A stretch of DNA of 64,000 bases, taken from assembly GCA_045863235.1 (NCBI GenBank), contig BTUM01000005.1, positions 58,912-122,911 of the forward strand. Reading direction: 5' to 3'. The notes beneath the pieces were generated by a model. That model saw nothing but the letters and a program-made list of their open reading frames with translations. It was not told where the DNA came from and did no database searches. Positions 1 through 64,000 of the stretch are shown piece by piece. The position numbers and the translations under genes were made by a program. The DNA comes from Candidatus Xenobia bacterium. GTDB lineage: Bacteria > Vulcanimicrobiota > Xenobia > Xenobiales > QWHO01. Every line of letters begins with the position of its first letter. The first letter of the stretch is position 1.

Positions 1-107
1 CCACCAGGATGCGGTGCATCACCGCGATCTGGCCGGCCGGACCGCCGAAGCTCTGGGCCGCCACCCGGGCCCAGACCCGGGTCGCTTCGGCGAAGGTTAC
101 GTGCAAC

Positions 108-806
108 TCAGTTGCGATGAACGAAGCGACTGCGCTCCATCATCTTGTGGAAGTCCACCTGGTAGTACAGGCAGTCGCCGTGGGCCGAGAACAGCATGTG
201 GATGTGGTAGTCGAGCTCGCGCACCAGGCGCTGGACGCGGTCGATGCTCTCGAGCTTGGTCTCGGTGGGCACCAGGGCGTTGCAGTCGCGCAGGTCGCCT
301 ACCACCCAGTCGCCGGTGATCATGGCGCCCTTGAAGATGATCAGATGATCGCTCCAGCTGTGTTTGGGCGCATACAGGATATGCAGCGGCTCGCCACCCA
401 GGTCGCCGCTCCAGATCTCGCCGTCGAAGAGCTGATCGAAGATGGAGAAGCGCCCCGCCGCCCAGTCCTCGAAAGGAAAGCCGGGGGTGCGCGAGAGCAT
501 CCAGGCCATGCCCCGGTCGTCCATCAGCGAGCGATGCCCCACGAAGTGAGCGCTGGGGAACCAGCTGCGAAAGTGGGGCAGGGTCTGGGCATGATCGCGG
601 TGAGCGTGGCTGAGCAGGCCATACTTGACCCGCAGCTTGCGCTTGCGGGTGAACGACTCGGCCCGCTGGTAGGGCGGACGCTCGCCGCTGGAATAGGGCG
701 GCATGTCCACCACCGCGGCCTCGCCGTTGTGCTCGAGCACCCAGCAAGCGTTCTTGTGGGGGCCGTAGCGCTTCAAGATGGTATATCCGGGGGCGATCTG
801 CTTCAT
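108..806 (-). CDS. MBL-fold metallo-hydrolase
   Basis: 232-aa ORF with SHAHRDH (HxHxDH-type) motif and downstream His/Asp ligands typical of the metallo-beta-lactamase fold. Amino-acid composition is coherent, unlike the overlapping + strand ORF 9..923. Confidence 0.75.
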   Translation of the reverse strand: MKQIAPGYTILKRYGPHKNACWVLEHNGEAAVVDMPPYSSGERPPYQRAESFTRKRKLRVKYGLLSHAHRDHAQTLPHFRSWFPSAHFVGHRSLMDDRGMAWMLSRTPGFPFEDWAAGRFSIFDQLFDGEIWSGDLGGEPLHILYAPKHSWSDHLIIFKGAMITGDWVVGDLRDCNALVPTETKLESIDRVQRLVRELDYHIHMLFSAHGDCLYYQVDFHKMMERSRFVHRN

Positions 807-816
807 GATCGAGTTC

Positions 817-1089
817 TCAGTTTTCGTGGGTCATGTGGCGGATCAGGCCGAGCGCCTCCATGTAGGCGTGCAGGGTGGTCTCCTGCTCCTCGCGGTCTTC
901 CTGGTCCATTTTGCGGAACTTGATCACCTGCTTGAGGGCGTTGATGTCCAGCCCCTCGAGCTTGGCCTGGGCGAAAGTCTCGCGCAGCGCGGCCGCGATG
1001 GCGGTCTTTTCTTCCTCCAGGGATTCGATCCGTTGCACGTAGCGGGTCAGTTGCTCGGTGAGGCTTTCGACGTTCAAGACGACGGCCAT
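817..1089 (-). CDS. DUF2312 / GapR-like small DNA-binding protein
   Basis: 90-aa protein. The motif string RIESLEEEK...AKLEGLDINALKQVIKFRKMD..EDREEQETTLHAYMEALG matches the conserved GapR/DUF2312 pattern (R.ERLE.EK...AK..GFD.K.L..V...RK.D......E...Y..A.G). It sits 11 bp after the upstream MBL gene start. Confidence 0.7.
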   Translation of the reverse strand: MAVVLNVESLTEQLTRYVQRIESLEEEKTAIAAALRETFAQAKLEGLDINALKQVIKFRKMDQEDREEQETTLHAYMEALGLIRHMTHEN

Positions 1090-1215
1090 GGTCTGTTCCT
1101 CCTGGGCCCGGCCTGTGTGTTTCAGCGACGACAGGAGTGGTCGACGAATTTTTCGCTGGCCGGCGGCCGGGTGGTATTTTCTTCAACACCCGCGTTCCCT
1201 GCCGGACAGGAGTTC

Positions 1216-1246
1216 GATTTTGCGCCGGATCACACCGGAACGTGGC
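1216..1246. repeat. 31-bp motif gattttgcgccggatcacaccggaacgtggc (copy 1), ~85 bp upstream of CDS 1331..1828
   Basis: Near-identical copy at 5063..5093 (1 mismatch). Confidence 0.7.
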
Positions 1247-1330
1247 TCGGTAACAAAGAGTTCACAGCTTTTACAAATCTGCAATCGAATGTCTCCAGAA
1301 TGTACAGGCGCGGAACGGTATCATAGAGCC

Positions 1331-1828
1331 ATGGTCTCCGCTACCATCGTGGCTCAGCCTTACCAGTCCACCACTCTCGAGTTGCCGGGCGGGCGCGCCT
1401 TCACCGTGGCTGGCAACGGGGCCATCGAGCCCGAGTTGCTCGAATTGACAACTCGCCAGGACGGCCTGATCACCTCCATCCTGGATGAGCGGGTGGTCAA
1501 CCTGCTCAGCTTCGAGGCTGATACGCCGGGGAGCGAATGGAGGACGGGGCGGGATGCCTCTTTATCGGCCTCGTTCTACCTGCCTTCCGACCCCAGACGG
1601 ATCCGCGAGAACCCCCGGCAGGTGGTGGACGCCTCCTGGGAGCGGCGCGAGGTCAGGCTGATCACCAACCTCAATGATAACAACCTGCAACGGCACGAGA
1701 TTCAGGCTTCGTTCGACGACTGCGGGCGCATCATTCCCGAGACGGTGCGAGCCTCGATCTCGGTGGTGGTAGAGGACAACGAGTACTTCCTGGCTGGCGG
1801 CCAACGCTATGATGGCGCCACGCGCTGA
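1331..1828 (+). CDS. hypothetical protein
   Basis: Internal ATG at 1331 of ORF 1058..1828. Non-repetitive composition. The C-terminal motif GGQRYDGATR* and an upstream 31-bp motif are both duplicated near 5063-5145. Confidence 0.5.
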   Translation: MVSATIVAQPYQSTTLELPGGRAFTVAGNGAIEPELLELTTRQDGLITSILDERVVNLLSFEADTPGSEWRTGRDASLSASFYLPSDPRRIRENPRQVVDASWERREVRLITNLNDNNLQRHEIQASFDDCGRIIPETVRASISVVVEDNEYFLAGGQRYDGATR

Positions 1829-2193
1829 GGACTGAGGGCTCGGATCTCGGGATTCGTTTGGCCGCGATTGAGCGCTGGAGCTTGACCGAGCGCTGGTTTG
1901 CAGTGCCCGGGGGACGATGTCGCCGGCCTGTCGAACCCTCCCCCTATATGGCTCAACCCCCTGACCCCCGGGTGGCCGGCACCCTGGAGCAGCATCCCTG
2001 GCAGAGCGGCCCTGGCGTGGTCAGCTCGCTGCAGGACCGGATGGTCGACTCCGAGTCCACGCGTTGAGCGTTTCGTGCTGAACATTTCCTGCGGTTCGAA
2101 AGCTCCTCACTGGCAGAGCCGGCTCTGCATTGAAGGCAAGCAGATGCTCGGGTCGATAGCCGGGCCCGAGAACGGAAAGCAACGAGGAGGACC

Positions 2194-3864
2194 ATGACTG
2201 CCGAGATCATCTACACCAACGGGGACATCGTAACCGTGACCGGCCCCGAGGCCGAGGCTCTGGCCGTGGGTGGGGGCAAGATCTTGGCCGTCGGGTCGCG
2301 CGACGAGGTGATGAAGCTGAAAGGGCCGGACACCGAGGTGGTGGACCTGCGGGGACACACACTCTGTCCCGGATTCGTGGACGGCCACAGCCACTTCATG
2401 AATGCCCCCCAGATCGTGACCTGGGCCAATGTCTCGCCGGCCCCGGTGGGCCCGGTGCACGGGGTGGCCGACATCGTGGCTGCTCTCAAGGCCCACGTCG
2501 AGAAGCACCACCCCGCCAAAGGCGAGTGGATCATCGGCTACGGGTACGACGGCAACGAGCTCTCCGAGAGGCGCGAGCTGAACGTGGACGACCTCGATCC
2601 CAACTTCCCCGATAACCCTGTCTTGTTGATCCACGTTTCCAACCACGGAGCGGTGCTCAATACGGCCGCCCTTCGGCACTTCAACATCACCGCCGACACC
2701 CCCACCCCGCCCAGCGGCATCATCTTGCGTAAGCCGTGCAGCCAGGAGCCCGCCGGGCTCATCATGGAGACCGCCTTCTTGCCCGTCTTCGCCAAGCTTC
2801 CGAAGCCCAATGAGTCTGAGCTGCTCGACCGTTTCGAAGACGCTCAGCAGACCTATGCCAGTTGCGGTGTCACCACGGCGGTGGAAGGCATGACCGTGAG
2901 CGGCGACTTGAAGATTCTGCAGAAGGCTGCCGAGCAGGGCCGTCTCTACCTCGACGTGGTCTCATACGTCATGATCCTGGAGTTGGAAGAGATCCTCAAT
3001 GACAATCCCCCGGAGACGTTCGGCAAATATCACAACCGACTCAAGCTGGGCGGCGCTAAGGCTATGAGCGACGGCTCCCCGCAGGGGCGCACGGCCTTCT
3101 TTACCCAACCCTACCTGACGGGTGGGCCCAACGGCCAGGAGAACTGGCGGGGCGAGCCGACTCTGCCGCCCGAGACCTTCAAAGCGATGCTCAAGCTGGC
3201 CTATGACAACGGCTTGCACGTGCATTGCCACTCTAACGGCGATGCCGCAATCGACATGTTCTTGATGGCCCACGAGTACGCCGCCGGTGACGACCCGGGC
3301 GCCGATCGGCGCAGCACCGTCATCCATTCGCAGTTCGTGCGCAAAGATCAGCTGGAGAAATATGTCCGCTACAAGATCATCCCCTCGTTCTACACCGAGC
3401 ATACCTTCCTGTTCGCGGACGCCCACATGCGGAACCTGGGACCCGAGCGCACTCACTTCCTCAGCCCCATGAAGACGGCTCTCGAGATGGGGCTGCACTG
3501 CACCAACCACACCGACTACAGCGTGGCGCCCCTGAACCAGCTTTGGACGATGTGGTCGGCCGTCAACCGCTTATCTCGGTCAGGCGAGGTGATCGGCCCC
3601 GACGAGCGGGTTACACCCCTGCAGGCTTTGCGCGCCATCACCATCGAGGGGGCTTATCAGCACGGCGAGGAGGCCACCAAAGGCTCGCTGGAGGTCGGCA
3701 AGCTGGCCGATCTGGTTATCTTGAGCGCCAACCCTCTCAAGGTGGAGCCCAATGCCATCAAAGACATCCAGGTACTGCAGACCATCAAGGAAGGCCGGAG
3801 CATCTTCCGGGCCGAGGCCCTGACAGCGGCCCGGGCCAGGAGCGCAGCCGGAACCCCCCCTTGA
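2194..3864 (+). CDS. amidohydrolase-family metal-dependent hydrolase (Amidohydro_3-like)
   Basis: 556 aa. N-terminal TNGDIVT...ILAVG...LCPGFVDGHSHF metal-binding HxH motif. Later HCHSNGDAAID and C-terminal ADLVILSANPL motifs are typical of the amidohydrolase 3 family. Confidence 0.85.
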   Translation: MTAEIIYTNGDIVTVTGPEAEALAVGGGKILAVGSRDEVMKLKGPDTEVVDLRGHTLCPGFVDGHSHFMNAPQIVTWANVSPAPVGPVHGVADIVAALKAHVEKHHPAKGEWIIGYGYDGNELSERRELNVDDLDPNFPDNPVLLIHVSNHGAVLNTAALRHFNITADTPTPPSGIILRKPCSQEPAGLIMETAFLPVFAKLPKPNESELLDRFEDAQQTYASCGVTTAVEGMTVSGDLKILQKAAEQGRLYLDVVSYVMILELEEILNDNPPETFGKYHNRLKLGGAKAMSDGSPQGRTAFFTQPYLTGGPNGQENWRGEPTLPPETFKAMLKLAYDNGLHVHCHSNGDAAIDMFLMAHEYAAGDDPGADRRSTVIHSQFVRKDQLEKYVRYKIIPSFYTEHTFLFADAHMRNLGPERTHFLSPMKTALEMGLHCTNHTDYSVAPLNQLWTMWSAVNRLSRSGEVIGPDERVTPLQALRAITIEGAYQHGEEATKGSLEVGKLADLVILSANPLKVEPNAIKDIQVLQTIKEGRSIFRAEALTAARARSAAGTPP

Positions 3865-3947
3865 CGCGGCATATCGTGCCGGTCCGGCCGCCCACAGCAC
3901 TTTGTGGTGGCGGAGGCTCCCTTCGATACAACAGGGGACTTCCTTTG

Positions 3948-4886
3948 TCAGGAGGCCTTATCGAGCAGTTCCATGTCCTCCGGGCTCAGCTTGAGCTCGA
4001 CGGCTTTGAGCAGTTCGCTGAGTTGGTCCAGGTTGGACGCGCTGGCGATTGGCGCCGTCACTCCCGGTCGGTCCATCAGCCAGGCCAGCGAAATCTGAGC
4101 CAGAGTCGCCCCGGTGCGGGCCGAGACATCGTCTAAGGCTTTCAGGACTCGCTGGCCGCGCTCTCCCAGGTAGCCCTTGAGCATTCGACCCCTCACGCTC
4201 TTGCCCAGGTCGGCCTCGGTGCGGTACTTGCCGGTCAGAAAGCCGCTGGCCAGAGAGTAGTAGCCGAAAACCCCGAGACCTTCTCGTTGGCACAGGGGTA
4301 GCAGATCTGCTTCGATACTCCGCTCCATGAGGCTGTACTGGGGTTGGAGAGCCTGGTAACGAGGCAGGGAGTTCTTTCGGCTCACCTCCAGTGCCTGCTG
4401 CAGGCGCTCGGCAGTGAAGTTGGAGGCCCCGATGTAGCGTACTTTACCCTGCTGTATCAAATCAGCGTAGGCCTGCAGGGTCTCTTCCACGGGTGTCTCG
4501 GGATCGTCGTGATGGGAGAGGTAGAGGTCGATATAGTCGGTCTTGAGCCGGCTCAGAGATGCTTCAACGGCCTGCTGGATGTATGCGGCCGACAGCCCCT
4601 TGCCACCCGGCATCGGTCCCCCCACCTTGGTGACCAGCACCACCTGGTCTCGGTTCCTGCGGGCGGCCAACCAGTCCCCCAGCACCCTCTCGGAGTCACC
4701 ACCTGTCGAGCCTGGCTGCCAGCGGGCGTAGACATCGGCCGAATCGATGAAATTGAAGCCCGCCCCCAGAAAGGCGTCGAGCAAACGAAAGGAGGTCTCC
4801 GCGTCGACCGTCCAGCCGAGCACGTTGCCGCCGAAGCAGAAGGGGGAGACTTCAAGGTCGGAGTGGCCGAGAGGACGCTTTTTCAC
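3948..4886 (-). CDS. aldo/keto reductase
   Basis: 312 aa. FNFIDSADVY, KVRYIGASNF and LAWLM motifs are characteristic of AKR family oxidoreductases. Confidence 0.9.
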   Translation of the reverse strand: MKKRPLGHSDLEVSPFCFGGNVLGWTVDAETSFRLLDAFLGAGFNFIDSADVYARWQPGSTGGDSERVLGDWLAARRNRDQVVLVTKVGGPMPGGKGLSAAYIQQAVEASLSRLKTDYIDLYLSHHDDPETPVEETLQAYADLIQQGKVRYIGASNFTAERLQQALEVSRKNSLPRYQALQPQYSLMERSIEADLLPLCQREGLGVFGYYSLASGFLTGKYRTEADLGKSVRGRMLKGYLGERGQRVLKALDDVSARTGATLAQISLAWLMDRPGVTAPIASASNLDQLSELLKAVELKLSPEDMELLDKAS

Positions 4887-5062
4887 GAGGCCTGGACTTC
4901 GCCTGGAACGGGAGATTCCCCTGGCTTTCCTAAAGCGGGCTCACCCGGTAAACGCAGCTTTTCAAAGGCAACGCTCGATGAACCACCGTCCACAGATCGA
5001 GCGAGCGCAAGAGCTCGCACCGGCAACTCTGTTGGGTAGCAGGAAATTCAGCTCGATAGTTG

Positions 5063-5093
5063 GATTTTGCGCCGGATCAGACCGGAACGTGGC
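5063..5093. repeat. 31-bp motif copy 2, followed at 5104..5145 by a relic copy of the 3' end of CDS 1331..1828
   Basis: Position 5063-5093 matches 1216-1246. Position 5104-5145 (tacttgccggccgatggccagcgctacgacggcgcccgctga) aligns with 1784-1828 (tacttcctggctggcggccaacgctatgatggcgccacgcgctga). Confidence 0.7.
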
Positions 5094-5190
5094 CCACATC
5101 GGGTACTTGCCGGCCGATGGCCAGCGCTACGACGGCGCCCGCTGAGAGATACCCGGGAGGGGAGCCCAGCTCGCCGCGGAATTCGGCTCG

Positions 5191-6636
5191 ATGCGCCACC
5201 TCCTCATGCTCGTTCTCGCCCTCCTTCCTCTGGCAGCCTGCGGTGGAGCGGACAGCCTTCCCGCCCCGGTTGAGCCGCCGGCGGTCTCAGTCGTGGAGCT
5301 GCGTTTCTCGCTGGCCCGGCGCGCCATCCCGGCCGGGGTCACGCAGCTTCGTTTCACGGGTTTTGACGGCAACGAGCTGCTCTCATTCGGCGATGTGACC
5401 CACCCCAAAGCCGAAGTGATCCGGCTGCGTGACGTTCCTTCCAGCGTCGCCTTTCTCACTATCGAGTACCTGGCCGGCGAGCGGGCTCAGGGCCGTGGCT
5501 CGGTCTCGGTACAGCTTTCTCCTGACCAGACGACCATCGTCGAGGACCCGCCCTTTCAAGACGTCCAGCCTCAAGCTCTGGGGGTGAACTTCAACGGGCT
5601 GCTGGCCACCATCGACCTGAGCGACCTCGAGCGCACCCGCACCCGCTGGATCCGGTGCTTTGTCGACTACTTCGAATGGCAGCAGAACCCCTCGTCCTTC
5701 GAGTCGGGTTTTCAAAAGCTGCGGCAAGCCCACCAGGCCGGTTACCTCGTCATTGTCAACCTGAAGTTCAACTTCGAGGGCAAGCTCTTTCCGATGGGTC
5801 CCCTGGAGACCGAGCAGTTGCTGCAAGACGTACCGGCTCTGCTGGACAAGGTCTACTCCAACTGCGACATCCTGGTGATCGGCAACGAGCCCTTCATCGA
5901 GTCCCAGAAGGGCGTGCAGCGGGGCGAGCCCCTCATTGCCTTTTATCAGGCCGCGGCCTTGAAGGTGAAGGCCTACTGGGACCGGCAACAGCACCAGGTC
6001 CCTCTCTATCTGGGAGCCTACGACAGCATCTGGAAGAGTGAGCCCTGGCAGCAGCAGGCCGAACCTCTGCTCGAATTTACCCGCAAGCAGCGCTGGCTCC
6101 AGGGGGCCGACCTGCATCTGCACCAGACCGAGAACGTCGACATCGACGAAGCCTTCCGCTTCGTCCAGCCCCGGCTGCGCAAAGACCAGAGCATTCTCAT
6201 CACGGAGTTCTCCCAGGTCAACTATTACCTGGAGTTCAACCAGGACTTCATCCCTGCCAGCCTGATCTTGCAGTACGGCCGGCCCGACGACTGGTTCGTC
6301 TACAATTACCTCAATTACGCCCTGGGGAACCCGGTTAGCCTCCAGGAGTGGACCACCTTCCTCAAGGACAGCCCCTGGTTTGAAAGTAAGAAAGACTACC
6401 TCAACGTGGCCTGGGGCAAGTTTCAGGCCCATCCGCAGGTCGCGGTGGCGACCTACGGCATGTACCAGAGCTGCCCGCCGCAGTTCACGAAGTCTGATCA
6501 GCCCTGGATCCTCAACCCGCTGTTCGCCAACCAGACCGTCGTGCTCGACCCGGACCCCCAGCCCAACTACCCGTTTTTCGAGCAGTTCCTGGCCATCCAG
6601 GCCGCGCTGGACGCCCGGGCGAGCTCGATCAAGTAA
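5191..6636 (+). CDS. lipoprotein, putative clan GH-A glycoside hydrolase-like TIM-barrel
   Basis: Signal peptide plus lipobox (LLPLAAC). The ILVIGNEP motif resembles the catalytic NEP motif of GH5/GH26-type hydrolases. The family assignment is tentative. Confidence 0.65.
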   Translation: MRHLLMLVLALLPLAACGGADSLPAPVEPPAVSVVELRFSLARRAIPAGVTQLRFTGFDGNELLSFGDVTHPKAEVIRLRDVPSSVAFLTIEYLAGERAQGRGSVSVQLSPDQTTIVEDPPFQDVQPQALGVNFNGLLATIDLSDLERTRTRWIRCFVDYFEWQQNPSSFESGFQKLRQAHQAGYLVIVNLKFNFEGKLFPMGPLETEQLLQDVPALLDKVYSNCDILVIGNEPFIESQKGVQRGEPLIAFYQAAALKVKAYWDRQQHQVPLYLGAYDSIWKSEPWQQQAEPLLEFTRKQRWLQGADLHLHQTENVDIDEAFRFVQPRLRKDQSILITEFSQVNYYLEFNQDFIPASLILQYGRPDDWFVYNYLNYALGNPVSLQEWTTFLKDSPWFESKKDYLNVAWGKFQAHPQVAVATYGMYQSCPPQFTKSDQPWILNPLFANQTVVLDPDPQPNYPFFEQFLAIQAALDARASSIK

Positions 6637-6695
6637 GTAGTAGGCCCCTTTCAGCCATCCAGGGCTACACTGGGCTCAAGGTCCGCTCCCAGGAG

Positions 6696-8351
6696 CTACT
6701 TCTCCGACAGTCTTCCCAGCAAGCGCAGCTCATCGCTCAGCGCCACCACGTCCACCAGCTCGAGCGAGCGCAGCAGCTCTCGCACCGGCAGCCTGTTGGG
6801 CAGCAGGAAATCCAGCTCGAGCACGCTCAGCCCCGCCAGGGTGCGAGTCCGGATGGCCTCCTGCTCGGGGAGACTGCGCTCGAGGATGTGGGGCGAGAGA
6901 AACTCGAGCGATTCGATGTTGGGCTTGAGGCGAATGTGCCCGCCCTGGCCGCTCAACAGGGTGGCCGTGCCCTGCAGGCGGGCGCCCGGCTCGTCCCCCT
7001 GGAACAGGCCCGCCAGCTTCCAGTGCACGTTCACCACCGAGTCCAGAATGCGAAACAGCCCGTTCTCGTAACGCAGCGACAGAGAGGTGAGGATCACGTC
7101 CGTCACCTCCAGTTTGAACAAGAGCACCTGCTGCGACATGCGCAGGTTCTTGGGGATGGGGCGCTTGATGGGCAGAAGGCCGGGCACGTTCCGCTCCAGG
7201 GCCGTGTTGACGGCCTCGGGCGAGAGGGCCACCACGAACTCGTGCCCGTTCAGTCGATTGGCCAGCAGGTTGGGACCCGAAGCCTGCTCCACGACCGGTC
7301 CGGCCACCGACAGGAATCCGGTGCGCCGGTCGCCGGTGGGGACGGTCCAGACCCCCAGCTGATCCGACGAGCTGAGAATTCCGCTGCGGTCCAGGTCGGG
7401 GGCGTAGGCCCCGGGCACCGGCAGGCTGACCCCCGTGCCCAGTTGCTGGGCCAGGATCGTCTGCAGCCCGGCCGTCCAGCCCGGGGGCACGGGCAGGTGC
7501 AGGGGCCGGATGAGGCGCATCTCCAGCGTGTTGGGCACCAGCTCGACGCGCAACTGCCCCCGAGAAAAGCGCGGCTCGACAACCACCCCCCACTCGCCCT
7601 CCGTTTCGCCCAGGCTCTTGCCCTGAAAGAAGACGGCGCCTTTCACCAGGCCAAAGAAGCGCAGCTGGCCCGGGCCGCAATCGAGCAGGGTGGCTCCGAT
7701 GCGCGAGACCTCAAAGCGGGTGCTCTGGGAGGGGTCGCTCCAGGAGAGCTGCTTCTTGTGGGTGGCCAGGAATGCCTGGAGACAGCGGTTCAGAAAGGTC
7801 TCCGAGAGCTGACAGATGACCCGTACCGGGCCAGCCTGGGCCATCGGAGGGTCGGTCTGGGCGAACAGCGGGTCATACAGGGTTCCGTCCACGTAGTTTC
7901 CGGTCAGGGTGAACTGCGCGAGAGCGCTGAACTGTTGCCAGGCGGCCTCCTCCTCGGGGGTCTCCAGGGCCAGCCGGGCCGAAATCTTGCCGTCCAGCAG
8001 CACGGTAGGAGGGTCGGAAGAAACCACCGTGGCCTGCATGCGCCCCCGCCACAGCTCCTGCCCGGTCACCGGCAGGGCGGTGGGGCGGGAGCCGAGCGGA
8101 CCGGACAGGCGCACCCGGTCGCCCGCGAAGTCCCCCCGCAGGCGCACCCGGGTGCCGCTGCCGAGCAGACCCAGCAGGGTAGGGTCTCCCTCCACCACCC
8201 AGCGTCGGGTGCGGGGGACGGTGTAGTCGAACGAGGGCGAGATCTCGGCCTCGGTGCTCAGAAGGCCGCGGTGCAGCACCACCAGCCGGCGCTCCTCGGC
8301 CAGAGCGGGCACGCCCAGCATGACGATCAGGACGAGGAGGATTCGCGCCAT
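6696..8351 (-). CDS. secreted hypothetical protein, last gene of the kinase/FHA-ABC operon
   Basis: Only the C-terminal 551 aa of the 906-aa ORF 6696..9416 is plausible. It starts MARILLVLIVMLGVPALA (signal peptide). The start overlaps the stop of the FHA-ABC gene by 25 bp. Confidence 0.6.
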   Translation of the reverse strand: MARILLVLIVMLGVPALAEERRLVVLHRGLLSTEAEISPSFDYTVPRTRRWVVEGDPTLLGLLGSGTRVRLRGDFAGDRVRLSGPLGSRPTALPVTGQELWRGRMQATVVSSDPPTVLLDGKISARLALETPEEEAAWQQFSALAQFTLTGNYVDGTLYDPLFAQTDPPMAQAGPVRVICQLSETFLNRCLQAFLATHKKQLSWSDPSQSTRFEVSRIGATLLDCGPGQLRFFGLVKGAVFFQGKSLGETEGEWGVVVEPRFSRGQLRVELVPNTLEMRLIRPLHLPVPPGWTAGLQTILAQQLGTGVSLPVPGAYAPDLDRSGILSSSDQLGVWTVPTGDRRTGFLSVAGPVVEQASGPNLLANRLNGHEFVVALSPEAVNTALERNVPGLLPIKRPIPKNLRMSQQVLLFKLEVTDVILTSLSLRYENGLFRILDSVVNVHWKLAGLFQGDEPGARLQGTATLLSGQGGHIRLKPNIESLEFLSPHILERSLPEQEAIRTRTLAGLSVLELDFLLPNRLPVRELLRSLELVDVVALSDELRLLGRLSEK

Positions 8352-10516
8352 CGTAAGGCCACCCAGCAGGCTGCAAGATAGATCGAGAGCAGCGGACCCA
8401 GCACCGACCAGACCTGCCCTGCCGAAAGATAGAAGTCGCTCGTGATCCAGCCCATGCCCAGCTCCATGAAGCGGCTGTTCAGGTTGAGCAGGTGGCCCAA
8501 CCCGGCGAACACCCAGCGGCTGATCGAAAGCACGCTGAGAAAGGCGATGGGGCCGGCCATGCCCTCGGGCTTGACGAAGGCCCCGCTGAGCACGATCTGC
8601 AGGATCAAGATGACCGACACCAGCGACATGGCCTGCTCGGTGGACTGGGCCAGACAGCTCAGCAACAGGCCCATCAGCACCCCTCCCAGGCAGGCTCCGG
8701 CCAGAAAGCCGTAGAGCTCGAGTTGCTCGGTGAGGCTCAGGCTCATCTGGATGCGGGACGTCACGATGAGCTGCAGAATCAGGGCCTGAATCATCCCCAG
8801 CACGCCCAGCAGCAGAACCTTGGACAGGAGATAGGGCGGAAGCTGCAGGTTGACCAGCCGCTCGCGCTCGAGGATGGAGCGCTCTTTGACCACCTCGCGG
8901 CAGGCGTTGATCACCCCGAACAGGATGCAGCTCACCATCATCGTGAACATCACGGTGGGGCCGTCCACGATGGGGAACTTGCCCTCGCCGGTCACCTCCT
9001 GGTTGAGCCGGAAGAGGTCGGCCGGGAATAAAAACGCCAGGATGAGCGCGATGAGAGGTGCCTGGCCCAACAACAGGGCCAGATTGGTGCGGTCGCTGAG
9101 CAGGAGGTTGGTATAGCGCTCGACCAGGACCGTCAGCTGGCGGATGCCGGTGGCCAGGGTCTTCAAGGGATGGCGACGCGAGCGGATGGTCCGAACCGGC
9201 GGAGCCTGCAGCTGGGTGGGCGCGGCCGAGGCCACGTAGAGTGCGTAGAGTCGGCTCTGGCGAAAGCGCTGCTCCCACTCCACGCCGGCCTGGGGGCTGA
9301 GCAGCTTGAGGTAGATGTCGGCGAAGTCCTCCACCTGGAAGAACTCCAACGCCTCGCGGGGAGGGCCATAGTAGACCAGTCGGCCGCCTGGGGCCAGGAA
9401 GGCCACCTTGTCGCACAGCACGATGTTCTGGGTGGCGTGGGTGATCAGCACGATGGTGCGGCCCTGGCGCGCGAGCTGGGCATAGAGCTGCATGGCCTTC
9501 TTCTCCAGGCCAGGATCAAGACCGCTGGTGGGCTCGTCGAGGAAGAAGACGCCCGGCTCGGTCAAGAGCTCGACCGCCACGCTGACACGCTTTCGCTCGC
9601 CGCCCGAGAGGTTGGCGATGCGGGTGGTGCGGCGATGGGCCAGGTCGACGCTGGCCAGCACGAAGTCGATGCGACGGCTCACCTCACTGGGACGGGTGTC
9701 GGGCGGCAGGCGCAGGCGAGCCGCGTAGAGCAGGGCCGACTCCACGGTCAGCTCGCGGTGCACGATGTCGTCTTGCGGTACGTAGCCGAGCAGGTGGCGG
9801 AAGGCCTCGGCCGGGAGCCCGTTGTAGAGCACCTGGCCCGAGGTGGGGGAACGCTGGCCGATCATGCATTTGAGCAGGGTCGACTTGCCCGCCCCGCTGG
9901 TGCCCACCAGGGCCACGAACTCGCGCGGGCGCAAGGGCAGCGTGATGTGGTTGAGGATGGGCCGGCTGGCGGTGGGAGGATGGAAGACCACGTCCATCAC
10001 GTCGATCCTGACCTGGCCGCGCTCGTCGAACTCGCGCAAGGTGTGACCGTCGAAGGTGAGCCGACAGGGGCCGATGTAGACCTGCTGACCGGGTCCGAGT
10101 CGGGCCTCGTCCACCCGCTGGCCGTCCACGAAGATGCCGTTGGAGCTGCCCAGGTCCTTGAGCCGGTAACCCTGCTCGGTGCGCAGCAGCTCGGCGTGAT
10201 AAGCGCTGACCATGGGAGAGTCGAGCACCAGGTCGGCGTCCCGGGCGCGTCCGATCACGAGGCGCTCGCGAGCCGTGGGGGGACCCATCAGGAAATAGCG
10301 CTCGCCGTCCACCTCGAATTGATCGCCCACCGAGATGGGGGTCAGGCGGTCGACTCGATCACCATTCAGCTCGGCTCGGCCGTGCACCACCTCGAGCCAC
10401 CAGGCGCCGTCCATGGAGAGCAAGCGCACCCGATCATGGCGCCCCAGAATCAAGCCAGCGGCCAGCGGTTGGGGCAGCGAGCCCTCCAGGGCGACGTGGG
10501 TGGGGGGACTGCTCAT
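8327..10516 (-). CDS. FHA-domain ABC transporter (two N-terminal FHA domains, ABC ATPase, ABC-2 permease fused); Rv1747-like
   Basis: FHA motifs (LILGRHDRVRL...; LVIGRARDADLVLDSPMVSAYHAEL...GSSNGIFVDGQRV). Walker A GTSGAGKST, ABC signature LSGGERKR, Walker B FFLDEPTSGLD. Six C-terminal TM helices. Confidence 0.9.
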   Translation of the reverse strand: MSSPPTHVALEGSLPQPLAAGLILGRHDRVRLLSMDGAWWLEVVHGRAELNGDRVDRLTPISVGDQFEVDGERYFLMGPPTARERLVIGRARDADLVLDSPMVSAYHAELLRTEQGYRLKDLGSSNGIFVDGQRVDEARLGPGQQVYIGPCRLTFDGHTLREFDERGQVRIDVMDVVFHPPTASRPILNHITLPLRPREFVALVGTSGAGKSTLLKCMIGQRSPTSGQVLYNGLPAEAFRHLLGYVPQDDIVHRELTVESALLYAARLRLPPDTRPSEVSRRIDFVLASVDLAHRRTTRIANLSGGERKRVSVAVELLTEPGVFFLDEPTSGLDPGLEKKAMQLYAQLARQGRTIVLITHATQNIVLCDKVAFLAPGGRLVYYGPPREALEFFQVEDFADIYLKLLSPQAGVEWEQRFRQSRLYALYVASAAPTQLQAPPVRTIRSRRHPLKTLATGIRQLTVLVERYTNLLLSDRTNLALLLGQAPLIALILAFLFPADLFRLNQEVTGEGKFPIVDGPTVMFTMMVSCILFGVINACREVVKERSILERERLVNLQLPPYLLSKVLLLGVLGMIQALILQLIVTSRIQMSLSLTEQLELYGFLAGACLGGVLMGLLLSCLAQSTEQAMSLVSVILILQIVLSGAFVKPEGMAGPIAFLSVLSISRWVFAGLGHLLNLNSRFMELGMGWITSDFYLSAGQVWSVLGPLLSIYLAACWVALRWRESSSS

Positions 10517-12072
10517 TTCGGTGCGGCCCTTGGCACCTCGCGGGCCGCCTGCCGGAACAGGTCGCGGTCGGCTTCGCTGAGCGACTCGATGGCCTCCAGG
10601 ATGGCCCCGGTGGTCAGCGGTCCCTCGCGCACTCGGTGCCGGGCCCGGTCGTAAACCTTCTCAAAGAGCGGGCTGACGGGGCCCCCCTTGCGGAGGGGAT
10701 GCTCGCGCTCATACTCCTGGGTGGCCTCGGGTCGCTCGCCCCGGCGCAGGGCCAGCTGATCGCGCAGCAGGGCCAGCCACCAGACCGCCAGCTCGTCGGC
10801 CTTGACCCCCATGCGGGTGGCCATGGCGGGTGTGATCTCGATCAGGGGGGGCTCGTCGGGCAGGGCCAGCACCCACAGCTCCTTGCGCTTCTCGCTGCGG
10901 ATGCGGGCCGGCCGGGGCACTTGCTCGCGCAGCAGGGCCACCAGCCGGTCGCCCGAGCGCTGAGCTCGCAACAGGCCGTCTTCGCCTCGTCGCGACTCGA
11001 ACAGGGCCACTTCGGCCCCATGCATGGTCACGGCAGTGGCCAGGCCGGCGGCCTGGAAGACCGGCTGGTTGCCGACACCGTCCTGCATCCAGACCGGTAC
11101 GACCAGGTTCTGGACCAGCCCCACGCCAGCCAGCACGATAGCCAGCATCAAAACCAGCACGGGCAGCCACCAGGGCGGGCGGCGAGCCGCCTCTTTGCCC
11201 CCCGATCCCGATACGGCCACCACCTGGGTGAGATGGGGGAGGGTCGCTCCCTCGGCCGGACCCTCCAGAGCCTTCACGAACTCTTCGGCAGTGGCGTAGC
11301 GATGGCGGGGATCCTTCTCCAGGCACCGCAGCACCACCATGTCCAGGTTGCGAGGCACCTCGGAGCGCAGCCGCGAGGGTGGGGGAGGCATCTGGTAGGC
11401 CTGGCGCGAGATGGTCTCGGCCACGTTCTCGGAGTGGAAGGGCGACTGGCCGGTGAGCATCTCGTAGAACACCAGCCCCAATGAGTAGAGGTCGCTCTGG
11501 GGGCCGATGGAGGCGTTGGACAGCTGCTCGGGGCTCATGTACTCGGGAGTGCCGGGCAAGAAACCGGTGCGGGTCAGGACCGGACCGGCCGAGACACGGG
11601 CCACGCCGAAGTCGGTCAGGATGATCTGATCCGGCGAAGGACAGAGCAGGTTCTCTGGCTTCAGATCGCGGTGCACCACTCCCTGGGAGTGGGCGTACTG
11701 CAGGGCTTCGCCGACCTGGCCGGCCAGCTCGACGGCCTGCTCGACGGGCATGGGCCCCTGCTCGTGCAGCACCTCGCGCAACGTCTTGCCGGCTACGTAG
11801 CGCATCACCAGGTAGTGGCCGGCCTCATGGTCCTCGCCATACTCGAGCAGCTTGACGATGTTGGGGTGATCGAGCCGGGCGGTGATGGCCGCCTCCTGGG
11901 CGAAACGCTGGATGAAGGTGGGATCGTCGGTGTGGGGGCCGGTCAGGATCTTGAGGGCCACGGGCTCCTCACCGGGTCGGCTGGCCAGGTAGACCGCCCC
12001 CATGCCCCCCACGCCCAGCTTGCGCTCGACCTGATAGGGCCCGATGCTCTTGCCTACAAAGCTCCTGGCCAT
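10513..12072 (-). CDS. eukaryotic-like Ser/Thr protein kinase with C-terminal TM and extracytoplasmic region
   Basis: Hanks-kinase motifs GVGGMGAVY, VALK, HRDLKPEN, DFG, GTPEYMSPE. Start chosen at ATG 12072 (MARSFVGKSIGPYQV). The stop overlaps the FHA-ABC start by 4 bp (ATGA). Confidence 0.9.
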   Translation of the reverse strand: MARSFVGKSIGPYQVERKLGVGGMGAVYLASRPGEEPVALKILTGPHTDDPTFIQRFAQEAAITARLDHPNIVKLLEYGEDHEAGHYLVMRYVAGKTLREVLHEQGPMPVEQAVELAGQVGEALQYAHSQGVVHRDLKPENLLCPSPDQIILTDFGVARVSAGPVLTRTGFLPGTPEYMSPEQLSNASIGPQSDLYSLGLVFYEMLTGQSPFHSENVAETISRQAYQMPPPPSRLRSEVPRNLDMVVLRCLEKDPRHRYATAEEFVKALEGPAEGATLPHLTQVVAVSGSGGKEAARRPPWWLPVLVLMLAIVLAGVGLVQNLVVPVWMQDGVGNQPVFQAAGLATAVTMHGAEVALFESRRGEDGLLRAQRSGDRLVALLREQVPRPARIRSEKRKELWVLALPDEPPLIEITPAMATRMGVKADELAVWWLALLRDQLALRRGERPEATQEYEREHPLRKGGPVSPLFEKVYDRARHRVREGPLTTGAILEAIESLSEADRDLFRQAAREVPRAAPK

Positions 12073-12375
12073 CGAGAAACACTTCCGCCCGCCGAGGGAA
12101 GAACCTTCAAGCTCGGGCGAGTTTGCCGTTCCCTCATCGAGCGAAGTTTCGTAGAACACTCCTGCGGCCACGATTTCGCGCCTTCCCGACCTGCCTCTGG
12201 GAGAGAAAACGCGGATATGAATGGGTTTGCGGTCAGGTCCACCCCTTGGCTCCAGTTGACAGACCGTGCTAAACTCTAGGTGGCGCTCAGGGAGTTCGGG
12301 TCCGGTCTTCGGTTCACGTTAGATCCTCGATACCCCAAGTGACACATATCTCGTTCCAGGTAAAGGAGTATTGAG

Positions 12376-12759
12376 GTGCACGCAGACCGAAACCTCACCT
12401 GCGTTGATTGCAACGCGTCGTTCGTCTTCACTGCTGGGGAGCAGGAATTTCATGCATCGAAGGGGTTCACCAATGAGCCTCGTCGTTGCCCCTCGTGCCG
12501 TACGGCTCGCAAGAACAGCCGTGGCGACAGTGGCGGCGGACGTCCTTCGGGCGGAGGAGGAGGCTTTGGTGGCGGCGGTGCCCGCGACCGCTACGAAGTC
12601 AATTGCGACGAGTGCGGAACCCTGACCACGGTTCCGTTCAAGCCCACCGGCAGCAAGCCGGTTTACTGCCGCGACTGCTATGCCAGCCGCGGGGGCGGAA
12701 CCTTCAGCGGTGGCGGCGGTGGCCGCGGCGGCGGCGGTGGCGGCCGGGGCCGCTACTAA
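12376..12759 (+). CDS. glycine-rich double zinc-ribbon protein (paralog A)
   Basis: GTG start 7 nt after AAGGAG. CxxC...CPxCR ribbon, Gly-rich linker (GGGGGFGGGG), second ribbon CDECG...PVYCRDCY, Gly/Arg tail. A paralog lies at 52300..52725. Confidence 0.7.
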   Translation: MHADRNLTCVDCNASFVFTAGEQEFHASKGFTNEPRRCPSCRTARKNSRGDSGGGRPSGGGGGFGGGGARDRYEVNCDECGTLTTVPFKPTGSKPVYCRDCYASRGGGTFSGGGGGRGGGGGGRGRY

Positions 12760-12763
12760 AGTT

Positions 12764-12792
12764 CAAGTGCAAGGCCTCGGGTCTTGCACTTG
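12764..12792. terminator. perfect 10-bp-stem hairpin (caagtgcaag-N9-cttgcacttg) between convergent genes
   Basis: Lies 5 bp after the stop of 12376..12759 and ~125 bp after the convergent S2P gene. No strong U-tract, so it could be a bidirectional or rho-dependent site. Confidence 0.5.
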
Positions 12793-12916
12793 ATAGCGCG
12801 CTCCGGCGCTGCCGTCAGGTTGTGCTCACGGAGCAAGCCAGCAGAAAAGCCTCCCGGGATTCCGGGAGGCTTTTTTGATCCGGACACGCCCAGGCAGTCT
12901 ACGGGCGGGACGCCCT

Positions 12917-13777
12917 TCAGGGCGTCCGCTCGACCAGTCGGGCGTCACAGTGCACGCAAAGCTCCGCTCGCGGGTGGATGCCCTGGCCGCACCGCGGACA
13001 TGGAACCAGCTCGGACTCGGTCCTGGCAGGGGCGGGGGTGGCCAGCCGGGGGCCGCGATAGAGCTCGGCCAGGTGGCTGTGCTCCAGCGCGCCAGAGCGG
13101 GCGTCCAGGCCCAGTCGGACGGACTCGATCGCCAGCAGCAGGGGGATGAACAGCAGCGTGCCCGAGACATAGAGACCCGCGGCGCAGAGCAGCCCCAGTC
13201 CGGCGCACAGCAGGCCGAGGTGGGGCAGATCAAGACGCCGCGCCAGGAGTCCAAACAGGACCTGCCCTCCGTCCAGAGGATAGGCCGGCAGCATGTTCAG
13301 GCAGAAAAGCAGCACCTGGAGCCGGAACGCAAAGTAGACCACGTTGTGCAAGAGGGCGCTCTTGGGATAGTTGTCGCCGGCCAGCGGATTGAGGTCGGCC
13401 AGCGTCACCGGGTGGCCGAACCAGGCCAGCAGGCCGGCCATGAGGAGGGCCAGGGGAAGGTGGGTCAGCGGACCGGCCAGGGCCACCCAGACGAAGGTGC
13501 CCGGGGTGCGGGTGGTGCCGGAGGTAAAGGCCAGCCCGCCCAGGGGCCAGAGTAACACCTCATCGGCCTTCCCCCCCACCCCGCGGGCCGCGAAGCAGTG
13601 GCCCAATTCGTGGATCAGCACCGTCAGGAACAGGATCAACAGCATCAGGGCGATGAGCGGATCAAAGCCCCTGGTGAATGCCAGCAACCCGATCAGGAGC
13701 ATGGTCCAGTGCAGGCGGATCCGGACCCCGAAGAGCTCGCCAAGGGAAAGGCCCCGCCCGAAGAGGTCACCCATCAC
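12917..13777 (-). CDS. site-2 protease (peptidase M50 family) with C-terminal zinc ribbon
   Basis: HELGH zinc-binding motif and the LDGG motif of M50/S2P. Multiple TM helices. C-terminal CPRCG...CVHC. Overlaps the upstream gene stop by a few bp. Confidence 0.85.
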   Translation of the reverse strand: MMGDLFGRGLSLGELFGVRIRLHWTMLLIGLLAFTRGFDPLIALMLLILFLTVLIHELGHCFAARGVGGKADEVLLWPLGGLAFTSGTTRTPGTFVWVALAGPLTHLPLALLMAGLLAWFGHPVTLADLNPLAGDNYPKSALLHNVVYFAFRLQVLLFCLNMLPAYPLDGGQVLFGLLARRLDLPHLGLLCAGLGLLCAAGLYVSGTLLFIPLLLAIESVRLGLDARSGALEHSHLAELYRGPRLATPAPARTESELVPCPRCGQGIHPRAELCVHCDARLVERTP

Positions 13778-14844
13778 TCGCGCACAAAATGGTCGTCTTG
13801 AAAGACGTACTTGCCCTGGCTGGTGGTGATGCGCCCATCCTTGACCGTGACCGGAGAGTCACTGGGGAATCGGTAGCGCAGCAGCTTTTCGCGGGTGGCC
13901 GTGACCAGGTCCAGGGCGTGCTCGCCTTCCTCGAGCTCGAGAAAGAGCAGCGCGTCCTTATGCTCGGTGACCCGTTCCGAGCGGATCTCCAGCAAGCGCA
14001 CGGCCAGGTCGGGCTTGAGCAGAGGCTTGCCATCCAGCTTGACGAACTCGATGGGAGCCTGCTTGTAGACCCGTCGCTGACGGCGCAGAGCCTCCACCTT
14101 CAGCCCTACCTCACCCTGCCCGGGCTCGATCACCCGCAGCAACTCATTGTCGGTGTCCTGGTCGAGATCGACGGAAAGGCTGCCGACCAGTTTGCCAGGC
14201 CAGGTCACCTGCCCCATCCAACCCTCCTCGGCCAGGGTCTCCAGCGAGCGGGCCGGGTCGGAGGAGAGGCCGGTCAACTCGTTGAGGCAGGCGACGAAGT
14301 CCTGCTCGAGATAGAAGCTGCGAGCCCGGGCCAGTTTGCGAGATTCGCTCGAGCCGATCCGATCGGCCAGTTGGCGAAGCGCGCCGCCGTCGCGCAGCTG
14401 CCAGGCTTGTTCTGCCTGCTCTCTCAAGCGTGCTTGTTGAAACTGGCCCAGTCCCAGGCCGAGGAGACCCAGGCCCAGGGACAGGCCCAGCAGGCCGCCC
14501 AGCAGGGCGTGACTTCGGCGTCGGTGGGGGGCGGGTTGGGAGGCGGCAGCCATGAGGCGGCGCAGACCCCCCTGGCCCAGCCAGACCCCTGAGCAGGAGG
14601 GGCAGGCCTCCAGCTCCTGGCCCTCCGCCTTTGCAAGACAGAGCTTCTGGCCGCAAGAAGGGCAGCTCGAGGCTCCAGTGCGAGCCGGCTCCAACTTGAG
14701 AGCGCTGGGAGCCAGGCGACACAGGGCTGCCAGGTCGCCGGCCGAGAGGAAGGTGCCCCCACACTTGGGGCAGCTTTGCAGGCTGCGACCGAGCACCTCG
14801 AGGCCGGTCAGGGCGGTTTGGTCGGCAGGGCAGAGGGGCTCCAT
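13774..14844 (-). CDS. single-pass membrane protein with tandem N-terminal zf-TFIIB-like zinc ribbons (anti-sigma-factor-like)
   Basis: Start at ATG 14844 (MEPLCP...). CPKCGGTFL...AGDL and CPSCGQKL...CPSCSGVWLGQGGL match the CPxCxxxL...CxxCxGxWxD pattern. A Gly/Leu TM helix and a ~200-aa periplasmic domain follow. Translationally coupled to the S2P gene. Confidence 0.65.
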   Translation of the reverse strand: MEPLCPADQTALTGLEVLGRSLQSCPKCGGTFLSAGDLAALCRLAPSALKLEPARTGASSCPSCGQKLCLAKAEGQELEACPSCSGVWLGQGGLRRLMAAASQPAPHRRRSHALLGGLLGLSLGLGLLGLGLGQFQQARLREQAEQAWQLRDGGALRQLADRIGSSESRKLARARSFYLEQDFVACLNELTGLSSDPARSLETLAEEGWMGQVTWPGKLVGSLSVDLDQDTDNELLRVIEPGQGEVGLKVEALRRQRRVYKQAPIEFVKLDGKPLLKPDLAVRLLEIRSERVTEHKDALLFLELEEGEHALDLVTATREKLLRYRFPSDSPVTVKDGRITTSQGKYVFQDDHFVRE

Positions 14845-14920
14845 GGCCCTCTCTGTTCGCTCGGACTTGAAAATTCCCCCTTCGGGCAGGGTTGCAACCC
14901 GCGCGGTGGAAAGCATCTAC

Positions 14921-15652
14921 GTGAAGCGGTTTGTCCTGGTGACCTTTCTTGCTTGCCTGCTGGCGCTGCTCTCCGGCTGGTTCTTGTGGTACTCCACCTC
15001 TGATCGGCGCACGGCCACGCTGGAGGTGCGCACCATTCCGCGCGGGGCCCGGGTCACTGTGGATGGGCGGCCTCTGGAGGGCCAGGAGCTGACCGGTTTG
15101 ACGGGGGGCGAGGTCGAGGTCGCGGCCACTCTGCCCGGTCACAAGGAGATGCGCCAGAAAGTGGCCCTGAAGGCCGGAGAGCGTAGCCTGGCCCGGCTCG
15201 AGCTGGCGCCCAGCTCGGGTGAGCTGGCCCTCAAAGTGAGCGGTCCCGAGCACTTCAAGGTCAAGGTAGGGCCCGATCCCGAGCGCACCTACCGCGACCA
15301 GACCAAATTGCAACTGGCTCCGGGTCGCTGGCGGGTCGAGGTCAGCGCCGAGGGCTACCCGGCCACCCACAAGTGGGTGGAAGTTCCCGCCTCGGGCCGG
15401 ACCGAGCTGGCTCTGAGCCTCAAGCGCGAGCAGGTCGAGCCGCCGCCGCCTCCGCCTCCGCCGGCCCGTCCCGCTCCGCCGCCTCCTCCCCGATACACCC
15501 CCGTCTACGTGCCCGAGCCGGTTTACTATCCGCCCCCCCGGCCTGTCTACTACCCACCCCCGCCGCCACGACCCATCTATCGCCCCCCGCCTCCTCCCGC
15601 TCCGGTGCCGGTGGAGCCCGATCCTGAACCCGCCTTCACGCCCATTCCATGA
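14921..15652 (+). CDS. PEGA-domain membrane protein with Pro/Tyr-rich C-terminal tail
   Basis: GTG start at 14921 gives an N-terminal TM (FVLVTFLACLLALLSGWFLW). An upstream ATG at 14843 would overlap the divergent gene's start codon. TLEVRTIPRGARVTVDGR is a PEGA-like motif. The tail runs EPPPPPPPPARPAPPPPPRYTPVYVPEPVYYPPP. Confidence 0.65.
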   Translation: MKRFVLVTFLACLLALLSGWFLWYSTSDRRTATLEVRTIPRGARVTVDGRPLEGQELTGLTGGEVEVAATLPGHKEMRQKVALKAGERSLARLELAPSSGELALKVSGPEHFKVKVGPDPERTYRDQTKLQLAPGRWRVEVSAEGYPATHKWVEVPASGRTELALSLKREQVEPPPPPPPPARPAPPPPPRYTPVYVPEPVYYPPPRPVYYPPPPPRPIYRPPPPPAPVPVEPDPEPAFTPIP

Positions 15653-16926
15653 GACTCTGGCTGCTCATCGCCTTGCTGGTCCTACCCTTGCTGGCCGCTC
15701 CTCAGCTGCGGCCCGAGCAGACCATGGTGCTGGTCGTGGGGCCAACCTCCTCGCCCATCGACGAGAACGAGCAGGCCGTGGTCACGCGCCTCAACGACGT
15801 TCGCAAGCAGGCGGGGCTGACTCAGCTCCTACTGGCCACCATGCACTTTGATCAGCCCACCCAGGCCAGGATCTGCCGCGAGAAGCTCGGCATCACCGAG
15901 TCCGACCTCATCTGCCTGGCGGTGGTCCAACTCGACCTCAAGACCCGTCGCCCGGTCAAGACCCTCTACAAGGTTTCAAAGGTCACCCCGGCCTCCCTGG
16001 AGCAAGTGGAGAAAACGGTGCGTCAATGGGCCGCTCAGAGCGGCGTCAAGGTGCCCGCCGAGCTGGGCGTAGCCCCCCGGTTGACCGTGGTCCGTAATCC
16101 CGCCGCCCTGCAGGGAGTGGATATGAACGGCGATGGCAAGACGGACATCTTCACCGTCAAGGAGGGTCGCTGGCTGGTCAGCTACAGCGCCACCGAGCCC
16201 TACGCCCTGTTGAGCAATCAGCCACCCATCAAGCTGGAGAGGATGGGTTTTGGAGACTTTGACGGGGACGGGAGGACCGATGTTTTCGTTGTCCCCGAGG
16301 ACAGCTACTGGCGGGTCTCTCTGGGCGGAATCGGCCCCATGGCTCAGCTCAATGAGCTGAAGGAGGGCCCTCGCTCGCTCCGCTTCGCCGATCTCGACGG
16401 GGACGGCCGCACGGACGTCTTCAACGCCAACGGAAGCCAGTGGCGCTACTCGTCCTCAGGGGCTCAACCCTGGAAGGTGCTGCAGAACTCCAATTTGAGG
16501 GCCGAGGAGCTCGCTCTGGCCGACTTCAACGGCGACGGCAAGGCCGACGTCTTCGCCGTCGTCAACGGGGTCTGGAAGGTCTCGCTGGGGGGCACCGAGC
16601 CCCTCGCGACCTGGAACCCGAACCAGGGAAACAAGTTCGAGCGCCTCCGCTTCGGCGACTTCAACGGGGACGGCAAGACCGACGTCTTCACCGAGCTTCG
16701 CCACGAGTGGCTGCTCTCCGACAACGGCAAGACGCCGCTGCGCAAGATCAACCAGGCTCGCGGCATCGGTGTGGCCGACATGGGCGCGGGCGACTTCGAC
16801 GGGGACAAGAAGGCCGATATCCTGGTGGTGAAGGACAACCGCTGGTCGCTCTCGTCGGGGGGAACCGGCCCCCTGAAGGCGGTCAACTCGGATGCCGGGG
16901 TATCGATCAGGGGTCTGCGATTTTAA
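15649..16926 (+). CDS. secreted FG-GAP/VCBS-like repeat protein
   Basis: Signal peptide. At least 7 repeats of the D(F/L)(N/D)GDG(K/R)TD(V/I)F calcium-binding type. The ATGA overlap with the PEGA gene indicates an operon. Confidence 0.8.
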   Translation: MRLWLLIALLVLPLLAAPQLRPEQTMVLVVGPTSSPIDENEQAVVTRLNDVRKQAGLTQLLLATMHFDQPTQARICREKLGITESDLICLAVVQLDLKTRRPVKTLYKVSKVTPASLEQVEKTVRQWAAQSGVKVPAELGVAPRLTVVRNPAALQGVDMNGDGKTDIFTVKEGRWLVSYSATEPYALLSNQPPIKLERMGFGDFDGDGRTDVFVVPEDSYWRVSLGGIGPMAQLNELKEGPRSLRFADLDGDGRTDVFNANGSQWRYSSSGAQPWKVLQNSNLRAEELALADFNGDGKADVFAVVNGVWKVSLGGTEPLATWNPNQGNKFERLRFGDFNGDGKTDVFTELRHEWLLSDNGKTPLRKINQARGIGVADMGAGDFDGDKKADILVVKDNRWSLSSGGTGPLKAVNSDAGVSIRGLRF

Positions 16927-17093
16927 GCCGGGCCCTGGTCGGGTTTCGCCAGAACTCCCGGAAGTGACTGGGCGGCGGGTTTGCTACCCTCATCAACGGC
17001 TGCTCTCCTGAGAGTTGCTGGCTGCGGCTGGTCAGATGCTCACTGGTCAGGCGGGGTCGACAGAGGTTGGCCGATCCGGAGGGGCTCTCCCGT

Positions 17094-17396
17094 TCAACCA
17101 GACCGACGGCGCCCGAGCCTCACGTCGTCACGGAACACCCGGTAAGGCTGACCGTTCCGAATCCTGACCTGCCACAGGATGCTCCCGCTTCGCTCGCGTC
17201 GGGCCTTCATCGTGCCCCCGTGCAGGTGCCCCTGGTGGTGCACGTCGCACACCCCCGCCAGGTTGGCGTCCTCGTCGCCCCCGCCGTGCGAGCGAAACTC
17301 CAGGTGGTGCTGGTGCAGGAAGGCGCGCCGGGTGCAGCCCGGCACCTGGCAGCGATAGTCGCAGGCCTCCATGATGCGCCGCGTGCGAGAGCGCAT
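17094..17396 (-). CDS. HNH endonuclease domain protein (start uncertain)
   Basis: The CxxC...HHLEFRSHGG...N...CDVHH motif is typical of an HNH nuclease. The first ATG is at 17396. The reading frame stays open up to the stop of the cyclase gene at 17653, so a non-ATG start further upstream is possible. Confidence 0.55.
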   Translation of the reverse strand: MRSRTRRIMEACDYRCQVPGCTRRAFLHQHHLEFRSHGGGDEDANLAGVCDVHHQGHLHGGTMKARRERSGSILWQVRIRNGQPYRVFRDDVRLGRRRSG

Positions 17397-17652
17397 CTGC
17401 CGGTCGGCCTTCTTCCAGGTCGCCAGAAAGCCCGCCAGGAAGAGCCGCAGCGCCGCTGAGCAGTCTTCGGCCCCGTGGTCCCGGGCCGCTGCCTCGGCTG
17501 CCTCGAGCACGGGCAGCCCCGGAACGTAGTTCCCACCAGCAGCCGGCGCTGTCCGCGCAAACAACGAACGAGAGTATCGCTCGGAATGAGCAGGTCGCGC
17601 GTTCGGCGGACCGGCAGGCGCCTGAGGCTCATCCCGGGGCGGGGCGATGCCA

Positions 17653-20600
17653 TCAACCCGGGCGGCCGTCCCCTGCGATTGTAAGCTCCAGCCGAGCGAC
17701 GCGGCCGAGGTGGCGCTCGGCCAGGGCCGCCTCCAGGGGCATCTGCTGGGCCTCGGCCAGGGCCAGACTGCGTTCCAGGGCGGGTCGATCGTCTTTCCCC
17801 AGTCGGCTCTGCCACAGACCGTGGCACAACCAGGCCCCGGGGGCACAGAGCGGGAAGAAGCGGGCCCGGTTGACCAGGTAGCGGACCCCACGCGCCCCCA
17901 GCGCCAACTCTCCGCGCAGCAGAGCCAGATAGCTGGCCCAGAAGACCCCCAGACGGCACCAGTGGGGTGAGGGGAGGCGGTCAACCCCGCGCAGCAGGGG
18001 CAGGGCTACGGCGGGATGGCCCTCGGCCAGGGCCGAGGCGCCTCGCCAGTTGGCCACCCCGATGGCGTCGCGCACCTCCACCAGGGAGCGGGCCTCGGCC
18101 AGGCATGCCCGGGCCTCGTCGCGGCGCCCCGAGAGGCTCAGCACCAGCGAGCGCAGGTTGCGAGCGTGTACCTCTTGCTGGGGGTCACAGCGAGCGCGAC
18201 CTTCGACCAGCACCTCGTCGGCCGCGGCCAGAGCCGCTTCCAGCTTTCCCTGGCTGTAGAGAACGTCGGCCAGGATGACCTGGCACTCGGCCGCCTGGCG
18301 GGCGTCGCGGGTCTCGAGCGAGAGCTGGCGGGCTTCCTTGAGATTGAGCTCGGCTTCAGGCCAGTCGGCCCGGCTCATGGCTACGGTCGACAGGCAGTAG
18401 AGTACCCGCGCCATCAGCACCGGGTCCCCCAGCTCTCGGGCCAGCTGCAGGCTGTGCTTCTGGTAGAGCGACGCCAGGCGGGGCAGGGGCAGGGTGGTTG
18501 AGCAGCCGGCGGCCATCATGGCATAGGCCCGGGCCAGCACCGGCGAAGGGCCTCCCAGGGCCTCGGCCCGGACCACCAGCTCGCCTCCGGCGTGAAACGA
18601 CAGGTCCAGCTCCCCGGCCAGGGCCTCCACCATCGTGAGACGATCCCAGGCCAGCACTGCCTCCATCTGCGGTGAAGGCGCGACGGCCGGCCGGGCGCAC
18701 AGGCGGGCAGTGGGGGCGGCCAGCGCGGCCACCGACGAGCGGTCGAGCCAGTCGGCCAGTTTGCGACCGGCCTGGCCCGGCAGCGCGAAGGGGCGTTCGA
18801 GCAGCCAGAACTGCCACCAGTGGGGGCTCGTCCACAGCGAAGAGCGAGAGCGGGGCACCCGGCAGCCCAGGCCCTCCAGGGAACTCACCAGGTGGCGGCG
18901 GCATTCGACCAGGTCGCCCGCTCCATAGCAGGCCTCGGCCAGCAATCGGGACAGGCGAGCGCGCTCCTGCGGCGGTGCCGCCTCCAGGGCCCGGCGCAGC
19001 AGGCCGGCCGCCTCGGGATAAGCGCCCTGGTGGAGAGCCCGCTCGCCCACTTCGGCCAGGTAGGGATAGGCCTGCTCGGGCTCTCCCGCCTCCCACCAGT
19101 GGTGAGCGAGTTGCACCGGGTCGGTCTCGCGCTGGGCGACCGCCCGGTGCAGCTCGCGGCGCTGGGAGTAGAGCAGCGTGTTGTAAGCCGCTTCCCGGGT
19201 CAAGCCGTGCTTGAAGGCATGGCGGCCGGCCTCGAAGCGGGGGGTCAGCTCGAGCCGGCCGAGCTCGCTGAAGATCGCCTCCAGATTGTCGGTCGCTGAA
19301 TTCTCGGCGGGGTGCACCTCGGCCACCATGGCCAGGGCGAAGACCCGCCCCACCACGCTGGCCACTTTGAGGGCCAGCTGGTGGGCCGGCTGAAGCCGGT
19401 CGATGCGACTGGTGATGGCTCCTCCCACGGTGTCCAGAATCTGCAGCAGCTCGGGCTCACCTTTCAGGCGCAGGGTCTCTCCCTCTTGCTCGAGCAGCCC
19501 GGCGCTGCCCAGCGCCAGCAGCAGCTCCTCGGTGAAGAACGGGTTGCCCTCGGCCTTCTCGCGCAACAGGCGCAGCAGTCGCGCGTCCAATTGCTCGGCT
19601 CCGGTTCGAGCTCGGGCCAGGGCCAGGATGGCCTGCTCGTCCAGCGGGTCGAGTCCCAGGCGCTCGAGACCGTCCAGCCCGTGCCCCGGGCGGGCCACCA
19701 GCAGGACCCGCCCGGGAGCGTGCACCAGCACTCTGCGCGAGACCGAGTCCAGCCAGTGGGCGTCCTCCACGATCACCAGATAGCTCTGGTTGGCCCAGTG
19801 CTCGGTCAGGTCGAGCAGCATTTCGCGGAGCGCCTCGCCGCGGGCCGCTCCCGTCAGATTCCGGGTGGCGGCATTGTCGGTGAAGCTCTGGCCGGCCAGC
19901 TCGGCAGCCAGAGGGGCCAGGGGATGGCGCTCGAGCCATTCCCGGTCGGGCCGGTCGAGCTGGCGGAAGACCGAGCCGGGAATGCCCTGGCCCACCGGAT
20001 CGGCCTGCAGCAGCACCACCGGCAGGGGGCACTCCTCGAGCAGGTCCTGGACCAGTCGCGACTTCCCCAGCCCCGGCTCGCCCTCGAGCAAAAGCTTGCC
20101 AGGCGTGCCGAGCAGCCGGTCGAGCTGCTTCCGCTCGCCTTCCCGTCCCACCAGGGGCGCGCTGGTAGAAGTGCTCTCGCTGAGACCGAGAGGCCGGTGG
20201 GGAGCGAGGGTCTGGCTCTTGCCCTTGAGCGCGATGGGCTCGAGCTGCTCGAACCGCGCCCGGTCGCGGCTCAGGCGGGCGGTCTCGGGATCGCACAGAA
20301 CATCGCTCTTCTGCATCAAGCGGGCGGCCAGGTTGACCCGATCGCCGATCAAGCAGTATTCGCGCCGCCGCGGGCTGCCGCGAATGCCGCAGAAGACCCG
20401 CCCGGTTGCGATTCCGATAGAGCCCAGCGGGGCCAGCTCCAGGCCGGCCCGGATGGCCCGCAGCGCGTCGTCCGGGTGCGAGCGAGGCACGCCGAAAGCG
20501 GCCAGAAGGATGGTGCCCTTGTCGTCCATCAGGCACTGGATGAGACTGGCCTCCTCGCTCTCGAGCACCTGCTGGGTTTGAAGCACGGCCTGGTGCAGCC

Positions 20601-21336
20601 TCTCGAGCACGTCGCAGGCCTGGTAGTCGAGCTTGCGCAAGCACAAGAAGAGCACCGAGACGGGTCGCAACTCGGCCAGCCAGGCGTCGCTGGTCTGGAG
20701 CCGGTCCAGCACGGCCGCGCTGAGGTAGGCCTGCAGCTCCTCGCCAGGGGCTGCGGACTCGGCCTGCCAGGGGACCGGGGGGGATTCGAGCAGGCGCGGG
20801 CCCTCCCGCCTGGCGTCAGGCAAGAAGGCCCAGACGGGCGCGGCCACGGTCACCTGGCCCGGTTGGGCCAGCCGCTCGGCGCTGGAGGCCTGCTCCAGGG
20901 GCTCGCCGGCCAGCACGAACTCCCAGCGGCCCCGGTGGCCTCCCACCCCGGCCAGCACCGCTTCGCCGGCCCCGAGCCCCAGTCGTAGAGTCAGGCCGTC
21001 CTGGCTCAGGGCAGCCGCTTGAAGGGCACAGGCGGCGGCCCGGGGCACGGCTTCCTGGAGCGGTCCGGGAAAGGCCACGATGGGAGCGTCCCCGGCGATC
21101 TTGACCACCTGTCCGCCGTGCCGGTGAAAGATCTCGAAGAGCTGCTCGAAGTAGCGGTCGAGCAGGGCCGAAAGCCGCTCGGCCCCCTCGGGGCCCTGCC
21201 GGGCGAGTTCCTCGGCCAGCCGGGTGAAGCCACACAGGTCGGCCAGCAGGATGGCGGCCGGAAAGCGGTCCAGCCAGGGCTGGCCGGCGGGACGGCCGGC
21301 CAGGAGAGGAGGAACGAAGCTGGCCAGCCGGTCCAT
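17653..21336 (-). CDS. dual adenylate/guanylate cyclase (2x CHD) - STAND/AAA ATPase - TPR-like multidomain signalling protein
   Basis: 1227 aa. Two class III cyclase homology domains (~25-190 and ~225-375; ADLCGFT, VKIAGD and FGVPRSH, GIATGRV motifs). P-loop EGEPGLGKS. Long helical TPR-like C-terminus. Architecture resembles the mycobacterial Rv0386/Rv1358 family, but without a LuxR HTH. Confidence 0.85.
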   Translation of the reverse strand: MDRLASFVPPLLAGRPAGQPWLDRFPAAILLADLCGFTRLAEELARQGPEGAERLSALLDRYFEQLFEIFHRHGGQVVKIAGDAPIVAFPGPLQEAVPRAAACALQAAALSQDGLTLRLGLGAGEAVLAGVGGHRGRWEFVLAGEPLEQASSAERLAQPGQVTVAAPVWAFLPDARREGPRLLESPPVPWQAESAAPGEELQAYLSAAVLDRLQTSDAWLAELRPVSVLFLCLRKLDYQACDVLERLHQAVLQTQQVLESEEASLIQCLMDDKGTILLAAFGVPRSHPDDALRAIRAGLELAPLGSIGIATGRVFCGIRGSPRRREYCLIGDRVNLAARLMQKSDVLCDPETARLSRDRARFEQLEPIALKGKSQTLAPHRPLGLSESTSTSAPLVGREGERKQLDRLLGTPGKLLLEGEPGLGKSRLVQDLLEECPLPVVLLQADPVGQGIPGSVFRQLDRPDREWLERHPLAPLAAELAGQSFTDNAATRNLTGAARGEALREMLLDLTEHWANQSYLVIVEDAHWLDSVSRRVLVHAPGRVLLVARPGHGLDGLERLGLDPLDEQAILALARARTGAEQLDARLLRLLREKAEGNPFFTEELLLALGSAGLLEQEGETLRLKGEPELLQILDTVGGAITSRIDRLQPAHQLALKVASVVGRVFALAMVAEVHPAENSATDNLEAIFSELGRLELTPRFEAGRHAFKHGLTREAAYNTLLYSQRRELHRAVAQRETDPVQLAHHWWEAGEPEQAYPYLAEVGERALHQGAYPEAAGLLRRALEAAPPQERARLSRLLAEACYGAGDLVECRRHLVSSLEGLGCRVPRSRSSLWTSPHWWQFWLLERPFALPGQAGRKLADWLDRSSVAALAAPTARLCARPAVAPSPQMEAVLAWDRLTMVEALAGELDLSFHAGGELVVRAEALGGPSPVLARAYAMMAAGCSTTLPLPRLASLYQKHSLQLARELGDPVLMARVLYCLSTVAMSRADWPEAELNLKEARQLSLETRDARQAAECQVILADVLYSQGKLEAALAAADEVLVEGRARCDPQQEVHARNLRSLVLSLSGRRDEARACLAEARSLVEVRDAIGVANWRGASALAEGHPAVALPLLRGVDRLPSPHWCRLGVFWASYLALLRGELALGARGVRYLVNRARFFPLCAPGAWLCHGLWQSRLGKDDRPALERSLALAEAQQMPLEAALAERHLGRVARLELTIAGDGRPG

Positions 21337-21548
21337 CCTACCCGTTTCTCGCTCCCCGTGGGATCGTCCCTCTATGAACTTTCTGTAAACGGTGCTCCCG
21401 GTTTCTCAGAGCTGATTCGAGTCCTGTCGCCGTTCCTGGCGGTCATGTGAATATCGTGTAAAGAGTTTTTTGTTGCCGATCGGTAGAGCCGGCAGACGGC
21501 CAGGGTCAATGATGGGATCGCCAAGTCTTGATTGCAGGAGGTAGAGCC
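21337..21548. promoter_or_regulatory. divergent intergenic region (lower GC, ~50%) between the cyclase gene and a small + strand gene, containing a canonical SD
   Basis: The AT-richer stretch gtgaatatcgtgtaaagagttttttgttgcc is followed by AGGAGG (21533-21538) 8 nt upstream of GTG 21549. Confidence 0.4.
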
Positions 21549-21960
21549 CGTGACCGATCTCACCACCGAGCTTGCCCGCATCGCCCAGGCGCGCCTGGGG
21601 GCGCCAGGCGACCCGAGCATCAACACCTCCAACCTGGGAGCGGCCGCTCAGCGAGCGCTGGGTGGCCTTTCTCCGGTCTCCTCCAACGGCCCGGTCCACC
21701 AGTCCTCGAGCCTTCCGAGTTCGAGGCCTGGCCTCGAACGACCGGCCGACAACTGGTCGGCCCCCAACCTGCGCTGGCTGGGGAGCGAATCCGAGCGAGA
21801 GATGCCTAAAGAGCCGGGCTGCTCGGGCGGAGGATGCTGCGAGGGACCTGAAAAGCCCAAAAGGGGCAAACGGGGTCGTCGGTCCCGGCGGGCTCGGGCC
21901 GGCCGCTCGCGCCGGGCGCGCGCCAGGCGCCGGACCAATCGGGCCCGTCGGGCGGCCTGA
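21549..21960 (+). CDS. small protein with Cys cluster and Arg-rich basic tail
   Basis: GTG start with strong SD (AGGAGG-N8-GTG). 137 aa. CSGGGCC, then KRGKRGRRSRRARAGRSRRARARRR. Composition overlaps the GC-bias artefact class, so confidence is modest. Confidence 0.4.
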
Positions 21961-22018
21961 GCCGTAACCGCAACAAACCTGATACATCACCGGCCGGGGG
22001 CCGTGCTAACCTTCGGGT

Positions 22019-22513
22019 ATGCGCATTCAGCCCGTCAACGACCTCTACCAGGAGGTCAAGAGCTCGGCCCCCGGCCTGATCGACATGCTCAAGGAGGATC
22101 GCCAGCAGTGGGAGCCGGTCTTCCGGGACATCGTGGAGCAGACCCTGGAGGGGGGGCAGCAGGCGCTGGACGAGATCAGGTCGCGCCCCGAGCTGCCCGA
22201 GCAGGCCCGCGAGACGGCCCTGGCCTTCCTGGAAGGCGGGCTGACGGCCGGCTGCTTCGGAGCCATGACTGCCTGGGCCCGGCGCTCGGCTGAGCTGCGC
22301 GACGGCATCGCCGGGCAGGCCGAGGAACTGCGCCGCGAGATGCACCAGCAGGGCAAGCCGGCCCTGCAGCGGACGCTGGCCGCCGAGCAGGAGCGAGGAC
22401 GCGAGCTCTATGCTCGCAGCGATCAGGCCGAGGACTATCGCTCACTCTTGCAGGAGGCTTTCGTGGCAGGCTACCGCATCGGCGGGGCGGAGGCTTTGCT
22501 GGTCCTCGGCTGA
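22019..22513 (+). CDS. hypothetical protein
   Basis: 164 aa. Balanced charged/hydrophobic composition, unlike the antisense artefacts. No recognisable motif. Confidence 0.5.
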   Translation: MRIQPVNDLYQEVKSSAPGLIDMLKEDRQQWEPVFRDIVEQTLEGGQQALDEIRSRPELPEQARETALAFLEGGLTAGCFGAMTAWARRSAELRDGIAGQAEELRREMHQQGKPALQRTLAAEQERGRELYARSDQAEDYRSLLQEAFVAGYRIGGAEALLVLG

Positions 22514-22545
22514 CCTCGTGGCTGATCCCAGGCTCGCAACGAAAC

Positions 22546-24414
22546 TCAGAGCGAGCTTCCCTTCGGTCCCACCTCGAGCACCCAGAAGCGCCCGAAGGTC
22601 GGGTTGCGCAGCTCCTCCACCACCGGCCCCTGAGCGAACCCCAGCTCGACCAGCTCGGCGGTGAGCCTTCGCTTGAGCGGCTCGTCGGTGAACCACGGAA
22701 CGTGGTCCTTGAGCAGCTCGATGGCCGGCCGGCGGAAGATGGCGTTCACCTCGAAGTCCAGGTCGATGGCCAGCTTCTCCAGGTTGGAGTTGACATGCGG
22801 CCAGTCCACGCCCGGCATGCTGAGGCGGACCCAGCCCTGCTGCTGCAGGCGGTCGAGGAAGGCGGCGTAGTCCTCGACCGTCCCGGCCAGCGAGGCGATC
22901 TCCTCGAAACAGCGCAGCGACTTGAGCGGGAACGGGGCGGCCGGGCCGCTGACCACCCCTGAGACCCGGCTGGTGCCCTCCACCCCGGCCAGCAGGCGCA
23001 GGAAGACCGGGTGCTGGCCGGTGGTCTCGGCTACGAACTGCTCCAGTCGCACCACCCGGGCCGGTCGACCGGCTTCCTGGGCGATGCGGGCGAACATGTC
23101 GAAGAGCAGATCGCGGGTCGCCGAGGCGCCGTAGCGGCGGATCACCTGCACCGCCTCCTCGTAGCTGCGGGCCGCTCCGCTCAGGTCGGGAATGCCGTAG
23201 TCCACGATGCGCAGGTAGTGGGCCCGCTCGAGCGACTCGCGGAAGAAGCGGGCCGGCCCGTTCTGGTAGGAGAAGAGCACGTCCGACAGGCCCTGGAGGG
23301 CCGGGTCATCGCACTCGAAGGGCTCAAAGCGCACCTCCCAGTCGACGTGCTCCAGCGTCTCCACCCCGAAGCGCCCCAGCGGCTCGAGCTCGCCGGCCGT
23401 GAGCCAGGCGTGCAGTTGCTCGGCGCTCACCTCGGGGGTCAGGAGGGCCTCGGGGAAGGTTCCCCGCACGGTGGCGCGATAGAGCTTGCCCTGCTCGTCG
23501 GCATAGAGCACCGCGGCGCAGGGCAGGTCGGTGAAGAGCTCGTTGTGGCGCTGCAGGGCGTAGGGGGCCAGACGGTTGAGCTCGTCCAGCCCCAGCACCT
23601 CGATGTCGCGCGAGGTGGGGCTGTGGGCCAGGGCGTCTTTGAGCATGGCCGGCGAGATGTCGCCCATGCAGTAGTGCACCGGGCGGCCCAGGCGGCGCGC
23701 GCAATCGGCCCGGAAGTCGGCGGCGTACTGGCCGCCTCCTACGCCCACCTCCAGCACTCGCAGGGGATCGGGCAGAGAGCCGACCTGAGAGCAAAAGCGC
23801 ATGGCATCGGCCTGAGCCTGCAGGGGATCGTGGCTGACGGCGGTGATGAAGTCTTCGTAGATGGTGGAGCCGCGCAGGCGGTAGTAGACCAGGTTGGTCT
23901 GGTCGAGCACGTTGCCGGGCTCGTCGAGTGGCATGAAGGCCTCGCCCAGCCGGGCCCTCGGACCGGGGTCGCAGAAGTTGCCGGCGGTGGCGTGGGCCAG
24001 CTCGAAGGTCTTGACCACCACGGCGATGTGGCGTAGCCACTCCTCGCTGCTCAGGGGCACCTCGCGCAGGATCTCGGTGCAGCGCCCGACCAGCGCTTCG
24101 AGCTGGCGGCGCACCTCGCGGTAGCCAGGCAATCCCAGGGGGCTCTCGGGATCGAGCTCGGACACGGCCAGGGCCAGTGGATCGATGCCGGCCGACTCGG
24201 TGTTGCGAATGCGATTCATCAGCCTTCGCAACGAGGCGTTCAGGCCGGCGTAGTGGGCTCGCAGCTCCACCAGGCCCTCCTCCAGGGAGGGAGCGGCGCC
24301 GATGACATCCGGCCAGCGGGTGGGGAGGTTGTTCAGAAAGCGGGGGTCTTGCAGGGTGATCACGACGGCGGCTTCGGGACCGGCCGCGGGCCCACCTCCG
24401 CCCTCCAGTGTCAA
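22546..24414 (-). CDS. large hypothetical protein with a class I SAM-dependent methyltransferase-like core
   Basis: 622 aa. VLEVGVGGGQYA fits MTase motif I (hhDhGxGxG). HYCMGDIS could be motif II. The remainder is unassigned. Confidence 0.6.
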   Translation of the reverse strand: MTLEGGGGPAAGPEAAVVITLQDPRFLNNLPTRWPDVIGAAPSLEEGLVELRAHYAGLNASLRRLMNRIRNTESAGIDPLALAVSELDPESPLGLPGYREVRRQLEALVGRCTEILREVPLSSEEWLRHIAVVVKTFELAHATAGNFCDPGPRARLGEAFMPLDEPGNVLDQTNLVYYRLRGSTIYEDFITAVSHDPLQAQADAMRFCSQVGSLPDPLRVLEVGVGGGQYAADFRADCARRLGRPVHYCMGDISPAMLKDALAHSPTSRDIEVLGLDELNRLAPYALQRHNELFTDLPCAAVLYADEQGKLYRATVRGTFPEALLTPEVSAEQLHAWLTAGELEPLGRFGVETLEHVDWEVRFEPFECDDPALQGLSDVLFSYQNGPARFFRESLERAHYLRIVDYGIPDLSGAARSYEEAVQVIRRYGASATRDLLFDMFARIAQEAGRPARVVRLEQFVAETTGQHPVFLRLLAGVEGTSRVSGVVSGPAAPFPLKSLRCFEEIASLAGTVEDYAAFLDRLQQQGWVRLSMPGVDWPHVNSNLEKLAIDLDFEVNAIFRRPAIELLKDHVPWFTDEPLKRRLTAELVELGFAQGPVVEELRNPTFGRFWVLEVGPKGSSL

Positions 24415-24650
24415 CTCCGGTCGGGAAAAGTAGACAGCCTCCGCGTCTGCTCATGAGCTGACACCGAGCGTGTCAACTCCGCTCGGGAAAGGTAGACGCC
24501 TCAGCGTCTGCTCATGAGCTGACACCGAGCGTGTCAACTCCGCTCGGGAAAAGTAGACAGCCTCCGCGTCTGCTCATGAGCTGACACCGAGCGTGTCAAC
24601 TCGGCTCGAGGAAGAGTCGCCAGCCATGAGTTGACACTCAGCGGGGCAAG
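24408..24650. repeat. tandem direct repeat, ~3.7 copies of a 61-62-bp unit, each with a gtgtcaac...g(c/t)tgacac palindromic pair
   Basis: Units start at 24408, 24470, 24531 and 24593 and are >93% identical over the whole unit. It is therefore not a CRISPR repeat-spacer organisation. The array lies between the start of 22546..24414 and the end of 24638..25549. Confidence 0.85.
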
Positions 24651-25549
24651 GCCGGGCTCGGCCACAACAAGTCGCTCACGCTGCGCATCAGGGCCTTGGA
24701 TTGAGGGTCGTCGGAGCGCTTGCGGGAGACCTTCGCGGTCTCGTCCCAGGCCTCGCCGAGCAGACCCTGCTCGAGATAGACCCCGATCAGCAGCAAGTGG
24801 GGCGACAGATCGTCCTTGCGCGCCTTGAGGGCGGCGTTGGCATCCTTGCGAGCCAGGCCAACCTGGTCGGACTCGGAGGTCGAGAGCACCTGGAAGGCCA
24901 GCTCGCTCTCGATCCCCCCCTCGTCCACCGCCTTGATGGTGTAGTTGCCCGGGGCGAGTCTGGGGCCCCGCACCTGGGACTTGTCGGTGCGCGTGGTCCA
25001 GAGCTCTGTTCCGGTCTGATCGACAATCTTCAGCTGGGCCGGGCTCATGGCTTTGATCCGGAACGAAGGAGGGCTGAGGAAGCGCTTCTGACCCGAGAAG
25101 ACCACCCCCATCTGGCAGAGGAAGGGGGGCGGGGTGGACACTCCCCCGCGGTCGAGGTAGGCCTGCATGCTTCCCCCGAGTCGCTCGAGATTCTCGCCAC
25201 GCGGAACCAGGGCCCTGGAACGGCTCGGGGGAAGGCTCTTGAGTTGGCCGGGCGAGCCCTCCAGGAGTCGCGTTCGGTCCGAGGCGACCTCCAGGCGGCA
25301 GGGGCCGGTGGCCAGATCGGTCCGCCCGTCCGAGTAACAGGCCAGCGCCACCCTGGCTCCGGGATCGAGCTCGAGCTGTTGGCCGGCTTCCAGCACCCGC
25401 AGCAACTTGACCGGTGTGCGTCCTTCCGGACTGGATAGATAGACGTTGCCGCTCACGTCGGTGAGCACGGCCACGCGCTGGGCAGCCCCCACGACTGCCA
25501 TCGCCAGCAGAACAAGGAACACGTATCTCACGGCTGCTCGACCTCCCAA
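24638..25549 (-). CDS. secreted hypothetical protein
   Basis: 303 aa. N-terminal hydrophobic signal-like segment (VRYVFLVLLAMAVVGAA). The 5' end overlaps the stop of the upstream cyclase gene by ~22 bp. Confidence 0.5.
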   Translation of the reverse strand: MGGRAAVRYVFLVLLAMAVVGAAQRVAVLTDVSGNVYLSSPEGRTPVKLLRVLEAGQQLELDPGARVALACYSDGRTDLATGPCRLEVASDRTRLLEGSPGQLKSLPPSRSRALVPRGENLERLGGSMQAYLDRGGVSTPPPFLCQMGVVFSGQKRFLSPPSFRIKAMSPAQLKIVDQTGTELWTTRTDKSQVRGPRLAPGNYTIKAVDEGGIESELAFQVLSTSESDQVGLARKDANAALKARKDDLSPHLLLIGVYLEQGLLGEAWDETAKVSRKRSDDPQSKALMRSVSDLLWPSPALPR

Positions 25550-35456: not shown

Positions 35457-37076
35457 GTGCGCGCTGATCTGATGCTGACCAATGCCCGGGTCTGGACGGG
35501 CGATCGGGCTCGGCCCTGGACTGATTCGCTGGCCATTCAGGGGAACCACCTGGTGGCTGTGGGCGAGGAAGTAAGCGCTACCGAGCGCCTCGACCTGGGA
35601 GGGAGGCTGGTCATCCCGGGTCTGTGGGACGCCCACATTCATTTCTACTACTGGAGTCTGGGTCTGAGCCAGGTGCAGCTGAGCGGCTGTCCGAGCCTGG
35701 AGGACCTTCTCGAGCGGGTGCGCCAGTTCATGGTGAACGAGCCTCGGGATACCTGGATTCGCGGCTGGGGTTGGAACGAGACCTTCTGGCACGATCCAAC
35801 CCTGCCGTCGCGCCACCATCTCGACGCCGTCACGGGGCCCGACCGCCCCTGCTTGCTCTATCGCTCGGACATGCACTCGGCCGTGGCCAATTCGCGGGCC
35901 CTCGACCTGGCGGGGATGCTGGAGCCGGAACTGGTGGTGGAAGGGGGCGTGATTGACCGCGACCAGGACGGCCAGCCCACCGGGGTGCTGCGCGAGCTGG
36001 CCATCAACCGGATGCGAGAGCTATTACCCAGTCCCAGCGCTGGCCAGCTCGACCGGGCCCTGTTGGCGGGCATGGAGCGGCTGCACAGGCTGGGGATCAC
36101 GGCCATCTGCGATCAGCGGCTCAAGGATCACGAGGATGGGCCCCGCGCCCTGGCTGCCTACGCCCGGCTCAATCGGCGTGAGCAGTTGAAGTTGCGGGTG
36201 AGCTGCAACGTGGCGGCCCACAACCTGCCCCTGCTGGAGGCTCTGGGTTTATCCTCGTCGATGGGGGACGACCGGCTGCAGCTCGGGCATATCAAGATCT
36301 TCGCTGACGGCACCCTGGGCAGCCGCACGGCCTGGATGCTGGAGCCCTTTCTACCCGGGCCATTTGACGAGCATGACAACTGTGGCCTGGTTGTGACCCC
36401 CCGTGAGCAGATCGAGGACGAGTTGCAGCGAGCTCTGGCTATCGGATTCCCTGTTTCGATCCACGCCATTGGCGACCGCGCCAATCGGGTCTGTCTGGAC
36501 CTGTTCGAGCAAGCTCGTCTGCAGGGTGTGGAGCCGCCAGTCATTCCGCACCGGATCGAGCACGCCCAGACACTTGCTGATTCTGACCTGGGCCGGCTGG
36601 CCGAGCTGGGGATCACGGCCAGTTTGCAGCCCGCCCACATCCTGGACGACATGGATACGGCCGACGCTTATCTTGGAGAGCACGCCCGCCTGGCCTACCG
36701 CTTCGGCGGGCTGGCTCGCTCGGGGGCCTTGCTGGCTTTCGGCAGCGATGCGCCGGTTTCGGATGCCAATCCCTTCTACGGGATGCATGGTGCTGTTTGC
36801 CGCCAGCGCCCCGCTCGCATGGAGCGCGGGGCCTGGTACGCGGAGGAGCGCCTCTCCCTGCAGGATACCCTCACTGCCTACACGCTGGGCGCGGCCACGG
36901 CGGCCGGGCGCCAGCGCTTGACCGGCTCGCTGGCGGTGGGCAAGCGAGCCGACCTGGTCGTGCTCGACCGCGATCTCTTCGAGCTCGAGCGCCAGGGGAT
37001 CGCGGGCAGCGAGCTGGTCGACACCCGGGTCCTGCTGACTATGTTCGATGGCCAGGTGGTCCACCGCGAGCTCTGA
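35457..37076 (+). CDS. amidohydrolase-family hydrolase (paralog of 2194..3864)
   Basis: GTG 35457 with AAGGGAG 5 nt upstream (ORF 34881.. is antisense overlap). LMLTNARVWTG...VIPGLWDAHIHF HxH motif. HAIGDRAN, HAQ and DAP(V)SD motifs. Confidence 0.8.
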   Translation: MRADLMLTNARVWTGDRARPWTDSLAIQGNHLVAVGEEVSATERLDLGGRLVIPGLWDAHIHFYYWSLGLSQVQLSGCPSLEDLLERVRQFMVNEPRDTWIRGWGWNETFWHDPTLPSRHHLDAVTGPDRPCLLYRSDMHSAVANSRALDLAGMLEPELVVEGGVIDRDQDGQPTGVLRELAINRMRELLPSPSAGQLDRALLAGMERLHRLGITAICDQRLKDHEDGPRALAAYARLNRREQLKLRVSCNVAAHNLPLLEALGLSSSMGDDRLQLGHIKIFADGTLGSRTAWMLEPFLPGPFDEHDNCGLVVTPREQIEDELQRALAIGFPVSIHAIGDRANRVCLDLFEQARLQGVEPPVIPHRIEHAQTLADSDLGRLAELGITASLQPAHILDDMDTADAYLGEHARLAYRFGGLARSGALLAFGSDAPVSDANPFYGMHGAVCRQRPARMERGAWYAEERLSLQDTLTAYTLGAATAAGRQRLTGSLAVGKRADLVVLDRDLFELERQGIAGSELVDTRVLLTMFDGQVVHREL

Positions 37077-37118
37077 GCCCGGCAGGGCTGGAGTCTCTGG
37101 CCAAGAAGCTGCCCGGCG

Positions 37119-37934
37119 ATGACCTGGCGACACGGATTTTCCCAGCTCAGCGAGGTGGGCCTCCACTGGGTGAGCCAGGGCGAGGGGCCCCTGCTCTTGC
37201 TGCTGCATGGCTTCCCCGACTTCTGGTATGTCTGGCGCAAGCAGATCCCGGCGCTGGCCAGCCACTATCGGGTGGTGGCCCCCGATCTGCGCGGCTACAA
37301 CCAGAGCGACAAGCCCTCCGGTCGCCGGTTCTACCGGCTCAATCGCCTGGCCCGCGACGTGGCCGAGCTGATTGAAGACCTGGGCGAGCGAGATGCCTTC
37401 GTGTGCGGTCACGACTGGGGCGGGGCGGTGGCCTGGGCCACGGCCGGACTCTATCCCCAGCGCCTGCGCAAGCTGGCCGTGCTCAACTGTCCCCATCCGG
37501 GGGCCATGGTGCGGGGGGTGCTGCGCAACCCTTCTCAGCTGCGTCGGAGCTGGTACATCTTCTGGTTCCAGCTCCCCTGGCTGCCGGAATGGATGATCCG
37601 CCGCCACCTGGCCGGCTGGTTTCGGGCTGCCTACGGACGGCGCATCGAAGCTCTGGACGCCCAGCGCGGCATGGAAGCCTTGATGCGGCCGGGAGCCTTG
37701 AAGGCAGCCCTGAGCTATTACCGAGCCGGTCCCATGCGCCTGCCCAAAGCCGACGTGAGCACACTGATGCTGTTTGGCGCCGATGATCCCTATCTCTTGC
37801 CTTCCACGGCCGCGCTCAGCAAACACTATACCACGGCCCCCTTCGAGTTTCGCCTGGTGGAGGGTTGTGGGCACTGGATCCAGCTCGAGCGCCCGGAACT
37901 GGTCAACCGCGAGTTGCGCGACTGGTTTTCGTAA
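37119..37934 (+). CDS. alpha/beta hydrolase (epoxide hydrolase / haloalkane dehalogenase-like)
   Basis: 271 aa. HGFPDFWY, nucleophile elbow CGHDWGG, and a C-terminal GHW(I) catalytic His region. Confidence 0.85.
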   Translation: MTWRHGFSQLSEVGLHWVSQGEGPLLLLLHGFPDFWYVWRKQIPALASHYRVVAPDLRGYNQSDKPSGRRFYRLNRLARDVAELIEDLGERDAFVCGHDWGGAVAWATAGLYPQRLRKLAVLNCPHPGAMVRGVLRNPSQLRRSWYIFWFQLPWLPEWMIRRHLAGWFRAAYGRRIEALDAQRGMEALMRPGALKAALSYYRAGPMRLPKADVSTLMLFGADDPYLLPSTAALSKHYTTAPFEFRLVEGCGHWIQLERPELVNRELRDWFS

Positions 37935-38005
37935 CCCTCTTGCCAACCGGGGCCCTCTCAGCTATACTTCACACTCGCAACTAGAGTTCAAGGAGTTACT
38001 TACCC

Positions 38006-38263
38006 ATGGCCAACGCTGCAGCCGGAAAGGACGGCGGACGGGGAGAGCGCCGGATGCGCCGCCCGCGCCGGAAAGTCTGCTACTTCTCCGCCAACAAGAT
38101 CGAGTACATCGATTACAAGGACATCAATCTGCTTCGGCGGTTCGTCAACGAGCGGGGCAAGATTCTGCCGCGCCGCATCACTGGAACCTCGGCCCGTCAC
38201 CAGCGTCGGCTGGCCGTGGCCATCAAGCGCGCCCGTCATCTGGCGCTGCTGCCCTACACCTAA
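38006..38263 (+). CDS. rpsR: 30S ribosomal protein S18
   Basis: [55 protein letters not shown] is a near-consensus S18. Stand-alone, not in an rpsF-ssb-rpsR-rplI context. Confidence 0.9.
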
Positions 38264-38289
38264 GGCCAGTTTCCGGTCTTCGAGACTGA

Positions 38290-38318
38290 GCGTCCGTCCT
38301 CCGACGGGCGCTTGTTGC
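38290..38318 (+). terminator. rho-independent terminator-like hairpin after rpsR
   Basis: gcgtccgtc-ctcc-gacgggcgc stem-loop (one G.U) followed by ttgttg. Confidence 0.5.
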
Positions 38319-38477
38319 GTGTACGGGCGGGCCAGTTCTAGAAAATAATTCTATCTCCCGGCAGGAACTTGAATCTCAATCAAGAATGAACCGGGCGAGT
38401 CTGGTTCCTCCGTACTCGCGACGCCCCGGCCCCCAGCCAGAGTGCTGGCCTGTCGGGGCGTCACTTTTTCGCGGTAC

Positions 38478-39434
38478 TCAGCGCAGGCGGTCGAGCTGGG
38501 CCTGCAGCTCCTCGAGCTCGCGACGCCAGAACGAGTGGGATTCCACTTCCGGGAAGAGGGGCACGAAGACCGGATCGCGCCGGCGCCGGGCCACCCAGGT
38601 GGCGTAGCGCACGAACTTGAGCGCCCGCAGAGGCTCGATCAGGGCCAGGCTGCGGCGATCGAAGGGGCGACGCTTGGAGTAGGTCTCGAGCAAGGTCTCT
38701 CGCATGGCCACGCTGTCTTCGTCGCGGCCCGGCAGGAGCAGCCATACGTCCTGCACGGGTGGGCCCATGGCAAAGTCGTCGAAGTCCACCAGCTCGAGCC
38801 CCTGCGAGCTGTAGAGGAGGTTGCCCCGGTGCAGGTCGCCGTGGAGACGGATGGGTCGGATCTCGGCGAACATCCGCTCCACCCGGCTGACCAGCGAGCG
38901 GACGGTCTGCTCGTAGGCGGGCCAGATCTGCGTCGGCACGACCTTTTCGGCGCGCAGGGCCTCCAGGTTCTCCAGGCCCCAGCTGCGAGGACCGATCAGA
39001 GGCCGGTAGCTAGCCGCGCGCCGCTCGCCCACGTTGTGCAAACGAGCGAGCATGTCCCCCAGGGCGTGCACGTGGTGCAGTTCGATCTCGTCGGGGCAGC
39101 GCCCGAACTGGTAGGGGAAGATGGCGAAATAGATGCCCGACACCACTCCCACGGTGTCTCCGTGCTCCAACTGAAGGGGAGGGCCGACCGGCAGTCCGGC
39201 ATCCTTGAGCTCTTCGAGAAAGTCGTGCTCCTCGCGCAGGGCCTCGCGCGACCAGCGGCCGGGTCGGTAGAACTTGGCCACCCAACGAGTGCCGTCGGCG
39301 TCCTCGGCCCGGATGACCCGATTTTCCAGTGAGTTCAGGAAGACGAAGCCGGGCTCGACGTCCAGGTCGGCTTGCTCGAAGGCCTCGAAGATGCGCTCCA
39401 GGGTCAGGTTGTAGAAGTAGCGGGTCGGATTCAT
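38478..39434 (-). CDS. srkA: stress response kinase A (YihE/RdoA, APH/HSK2-type kinase fold)
   Basis: 318 aa. The HGDLHRGNLL catalytic loop, the (I)DFDD Mg-binding motif and the N-terminal WVAKFYRP lysine region are typical of YihE/SrkA. Confidence 0.8.
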   Translation of the reverse strand: MNPTRYFYNLTLERIFEAFEQADLDVEPGFVFLNSLENRVIRAEDADGTRWVAKFYRPGRWSREALREEHDFLEELKDAGLPVGPPLQLEHGDTVGVVSGIYFAIFPYQFGRCPDEIELHHVHALGDMLARLHNVGERRAASYRPLIGPRSWGLENLEALRAEKVVPTQIWPAYEQTVRSLVSRVERMFAEIRPIRLHGDLHRGNLLYSSQGLELVDFDDFAMGPPVQDVWLLLPGRDEDSVAMRETLLETYSKRRPFDRRSLALIEPLRALKFVRYATWVARRRRDPVFVPLFPEVESHSFWRRELEELQAQLDRLR

Positions 39435-40741
39435 CGGCGCAGCGGGGCTCGTAGCAGCAAGGCGCTCAGAAAGAGAGCAGCCAGCGGAGGGCCGCTGCAG
39501 CCGATGAGCACGCCCAGCCAGTCCCAGGGGCTGCTCGCGCGAGGAATGTTGTAGAGAAGGGCCTGGGCAAAGGTCATCCAGCAGTCGGCCAGCACTGCCC
39601 CCAGTAACAAGAAGCCCAGCGTGCGCGCCTGGCGTCGGTGTCGGCGCAGGCCCCGGCCCAGGAGCCAGAAAAGGGTCAAGATCAACACGTCAAAGCTGGC
39701 CCAGGCCTTCCCCAGCCAGGCCGCTCCAAACCAGCGCTCCGAGTCGCAAAGCGCCAGCACCACGGTCCAGGGGATCAGGGCGGCGGCCAGCAGCTCGGCT
39801 CCCAGAGCCCAGCCCTCCGGCTCGCGCACCCGGGCGGGCTGGCTCAGCAGTCGACCGGCGGTGACCAGCGCGAAGCGATCGGGGCGGCCGTGTGAGAAGG
39901 CGACCAGCGAGGCCCACAGGGCGCGGGCCAGCTGGCCCGGCTCGGCGGCCAGGACGATGGGCTGGAAGCGGCAGCCCAGGCGAGCTCGGAAGTTGTAGAT
40001 GCCCTTGAAGCCATACAGCCAGTTCAGGTGCTTGGAGGCGGACCGCATCACTGCCAGTAGAGGGCCGCCGCGGTCAGGCAGGCCGGCCAGCGCGGTGAAG
40101 CCCAGGGAAACACGTCCTGGCAGATTTCTCATGGCCGTGTCCAGCAGCATTTCGGCCGTGCCCTGGGGAACCGGTCGGCCCAGGATGAGAAAGTCCACCA
40201 GATGGTTTCCCCCGCCCAGGTCGACGGCCACCAGCAACCCCAGGCAGGCCCCCCCGGAGCCATAGGCGGCCCAGCGGCGCCGCGCCGGACCCATCTCCAG
40301 GGGGCGTCCGGCGGCCAGAAAGCCCATGGGAGGCATCCCCTGGCGATGGCGCCAGGCCCGCACGAGGGGCTCGAGGTCGGCTTCGGGAGGGTCCTCACGC
40401 ACGATCACCCCTTTGCGACGGGCCCGGCGCAGAAACTCGCCCACCCGCTCGGGCCGCCACTCCCCGGCTTCGAACCAGGCCTCCTGGCCGACCGGGAGGC
40501 ACTGCCAGCCGTCAGGAGACCAGCCGAAGAAGGCTGCCCGGCACCCTCGCGCACGCGCCTGGCGGGCAAACTCGCTGGCCGTGGCCTGAGGATCCGGGCT
40601 GAGGGGCTGGCCGATAGCCAGCCAGCAGCCGGCATACTCAACGTAGGCCAGGCAGTCTTGAAAGGTGCGTAAACCGCTGCTGGGAAGGGCGAAGGCCGGC
40701 GTGGGAGGGCCGAAGGCGTCGATTCGTTCCGAGAGTGTCAT
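39431..40741 (-). CDS. DUF2156 (lysyl-phosphatidylglycerol synthase C-terminal-like) domain fused to a C-terminal polytopic membrane region
   Basis: 436 aa. The N-terminal ~300 aa are soluble (AYVEYAGCWLAIGQP...). The C-terminal ~130 aa have 4-5 TM helices. The domain call is tentative. ATGA overlap with srkA. Confidence 0.5.
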   Translation of the reverse strand: MTLSERIDAFGPPTPAFALPSSGLRTFQDCLAYVEYAGCWLAIGQPLSPDPQATASEFARQARARGCRAAFFGWSPDGWQCLPVGQEAWFEAGEWRPERVGEFLRRARRKGVIVREDPPEADLEPLVRAWRHRQGMPPMGFLAAGRPLEMGPARRRWAAYGSGGACLGLLVAVDLGGGNHLVDFLILGRPVPQGTAEMLLDTAMRNLPGRVSLGFTALAGLPDRGGPLLAVMRSASKHLNWLYGFKGIYNFRARLGCRFQPIVLAAEPGQLARALWASLVAFSHGRPDRFALVTAGRLLSQPARVREPEGWALGAELLAAALIPWTVVLALCDSERWFGAAWLGKAWASFDVLILTLFWLLGRGLRRHRRQARTLGFLLLGAVLADCWMTFAQALLYNIPRASSPWDWLGVLIGCSGPPLAALFLSALLLRAPLRR

Positions 40742-41868
40742 GAAGCCGGAGGCGGCGGCTCCTCGGTGAGCGGGAACAAGAACTTGAGAGCTCCCGCCAT
40801 GCGGGCTCCCCAGGCGGCTTCGTTATGCCGGTGGCGGTGGCCGATCAGGTGCTGCAGGTCGCGCCCGAGCGAATAACGCCCAATCAGAGAGTCGCGCAGC
40901 GCCAGGGTCAGGCTGACGCCGTCGCGGAAGGTGCCTCCGCTGTCGCCCGAATCGAGATAGATGCGCAGATCGCGGCGTTTGTCCTGGGCTACCCGGGCAG
41001 GGAAGTTTCTCAGCCACCACGAGCCCGACATGGCTCCCACCTTGCCGAACACCTCGGGATGCTCCCAGGCCAGATAGAGGGCGGCCACCCCGCCCGCGCT
41101 CGAGCCCAGCGTGCCGGTGTTGGCCGGGCCCGGGAGAGTGCGATACTTCTCGTTGATGAGCGGCATGAGCTCTTGAATGAGGAAGGAGGCGTAAAGGTCG
41201 GCCCGCCCCCCGTCGTCAGGGCTGATGTAGTCGCGCAGCCGATTGGGCGTGTTGTCCACCCCCACCACGATCAGCTCGCGCGCTTCGGCCCGCCGGGCCG
41301 TCTCCTCCACCGCCCGGGTTGCGTGCCACGAGCCGAAGGGGCCCACCTCGAAGACGTTCTGGCCGTCGTGCAGGTAGAGCACCGGATAGCGCCGGTCGGC
41401 GTGCTGATCGTAGCCGCGGGGCAGAAACACCCGATAGGGGCGCTTCTCCTTGAGGATGGCGGAGTCGATGACCGGCACCGCGGCCGGGTCGTAGTCGCGC
41501 CGTGGCACGTCGGGACGGCGAGCGGGCAGGTAGTTGAAGAGCTGTCCATCCTGCACGAAGATCCAGTCCTGGGTGGCCTGGTAGGTGTCCTTGGCCGGGT
41601 CGCGCAGGGTTCCCAGGCTGTTGGTGAAGTAAAACTGCAGGTTGCGACCGGCCTGACCCAGCGCGCAAGCCCGCCAGCACGACTCCTCCTCGATGCGGCC
41701 CGGACCCGAGCGAGTCATGGTCACCGACCGGAACTGTCGCGCCCCCTGGTGGCGCCAGTGCAGCACCGGAGGGTCAAAGCCCGAATGGTAGAGAACCTGC
41801 TTCCCTAGAGTCGAAGGCTCGGCTTCGACCAGCGTTCCCGACGGCTCGGTCGGGACCGCATTACCCAA
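40738..41868 (-). CDS. putative esterase (enterochelin-esterase/esterase D-like alpha/beta hydrolase) with N-terminal beta-sandwich domain
   Basis: GSSAGG nucleophile motif. The motif string YPVLYLHDG...VGVDN...ISPDDGG is typical of PF00756 esterases. 4-bp overlap with the upstream gene. Confidence 0.75.
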   Translation of the reverse strand: MGNAVPTEPSGTLVEAEPSTLGKQVLYHSGFDPPVLHWRHQGARQFRSVTMTRSGPGRIEEESCWRACALGQAGRNLQFYFTNSLGTLRDPAKDTYQATQDWIFVQDGQLFNYLPARRPDVPRRDYDPAAVPVIDSAILKEKRPYRVFLPRGYDQHADRRYPVLYLHDGQNVFEVGPFGSWHATRAVEETARRAEARELIVVGVDNTPNRLRDYISPDDGGRADLYASFLIQELMPLINEKYRTLPGPANTGTLGSSAGGVAALYLAWEHPEVFGKVGAMSGSWWLRNFPARVAQDKRRDLRIYLDSGDSGGTFRDGVSLTLALRDSLIGRYSLGRDLQHLIGHRHRHNEAAWGARMAGALKFLFPLTEEPPPPAS

Positions 41869-41921
41869 GCCCGCATTGCCCTTTCATAGGCAGGATCGCT
41901 TCCTCCCGGAGGCCAGAATTC

Positions 41922-43802
41922 CTACCGGGCCACCACCCGCACCGGCTCGTCGTAGAAGGCGGCCCCGCCCCCGCCATCGGTTTCGCGGGCTGAAATCAGC
42001 TGATTGGCACAATTGCCCCGGCGCAACATGCCGCCTTTGGCCATGAAGGCCACCTCAGGGTGGATGCTCTCGTCGAGTCGCACGCGCACGTCCAGCCAGC
42101 CGCGCCGGCTCTCCAGGCGAGCCTCCAGGCCGTCCTGGAGCCCACAGGAAGGGTGCAGGCTCACCAGGGGCGGGCCATCATGGTCGACTGACCACTGCGA
42201 GGACTGCGACCTGGGAGTGGACACGGCCAGCAATTGGAACGGGAATTCCTGATCGGGTCGGGGCGTGGGCCCGGGGAGCTGGTGGATCAGATTGACCTTC
42301 CCGCTGGCGGTTGCGAATCTCCGCCCCTCGAAGAGCACCCGGGGAGCATCCGGGCGAGGCTGGGGGCCCTGCTCGAGGGCCTCCAGGGTGAGCGGAGGCC
42401 TCAGAATCCGCCGCTTCCAATCCCGCACGGTGCCCTGGAGAAGATCGCTCAGGCCCAGGCGGTTGGCCAGCTGCTGCCAGATCCACAGCTCGTGGCGGGC
42501 TTCGCCGGGGGGCTCCAGGGTGGGGCTCGAGCTGCGCACCCAGTGATTGCCGTAAGCCCCCACCAGGTCCTCGTCCTCCAGCAGCGTCAGGGTGGGCAGC
42601 ACGAGCTGGGCGCAATCGGTGGTGTCGGTGGGATGGGTGTCCACCACCACGTTGAACTCGCTTTTATGGAAGGCCTCGCGGGTGATCTGCGAGTCGGGCA
42701 GCATGGAGACGGGATTGCCGGCCGTTACCCAGATCATGCGGATGGGCGGGTCCTTGGCGGCCAGGATCTCGTGGCCCAGCCTGGCCTCGGACAGCTCGCG
42801 AGCGCTCTTGCCAGGGATGAAGCCGGTATCAAACGAGGCCCGACGCCGGAAGTAGTAGGAGATGCCCCCACCAGCCACGCCCAGGTTGCCGCTGATCGCC
42901 GCCAGGGCATCCAGCGCCCGAACGCTGGCCATTCCGTTGGCTCGCCGGGCCAGCCCCCAGCCCACCAGCAGGGCTGAAGGGCCGTCTGCGTAGGCCCGGG
43001 CGATCGTTTCCACCTGCTCGGGGCTGACTCCGGCTTCGCCGGCCCAGTCTTCGCGGGAGAAGACCAGCTCGCGGTAAGCGGGGAAGTGGTCACAGTAGCC
43101 GGCAGCCTCGGGATCGGTGCGGCCGGACTCGAAAAGGCTGCGGGCCACGGCCATGGCCAGCGCAAAATCGCCCCCGGGGCGCACCTGCACGAAGTCAGGG
43201 CAGAGCTCGGCCAGCCGGGTGCGCAGCACGTCGATGCCCACCAACCTGCAGCCGCGCTCGCGGGCCTTGAGCAGCAGGGGCAAGAGGTGGGGTCCGGAAG
43301 TGTGGACGTTCTTGCCCCAGATCAAGATGGTGCGGCTTTCTTCCAGGTCGGTCAGGTCGTGGCTGTCGCACAACCCGAAATCGAGCTCCTGGGCGGCCTC
43401 GCCAGCCCCCGAGCAGATGTCGCCGCTCTTGACACTGACCGGACCGAAGCTCTCGAAGAGGTAGTCGGCGAGGTTCTTGAGCAGACCCAGCGAGCCCCCC
43501 GAGCGGTAGTGCAGAATGGCCGCGGGCCCGGACTCGGAGGAAATCTTGAGGAGATTCTCGGCCGCCACATCCAGGGCTCTCTCCCAGGAGACCGGCTGGC
43601 CCCCGAGAAGCGGCCTGGTCAGCCGGTCGGAGGCATACTGACGGTAGAGAAAGCGGCTGGTCCTCTCGCACAGAAAGCCCTTCGTGACCGGATCGTCCGG
43701 ATCACCCTTGAGCTTGACCGCTCGCCCGTCGTCGTCCACTGTCACCAGGATGGAGCAGGCGTCGGGACAGTCACGATTGCAGGCAGTTCTCTTGACGGGC
43801 AT
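41922..43802 (-). CDS. molybdopterin (Mo-bisPGD) oxidoreductase catalytic subunit
   Basis: 626 aa. N-terminal CNRDCPDAC...C 4Fe-4S motif. Typical Mo-bisPGD family core. Confidence 0.85.
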   Translation of the reverse strand: MPVKRTACNRDCPDACSILVTVDDDGRAVKLKGDPDDPVTKGFLCERTSRFLYRQYASDRLTRPLLGGQPVSWERALDVAAENLLKISSESGPAAILHYRSGGSLGLLKNLADYLFESFGPVSVKSGDICSGAGEAAQELDFGLCDSHDLTDLEESRTILIWGKNVHTSGPHLLPLLLKARERGCRLVGIDVLRTRLAELCPDFVQVRPGGDFALAMAVARSLFESGRTDPEAAGYCDHFPAYRELVFSREDWAGEAGVSPEQVETIARAYADGPSALLVGWGLARRANGMASVRALDALAAISGNLGVAGGGISYYFRRRASFDTGFIPGKSARELSEARLGHEILAAKDPPIRMIWVTAGNPVSMLPDSQITREAFHKSEFNVVVDTHPTDTTDCAQLVLPTLTLLEDEDLVGAYGNHWVRSSSPTLEPPGEARHELWIWQQLANRLGLSDLLQGTVRDWKRRILRPPLTLEALEQGPQPRPDAPRVLFEGRRFATASGKVNLIHQLPGPTPRPDQEFPFQLLAVSTPRSQSSQWSVDHDGPPLVSLHPSCGLQDGLEARLESRRGWLDVRVRLDESIHPEVAFMAKGGMLRRGNCANQLISARETDGGGGAAFYDEPVRVVAR

Positions 43803-43862
43803 GGGGGTGTTTTCGGGTCGGTGCGGGCCGGGTCCTCGCTCGGGGCGGGACCAGGAGAGGGG

Positions 43863-44790
43863 CTACATCTTGGACTTGAGCAGGGCGGCCACGTTCTTGT
43901 GACCGCGGTCGCGGGCCAGGTCCAGGGGGGTCTTGCCGGCCTTGTTCTTGGCCTTGGGCGAAGCGCCCGCGGCCAGCAGCGCCTCCACCACCTTCAGGTG
44001 TCCGTTCCAGGCCGCCTTGTGGAGCGCCGTGCTGCCCTCGGGGGTCACGGCTTTGACGGAGGCCTTGTGGGCCAGCAGAGCCTTCACGGTCAAGAGGTCG
44101 CCCGACTCGGAGGCCACCAGCAGCGGGGTGTAGGCCAGGCTGCCCTTGTCTTCGGGCGAAATCCCCAGCGAGAGAAAATACTCCACCAGGGCGCTGTGGC
44201 CCATGGCCACGGCCGAGTGGAAGGGTAGGTCCTGGCGCACGTCGCGTGCGCGGGGGTCCACCTTGTAGGCCACCAGCAATCGGGCGATCTCGAGGCGCCC
44301 CTTCTGCCCCGAATGTAGATCGGGAGCCAGGGCGATGTTGTGCAGCAGGGTGCCGTAACTGGTCTTGATGGTGGCTTTGGCCTTCTTCTCCAGCAAGAAC
44401 TTCACCATCTCCAGGTTGCCGTTGACGACTGCAATCTCGATCGGCAGGCTGTAGGGGGAGTTGAGCCCGGCGTTGACGTTGGCGCCGCTCTCGACCAGGA
44501 GCCTGGCCATGGCCAGGTTGTTCTCGCGCACCGCCACGGCGAGGGGATGGCCCACCTTCAGGCTGGCCTTGCGCTTGATGAGGTACTTGACGATCTCGAT
44601 CTGGTTGCGCTCCACGGCCACCATCAGGGCCGTGTTGTCATTGCCGTCCAGTCCATCGATTTTGGCGCCGCCGTCGAGGATCTGCATGACGCGGATGAGA
44701 TCCCCGCGAGCGGCCGCCTCGTGCAAGGTCTCGGCCCAGGCGGGCAGGGCCATTAAGGCCAGCAGCAAGGTCAGCCGGATCAGGCGCAAA
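43863..44790 (-). CDS. secreted ankyrin-repeat protein
   Basis: TTG start at 44790 with GGAG 9 nt upstream gives signal peptide MRLIRLTLLLALMALPAWA. It is followed by ~8 ankyrin repeats (TALM.AV..N..E.VK.LI, GHSALVEYFL, GHLKVVEALL). The upstream part of ORF 43863..45740 is antisense artefact. Confidence 0.8.
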
Positions 44791-45268
44791 GCCAGCTGGC
44801 TCCGGTTTTTTCGCTCAATTTCTCGGCCAGGCGCTCGGAGAGGATGAGGGGCACTTCGGGGGTCAGGCGGGCGCTCAGGAGCACGGTGCGGGTCACCAGC
44901 ATCCGTCCCCAGGGGCTGGTGGGGCCGAGCCGTCGGCCGCTCAGATCTTCCCAGGGGATGGTGAGCGGGGGGTGAAAAGCCCGGAAGATCGGCCACACCG
45001 AAAGGTGCAGGCCGTGTTCGTCGGCCTGAGCCTTGACTGAGCCGCGGAAACAGATGCCCCGGTCGAGGTAGAGCGACTGCCAGCCGAGCCCGGTATGCTT
45101 CCACGGCTCGGGGCTGCGGTAGTGACGGGCCAATCGGCGCCATCCGCCCAGCCAGCTGATGACCCAGAGGACCACCAGCCAGACGGCCAGGAACAGCAAG
45201 GGGATCGCGGCCCAGGTCAGCCAGGCTGTCATACCCGGGATCATCCCACAGGGTGGCTCGATGGTCAA
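44780..45268 (-). CDS. small membrane protein, hypothetical
   Basis: Trp-rich TM segments (TAWLTWAAIPLLFLAVWLVVLWVISWLGGW). Overlaps the ankyrin gene start by ~10 bp. Alternative starts at 45244 and 45232. Confidence 0.45.
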   Translation of the reverse strand: MTIEPPCGMIPGMTAWLTWAAIPLLFLAVWLVVLWVISWLGGWRRLARHYRSPEPWKHTGLGWQSLYLDRGICFRGSVKAQADEHGLHLSVWPIFRAFHPPLTIPWEDLSGRRLGPTSPWGRMLVTRTVLLSARLTPEVPLILSERLAEKLSEKTGASWLCA

Positions 45269-45320
45269 CCGTTAATGGGATGTTCATAAATCTCGACGCT
45301 GGTTTGCATAGAGTGGGCAC

Positions 45321-47666
45321 GTGACCACTGGCCAGCTCCTGGATTTGCCCAGGATCCCCGATCCGAAGGGCTTTGGGCCCCGAGTCGTCAGCCTCTCGCA
45401 GAGGCTGGAGAACGGGCCCAGCGGCGTCTTTGGCTTCTATGAGCCGAATGAGGCCCGGTTCGATCATCGGCTTGATCGCGCCGACGAGCACGTCGCGCGG
45501 GGCCGCTGGGATCTGGCCGAGCGCATGTACGAGCAGGTGCTGGCCGATTATCCCCACAATCGCCGGGCTCTCAACGGCGCCGCCCGGGTCTATGCAACCA
45601 AGGGCAAGCGGCGCAAGCTTTTGACCGCTTGCTACAGCTGGTTGGAAGCGCTGGAGCACCAGTCCCAGTGGAGTCTGGTCGAGGCGGTCGGGGAAGCCAT
45701 CCTGCGCTTCGACGCCACTTCCGAGAAGGCGCGCCTGCACATCGCCCTGGCCCGCCTGCAGAGCAAAGACTTCGGGGGGGCGCTGGCCAACCTGCGCGAG
45801 CTCAGCCTGCTCTTACTCGAGCGAGGAGAGACCGAGGAGTCGCTGCAACTGCTCGAGCGGGCCTGGCTGGTAGTGCCGTCGGATTTCCCCACCGGGATGG
45901 CCCTGGCCGAGGTCTACATCCTGACCGGCAATTTCGACCTGGCCGGACAGCACCTGCGCAACCTGGCCTCCGTCCTCATCGAGCGCGGCCAGGATGAGCT
46001 GGCGGCCGAGGTCTTTCAGCGCTTGATGGTGATCAGCCCCGAGCGGGCAGACGTAGCTCTCAGCCTTGGTCGGCTCTATCTGGCCATGGGACGCTATCCC
46101 GCCGCCATCGGCGAGTTCCGCTCGCTGCTGCGCCACCCGGGCGACCCGCGGCCGGCCCTGCTGCTGCTCGCGGAGGCCTGCCTGCTCAATAAGCAGTTCG
46201 AGGACGCGGTCCTGGCCGCGCGCAAGATCCTCAGCCTCGACCCCGAATGCGCCGAGGCCCGCAGCCTGCTGGGCACCGCTTACCTGGGCCTCGGCCTGAC
46301 CGAGCAGGCCAGCGAGCTGATGCCGGCACCGAGCCGCGCTCCCGAGCCCGAGATGGCCCAGGACGTCCCGCCCGTCTTTGTGCCAGCTCCACCCGTGCCC
46401 GAGAGCTTCCAGATGCCTGCTCTCCCGGTCTTGCCGCTTTGCGAAGAGCTGCCGCCCCTGCCGGTGCTGCCCTGCCTGGCGCCCGAGAGCGAGGGCGTCG
46501 TCCTGGCCGAGGCCCTGGAGTTCCTGGCCGTCGGACTGGATTCTGCCGACCAGGCGGTGGAGCCGCCCGCCCCCTCGCCCGCGCAGGCTACTCATGAGCT
46601 GGCCCCCTGGCCCGAGCCGAGTGGAGAGGCCTCATCCGAGCAGACTCAGGAGCTGGCCCCCTCGCCGGAGCCGAGTGGAGAGGCCTCACCCGAGGTGACT
46701 CAGGAGCTGGCTCCTGCACTCGAGCAGCACCCGACCGCTTTCTGGCACGAGCCGGTCCTGCCGACTCTGCCCGCGCCCCGGCCCACCGCGGCCCCGAATC
46801 AGGACGAAGCCCCGCCCAATCCGTTGCTCCTGCGCCACGGCATCCAGGCGGCCGCCCGCCTGCTCGACGATCCCTGGCTCAATCCCGAAGAGCGGGTGGA
46901 AGCCCTCGACTGCCTCTGCCAGGCCGTGCGTTACTATGCTCGCAGCCTGCCTCGCGACCGGCGCCAGGCTACCTGGTCGGCCCAGGAGCAGCAGATCGAG
47001 CAGGCCGTGGCCGTGTTGCGTCCGGTTCCCCTGGACGGCAACCTGGTGCGGCTCACCCTCTGGCGCGGTATCCAGGCCGCCGGTGCGCTCCTCTCCGAGC
47101 CCCGCCTGGCCTGGGAGCGCAAGCTGGAGGCCCAGACCGTGCTGGCCCTGGCGGCCGAGGCCTACGCCCGGGCCATCCCCTGCGAGCGGGCCGAGGACGC
47201 TTACCAGGCTCTCGACCGCCTGTTGCACAACCACGACTGGTCGCGCAACCTGGGTCCCTCCCAGCGCCTGACCGTATGGCGCGGCATCCAGGCCTGCGGC
47301 ACCCTGATGCTCGAGCGCGAGGACTCCCCCGAAGACCGCGTGCGCCTGCTGGAGACCCTGTGCCAGGCCGGCCGGCTCTACGCCCTGGAAGTGCCTCTGC
47401 CCGACCCCAACGCCGCCTTCGAGGCCCTGGCCCGCGTGCTTTATGCCACCGACCCGCGCCTCACCGATGGGCCGCTGACTCAGCATGCGCTCTGGAAGGG
47501 CATCCAGGCCGCTGGCGGGCTGCTCGACGACCCCAACTATCCGGCCGAGCGCCGCCAGGAAGTGCTGGGTGCCCTGTGCGAGACAGCTCGCGCCTTCGCG
47601 CGCCTGGCCCCGCCGCCCGAGCCCGATGCCCTGGATCGGCTCAAGAGCGACTACTTCCTCTCCTGA
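45321..47666 (+). CDS. TPR-repeat protein with Pro-rich linker and four ~70-aa C-terminal repeats
   Basis: 781 aa. N-terminal TPR-like helical repeats. Linker with tandem 23-aa units (QELAPSPEPSGEAS). Four copies of the L.(V/L)WRGIQAAG.LL..P...R...L..LC..AR.YA module. Confidence 0.8.
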   Translation: MTTGQLLDLPRIPDPKGFGPRVVSLSQRLENGPSGVFGFYEPNEARFDHRLDRADEHVARGRWDLAERMYEQVLADYPHNRRALNGAARVYATKGKRRKLLTACYSWLEALEHQSQWSLVEAVGEAILRFDATSEKARLHIALARLQSKDFGGALANLRELSLLLLERGETEESLQLLERAWLVVPSDFPTGMALAEVYILTGNFDLAGQHLRNLASVLIERGQDELAAEVFQRLMVISPERADVALSLGRLYLAMGRYPAAIGEFRSLLRHPGDPRPALLLLAEACLLNKQFEDAVLAARKILSLDPECAEARSLLGTAYLGLGLTEQASELMPAPSRAPEPEMAQDVPPVFVPAPPVPESFQMPALPVLPLCEELPPLPVLPCLAPESEGVVLAEALEFLAVGLDSADQAVEPPAPSPAQATHELAPWPEPSGEASSEQTQELAPSPEPSGEASPEVTQELAPALEQHPTAFWHEPVLPTLPAPRPTAAPNQDEAPPNPLLLRHGIQAAARLLDDPWLNPEERVEALDCLCQAVRYYARSLPRDRRQATWSAQEQQIEQAVAVLRPVPLDGNLVRLTLWRGIQAAGALLSEPRLAWERKLEAQTVLALAAEAYARAIPCERAEDAYQALDRLLHNHDWSRNLGPSQRLTVWRGIQACGTLMLEREDSPEDRVRLLETLCQAGRLYALEVPLPDPNAAFEALARVLYATDPRLTDGPLTQHALWKGIQAAGGLLDDPNYPAERRQEVLGALCETARAFARLAPPPEPDALDRLKSDYFLS
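47618..47660. repeat. imperfect 43-bp direct repeat, copy A (3' end of the TPR gene)
   Basis: cccgagcccgatgccctggatcggctcaagagcgactacttcc is ~88% identical to 48443..48485. Confidence 0.7.
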
Positions 47667-47994
47667 GCAGCGACTTGCTCCTCCAGTCGAGCCCCTGACC
47701 CACTGAGCTCGTCAAAGATCCGGTAACTTCGCCGCAACAGTCCGGCAAAGGATCGGCAATGCTTCGTTCATCCGGGGACGGTAGGCTTGAGGCAGAAACC
47801 CGGCGAAGATCCGTGACGACAGCCGGGCTAGAAGTCCGGCCGCAAGCCCCCTGTGGTGTCGGAGGGAACCTCCGCCACCACAAGATGTTGTAGGCGCCCG
47901 GACTTCTAGCACTACATGTTTGGGCGTCGCGCAGCCGGAAAACCGTGTCAAGGGGGTTTCCGGCTGCGCTCCTGAATTCATCGAGGAGCAGCTG

Positions 47995-48411
47995 ATGATG
48001 AGCGACTACGAGAACTTGCGTCGGGAGATGCAGGCCAACTTCGAGTTGACCTGGGGAAAGTTGGCCGACCACGACCGGCGTTTTGACGAGCAGGCAGCCA
48101 TTTTGCGAAAGCACGGCGAGATGCTCGATTCCCACTCGGCCAAGCTCGATTCCCACTCGGCCAAGCTCGACGCCCACTCGGCCAAGCTCGACGAGCATTC
48201 GGCCAGACACGACGAGCACTCGGCCCGTTTCGACAGGCTCGACCGGCTGATCCCGATGATGCAGACGACGATGGATGCGGTCCTGGAGCTTCGCCAGGAG
48301 GTCGGCGATTTGCGCCGCGAGATGCGGAGCGAGTTCACGGCCGTCCGATCGGACCTGTCCGACCTGACCCGCCGCGTCGAGGTGCTGGAGAAACGATCGC
48401 CGGCGGCCTGA
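47995..48411 (+). CDS. small coiled-coil protein with 5 tandem heptad repeats (LDSHSAK-like)
   Basis: ATG 47995 is preceded by GAGGAG 6 nt upstream. An in-frame ATG at 47920 would place a hairpin inside the ORF. 21-bp DNA tandem repeats x5 at 48124-48228. Lower GC than its surroundings. Confidence 0.55.
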   Translation: MMSDYENLRREMQANFELTWGKLADHDRRFDEQAAILRKHGEMLDSHSAKLDSHSAKLDAHSAKLDEHSARHDEHSARFDRLDRLIPMMQTTMDAVLELRQEVGDLRREMRSEFTAVRSDLSDLTRRVEVLEKRSPAA

Positions 48412-48442
48412 ATCGAGTGACTCGTAAAAGCTGGCCCGCGGC

Positions 48443-48485
48443 GCCCGAGCCGGACGCCTGGAACGGCTCAAAAGCGACTACTTTC
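48443..48485. repeat. imperfect 43-bp direct repeat, copy B (frameshifted relic of the TPR gene 3' end), overlapping the last codons of phr on the opposite strand
   Basis: cccgagccggacgcctggaacggctcaaaagcgactactttcc. See copy A. Confidence 0.7.
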
Positions 48486-49821
48486 CCAACGCTCTCTCGA
48501 AAGCGCGCAGCGCCAGGTCCCGAGCCTGCGCATGGTCCACGATGGGGGCGGGGTAATCCCGGCCGATGCGGCAGCCCACCATCTCCTGCAGCCCGGGAGG
48601 CATCTTGTGGGGCTGGTGCACGAACTTCCTGGGCACTCGGGCCAACTCGCTCACCCACTCGCGCACGTAATCTCCCTCGGGATCAAACTTCCGGCCCTGC
48701 AGCACGGGGTTGAAAATGCGGAAGTAGGGTTGGGGGTCGGTGCCGGTGGAGGCGGCCCACTGCCAGCCTCCGTTGTTGGCGGCCAGATCTCCGTCCACCA
48801 GGTATTGCATGAAGTGGCGCTCGCCCTCGCGCCAGTCAATCAGCAGGTCCTTGGTCAGAAAGGAGGCCACAATCATCCGGGCGCGATTGTGCATCCAGCC
48901 GGTGGCCTTCAACTCGCGCATGGCTGCGTCCACGATAGGATAGCCGGTGCGCCCGTCCTTCCAGGCCTCCAGGTGCTCGCCCGCGTCCTCCCAGGCCACC
49001 TGGTCCAGCGCCTGCCGAAAGGCCTGGCGCGTCACCCGCGGGTGGTGCCACAGGATGTGGTAATAAAAGTCGCGCCAGCAAAGCTCGCTGACATAGGTAT
49101 CGCTGGCCGCGCAGCGCTCGGCCACCTCGAGCGGCGAGAGCAATCCCCAGCGCAGGTCCTGGCTCAGGCGGGAGCTGCCAGGACAGCCCGGCAGGTCACG
49201 CCGGGCGGCGTAGTCGACCACTTTGTCCTGGGCGAACTGCTCCAGGCGCCGCCGGGCCGCCGTTTCACCCGCCTCGAGCAGCTGGCTCAACGGCTTGCTG
49301 GGAGGAACGGGATCAGACGAAGGCCAGCGATCAGGGCTCTGGAGCCGGGTGGGCGCCGCCAGCACCTCCCGGCGGCTCAGCTGCTCCCAGCGCCGCCGGT
49401 AGGGCGTGAAGACCGAATAGGGCTGGCCGGCGCCGGTGAGCACGGCTTCCGGCTCCTGGATCAGCTGGCCGGGGTGGGACAGGCCGCCGACGGCCCCATC
49501 GCGGCGACGGGCGTAGGGCCCATAATCGCGCTGGTAGTGGATCCGCTCGGCTCCGCTCTCAGCCTGCAGTCGGGCCAGCACATCGGCCGGCCGTCCTCGG
49601 CGGATCACCAGGCGGCTGCCCAACTCCTGCAACTGCGTGCTCAGGGCCTTCACCGACTCGAGCATGAAGTGCACCCGGTTGGGCGAAGGCCAGCGGCCCT
49701 CGAGCAGGGCGGGGTCGAGAATGAAGACCGGGATGACCGCGCCATCCTCGACTGCGGCACACAGAGCGGGGTGATCGGCCAGGCGCAGGTCGCGCCGCAG
49801 CCAGAGCAGGGAGGGCTTCAT
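48478..49821 (-). CDS. phr: deoxyribodipyrimidine (CPD) photolyase / cryptochrome family
   Basis: 447 aa. N-terminal LLWLRRDLRLADHPAL and the FAD-binding block WREFYYHI...GWMHNRARMIVASFL...DGDLAANNGGWQW are classic photolyase motifs. Confidence 0.9.
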   Translation of the reverse strand: MKPSLLWLRRDLRLADHPALCAAVEDGAVIPVFILDPALLEGRWPSPNRVHFMLESVKALSTQLQELGSRLVIRRGRPADVLARLQAESGAERIHYQRDYGPYARRRDGAVGGLSHPGQLIQEPEAVLTGAGQPYSVFTPYRRRWEQLSRREVLAAPTRLQSPDRWPSSDPVPPSKPLSQLLEAGETAARRRLEQFAQDKVVDYAARRDLPGCPGSSRLSQDLRWGLLSPLEVAERCAASDTYVSELCWRDFYYHILWHHPRVTRQAFRQALDQVAWEDAGEHLEAWKDGRTGYPIVDAAMRELKATGWMHNRARMIVASFLTKDLLIDWREGERHFMQYLVDGDLAANNGGWQWAASTGTDPQPYFRIFNPVLQGRKFDPEGDYVREWVSELARVPRKFVHQPHKMPPGLQEMVGCRIGRDYPAPIVDHAQARDLALRAFERALGK

Positions 49822-50261
49822 ATCCGGCTTATGCCCTCACCGGGTCGCGAATCCTGCGCGGAGACAACGCCGTAGGAGGTCGATCCCCCGGTGAAGCTTG
49901 GCCACAAAGGGGGGCGGCGAGGGCTCAACTTGACCTGAGAAGGGCGGTTGTCGCGGGGAATCGGCGCGGACAGGTCGGCCGGCTCAGGGCCGGACCTGGA
50001 ATGGACCCAGCCCGCCTTGAGTTGGGTCGTGTTGGTCAGGATTTCCGACCAAGCGCAGCAGCCTTCGCTCTTTCGCGGGGGGGCGGTGGGCGATTTGATC
50101 ACCATCTGATCACCTTCCCCCAAAGCCGCATGGTTAAGCCATCTCTTCTGGACTTGGTGCTGGCGGTAGGCCGCCCCGCAGACCCAGTTCCATCAACAAT
50201 GTCATTTGACCCCACCCCCCACGCACCGCGACTTGTCTGTTGCAAGTCTGCCTTCAGGGCT

Positions 50262-50723
50262 TCAGGAAAGCAGGGGGTTGGCCGGAATCATTGTTGTGCC
50301 TGGAATCACGGTCTCAATCCAGGGGAACGCGATAGCCGTTAGTATTCCGTCGTCGAACATCAACGAAATACTCTGAGCCTTCATGCCCAGCTTGCGATAG
50401 GTATTGAACTTGCGAGAATCGCCCCCGGTCGACCACTCCGGGGGGCCGAGGTATCCCTCGACCTCCGCTCTCGAGGCGCCCAGACGAAACAAGACCTCAC
50501 CGTTGCATTCGAAGGAATCTCCGTGGATTTCTCTTACGATGTTGTGCCCTCGCTCAGTGTAAAGCCGGATCTGCCTATTCTGCTTGCAGTAGAATCTGTC
50601 CACCGGAACCGGATCGGAGACTTTCCTCCTTTGAGTCAAGGGTCCCACGATCTGCGCCGCTTGTTGGACAGTCGTGTGCTCTTCCAGCCCATCAATGGTG
50701 AGCTTCCCGTCTACCGGTATCAA
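50262..50723 (-). CDS. hypothetical protein (lower-GC islet), downstream partner of the Uma2 gene
   Basis: The upper part of ORF 50262..50786 overlaps the Uma2 gene, so the start is probably non-ATG near 50723. ~55% GC. No recognisable motif. Confidence 0.4.
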   Translation of the reverse strand: MIPVDGKLTIDGLEEHTTVQQAAQIVGPLTQRRKVSDPVPVDRFYCKQNRQIRLYTERGHNIVREIHGDSFECNGEVLFRLGASRAEVEGYLGPPEWSTGGDSRKFNTYRKLGMKAQSISLMFDDGILTAIAFPWIETVIPGTTMIPANPLLS

Positions 50724-51283
50724 CTTCCGGGGCTGGGCGCGAACAAGTCTGCCAGGTCGAAGGCCACCTCCGGATAGGCAGACCACACGAACCGGTCCCC
50801 CACCGTCAGGCTCGACTCCACGCGATATGTATCCCCGTCGAGTCCCAGAACCAAGAGCGTTTTTTCCTCGGGGTCGACCAGCCAGTACCAGGCTACGCCG
50901 TTCTTGGCGTATCCGTGCAGTTTGAGAGTCCGGTCACGACTCGAAGTCGAAGGAGACAGCACCTCGACGACCAGAGTGGGAGCACCACGGATGCATTTCT
51001 CTTCGATCTTCGAGAGCTCGCGTGAGGCGAGAAAGAGAAGGTCGGGCTGAATGGGCGTAGCATCTTGCATCACCAAATCGATAGGAGCCAGGTAAATGGA
51101 ACCCTTCCCGGCGAGTTCGAGGGGGTACAGCGAATGGGAGATTCGAAGAACGAGTTTTTGGTGAAACGGACTGGGCGCCGGTGCCAAATAGAGCCTCCCG
51201 GAAAGGACCTCATACCGATTGCCGTCCTCGGGCAACTCGCAGTAATCTTCGTACGTCCAGATTTTCTCTTGCTCGAGCGACAT
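50720..51283 (-). CDS. Uma2-family (DUF820) PD-(D/E)xK-like endonuclease
   Basis: 187 aa. YEDYCELPEDGNRYEVLSGRL...APSP.H and the later (V)VEVLSPST / D(R)..K pattern are typical of the Uma2 family. ~55% GC. Confidence 0.8.
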   Translation of the reverse strand: MSLEQEKIWTYEDYCELPEDGNRYEVLSGRLYLAPAPSPFHQKLVLRISHSLYPLELAGKGSIYLAPIDLVMQDATPIQPDLLFLASRELSKIEEKCIRGAPTLVVEVLSPSTSSRDRTLKLHGYAKNGVAWYWLVDPEEKTLLVLGLDGDTYRVESSLTVGDRFVWSAYPEVAFDLADLFAPSPGS

Positions 51284-51545
51284 CCCGGAGTTATTCGACT
51301 CGTCCGAGCGCCCCTCCCGCCCGAGCTAATGCAGCCACGCGTCCCCAACTCAGTTTACCGCCGCGCGCACTTCTAGCGACGGTGGGAGAAGGTCACCGAC
51401 GGACGGTCGGGCGTGTCACAATTAGATGAGGTCACGGTTCTCGGAACCTGCACCAAGCAGAAGTAACGTCGCTCTTACCCGGGGAACCTACGTGTCTCCG
51501 CGGACCTCCTCCGCTCGCCAGGTCTCTTCAAGACGGTACCCGAGG

Positions 51546-51572
51546 ACATCGAAAGGGCCCGTGCCCCATCGG
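51546..51572. terminator. perfect 11-bp-stem GC hairpin (gggcccgtgcc-ccatc-ggcacgggccc) immediately downstream of the 51598..51918 gene
   Basis: Perfect inverted repeat ~25 bp past the stop codon on the transcribed strand. No U-tract. Confidence 0.45.
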
Positions 51573-51597
51573 CACGGGCCCTCAGGAATTCTATCTA

Positions 51598-51918
51598 CTA
51601 CAGCTCCCCTCGACTGGCGGGCTGGCCGGGCGGGTCAGGTTGGGGATTGAATCCCTTCTCCGAACCGGGGTCGGACGGTCCCTGGTTCTGGACCTCCGGC
51701 ACGCGGACATCCTTCTGGACCGCAGGCACAGTGTCCGTTTGAGCCTTCTGTTCACGGGTATCGGTCTGAACCGCCGGTACTTGAGTCTCGGGCGGCCGTA
51801 CCGAGCCGTCGCACTCCTGAGGATTGGCTGCGGCCGAGCTGAACAACATTCCGACCATGGCCAGGGACAGGACTCCGCGATGTATCTTCTGGCGCAAAGC
51901 GCTTTGGGTCTTGTTCAC
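51598..51918 (-). CDS. small secreted protein, hypothetical
   Basis: 106 aa. Signal-like VLSLAMVGMLFSSAAA. Gln/Pro/Val-rich mature part with repeated (V)PAVQ(T/K)D. Lower GC. Confidence 0.45.
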   Translation of the reverse strand: MNKTQSALRQKIHRGVLSLAMVGMLFSSAAANPQECDGSVRPPETQVPAVQTDTREQKAQTDTVPAVQKDVRVPEVQNQGPSDPGSEKGFNPQPDPPGQPASRGEL

Positions 51919-52299
51919 TTGCTATCCCTCCGTTTGGGTTGTTGCGTCCACGACGCACACACTAGCAGACCCGAATCCAGAGCTCCGTGGGTTGCTTCAC
52001 AGCCGTCTTGTGAGCCAGCCCACAAACCATGCGGACCAACTGTACGTGCTCAAGGGTCTTGCCTGACTCCACTCATCATGCACCCCATCGTCTTGCACGG
52101 AATTCAAGAACATCCGGGGTATTGTCAGTTTTGTTAACAAGTTGTATCCTGTATGCAAGGCACTGCTCGGTCAATGACTCCTGGGTTCCGCGTTCGGGGC
52201 GCGAGGTCAGCGGAGAGTTAGTAGCCCGGCCTCCCGGTGGTCGAACTCCAACCGAATTCGCCCCGAGAAGACGCTATTATAAGGAGTCGTTGTTTTCCC

Positions 52300-52725
52300 A
52301 TGTCGTTCACGGACAAAACCCTCACTTGTCGCGATTGCGGCGCCAGTTTCACCTTCACGGCCAGCGAGCAGGAGTTCTATTCCTCCAAGGGCTTCTCCAA
52401 TGAGCCCGGCCGCTGCCCTCCTTGCCGTACCGCCCGCAAACGCGCCCGTGACGGCGGCGGCGGGGGAGGAGGAGGCGGCTTTGGTGGAGGCGGCGGCTTC
52501 GGTGGCGGCGGTGGTTTTGGCGGTGGGGGCGGTGGCTACGAGCGCCGCGACCGCCAGCTGTTCAGCGTAGTCTGCGCCGAGTGCGGCAAGCAGACCGAGG
52601 TGCCCTTCCAGCCTCGCGGCGACCGCCCGGTCTACTGCTCGGACTGCTTCCAGTCCCAGCGTGGCGGTGGGGGCGGCGGGGGTGGCCGTGGTGGCGGCGG
52701 CGGAGGCCGCAGCGGCCGCTGGTAG
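52300..52725 (+). CDS. glycine-rich double zinc-ribbon protein (paralog B)
   Basis: ATG 52300 downstream of AAGGAG. TCRDCGASFTFTASEQEFYSSKGFSNEPGRCPPCR, (GGGGF)x3 linker, CAECG...PVYCSDCF, Gly/Arg tail. Same architecture as 12376..12759. Confidence 0.7.
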   Translation: MSFTDKTLTCRDCGASFTFTASEQEFYSSKGFSNEPGRCPPCRTARKRARDGGGGGGGGGFGGGGGFGGGGGFGGGGGGYERRDRQLFSVVCAECGKQTEVPFQPRGDRPVYCSDCFQSQRGGGGGGGGRGGGGGGRSGRW

Positions 52726-53112
52726 TGAATTCAGCGCCACACTGCGGGTCCCGCTGCAGGAAGCCCGCGTGCGCGCTGAGCGAGTTTGCCGCTTGCTGGC
52801 CGAGTGCATGCTGGGCCCGGGGAACGTCACCGTCAGCGTGGGAGTGGCTGGCAGCTCGGAGGGCACGGCCAGCCTGGCCGAGTTGGTACGGCGCGCCGAC
52901 GCGGCTCTCAGTCTGGCAAAGCAGGCCGGCAAGAATCGCGTTGAGATCGCCTGAGTCCACTTGCTAAGCGGACCCTGGCGCTGGGAGTCATCCCCGCCTG
53001 AGGAGGCTAAGGGTCTTGCGGCGGAAGCTGGCGCGTGCGGCTTCTTTTTTTGATACCGTGGCGCTTTCGAGGCATAACTCGTCGAACGTTGTGGCCCAGG
53101 GACCACCGGAGT

Positions 53113-53820
53113 TCAGTGGTGACAGTGCTGGTGCTGCGCGACCGGGGCGCTGGGCGCCGACCCCTCGAGCTTGTCCAGCGTGAGGTTGTAGCCCAGGTAA
53201 CCGCCCATCTCCCAGCCGAGCTTGCCCACCGTCAGGGCGCCGCCCAGGGCTCCCATGACGGCCCCGCCCACGGCCCCCGCGGCCACGCCCAGGAAGCCCA
53301 GCTTGTGGGTCAGCCTGCCCAGGCCGCAGGTGGCCCGCTCGATCCGTTTCAGGCCGTCCACCGAATCCTGGCCGTGCTTGCCGGACAGGCGCGCGTGCAG
53401 TTTCTCGCTGGCCTCCGGGCCGCTCCCTGCGGTGGCGCCCAGATATCCGCCCAGGCAGGCCCCGCCTACCGCGCCCGCCAGGCCGGCGCCCAGGGCACCG
53501 ACAAGCTTGCCGGCGATGCGGGCGGCGCCGGCCGCCAGTCGGGCGCCGCGCGAGGAATCTGGGCGGGCGTGGAAGACCTCGGCGCGGGGGCTGACGCTCT
53601 GGCCCTGACTGCCGGGCACCGGGTCGTGGCCGCGGGTTTTCACATTGGGCATGCAGCGCAGAAAGCGCATGAAGGCCATCTCGCCGCCCTCGCGCAGACC
53701 GTGCAACTCGATGGCCTCGCGGGCGTACTGGCTGCAACTCGGGGTATAGTGGCAACAGCGATTGCGCGACTCGTTGAACTCGCGGCTGACATAGCGCTGA
53801 TAGAGGCCGATGGGGGACAT
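53113..53820 (-). CDS. YidD-domain protein with long Gly/Ala-rich (glycine-zipper-like) C-terminal extension
   Basis: The N-terminal 60 aa (GLYQRYVS...CCHYTPSCSQYAREAIELHG...FLRCMP) match the membrane protein insertion efficiency factor YidD. The C-terminal ~150 aa are GxxxG/AxxxG-rich and end HQHCHH. Confidence 0.65.
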   Translation of the reverse strand: MSPIGLYQRYVSREFNESRNRCCHYTPSCSQYAREAIELHGLREGGEMAFMRFLRCMPNVKTRGHDPVPGSQGQSVSPRAEVFHARPDSSRGARLAAGAARIAGKLVGALGAGLAGAVGGACLGGYLGATAGSGPEASEKLHARLSGKHGQDSVDGLKRIERATCGLGRLTHKLGFLGVAAGAVGGAVMGALGGALTVGKLGWEMGGYLGYNLTLDKLEGSAPSAPVAQHQHCHH

Positions 53821-53888
53821 GCCAGGATCAGTTTGCCAGAGCGGGCTGAAAGAAGCCTTACGGGGCTCAGGGCCTGCTGAAAGAAGCC

Positions 53889-54131
53889 CTACTCGGGCTG
53901 AGGGCGCTCCAGCTCGCGCAAGCGCTGGCGCAGGTCGTGCACTTCGGCCTCCAGCGCTCTGAGACGGCGCTCGGTTTCCTCGCGATAGGCCAGGAACAAC
54001 CGCTCCAGCGGCGAGGCCGCCTGGACCGGGGGCTCATGCCCCTCCAGGCGCGCTTGCCGGGCCTCCGAATCGCGCCAGTGGCGCTCGCTCTCGGCGTCCC
54101 ACTCCTGACGTAGCTTGCGCAGGTCATCCAT
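53889..54131 (-). CDS. small coiled-coil protein, hypothetical
   Basis: 80 aa, charged, heptad-like. Overlaps the stop of the upstream gene. The other frame (53867..54199) looks artefactual. Confidence 0.3.
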   Translation of the reverse strand: MDDLRKLRQEWDAESERHWRDSEARQARLEGHEPPVQAASPLERLFLAYREETERRLRALEAEVHDLRQRLRELERPQPE

Positions 54132-55377
54132 CCAGCGAGCTTCGACGCCCCTGCCGGCTGCGCCTGGCTCGCGCTTCCAACCAGGCTTTCTGCAGGCATT
54201 GGTGCTGGGTGGGAGCCGGGAATCGGGCCAGCAGGGCCTGGAATAGCCGCAGCACCAGGGGCTGGATCAACTGCTCGGCTTCGCGTCGGTCGTCCTCGAG
54301 CAGCGTCAGGCTGCTGAGATCGAAGCGCCCCTCGGGCAGGGCCCAGGCCCCCACCACGTCCAGCGAGGGAATTTCCTCCACCGTCACGCCCCGGTGCACC
54401 AGCTGTACCCCGTCGAGCCGCCCCAGGGCCCGGCGCAGTCGGCGCAGGCGAGGCTCGAGCAGCACCGGCTCCTTGAAAGCGGGGATGGCCAGCACCGCCC
54501 CGGCTTGCTCCAGGTCCACCATCTCGGGGCGCAACCGCCGAAAGCGAACGGCAAAGTGGTCGTAGCGCTCGACCAGGGGAGGGGGAGGCTCGAAGCTGGC
54601 CTCAGGCGCGCTCAGCCTCCACGATGCGCGGGAGGGCAAGAGTCCGAGTCCCAGGCCGGGCATGATCAGCTCCACCACGTGGTGGGCCCTGGGTACCGCG
54701 TAGCGGCGGGTGTTGGGTGTGGCCCCCTCCAGCTTCCACCAGCGCCAGCCGTCCTCGCGATAGGAGATGCACTCCTTCTCGCTGCGGTCGAGCCCCTCGA
54801 AGGCGGCTGACAACGGCTGCTGCACCAGCTCGCCGTTCAGGAAGATGGGGATAGGACAGAAGCGACAATGCTCGCGCAGCTCGAAGCTCTCCCAGGTGCC
54901 GGCCACAAGCTCCAGGGCCGTCCACCAGCGCCGCTGGCGACGCATTCGCAGGCGCACGCGGTCGGGTGGCTCGGCCAGCGACTCCAGCTGGTGGCCGGAG
55001 GTCGAAATCAGAGCCCGCGGACCTTGCTCGCTGGCGATCTCCACCGGCCCCGCCGCCAGCTTCAGAGCGGCGTTCACGCCGATGGCCAGATCGCGCACTG
55101 GCGTGTCCTCAGGCTCGAGGATTTGGGGCAGCAGCCTCTTGAGCACTTCGGGAGCGGGGGCGGCTCCATCGTGCTCGAACAGCACCTGCCTCCAGCCGCA
55201 GCGGATGTCCACCCGGGTGGCCCCCGAGCCTACCGCCCACTGGACCAGCTTCAGGATGTACTGGGCCGGGCGGGAGAGCTGGTGAAGGCGCATCTTCTCC
55301 AGAGCCGAATCGAGGTCGAGGCTGAACACCCCGCTCGAGTCCAGGCGCCCGGCCTGGCGTAGCGACTCGAGGTCCAT
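54124..55377 (-). CDS. hypothetical protein, translationally coupled to the ABC sugar transporter operon
   Basis: Only the C-terminal 417 aa (from MDLESLRQAG...) of the 1016-aa ORF are protein-like. Its ATG overlaps the permease stop (ATGA at 55375-55379). Confidence 0.55.
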   Translation of the reverse strand: MDLESLRQAGRLDSSGVFSLDLDSALEKMRLHQLSRPAQYILKLVQWAVGSGATRVDIRCGWRQVLFEHDGAAPAPEVLKRLLPQILEPEDTPVRDLAIGVNAALKLAAGPVEIASEQGPRALISTSGHQLESLAEPPDRVRLRMRRQRRWWTALELVAGTWESFELREHCRFCPIPIFLNGELVQQPLSAAFEGLDRSEKECISYREDGWRWWKLEGATPNTRRYAVPRAHHVVELIMPGLGLGLLPSRASWRLSAPEASFEPPPPLVERYDHFAVRFRRLRPEMVDLEQAGAVLAIPAFKEPVLLEPRLRRLRRALGRLDGVQLVHRGVTVEEIPSLDVVGAWALPEGRFDLSSLTLLEDDRREAEQLIQPLVLRLFQALLARFPAPTQHQCLQKAWLEARARRSRQGRRSSLDG

Positions 55378-57224
55378 CACAGCCTGCTCTGGTCGATCAC
55401 GTCCACCTTGGTTGGCAGCGTGTCGCTCAAGGTCTCGCCGGCCAGCACCTTGAGAGCGCTCTCCACTCCGAGGCGCCCCATCTCGCGCGGGTACTGGGCC
55501 ACCGAGCCCGCCATGGTGCCGGCTTTGATGGCCGCTCGGGCGTCGTCGGAGGCGTCGAAGCCCACGATCAGGATATCGCCGCGCCGCATGGCCTTGCAGG
55601 CTTGCAGTGCGCCCAGTGCCATCACGTCGTTGCAGGCAAACAGACCCTGCACGTCGGGGTCGGTCTGGAGCAGGTTCTGGGTGACGTTGAAGGCCTTCTC
55701 CTGCTCGGCGTTGGCCGTTTGAGAAGCGGCCAGCACCAGCCCCGGGTGCCTGGTCAGCGCGGCCAGAAAGCCGCGCTTTCTGGCGTCCACCGTCTCGTGG
55801 CCGGCGATGCCCTCGAGCAAGACCACCCGGCCCTTTCCGCCCAGTCGCTCGGCCAGGAAGTCGCCCGCCAGCTCGCCTCCCTTGAGGTTGTCCGAGCCGA
55901 TGAAGGTGGCCACGTGGGCGCCAGCCTGCTGCAGAGACTGGGGATCGACCCGGGTATCCACGATCAGCACGGGGATGCCCGCCTGGTTGGCCTTGCGAAT
56001 GGCCGGCACGATCTCTCTGGAGCCGCAGGGGGCCAGGATCAACGCATCCACTCGCTTCTGGATCAGGTTCTCCACGATCTGCATCTGCTTCTCGACATCG
56101 GTCTCGCGCTCGGGGGCCTGTACGATCAGGCGCACACCGGCCCGGTCGGCGGCCTCCTGGGCGGCCTGCTCCATGTCCACCCAGAAGGGGTTGTTCTTGG
56201 TCTTGAGCACCATCGCGACCTGGGGCCCATCGTTGGCAGCGCCCGAGCGCCACCAGAGTGACCCGACCACCACCAGCGTCAGGCAGAGCCTCAGCGCCAG
56301 TCGGGCCCTGGGGGTGGCCAGCTGGGCCCGGGCGCGGTCGAAGAGCACGGCCAGGATGATGACCACGCCGATCACCACCTGCTGCATGTCGGCCGATACC
56401 TCGAGCAGGTTCAACCCGTTGCGCAGCACGCTCATGATGAGGGCGCCCAGCAGCGTTCCCAATACGCTTCCCTGACCTCCGGCCAGGCTCGTGCCGCCGA
56501 TCACCACCGCGGCGATGGCGTCCAGCTCGTACATCACGCCCGCGATGGGTTGGGCCGAGTTGAGCCGGGCGGTCAGCATGGCTGCCGCCAGGCCGGCCAG
56601 CAGGCCCGAGAGCACGTAGACCAGGGTCTTGACGGCGCCGGTATTGATCCCCGACAGCCAGGCCGCCTGCTCGTTGCCGCCCACGGCGTAGACCGAACGT
56701 CCGAAGACGGTGCGCTGCAGGGTGATCCAGGCCAGCAGGTAGACGACGGCCATCACGGCGAGCAGGGCGGCGCCTTCGCCCAGGGCCAGGAATCCTGGCT
56801 CGAAGCCCGACTCGGGTCGCCCGCCACTGAAGACCAGCGCCAGCCCGCGGGCGGCGCTCATCATGCCCAGCGTGGCGATGAAGGGTGGCAGCTTGCCGCG
56901 GGTGATCAAGAGCCCGTTGATGAGGCCCAGCAGGGCTCCCGCCAGGATGCCGACCAGCACGGCCGAGGGCCAGGGCACGCCGCTCTTGAGCAGCCGTCCC
57001 AGCAGCATCCCCGACAGGGCCAGCATCGAGCCCACCGAAAGGTCGATGCCTCCGGTCAGGATCACGAAGGTCATCCCGGCCGCGAGCACGGCGTTGATGG
57101 CCGACTGCAAGAGCACGTTGGTGAGGTTGTCGGGGGTCAAGAAAGCGGGCGTCATCAGGCTGAGCCAGCCGCACAGAGCCAGCAGGCCCAGGGCGGGAGC
57201 CAGCTTGCCCGCCAGGCCTCTCAC
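55377..57224 (-). CDS. ABC sugar transporter permease (RbsC-like) fused in-frame to a periplasmic sugar-binding protein (RbsB-like)
   Basis: GTG start overlapping the ATPase stop. Permease part has GGIDLSVGS and ~9 TM helices. Then RLALRLCLTLVVVGSLWW (signal-like), then a type I periplasmic-binding-protein fold (VAMVLKTKNNPFW...). No stop codon lies between the two parts. Confidence 0.7.
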   Translation of the reverse strand: MRGLAGKLAPALGLLALCGWLSLMTPAFLTPDNLTNVLLQSAINAVLAAGMTFVILTGGIDLSVGSMLALSGMLLGRLLKSGVPWPSAVLVGILAGALLGLINGLLITRGKLPPFIATLGMMSAARGLALVFSGGRPESGFEPGFLALGEGAALLAVMAVVYLLAWITLQRTVFGRSVYAVGGNEQAAWLSGINTGAVKTLVYVLSGLLAGLAAAMLTARLNSAQPIAGVMYELDAIAAVVIGGTSLAGGQGSVLGTLLGALIMSVLRNGLNLLEVSADMQQVVIGVVIILAVLFDRARAQLATPRARLALRLCLTLVVVGSLWWRSGAANDGPQVAMVLKTKNNPFWVDMEQAAQEAADRAGVRLIVQAPERETDVEKQMQIVENLIQKRVDALILAPCGSREIVPAIRKANQAGIPVLIVDTRVDPQSLQQAGAHVATFIGSDNLKGGELAGDFLAERLGGKGRVVLLEGIAGHETVDARKRGFLAALTRHPGLVLAASQTANAEQEKAFNVTQNLLQTDPDVQGLFACNDVMALGALQACKAMRRGDILIVGFDASDDARAAIKAGTMAGSVAQYPREMGRLGVESALKVLAGETLSDTLPTKVDVIDQSRL

Positions 57225-58702
57225 GCCAGGCCTTCCAGGGCGCTCTGCATGATCTTCTCGGCGCTCACCTCGGAGCGGCTGTACTCGGCCACCAGCTTGC
57301 CCTGCGAGATGACCAGCACGCGGTCGGACAGGCGCAGGAGCTCGGGCAGCTCCGACGAGATCAGCAAGACGGCGGCCTTGCGTTGCAGCTGCTCTTCGAT
57401 GACCCGGTAGAGCTCGGCCTTGGCACCCACGTCCACGCCCCGGGTGGGCTCGTCCAGGATGAGCAGGCGGGTATCCCGGGCCAGCCACTTGCCCATCACG
57501 ACCTTTTGCTGGTTGCCGCCCGAAAGGGTGCCCACCGGCTGGGCCGGGCCGGGGGTGCGGATGCGCAGCTCTTGGATGAAGCGTTTGGCGAGATCGGCCA
57601 GGCGGTGGGCCACCAGGAAGGGCCCCCGGGCCAGGGAGGTCAGGCTGGCCAGGGCCAGATTCTCACCCACTCCCAGCCCCAGCACCAGGCCCTGTGACTT
57701 GCGATCCTCGGGCACCAGCCCCACGCCCAGCGAGATCGCCTGGCGGGGGCTCGTCAGGCTCACGGAGCGCTGCCCGAGCTCGATGGCTCCGGCCTGGCAG
57801 GGGTCGGCTCCGGCGATCAGCCGGGCGATCTCGGTGCGCCCCGCGCCCACGAGCCCGGCCAGCCCCACCACCTCGCCGGCTCGGATGCAAAAGGACACGC
57901 CCCGCACGGCCGGCTCACGGGTCAGCCGCTCCACCTTGAGCACCACCTCGCCGGGGGCGGCCCTCATGGGGGGAGGGAGCTCGCCCAGCTCGCGCCCCAC
58001 CATCCGGCGCACCACCTCCTCGGGGGTGATCTCGTCCACCCGCGAGGTGCCCAGGCTGGCCCCGTCGCGCAGCACGGTGAGCCGGTCGGAGAGATGGTAG
58101 ACCTCCTCCATGCGGTGGGAGATGTAGATGATTCCCGTGCCGCGGGCCTTGAGCCGGGCGATGGCCGCGAACAGCTGGCCCGCCTCTTTGTCGGAGAGGG
58201 CTGCGGTGGGCTCGTCCATGATGAGGATCTCGGCCTGGGCGTAGAGGGCCCGGGCGATCTCCAGCATCTGTTTCTGGCCCACGTTGAGGCTGCCGGCCGG
58301 GGCCGCCAGGGGCAGCTCCTCGCCCAGGCACTCCAGGGCCTCGCGTGCCTGGCGGCGCAGCGCGGCCCGGTCCACCAGCCCGTAGCGGTGGGGGAGCACG
58401 CCCAGCAGGAGGTTCTCCTCTACGCTGAGCGACTCCACCAGGTTCAACTCCTGGTGCACGAAGCCGATGCCCAGCGAGCGGGCCTGGTGGGGAGAGCGGG
58501 GCTGGTAAGGCTGACCCCGCAGCGTCATGGTGCCCGCATCGGGTGGCAACACGCCGCCGACGATCTTCATCAGGGTCGATTTGCCCGCGCCGTTTTCGCC
58601 CATGAGCGCATGCACTTCGCCGGCGGCCAGCTCGAAGTCCACCCCCGACAGGGCTTGCACGCCCGGGAAGGACCGCTTGATGCCGCTCAGCGTCAAGAGC
58701 AT
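57221..58702 (-). CDS. ABC sugar transporter ATP-binding protein (tandem NBDs, RbsA/MglA-like)
   Basis: Start at MLLTLSGIKRSFPGVQAL. Two Walker A motifs (GENGAGKST; GLVGAGRTE), two signature motifs (LNVGQKQ; LSGGNQQK). Confidence 0.85.
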   Translation of the reverse strand: MLLTLSGIKRSFPGVQALSGVDFELAAGEVHALMGENGAGKSTLMKIVGGVLPPDAGTMTLRGQPYQPRSPHQARSLGIGFVHQELNLVESLSVEENLLLGVLPHRYGLVDRAALRRQAREALECLGEELPLAAPAGSLNVGQKQMLEIARALYAQAEILIMDEPTAALSDKEAGQLFAAIARLKARGTGIIYISHRMEEVYHLSDRLTVLRDGASLGTSRVDEITPEEVVRRMVGRELGELPPPMRAAPGEVVLKVERLTREPAVRGVSFCIRAGEVVGLAGLVGAGRTEIARLIAGADPCQAGAIELGQRSVSLTSPRQAISLGVGLVPEDRKSQGLVLGLGVGENLALASLTSLARGPFLVAHRLADLAKRFIQELRIRTPGPAQPVGTLSGGNQQKVVMGKWLARDTRLLILDEPTRGVDVGAKAELYRVIEEQLQRKAAVLLISSELPELLRLSDRVLVISQGKLVAEYSRSEVSAEKIMQSALEGLA

Positions 58703-58807
58703 GAGAGCAACGTTCCCTGCCGCACGCGCGTGGTTCCTCCCAGCGACAGGACCTGCCCGGGTTGCGCCCGAAGGCGCACGTGACAACGATTCGGGGAGGA
58801 TTTCCTG

Positions 58808-59947
58808 ATGCTGAAGGGTCTGAACTTGATGACCGCCGCCGAGCTGATCGAGGTGGCCAGAATGATTGGCGCCGATCCGGAAGGCGAGCCCGAGGAGATT
58901 CGCCAGGCGACGGTGGTCTGGCTGGCCAAGCGCGTGGGCGCTCCGGCCACCGATTCAGGGGCCGTGGAACGTGGAGCTCTGGAGAAGATTGCCCGCGAGT
59001 TCGGCATCCAGGTCCCGCCCGGGATGGACGTCAACGAGCTCGAGCGCAGCGTTCGCGTTAAGATCGCCGGCGATGCCGCCGAGTACCTCTCGCCCGCCTG
59101 GCACCTGGCCAGCGCCCTGGTGGCCATCGGTCCCAGCGACGCGGTGACTGCCAAGCTCAACCTGCTCGAGAAGATCGCCAGCCTGGCGGTGCCCTCCCAC
59201 AGAGCCCGCGAGCAGCTCGTCGAGGGCTGGCAGAGCTATTGTCAGCGCAAGACCAATGGAGAGCAACTGCTCGAAGAGCTCAAGCCCACCCTGGCCCAGC
59301 TCAAGCAAAAGCCCGAGAAGCTGGGTCAGGCCCTGACGCTGGCCCTGGTCATCAGCCTGGCCGATGGCCGATTTGCCGTGGAAGAGGAGAAGTTCTTCCG
59401 GGATGTTTGCCATCAGCTAGGGGTCTCGCCGGATGGGGCCAACGCCGTGCTCAAGAAGGTCAATAACCTGTTCTGGGGCCACCAGCTCGACGTGAGCCCC
59501 AAGAATCCCACCGAGGCCGCCGACCCCAGTCAGGAGGTCCAGGCCGCCCTCAAGGCCGCCGAACTGACCCTGACCTCGGCCGGGACGCTGGAGGGTCTGG
59601 TGCTGGAAGCGCGCGACAAAGTCATCGCGGGTGAGGAGACCACCACCGCCCTGGCGCAGCCCAAGTCGGGATGGAAGAAGCTTTTCGGGGGGTTGACGGG
59701 GGTGTCCCAGTATCTGCACACTCGCCTGCGCTCCGACGAGGACGTGCACCTGGTGCGTCTGGCTTATCTTTGCATCGTGCGCCAGCACGCCCAGGCGGTG
59801 GCCGACAAAGAGGCCGCCGAGGCCGAGGCTCGCGCCCAGGCAGCCCGCCAGGCGCAACTGGAAACCGAGGCTCGCGCTCGCGAGTTGGATGAGAGCACGG
59901 TCTCGGCCAAGGCGCCCCAGCGCCGGTCCATCAAGATGGACCCCTGA
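58808..59947 (+). CDS. TerB-like domain protein, hypothetical
   Basis: 379 aa. LTLALVISLADGRFAVEEEKFFRDVCHQLGVSPD resembles the TerB (tellurite-resistance/DjlA-N) motif. Ala/Glu-rich coiled-coil C-terminus. Confidence 0.5.
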   Translation: MLKGLNLMTAAELIEVARMIGADPEGEPEEIRQATVVWLAKRVGAPATDSGAVERGALEKIAREFGIQVPPGMDVNELERSVRVKIAGDAAEYLSPAWHLASALVAIGPSDAVTAKLNLLEKIASLAVPSHRAREQLVEGWQSYCQRKTNGEQLLEELKPTLAQLKQKPEKLGQALTLALVISLADGRFAVEEEKFFRDVCHQLGVSPDGANAVLKKVNNLFWGHQLDVSPKNPTEAADPSQEVQAALKAAELTLTSAGTLEGLVLEARDKVIAGEETTTALAQPKSGWKKLFGGLTGVSQYLHTRLRSDEDVHLVRLAYLCIVRQHAQAVADKEAAEAEARAQAARQAQLETEARARELDESTVSAKAPQRRSIKMDP

Positions 59948-59993
59948 TGCCCGGCTGCGGGAGGAATCGCTCCAGCGGTCGAATTCTCCTTCG

Positions 59994-60557
59994 ATGATCA
60001 CCCGTACGCGACGATTCTCGCGCGATGAGTACTACCGGATGGCTGAGCTCGGGATTTTCGGCTCGGATGAGCGGGTGGAGCTGATCGAAGGAGAGATCCT
60101 CCCGTTGAGCCCTCAGAACAAGCCGCATGCTGGCTCGGTGACCCGGGCCACCCGCACGCTGGTGCGCAGGTTCAGTGAGACGCACGACGTGCGGGTGCAG
60201 TTGCCGCTCGATCTGGGCGAGCACTCCCAGCCCGAGCCCGACTTTGCTCTGGTGCCTCTCGGGGCCACCGAGGCGGCGACTTTGCACCCTACCTCGGCCG
60301 ATCTGGTGCTGGAGGTGGCTCACAGCTCGCTCTCCTACGATCGGCGCGAGAAGTCCAGTCTGTATGCCCGCTATGGCATTCCCGAGCTGTGGGTGCTCGA
60401 CGTTCAGGCCCGTCGCCTCTTCGTCTATCGTCAACCGGGGGAGGATTCGGATGCTCCCTTCGGGTGGTCGTATCAGCGCCAGGAGACCCTGAGCGAAGAA
60501 GAGCAGGTGAAGCCGCTCCGGCTCGAGGGCGCGGTGACGGTGCGCGAGCTCTTGTGA
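59994..60557 (+). CDS. Uma2-family (DUF820) endonuclease, second copy
   Basis: 188 aa. FSRDEYYRMAELGIF...RVELIEGEILPLSPQNKPHA and ADLVLEVAHSS...D...K are typical Uma2. 47 bp downstream of the TerB-like gene. Confidence 0.75.
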   Translation: MITRTRRFSRDEYYRMAELGIFGSDERVELIEGEILPLSPQNKPHAGSVTRATRTLVRRFSETHDVRVQLPLDLGEHSQPEPDFALVPLGATEAATLHPTSADLVLEVAHSSLSYDRREKSSLYARYGIPELWVLDVQARRLFVYRQPGEDSDAPFGWSYQRQETLSEEEQVKPLRLEGAVTVRELL

Positions 60558-60662
60558 TTGAGTTGGTCCCCTGGCTCCGTTCGCGGGAGTCGGGCTGGTC
60601 GGCTTTTCGGTGGTGCGCCTGGCCGCGCGGCCTGCTCGACTGAGCCGACCGCGGGGAGTCCT

Positions 60663-63600
60663 TCAGCGTCCCGTCCGCTGCTCGCGGTAAGGGTAGAAGC
60701 TCCAGCTTTCCACCGGCGGGCGGTTCCCGTGCAGCTTCAGGCCGCGGCTCTGGCAACCGAGCTCGAAGGAGCGTGCCGTCCGACGGTAGTCGAACTGTCC
60801 ACCGGGGTTGATCCAGGCTTTTGGTGTGGCCTTGAGGTAGGGTCCTACGAGCGCCTCCAGAGTTTCGGGGTAGTACCCTCGCTCCAGCCGGTAGAGCTTG
60901 AGAGCGGCCACGGTGCGGGCGGCCTCCAGGCGGGTGAGCAGCAGTCGAACCTGGTCCACCGCCCGCTCGTGGTTGGGAACCAGCGTGAGGGCCAGCGGGC
61001 TCAGGCTCGAGCGAGACTGCTCAAACGACCGCGAGGAGAGCTCGCGTACCGAGGGCAGCACCTCCAGGTAGTAGTTGATCAGGCCGACCTTCTCGTAGCG
61101 CAGGTAAGCCCGGGGGAGAGGCAGCCCGAACACGCTCTCGACCTCGCCTCGCTTTTCGTCGGGCAGCTCCAGGAAGTCCATGGCGGCCACAATCTCATTC
61201 TCCATCGAAAAACCGAGGTTTTGCGGGCGGAAAGAAGACTGTTCCAGCGTCTGGAGGATCTCCCGGTATTGCTCGGCGGTCAGCTCGGTGCTGGTTTCCA
61301 GCACGAGGAGCCGCTCCAAGCCGATGGTCTCCACGGCGGTTGCGATCATCTCAGTGACCAGCAGTCCCCGACCGGTAAAGCGCTCTCCCCAGCTCAGGGC
61401 GGTCAGGTAGTGGCCCAGAGCGGCATCAGGTCGTCCCTGCATCTCCTCGCTCAAGCCCAGGACGGCCAGGCTGCGGGCGATGCCGCGCACCAGGACGAAG
61501 TTGGGGGAGCGGCTGGTGTAGTCGAGGGGCAGGTTCTCCGGAACGGGAGCAGTCACCGCGGCTTGCAGCGTGGGCAGCACGGACCGAAACTCGGTCTCGG
61601 CCTGGCGTCCCTCCGGGGAGGCCACGGCAGACTGCAATTCGCTCAGTGGCTGGTTGACGTCGAGCTCGCCGAGCTTCGTCCAGGTGCGGCGCTGCTGTGC
61701 TGGTGGATGGTTGTCGTTCAGGAGAGTGCTCATCTCGAGAACGGCCTGTCGACCCGACATACCCGACGTGGCCCGCTGGAAGGTATTCATCGGGTCGAGT
61801 CGACGCTGGGCCGCCCGGACTTCGAGCGCGCGCAACGCCGCTGGATCGCTGATCGGCACCCTTTCGGCCGACAGGACCCAGCCCGCGGGCAGGAGGAGGA
61901 AGACCGCCGACAGCGCCAGGCTGAGCCCCAGCCTGCGGGAGATCTTCCGCCGGCGGACTCCCTCGCAGCGAGGCGAGCGCACGTCGAGCAGGCCGGCGAA
62001 CACTCCCAGAGCCACGCACATGAAGAGAACGGGGGCCCAGGCCCAATCGGAATTCTGGCTCAGAACGTTGGGCCGCAGCACGTCGATGGAGGCCAGGTAG
62101 CGCCAGGTCGGGAAGAGGAGGGGCAGCGCGAGCCCGGCCACGACGCCGGCCAGGCCGCCCGCGAGGGGACTCAGAGCCGTGCCCCGGGCAAGCTCCAGGC
62201 CGCTGGCCAGGGGCAGGCGCACGATGGCGATCCAGAGCAGGCCGATCAGCAGGGAAAGGCCCATCCCCGCGACGGGATCGCTCTGATTGGTGAGCCGGGC
62301 CACGAAGAACGTCATCACGATCACGCTGGCGTAGCCCGTGAAGGCCAGGCCCCCGATCTCCAGCAAGAAGGTGGCGGCCGGGTAGACGAAGCGCTGGCGA
62401 GTCCGTTTCTCGGGCTGTTCGACGCTGGTCAACTCGCGGCGCAGAAGCGCCACGCTCCAGAGCAGCACGGCCAGGGTGACGGCCAGGCCCGAGGCCAGGG
62501 GGGCGTCGTGCTGCACCAGGTCCTCCCAGTAGGTGCTGTCCACCGCGAAGCCGTCCACCAGGGCGATGGGGTAGGTGATCAGCAGGAAGAATCCCCACAG
62601 CACCAGCCAGCCGGCCACCAGCTTGGCGGCGAGCAGGGCCAGGCGCTGCTGGGCGTCGGCCAGAGCGCGCGAGGAGGCCGACAGGGCCATTCCCACCAGG
62701 GCTCCCACCAGGGTTACCAGGATGAGCAGGACGGGGACAAACAGAGCGACCCGCTCGCCGTCGCCGGTGCTGGTGATCCAGGTGCGCCCATACCAGCCGA
62801 ACAGGGTCAGGGTGACGGCCCCCACCAGGCCCTCCAGCATCACGGTGTGCAGGGCCACTTCCAGCCAACCGCGCAGGAAGCGGGTCGGGCCCAGGTCGGT
62901 CTGCAGCAGGACTTCCCAGGTCTTGTGCTGGCGCTCGCTCAGCACCGAGCCCAGCGTGCGATAGGCGGCCCGCAGGAAGAGCAGGCACGCGAAGCACACG
63001 ACTCCCAGCCAGAAGGCCTGGTCCCAGTTGTCGGGCTGGGTCACGGCGAAGGCCGCCCACACCACCGGAAACGAGATCAGCGTCAGGCGCCAGGCAAAGA
63101 GGCCGGCCAGCCCGCCCGGCACGCTGCCGGCCGTGCGCCACATCTCGCGGGCGGTGATCGGGTTGTCGCTCCAGACCCGCAGGTAGCGGTTGCGGGTGGC
63201 TCGCAGCCGGGTCTGGTTTGCCCGGGCCACCAGATCAGGCCGCTCGAGGCCGCGGATGGCCAGCCAGCGGGCCGACAACACGGCTAGCAGGCCCAGCACT
63301 GGAATCGAGACCGGCGCCAGCACGAAGGCGGCCGTCAAGAGCAACCCCGCCCCCAGTCCCAGGATGGTCACCAGCGATGGCTTCTCCGAACGCGCCCAGA
63401 TGCGCCAGCAGAGGGCCAGGTAGGAGGCACCTAAAAACAGCACCAGGGTCAGGGGCAGCCAGGCCAGGGCCACCGGCACGACGTAGTCCATCTTCAGCCT
63501 GGCCTGGCTTTCGATCAGGAAGCTGCCTGCGATCAGCACGGGGGCCACCGGCAGGCAAGCCCGCAGGATGGGTCGCAGGCTGCTGGTGGCCAGGGCGTCC

Positions 63601-63947
63601 ACGCTGGAGGCGGGCTCGAGCGAGGTGCCCAGCACCTCCTCCAGGCAGCGGCCCTTGATCAGGCCGCCCAGCATGGCCAGCTCGTTGTTGAAGTAGTAGA
63701 CCGGCACCGCCACCATCAGGCCCAGGGCCACCACGGCCAGATAGTTGACGAGCGGCACTCCGTCTCGCATCAGGGCCAGGAACAGGGCGGGCAGGCCGAA
63801 AAGCAGGACCACCTTGACCATGTCCAGCGGCTTGAGGCCGGGGCGGCGGCGGCGCGCTCCCACCAGGGCCAGGATGGGGTGGCTCTCGGACAAGAATCCC
63901 ACCAGCTTGCGGCCCGGACCCTTCGGGTCTTTAGGGCCGGGGCCCAC
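60663..63947 (-). CDS. very large polytopic membrane protein (>=20 predicted TM helices) with ~330-aa C-terminal soluble domain
   Basis: 1094-aa ORF with continuous hydrophobic helices and Trp/Arg-flanked loops. No recognisable catalytic motif. The start could lie at an internal Met (MVKVVLLFGL). Confidence 0.55.
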   Translation of the reverse strand: MGPGPKDPKGPGRKLVGFLSESHPILALVGARRRRPGLKPLDMVKVVLLFGLPALFLALMRDGVPLVNYLAVVALGLMVAVPVYYFNNELAMLGGLIKGRCLEEVLGTSLEPASSVDALATSSLRPILRACLPVAPVLIAGSFLIESQARLKMDYVVPVALAWLPLTLVLFLGASYLALCWRIWARSEKPSLVTILGLGAGLLLTAAFVLAPVSIPVLGLLAVLSARWLAIRGLERPDLVARANQTRLRATRNRYLRVWSDNPITAREMWRTAGSVPGGLAGLFAWRLTLISFPVVWAAFAVTQPDNWDQAFWLGVVCFACLLFLRAAYRTLGSVLSERQHKTWEVLLQTDLGPTRFLRGWLEVALHTVMLEGLVGAVTLTLFGWYGRTWITSTGDGERVALFVPVLLILVTLVGALVGMALSASSRALADAQQRLALLAAKLVAGWLVLWGFFLLITYPIALVDGFAVDSTYWEDLVQHDAPLASGLAVTLAVLLWSVALLRRELTSVEQPEKRTRQRFVYPAATFLLEIGGLAFTGYASVIVMTFFVARLTNQSDPVAGMGLSLLIGLLWIAIVRLPLASGLELARGTALSPLAGGLAGVVAGLALPLLFPTWRYLASIDVLRPNVLSQNSDWAWAPVLFMCVALGVFAGLLDVRSPRCEGVRRRKISRRLGLSLALSAVFLLLPAGWVLSAERVPISDPAALRALEVRAAQRRLDPMNTFQRATSGMSGRQAVLEMSTLLNDNHPPAQQRRTWTKLGELDVNQPLSELQSAVASPEGRQAETEFRSVLPTLQAAVTAPVPENLPLDYTSRSPNFVLVRGIARSLAVLGLSEEMQGRPDAALGHYLTALSWGERFTGRGLLVTEMIATAVETIGLERLLVLETSTELTAEQYREILQTLEQSSFRPQNLGFSMENEIVAAMDFLELPDEKRGEVESVFGLPLPRAYLRYEKVGLINYYLEVLPSVRELSSRSFEQSRSSLSPLALTLVPNHERAVDQVRLLLTRLEAARTVAALKLYRLERGYYPETLEALVGPYLKATPKAWINPGGQFDYRRTARSFELGCQSRGLKLHGNRPPVESWSFYPYREQRTGR

Positions 63948-64000
63948 CGGCAGGGCCCGCTCGCGTACGAAGCTGGCCGCCTTGAGGGCGAAGTCGTCGT

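Follow-up and report, generated by a model that had tools for sequence, protein, structure and literature searches.

The spacer between the aldo-keto reductase (AKR) gene and the lipoprotein gene L in this contig of Candidatus Xenobia bacterium contains what, to judge from its homologies, is a non-coding patchwork of c. 180 nt (positions 4969-5146). It is composed of three scraps of nearby sequence, termed Y', A', and T' in that order, and the segment that had been flagged in an earlier sequence-only reading is its right two thirds. All coordinates refer to the window, i.e. the whole 64-kb stretch of DNA that was analyzed, and are collected in Table 1. The patchwork is best explained (we put the probability at about 0.6) as the join point of a duplicative recombination between two versions of the locus, after which the second copy of gene X was deleted. 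As such it appears to be a recombination scar with no function of its own.

Table 1. Features of the X-Y locus, in window coordinates
Feature	Position	Strand	Remarks
A, parent 36-nt block	1211..1246	+	In the GapR-X spacer, 85 nt upstream of the X ATG; contains the 31-mer (1216-1246)
Conserved block between A and the X ATG	1247..1330	+	TATCAT at 1319-1324; identity 78/84 (L001), 74/84 (L018), 59/84 (L007)
Gene X	1331..1828	+	Product of 165 aa without a Pfam family; T' corresponds to the tail (1776-1828)
Lineage-specific insert	1830..4968	.	Amidohydrolase 2194-3864 (+), AKR 3948-4886 (-), and spacers
Y', frameshifted relic of the Y 3' end	4969..5056	-	Y residues 511-521 and 525-536, in two frames
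Join point Y'/A'	5057	.	Single base T between the copies of 6820 and 1211
A', second 36-nt block	5058..5093	+	Contains the 31-mer (5063-5093); 34/36 to A of the window
Putative deletion junction A'/T'	5094..5095	.	Placeable only to 5094-5103; GTGG at both parental edges
T', relic of the last c. 17 codons of X	5096..5145	+	Stop TGA at 5143-5145; ancestral position in front of L
Ancestral X-L spacer	5146..5190	+	Colinear with the sequence past the X stop in L001
Gene L	5191..6636	+	Predicted lipoprotein of 481 aa, signal peptide ending LAAC; 77% aa identity to L of L007
Gene Y	6696..8351	-	Product of 551 aa without a Pfam family; Y' derives from 6731-6820

Composition of the patchwork

The 31-mer GATTTTGCGCCGGATCACACCGGAACGTGGC occurs exactly twice in the 64-kb window, unchanged at 1216-1246 and with one mismatch at 5063-5093. 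The sequence-only reading had reported this pair, and it was borne out: a match was found in 0 of 100 shuffles, and the repeat really comprises 36 nt (5058-5093 compared to 1211-1246, with 34 of 36 positions identical). Relative to the corresponding block in the loci of relatives (numbered with the prefix L and described below), A' is identical at 33/36 positions in L001 and 30/36 in L018, with nothing comparable in L007 and L009. The possibility that the 31-mer is a generic repeat present at many sites, raised along with the original observation, was checked with a negative result. A search of 185,579 species genomes, in which the three known variants of the 31-mer were encoded, returned a single match (L013), which is the orthologous site of a relative, and each relative locus holds one copy. 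With two copies in the 64-kb window and that one match among the species genomes, the many unrelated intergenic copies of a dispersed (REP- or MITE-like) repeat were not seen; for further copies in the source genome, the search covered 64 kb.

Starting 2 bases after A', positions 5096-5146 were aligned to 1776-1829, which comprise the last 17 codons of X, its stop codon, and the first base past the stop. The alignment spans 54 columns, 41 of them identical, with a single 3-nt gap and with the two stop codons in register. Its local score of 26 was the highest of any place in the window (the next best was 22), and in 1000 shuffles the mean was 10.6 and the highest score 18. Read in frame, T' yields ...YLPADGQRYDGAR followed by a stop, compared to DNEYFLAGGQRYDGATR and a stop in the X tail (in the longer form, ...YFLAGGQRYDGATR and a stop). 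The homolog of a gene tail that had been noticed just upstream of the lipoprotein gene is confirmed by these results, and it extends over the last 50 nt of X. Both ends of the parental unit are present in the same order and orientation while its middle is missing, A' and T' being 2 nt apart and their parents 529 nt apart. No intact frame or signals remain: X's start codon has gone together with the conserved block that follows A, and what is left is an 18-codon frame that begins with GTG. Compared to L001, the decay of T' is lopsided, with 7 mismatches in the first 23 nt, as opposed to 1 mismatch plus the 3-nt gap in the final 30. The actual junction of the deletion may be closer to 5104-5118, or constraint may act on the 3' part.

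The suggestion that this segment is an internally deleted paralog holds in part. With order, orientation, and stop position kept, 5058-5146 is the remnant of a second unit of 36-mer plus X from which almost all of X was deleted. It is not an old, dispersed paralog: T' is located at the ancestral, syntenic place before L, and it is closer to the X tails of relatives (47/55 in L001 and 46/54 in L018) than to that of its own genome (41/54); the values for L007 and L009 were 40/53 and 28/37, respectively.

The third scrap, Y', had been missed. Positions 4969-5056 duplicate 6731-6820, which lie in the 3' end of Y on the minus strand. The alignment of the two has 76 identities in 93 columns, 8 of them gap columns, with four small indels; a 43-nt core is 90.7% identical (E 1.7e-7). 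Lower counts were obtained with the Y genes of L001 (68/91), L018 (61/73), L007 (56/73), and L009 (51/69). A leftward extension toward the Y stop codon, which may reach 4944, was not significant on its own. Judged by eye on these small samples, A' with its 2 differences in 36 seems less decayed than Y', in which 17 of 93 columns differ.

The spacer between the AKR gene and L has the layout Y', A', T', 45 nt of spacer, and then L. At the first join, the copy of Y position 6820 adjoins the copy of position 1211 in direct orientation, with 1 nt between them. The presence of Y' beside the 36-mer marks the patchwork as a join point of a rearrangement, one connected with the entry of two genes (1830-c. 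4960). No clear microhomology was detected at 5057 or in 5094-5103, and the junction of A' and T' is blurred. The open reading frames that run over the patchwork (4747-5145, 5060-5398, and, on the minus strand, 4962-5099) are by-products, not genes.

The locus in relatives and the inserted genes

Xenobia is a class within the phylum Vulcanimicrobiota, formerly Eremiobacterota. The loci used for comparison were contigs carrying homologs of X, together with two that were found with Y. Homologs of X formed only 3 clusters among 5.8 billion proteins, and no Pfam or PADLOC family was matched by X, L, or Y. The C-terminal 70% of L has scattered homologs at 58% identity or less, including in Steroidobacter and a fungus. 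In most relatives, X, L, and Y adjoin an FHA-domain ABC transporter and a Ser/Thr kinase.

The clean case is that of L007 and L008 (X 84% identical at the amino-acid level), in which the order is PIN(-), X, L, Y(-) and the X stop lies 35 nt before the L start. L001-L006 and L019 (X 97% at the amino-acid level, flanks ca. 92% at the nucleotide level) have GapR(-), A, X, scraps of L, a 439-aa gene, and Y(-). In L001, the scraps occupy 10499-10774 and match window positions 5147-5203 (part of a hit spanning 5096-5203 and including the start of L), 6133-6233 (91%), 6556-6602 (94%), and 6640-6673 (L-Y spacer); by this pattern they are the product of an independent decay of the gene, at the same locus, by multiple internal deletions. 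L018 (Y 95% at the amino-acid level) has GapR(-), A, X, a 451-aa gene that is 95% identical to the 439-aa gene of the L001-type loci, a type II DNA methyltransferase (Pfam N6_N4_Mtase), and Y(-). Apart from this methyltransferase, no PADLOC defence model was matched. In L009 and L010 (X 61% at the amino-acid level), GapR(-) and X are followed by an M50 peptidase, and the Y block is found elsewhere in inverted order. A scan of metagenomes with Y yielded one further allele (L018) and no intermediate.

A second A or a Y' was absent from L001-L010, L018, and L019, and relatives had no comparable repeats. Because the relatives lack the amidohydrolase and reductase in the X-Y interval as well as the second A and Y', the ancestral order is, by this comparison, GapR(-), A, X, L, Y(-). 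The homology of T' runs on colinearly through the X-L spacer of L001 (5096-5190 compared to L001 10446-10543, 72/98, blastn E 4e-12) and continues into the start of L; T', spacer, and L together are thus the ancestral, syntenic junction from X tail to L. Four other contents of the X-Y interval were encountered in relatives, namely L alone, L scraps with the 439-aa gene, the 451-aa gene with the type II methyltransferase, and a rearranged form (M50 peptidase). On the comparison of these alleles, the interval counts as a proven gene-swapping hot spot in which scraps are left behind and no mobile-element genes are visible.

An amidohydrolase and an AKR between X and L or Y were absent from every relative examined, and among the loci compared, the insert and the scar co-occur only in the window genome. 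The amidohydrolase is 100% identical to the protein with locus tag AMXMBFR33_10320 of Candidatus Xenobia bacterium. Its five closest homologs (75-66% identity) are located in unrelated neighbourhoods, none of the five accompanied by the reductase, X, or Y. The base composition of the insert is not distinctive. In the spacers at 1829-2193, 3860-3950, and 4887-4968, neither blastn (word size 7) nor blastx gave convincing evidence of further remnants, whether of X, L, Y, the 439/451-aa gene, the methyltransferase, or the M50 peptidase. Between the convergent amidohydrolase and reductase genes there is a 60-nt hairpin-containing element (3882-3941, plus strand) with the core CCGCCCACAGCACTTTGTGGTGGCGG. 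A second, inverted copy with 83% identity is found 44 kb away (47844-47903, minus strand). With these two copies in the window, the element may be a terminator-type intergenic repeat.

Two side observations concern the relatives' contigs. Contig CAYYHB010000140.1 (L002/L013) is labelled "uncultured Burkholderiales bacterium" and has a DNA identity to the window of ca. 92% in the GapR-X part and of 89% in the part with Y and the ABC transporter; its label or the MAG binning is probably wrong. In the GapR-X spacer of L018, two perfectly matching 23-nt arms of an inverted repeat enclose a 7-nt loop (14524-14576); only one of the arms is present in the window (1122-1150) and neither in L001 (30-nt gap). 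Seen in these three loci, the GapR-X spacer is structurally unstable.

The intact X tail and its relic differ in their affinities. The last 34 nt of intact X (1795-1828) have 6 differences from L001, two of which are amino-acid changes, and the rest of X differs by ca. 5%. A Poisson estimate for 6 differences in 34 nt gave P ~0.008, for a stretch that was chosen after the data had been seen. T' has the L001/L018 state at 5 of the 5 assessable sites among these six. Because T' has the state of the relatives where the intact tail differs, the two X tails of the window genome represent different alleles, which a simple duplication within one genome does not account for. The homology between the window and L001 ends at 1829, right past the intact X stop, and the cluster of differences suggests a recombination crossover inside the tail of X.

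Candidate signals around X and L

In the sequence-only reading, the 31-mer had been taken for a promoter or operator or, alternatively, for an operator shared by two promoters. The first proposal was not borne out; it is the conserved block beside the X start (1247-1330) that the second locus has lost. In orthologs, TAYCAT is conserved 6 nt before the X ATG and there is no Shine-Dalgarno sequence; the block is probably the promoter of X, with a leaderless start. The ATG of L likewise has no Shine-Dalgarno sequence, and its lack at both genes is compatible with leaderless or Shine-Dalgarno-independent starts in the Xenobia lineage. Because the block is missing at the second locus, A' would bring no X promoter to L. 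The shared operator found no support either, since A is no better conserved than its flanks and no such motif precedes L in L007 and L008, in which L comes directly after X. At the orthologous site, A is kept at 35/36 positions in L001 and 32/36 in L018 and is degenerate in L009 (20/36) and L007 (17/36). For L018, L009, and L007, respectively, the left flank is kept at 58/60, 44/60, and 15/60 positions, and the right flank at 74/84, 44/84, and 59/84.

No Rfam match was obtained for the whole window at the gathering threshold or for 900-5400 at E<=1. The predicted folding of A, of A', and of both strands of 5045-5190 was no better than that of shuffles (z from -0.48 to +0.43). A consensus scan of 1000-5400 for sigma-70 promoters and terminators gave no promoter-like site, and the only notable terminator-like hairpins in it were those after X (1832-1851). 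Because 3.3 kb and an opposite-strand gene separate L from X, transcription of L should begin within 4887-5190. A weak candidate promoter, TTGGGT-N17-GATAGT (5032-5060), straddles the Y'/A' junction; it was found by reading the sequence, and the consensus scan did not report it.

History of the locus, rival explanations, and meaning

We propose that the ancestral arrangement would have been merged with an alternative version of the locus, in which the amidohydrolase and AKR genes followed X. Most probably, a circularised fragment would have entered by a single homologous crossover or, equivalently, a second copy of the chromosome would have taken part in an unequal one (Campbell type). The product would be a direct duplication, A-X-cargo-Y' joined to A'-X'-L-Y, in which the internal Y position 6820 was set beside 1211. 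The second X and its promoter block would then have been lost in a single deletion of ca. 530 bp, reaching from just past the 36-mer (1246) to ca. 50 nt before the stop (ca. 1776), and Y' would have decayed by small indels. Because the boundary of Y' and A' is the join of the duplication and A'-T' is colinear with A-X, two breakpoints would account for all three scraps. Two sub-versions can be envisaged. In one, a circle of A, X-star, cargo, and Y' would have crossed over inside X, which would account for the imported look of 1795-1828 and the native T'. In the other, the resident allele would have been X-star, cargo, Y, and its Y tail would have been the site of the crossover with a circle of A, X, L, and Y'. 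The contexts of homologs of X, L, Y, and the amidohydrolase contained neither an intermediate with an intact second X after the reductase nor a donor allele X-amidohydrolase-AKR-Y (the closest amidohydrolase homolog, at 75%, has an unrelated context), and a search with L gave no close relatives showing the intermediate. Identity profiles of Y compared to L001 and L007 had no clear step of the kind expected at a recombination breakpoint.

Formation of the patchwork in one step is possible but unlikely. The left side of the amidohydrolase-AKR block would have paired with homologous sequence in X and its right side would have been joined illegitimately, by homology-facilitated illegitimate recombination (HFIR) or by break-induced replication with template switching; c. 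90 nt of Y and 36 nt from upstream of X would have served as filler before the rejoining at the X tail, and there would never have been a complete second X or L. That the scraps are short (ca. 90, 36, and 50 nt) with sources within a few kb agrees with this account, as does the absence of an intermediate with a full second X, and an imported intact X tail beside a native T' is what a left-hand homologous crossover in X would produce. Cases of HFIR are on record from several bacteria, and it has been proposed as the cause of gene displacement that leaves 3' ends behind (PMC5361080). However, three template switches are needed, as opposed to two breakpoints for the duplication; neither the direct orientation of both fillers nor the exact order of a duplication join (Y 3' end, A, X tail) is predicted; and the joints have no clear microhomology. 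The same join of Y (6820) to A (1211) would result from a plain tandem duplication of A-X-L-Y (3' end) within one genome, followed by replacement of the first L with the amidohydrolase-AKR block and deletion of the second X. Although the greater similarity of Y' to its own Y (76/93, vs. 68/91 for L001) is in its favor, this scenario is very unlikely: it needs three events, there is no trace of a first L in 1830-4968, and it gives no reason for the differences, at 5 to 6 of 34 sites, between the functional X tail and the relic, in which the state of the relatives is still kept.

Still less probable is a functional cis element, i.e. selection on the 31/36-mer at both loci as an operator of X and L or an att-like site, with an incidental similarity of the tails. 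Of the three scraps, A' has decayed least (34/36), its two edges fall at breakpoints of the rearrangement, and the clear homology between L007 and the window starts just past A. On the other hand, the conservation of A does not exceed that of its flanks in orthologs, L lacks the motif in L007 and L008, the motif was matched once in 185,579 species genomes and occurs once in each relative locus, its sole dyad (CCGG-N6-CCGG) is broken in L001, there is no recombinase gene nearby, and the tail homology is both highly significant and colinear. An assembly artefact is scarcely credible, even though the sequence comes from a metagenome-assembled genome and the locus exists in nature as several alleles, from which a contig mixing two strains' versions might be built. 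Chimeric joins form at identical shared k-mers and give colinear swaps. The copies here are 76-94% identical with indels, and the Y'/A' junction occurs in no single allele. Moreover, an independent Logan assembly of run DRR491769 has 0 mismatches over an overlap of ca. 13.9 kb, patchwork included, though it was probably made from the same reads as the window assembly. A more ambitious version of the duplicative merger is rather improbable: the X-Y interval would be a dedicated gene-swapping hot spot of Xenobia that merges whole alleles by circle integration, and the patchwork would have been co-opted as a promoter or leader of L. The candidate promoter at 5032-5060 may then act from within the scar, or the 18-codon frame (5089-5145) may have been retained so that translation of L can be coupled to it; were this true, a recombination junction would have given rise to a promoter or leader.

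Duplicative merger of two alleles has parallels in known systems. In an E. coli assay for illegitimate integration, the commonest outcome was a single crossover between circle and chromosome, in which 109-950 bp of the homologous locus were duplicated (PMC3240628). The patchwork resembles the join left by Campbell integration or tandem duplication, in that a direct duplication flanks inserted DNA and a downstream sequence is joined to an upstream one in direct orientation. It differs in that one copy is nearly all deleted, the partner is a postulated one, and no plasmid, phage, or integrase was seen. HFIR (de Vries and Wackernagel 2002, Prudhomme et al. 2002, and Meier and Wackernagel 2003, as cited in PMC5361080) likewise has foreign genes entering beside a homologous anchor (here X or Y) with the other end joined without homology, and the 6 differences in 34 nt of the X tail make a crossover anchor in X plausible. 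In the classical form, however, recipient DNA is deleted at microhomologies of 3-10 nt, whereas in the present locus recipient sequence is duplicated and clear microhomology was not seen. The orphan 3' gene ends of Rhs, CDI, and T6SS effector loci (PMC5361080) are similar in that an old 3' end is displaced downstream by a new block, which enters behind the constant part of a gene, at a hot spot with many contents. In contrast to those, no toxin or immunity domains were detected here (Pfam, PADLOC), the cargo is metabolic, the displaced tail is c. 17 codons long with 2-3 residue differences, and a scrap of a convergent neighbour gene is included. Ordinary pseudogene fragments share with the patchwork that they are short, frameshifted or truncated, lineage-specific, and non-coding; unlike them, it has three parents, and their arrangement records a rearrangement. 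The kind of feature is well known and this instance of it undescribed; the patchwork is an ordinary recombination scar that will not surprise a specialist.

For annotation, the finding is a warning that neither of the plus-strand frames over the scar (4747-5145 and 5060-5398) should be entered as a gene, nor the repeat as a regulatory motif. The order of the scraps would record how two metabolic genes entered a conserved Xenobia locus, by a duplicative merger of alleles and a reductive deletion and with no mobile-element genes. Together with the other versions of the X-Y interval in relatives, the scar marks this interval as a hot spot of recombination, in a phylum for which there has been hardly any work on genome dynamics.

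Follow-up and report, generated by a model that had tools for sequence, protein, structure and literature searches.

A tandemly repeated palindromic element in the intercistronic spacer of a presumed Xenobia operon

What is the array of direct repeats that separates two genes of the same strand in a member of Candidatus Eremiobacterota, class Xenobia, and how might it bear on the expression of those genes? The array occupies positions 24408-24637 (230 nt) of the window, by which is meant the whole 64,000-nucleotide stretch of DNA that was analysed, and comprises three full units and one diverged unit of 50 nt. It is by far the strongest tandem repeat that TRF reports in the window (24408-24625, period 62, 3.5 copies, 92% matches, score 371), and its 62-mer consensus gives two matches at three or fewer mismatches against none in 100 shuffles, which together confirm the tandem repeat described in an earlier note on this DNA. 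The units abut one another directly and unique spacers are absent, so that the same note's view of the array as something other than CRISPR also holds.

Read on the minus strand, on which the two flanking genes lie, the array opens with the diverged unit D (24588-24637, 50 nt, GTGTCAACTCATGGCTGGCGACTCTTCCTCGAGCCGAGTTGACACGCTCG), which begins at the base directly after the TGA stop codon of the upstream gene and whose two ends form a perfect 10-bp inverted repeat; its interior differs from that of the full units, yet is self-complementary. It is followed by U1 (24526-24587, 62 nt, GTGTCAGCTCATGAGCAGACGCGGAGGCTGTCTACTTTTCCCGAGCGGAGTTGACACGCTCG), which scores 75.5 bits with nhmmer and 83.8 bits with the covariance model R1, by U2 (24465-24525, 61 nt), in which the deletion of one base and an altered apical loop produce a perfect 6-bp inner stem (AGACGC/GCGUCU), and by U3 (24408-24464, 57 nt), the last unit, which ends at GGAGTTGACAC; both U2 and U3 are likewise matched by nhmmer and by R1. 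While the repeats had been described as filling the whole gap between the two genes, a non-repeat leader of 44 nt (24364-24407, minus strand) in fact separates them from the GTG start codon of the downstream gene.

The inverted pair and the TTGACA words that were originally seen in each unit are present, but the real symmetry is larger than had been noted. The pair itself (GTGTCAACTC / GAGCTGACAC) is complementary at nine of ten positions in the full units and perfect in unit D (GTGTCAACTC / GAGTTGACAC), and GTGTCAACTC has 10 occurrences with no more than one mismatch in the window, where 2.6 are expected; eight of those ten fall inside the array. A direct reading of the sequence indicates that each unit consists of an imperfect palindrome of approximately 52 nt, centred on GCTCA/TGAGC, and a linker of approximately 10 nt. 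The centre of symmetry is a perfect 10-bp palindrome, GCTCATGAGC (24449-24458), that is present in each full unit; the 52-nt module is in turn composed of two sub-palindromes, and each unit holds four half-sites (GYGTCWRC) of alternating orientation. A junction palindrome (GAGYTGACAC-N5-GTGTCARCTC) is found at 24578-24602, with further copies at 24516-24540 and 24455-24479, and a perfect 11-nt inverted repeat (24407-24417 and 24628-24638) bounds the array as a whole.

The upstream gene (24638-25531, minus strand), the TGA stop codon of which (24638-24640) abuts the array, encodes a 297-aa protein that has a hydrophobic segment at its N terminus and matches no Pfam family, and is preceded by the first gene of the presumed operon, a CHASE2 sensor adenylate/guanylate cyclase (25528-27402, minus strand). 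The downstream gene (22546-24363, minus strand) encodes a SAM-methyltransferase-like protein of 605 aa that displays a VLEVGVGGG motif and whose distant homologues match PF02636; the protein of the window itself has no entry among public assemblies. This gene had been placed at 22546-24414, from a TTG codon at 24414; however, its homologues are all 599-605 aa in length, and gene callers start them at the equivalent of the GTG at 24363, which indicates that the array stops short of the start codon. No transposase, RAYT, Y1 transposase, integrase or tyrosine recombinase was seen among the proteins of the 64-kb window, no partition or replication genes lie near the array, no DNA-binding regulator was recognised beside it, and searches of viral contigs and of plasmid and phage collections returned no match to it.

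The origin of the array is apparent from a relative with 91% protein identity, in which the same gene pair lies 42 bp apart without any array; its empty site reads TGA-7 nt-GAGGTGGGC..., the 44-nt leader is homologous to that 42-bp spacer, and more distant orthologues likewise lack the array. This comparison of sequences shows the array to be an insertion into the approximately 42-bp intercistronic spacer of the cyclase / 297-aa / methyltransferase-like operon, and not a native promoter. The variation in copy number that the earlier note had proposed to look for is also seen: full units at this site (locus A) number 3, 3, 4, 5 and 5 among close relatives, and 3, 4, 5 and 5 in four genomes of one type (CPR1), the flanks of which are 99.1-100% identical, with the qualification that these counts derive from metagenome assemblies, in which tandem repeats may collapse.

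Related units are found at two further loci. Locus B, in another species, harbours an array of 5.3 related 62-bp units (85% identical) that is oriented oppositely to its flanking genes as compared with locus A (the gene calls being supported by GC3), and the corresponding sites in relatives are empty, measuring 52 bp and 134 bp. Locus C corresponds to a solitary 52-nt copy in the same MAG (CAUJEN01) as a locus A array, making two loci in one MAG; it lies 60 nt past a stop codon, in the gap between two convergent genes, and eight assemblies contain it in identical form. The insertion sites are unrelated. At all three loci the element follows stop codons and lies between co-directional or convergent genes. 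As far as has been found, the element is confined to one group of uncultured bacteria. A covariance-model search with filters off detected no further copy in the window or in 86 kb of related loci, and searches with nhmmer and covariance models for diverged copies returned locus C alone elsewhere and nothing new in the window. A scan of a genome collection, which used an exact-terminus pattern and so misses diverged copies such as locus C, found approximately 80 other palindromes with the same 10-mer termini, against approximately 67 expected by chance (a hand estimate); some of these belong to multi-copy families of Catenulispora, Ilumatobacteraceae and Mycobacterium MAGs, the interiors of which are unlike the unit, and all were treated as unrelated. 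The family thus looks to be low-copy. The earlier note had reasoned that a unit dispersed over many loci with no preference for promoters would speak against its regulatory proposals; loci B and C indeed display no such preference, but the loci are few.

The sequence of the array has evolved slowly. Between the window and the MAG CPR1 (GCA_021404945.1), 8 of its 230 positions differ (3.5%), against 17.3% of fourfold-degenerate sites (P = 8e-11), so that the array is approximately five times more conserved than those sites, whereas the adjacent leader differs at 8 of 44 positions (18%), about the neutral rate. Unit D is identical at 50 of 50 positions between the window and the CPR1-type genomes (0/50 differ, P = 7.6e-5), and all of the differences between the window and CPR1 within the array fall in the inner loop or the linker. 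The half-sites are invariant across loci A, B and C while spacers and loops vary, and the conserved sequence reaches past the palindrome arms to the central GCTCATGAGC.

The earlier suggestion of a structured RNA leader or intercistronic region is plausible in respect of stability. On the transcribed strand the whole array is predicted to fold to -131.9 kcal/mol (z -5.0), single modules to -24.6 and -28.6 kcal/mol (z -3.0 and -4.6) and unit D to -22.9 kcal/mol (z -3.3). As read directly from the sequence, a G.U pair closes the outer stem on the transcribed strand, where the other strand would present A-C. The comparative side of that suggestion did not follow: in a covariation test of two candidate structures, with 10 unit variants from approximately three independent lineages, no pair changed on both sides, so that comparative support for an RNA structure is absent and the test is uninformative. 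None of 4227 Rfam models, searched at a permissive E-value, reached its gathering threshold (the best matches, to miRNA models, scored 18-19 bits where 69-100 bits are required), and a scan for intrinsic terminators found no terminator-like site. A role as a CsrA/RsmA sponge, by way of GGA in hairpin loops, was rejected as GGA is lost in several unit variants. Because locus B is reversed, a strand-specific RNA role cannot be general.

On balance, we lean towards reading the array as a lineage-specific, low-copy extragenic palindromic element, comparable to REP, BIME and BOX elements, that has been amplified in tandem and probably acts as mRNA hairpins or as a protein site. The element, an imperfect palindrome of approximately 52 nt centred on GCTCATGAGC, was inserted directly downstream of the 297-aa gene's stop codon and would then have been amplified head to tail, together with a 10-nt linker, through replication slippage or unequal recombination, either of which would explain the differing unit numbers in near-identical strains. 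The units would be transcribed together with the operon and would form hairpins of high stability directly behind the stop codon of the upstream gene. Co-transcribed REP and BIME hairpins can stabilise upstream mRNA or attenuate read-through; the hairpins here may, in the manner of REP/BIME and BOX elements, block 3'-exonucleases and slow down read-through or ribosome release. Expression of the upstream genes might in this way be uncoupled from that of the methyltransferase-like gene, with unit number setting the strength of the effect. The module is probably also recognised in a sequence-specific manner by a protein, candidates being a nuclease, a DNA-binding factor and a transposase-like enzyme that mobilises the element; such recognition is made probable by stems that are invariant rather than covarying and by an array that changes about five times more slowly than neutral sequence.

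Several known systems share features with the element. REPs mostly follow ORFs and lie between genes that are unidirectional or convergent; they often occur in tandem clusters, are thought to form RNA hairpins, and are defined by a GTAG or CGTC tetranucleotide, unpaired, at one end of the palindrome (PMC3733652). The array family resembles the REP, BIME and REPIN elements of Proteobacteria in consisting of extragenic imperfect palindromes, single or in tandem, with presence/absence differences between relatives; however, it lacks a conserved unpaired GTAG or CGTC tag. GTAGAC occurs in the units of locus A only, where it is paired within the inner stem (the corresponding sequences are GTTGAC at locus B and GTTGCC at locus C), and the conserved CGTC, in (G/A)CGTC(T/C)GCTCATGAGC, lies inside the palindrome and is not an end tag before a stem of 8-9 bp with a loop of 4-5 nt. 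In addition, the module is 52 nt long, as compared with 20-40 nt for REPs; the units run directly head to tail and not as HH/TT dimers; the family is apparently low-copy, as opposed to tens to thousands of copies per genome; no RAYT gene accompanies it in the window, whereas REPIN-RAYT systems have a cognate RAYT (a Y1 HUH transposase) with the repeats on its flanks; and Eremiobacterota are not among the phyla listed for REPs.

The BOX elements of Streptococcus pneumoniae (boxA-boxB(n)-boxC) are intergenic, with more than 100 copies per genome, a variable number of modules and a predicted stable structure, and can alter the expression of neighbouring genes. The array is similarly built from one module in variable number (unit D plus n copies of the 62-bp unit), but displays no sequence similarity to BOX and lacks a closing module equivalent to boxC. 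The MIRU-VNTRs of Mycobacterium tuberculosis, which are tandem units of 40-100 bp in operons, with one class of 62 bp and strain-variable numbers, offer a parallel in that the array is also composed of tandem units in an intercistronic gap, the number of which varies between strains in metagenome assemblies; MIRUs, however, are not strong palindromes. On the gene strand, the 62-nt units can be read as a chain of 21-codon ORFs in which stop and start codons overlap as ATGA, but a MIRU-like coding role, with small ORFs coupled translationally to the flanking stop and start codons, was rejected: several unit variants, among them U2 and the first CPR1-type unit, contain an in-frame TGA, there is no Shine-Dalgarno sequence, the chain does not share the frame of the downstream GTG, and it is reversed at locus B. 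Plasmid centromeres of the sopC type and iteron arrays share with the array the tandem arrangement of units that each contain an inverted-repeat protein-binding site (putative here), but the array is chromosomal and intra-operonic, away from any partition or replication gene. An integron attC site was also rejected: TGTCAAC and GTTGACA match R'' (RYYYAAC) and R' (GTTRRRY) at five of seven positions each, full units read GCTGACA on the latter side, no cassettes lie between the units, and a tyrosine recombinase is missing from the window.

A further reading, which we consider unlikely, is that an undescribed, sequence-specific Xenobia protein recognises the 52-nt double palindrome as its module, the protein being either a non-RAYT mobilising enzyme or a DNA- or RNA-binding regulator, and that the array is a selected, copy-number-tunable control of the expression ratio within the cyclic-nucleotide-sensor / methyltransferase operon. 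This reading is suggested by the invariant stems, the approximately five-fold slower evolution than at neutral sites and the insertion at unrelated loci in different species; if true, it would add a new pairing of element and protein in a phylum that has hardly been studied.

That the array is instead a functionless minisatellite, that is, a selfish or accidental palindromic insertion, enlarged by slippage, in a spacer that is non-essential and tolerates it, appears improbable. Such an origin would accord with the presence/absence polymorphism between species, the empty sites at both array loci, the varying unit number and the low-copy family at unrelated insertion sites, but not with the approximately five-fold excess of conservation of the array and of its single-copy D unit over fourfold-degenerate sites and the adjacent leader, nor with copies at loci A, B and C that are at least 85% identical although the orthologous proteins of the species concerned share only 70-80% identity. 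Very recent transfer, or templated self-correction of the palindromes, could mimic such constraint.

An operator array, in which each unit presents two palindromic sites (GAGTTGACAC-N5-GTGTCAGCTC and a weaker GCAGACGC-N5-CTGTCTAC) to a dimeric DNA-binding protein, is in our view rather doubtful. Sites recurring every 62 bp, or approximately six helical turns, would place dimers cooperatively on one face of the helix, for example as a roadblock or as a repressor of the methyltransferase-like gene. Arms of 10 bp around a 5-bp spacer have the geometry typical of HTH dimers, and this fit, the invariance of the half-sites beside variable spacers and loops, the lack of covariation and the strong purifying constraint would all agree with an operator, as would the reversal at locus B, since a palindromic site functions either way round. 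The solitary copy at locus C, however, has the 3' ends of convergent genes on both sides and is not at a promoter; no similar palindrome lies upstream of other genes in the window, a regulon search for GTTGACAC-Nx-GTGTCAAC palindromes having found none there outside the array; no DNA-binding regulator was recognised next to the array; close relatives maintain the same operon without it; and conservation extends past the arms to the centre.

The least tenable reading, that of a promoter region with iterated sigma-70 promoters in which each GTTGACAC serves as a -35 box and unit number sets the promoter dosage of the downstream gene, can draw on a perfect TTGACA in every unit on the transcribed strand and on the gene strand of the locus B units (GTTGACAGC), but is very hard to reconcile with the absence of a -10-like hexamer at 16-18 nt (the hexamer 17 nt after TTGACA is TGAGCA in internal units and GCCCGC after the last), with a consensus scan of 23900-25100 that found no sigma-70-like promoter (although the promoter consensus of the host phylum may differ), with the reversed array at locus B and the solitary copy between convergent genes at locus C, and with the array-free relative, in which the same two genes stand 42 bp apart, implying that the array is dispensable for transcription of the methyltransferase-like gene.

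Proteobacteria, Firmicutes and mycobacteria are well known to harbour families of small palindromic repeats. For Candidatus Eremiobacterota, the first cultivated representative of which was reported only in 2022, no description of such a family was found in the literature. The array changes no general concept, but the locus provides a natural series (an empty site, a solitary copy, and 3, 4 and 5 units), under evident sequence constraint, for studies of element origin, amplification and operon polarity. Differences in unit number could also help to tell strains of these bacteria apart in metagenomes; the array itself breaks short-read assemblies at locus A.

Of all tandem repeats in the window, the one at 24408-24637 is the strongest (TRF period 62, 3.5 copies, 92% matches, score 371), and its 62-mer consensus was found twice at three or fewer mismatches, as against no occurrence in 100 shuffles, which bears out the tandem array described in the earlier note. 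Read on the minus strand, on which both flanking genes also lie, the array follows directly upon the TGA stop codon of the upstream gene (24640-24638) and comprises a diverged 50-nt unit, termed D (24637-24588), and full units of 62, 61 and 57 nt (24587-24526, 24525-24465 and 24464-24408), followed by a non-repeat leader of 44 nt (24407-24364) and the GTG start of the downstream gene. That start, placed at 24414 in the same note, is most likely 24363, because all homologues are 599-605 aa long and the gene callers agree on the shorter form. The full unit (GTGTCAGCTCATGAGCAGACGCGGAGGCTGTCTACTTTTCCCGAGCGGAGTTGACACGCTCG) is an imperfect palindrome of approximately 52 nt plus a linker of approximately 10 nt, centred on the perfect 10-mer GCTCA-TGAGC. 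The inverted pair previously noticed in each unit is genuine (complementary at 9 of 10 positions in full units and 10 of 10 in D), but belongs to this larger symmetry, in which both arms are themselves palindromic: H1 (GAGTTGACAC-GCTCG-GTGTCAGCTC), which crosses the unit junctions, and H2 (AGACGC-GGAG-GC(U)GUCU). Each 62 bp thus holds four half-sites, GYGTCWRC, in alternating orientation, and a perfect 11-nt inverted repeat encloses the entire array.

The surrounding minus-strand genes encode, in order, a CHASE2 adenylate/guanylate cyclase (25528-27402), an exported-looking protein of 297 aa without a Pfam hit (24638-25531) and, beyond the array, a SAM-methyltransferase-like protein of 605 aa (22546-24363) that carries a VLEVGVGGG motif and whose distant homologues contain PF02636. 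Homologues of this last protein derive from 'bacterium CPR1' and Candidatus Eremiobacterota; the G+C content of the window is 66.7%. Neither a transposase nor an integrase is encoded in the window.

When 185,579 species genomes and the JGI metagenomes were scanned with an exact pattern, the orthologous site (locus A) was recovered in four further assemblies. In addition to D, three full units are present in the window and in CPR1 (L092), four in the KLAP168 MAG (L048), and five in both JAANMW (L089) and JAANMV (L091 and L090); the flanks of L048, L089 and JAANMV agree at 1499-1500 of 1500 positions and that of L092 is 99.1% identical. Judged from these metagenome assemblies, the array shows variable-number behaviour, as the earlier note had suggested, between CPR1-type flanks that are 99.1-100% identical. 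Several public contigs break off at the repeats (L093; L116). A relative, L106, encodes a methyltransferase-like protein that is 91% identical, yet its two orthologous genes lie only 42 bp apart without an array; because that spacer (TGA-GCGCGCA-GAGGTGGGC...GTG) aligns with the 44-nt leader, the array must have been inserted immediately past the stop codon, into a spacer too short to serve as an independent promoter region. Orthologues at 75-77% identity have different upstream neighbours and no array. The bases that flank the array read ...CTGA-array-CTGGAG in the window and ...TTAA-array-CTAGAG in the CPR1 type (L048), and differ at matching positions on both sides (24638-24640 and 24405-24407; G/G versus A/A), a pattern that might be left over from a short target-site duplication (CTRAG) or have arisen by coincidence.

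Related units were found at two other loci. In another Xenobia species, locus B (L024/L087) contains 5.3 units of 62 bp, 85% identical to the window unit, between genes of 494 and 265 aa; both genes (calls supported by GC3) lie on the strand opposite to the locus A unit sense, so that the orientation of the array relative to transcription is reversed. Relatives without the repeat have a spacer of 52 bp (L105) or 134 bp (CPR1 type, L101-L104) at this site, and one locus B protein homologue carries the label Candidatus Xenobia. The 4.4-kb contig L024 (CAYYHB010000276.1), binned as 'uncultured Burkholderiales', is probably mis-binned, since it is near-identical to L087 and its protein homologues come from Candidatus Xenobia (83% identity) and bacterium CPR1 (70%). 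At locus C the element occurs as one isolated, diverged copy of 52 nt (GAGTTGACAGGCTCGGTGTCTGCTCATGAGCGGACGCAGAAGCTGGCAACTC; nhmmer E 1.7e-5, CM 69 bits), located 60 nt past the stop of a 107-aa gene and between convergent genes; it lies in KLAP168 (CAUJEN01), which also holds the locus A array, and is identical in eight assemblies. On L107 (4440-4848), the 523-bp 'intergenic' stretch around this single palindrome seems, from a direct reading of the sequence, to include an unannotated minus-strand ORF of approximately 100 aa that ends near 4513; if that ORF is real, the palindrome would sit some 77 nt past its stop and would remain flanked by convergent 3' ends.

A search by covariance model, with all filters disabled, detected no further copies across the 64 kb of the window and 86 kb of related loci, and the repeat matched no viral contig, plasmid or phage. 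The family is therefore dispersed, apparently low-copy and limited to this clade; the prospect of a dispersed element raised earlier holds insofar as the unit recurs at loci B and C with no preference for promoters, but not as regards many loci. The comparisons show that a palindromic module was inserted behind a stop codon and then amplified in tandem to variable number, and that the family is dispersed, independent of orientation and under strong sequence constraint. The main interest lies in a conservation that is unexpectedly strong, and in the clean progression that leads from an empty site through a single copy to an array.

That constraint was measured between the window and CPR1, with fourfold-degenerate sites of three flanking genes as the neutral reference. 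While 153 of 885 such sites differ (17.3%), as do 8 of 44 leader nucleotides, the 230-nt array contains only seven substitutions and one indel (P = 8e-11), all within the H2 apical loop or the linker, and the single-copy D unit contains none in 50 nt (P = 7.6e-5). Across loci A, B and C the copies have identical stems, although the host proteins are only 70-80% identical. No pair showed compensatory change under the long-hairpin model (89% of cells paired) or under the two-hairpin model (94%); stems that are invariant rather than covarying point either to sequence-specific recognition of the element or to its recent spread by mobility, and do not in themselves demonstrate a functional RNA fold. 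The predicted fold of the array reaches -131.9 kcal/mol on the transcribed strand (z -5.0) and -124.6 on the opposite strand (z -5.5). At the closing position of the outer stem the former has a G.U pair and the latter an A-C mismatch, a mild preference. A single module folds at -24.6 kcal/mol, and the locus C copy forms one long hairpin (-28.6 kcal/mol, z -4.6).

The array consists of a palindromic repeat element that is specific to this lineage and has been amplified within an operon. A REP/BIME-like reading is somewhat favoured, under which it would act in the manner of REP/BIME, BOX and MIRU elements. The operon mRNA would run through the array, and its units would fold into stable hairpins, the first starting at the nucleotide next to the stop codon; these may protect the 3' end of the upstream mRNA, as in REP/BIME or BOX elements, and lower read-through and downstream expression, to a degree set by the number of units. 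The module is probably also a recognition site for a sequence-specific protein. REP elements are defined by a GTAG/CGTC tag (PMC3733652), whereas the window family has no conserved unpaired GTAG or CGTC; nor does it show the ORF coupling of MIRU, and a coding or translational-coupling role was rejected, the 21-codon ATG...TGA chain being interrupted in several unit variants and reversed at locus B. On these sequence grounds the repeat should be described as a new extragenic palindromic repeat family of the Eremiobacterota rather than as a strict-sense REP.

A minisatellite without function would account for the varying unit number and is unlikely, given the constraint on array and stems. Slightly less likely is a pure DNA operator array, to which the half-sites and invariant stems would be suited; none of the genes in the window is recognisable as a DNA-binding regulator, and no similar palindrome suggestive of a regulon occurs elsewhere in the window. 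The iterated -35 (TTGACA) promoter proposed in the earlier note is very improbable, as a scan of 23900-25100 found no promoter-like or terminator-like sites, the hexamers that follow TTGACA at the -10 spacing (TGAGCA within the array, GCCCGC behind the final unit) are not -10-like, the downstream gene is independent of the array at the empty site, and one copy lies between convergent 3' ends.

A CRISPR array, already discounted, was rejected for want of spacers, and an integron attC array because core sites do not match and neither cassettes nor integrase are present; no Rfam family matched. Multi-copy palindromes with the 10-mer termini GTGTCA[A/G]CTC...GAG[C/T]TGACAC, treated as unrelated because their interiors are unlike the window unit, occur in other phyla: in a Catenulispora MAG (L001, L007, L013, L022, L023, L046, L060, L073), in Ilumatobacteraceae and Actinomycetota MAGs (L012-L084), and in Mycobacterium and Actinomycetota MAGs (L011-L071), examples being the 41-nt TCTGTGTCAGCTCA...TGAGCTGACACAGA and AAAATGGAGTGTCAACTCCAAAA...TTTTGGAGTTGACACTCCATTTT. 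The common termini probably reflect chance, amplified by copy number.

Elsewhere in the window, synteny with relatives at 75% identity (L095-L100) is broken across 16900-34200: in those relatives the methyltransferase-like gene comes next after an FG-GAP gene, with an S51 peptidase approximately 3 kb further on, whereas in the window approximately 17 kb separate the FG-GAP and peptidase genes, with an inverted methyltransferase block and two cyclase genes (at 17653-21336 and at 25528-27402) between them. The plus-strand gene at 30765-33230 is bacterial vault-protein-like: its 821-aa product carries major vault protein domains (MVP shoulder at 4.9e-28, with weak matches to Vault repeat and SPFH). 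Two further tandem repeats, at 48123-48225 (21-bp period, 4.9 copies, score 122-124) and 46590-46711 (54-bp period, 2.3 copies, score 202), are probably coding repeats, since they apparently lie inside an ORF (47920-48411) and a TPR gene (45321-47666), respectively.
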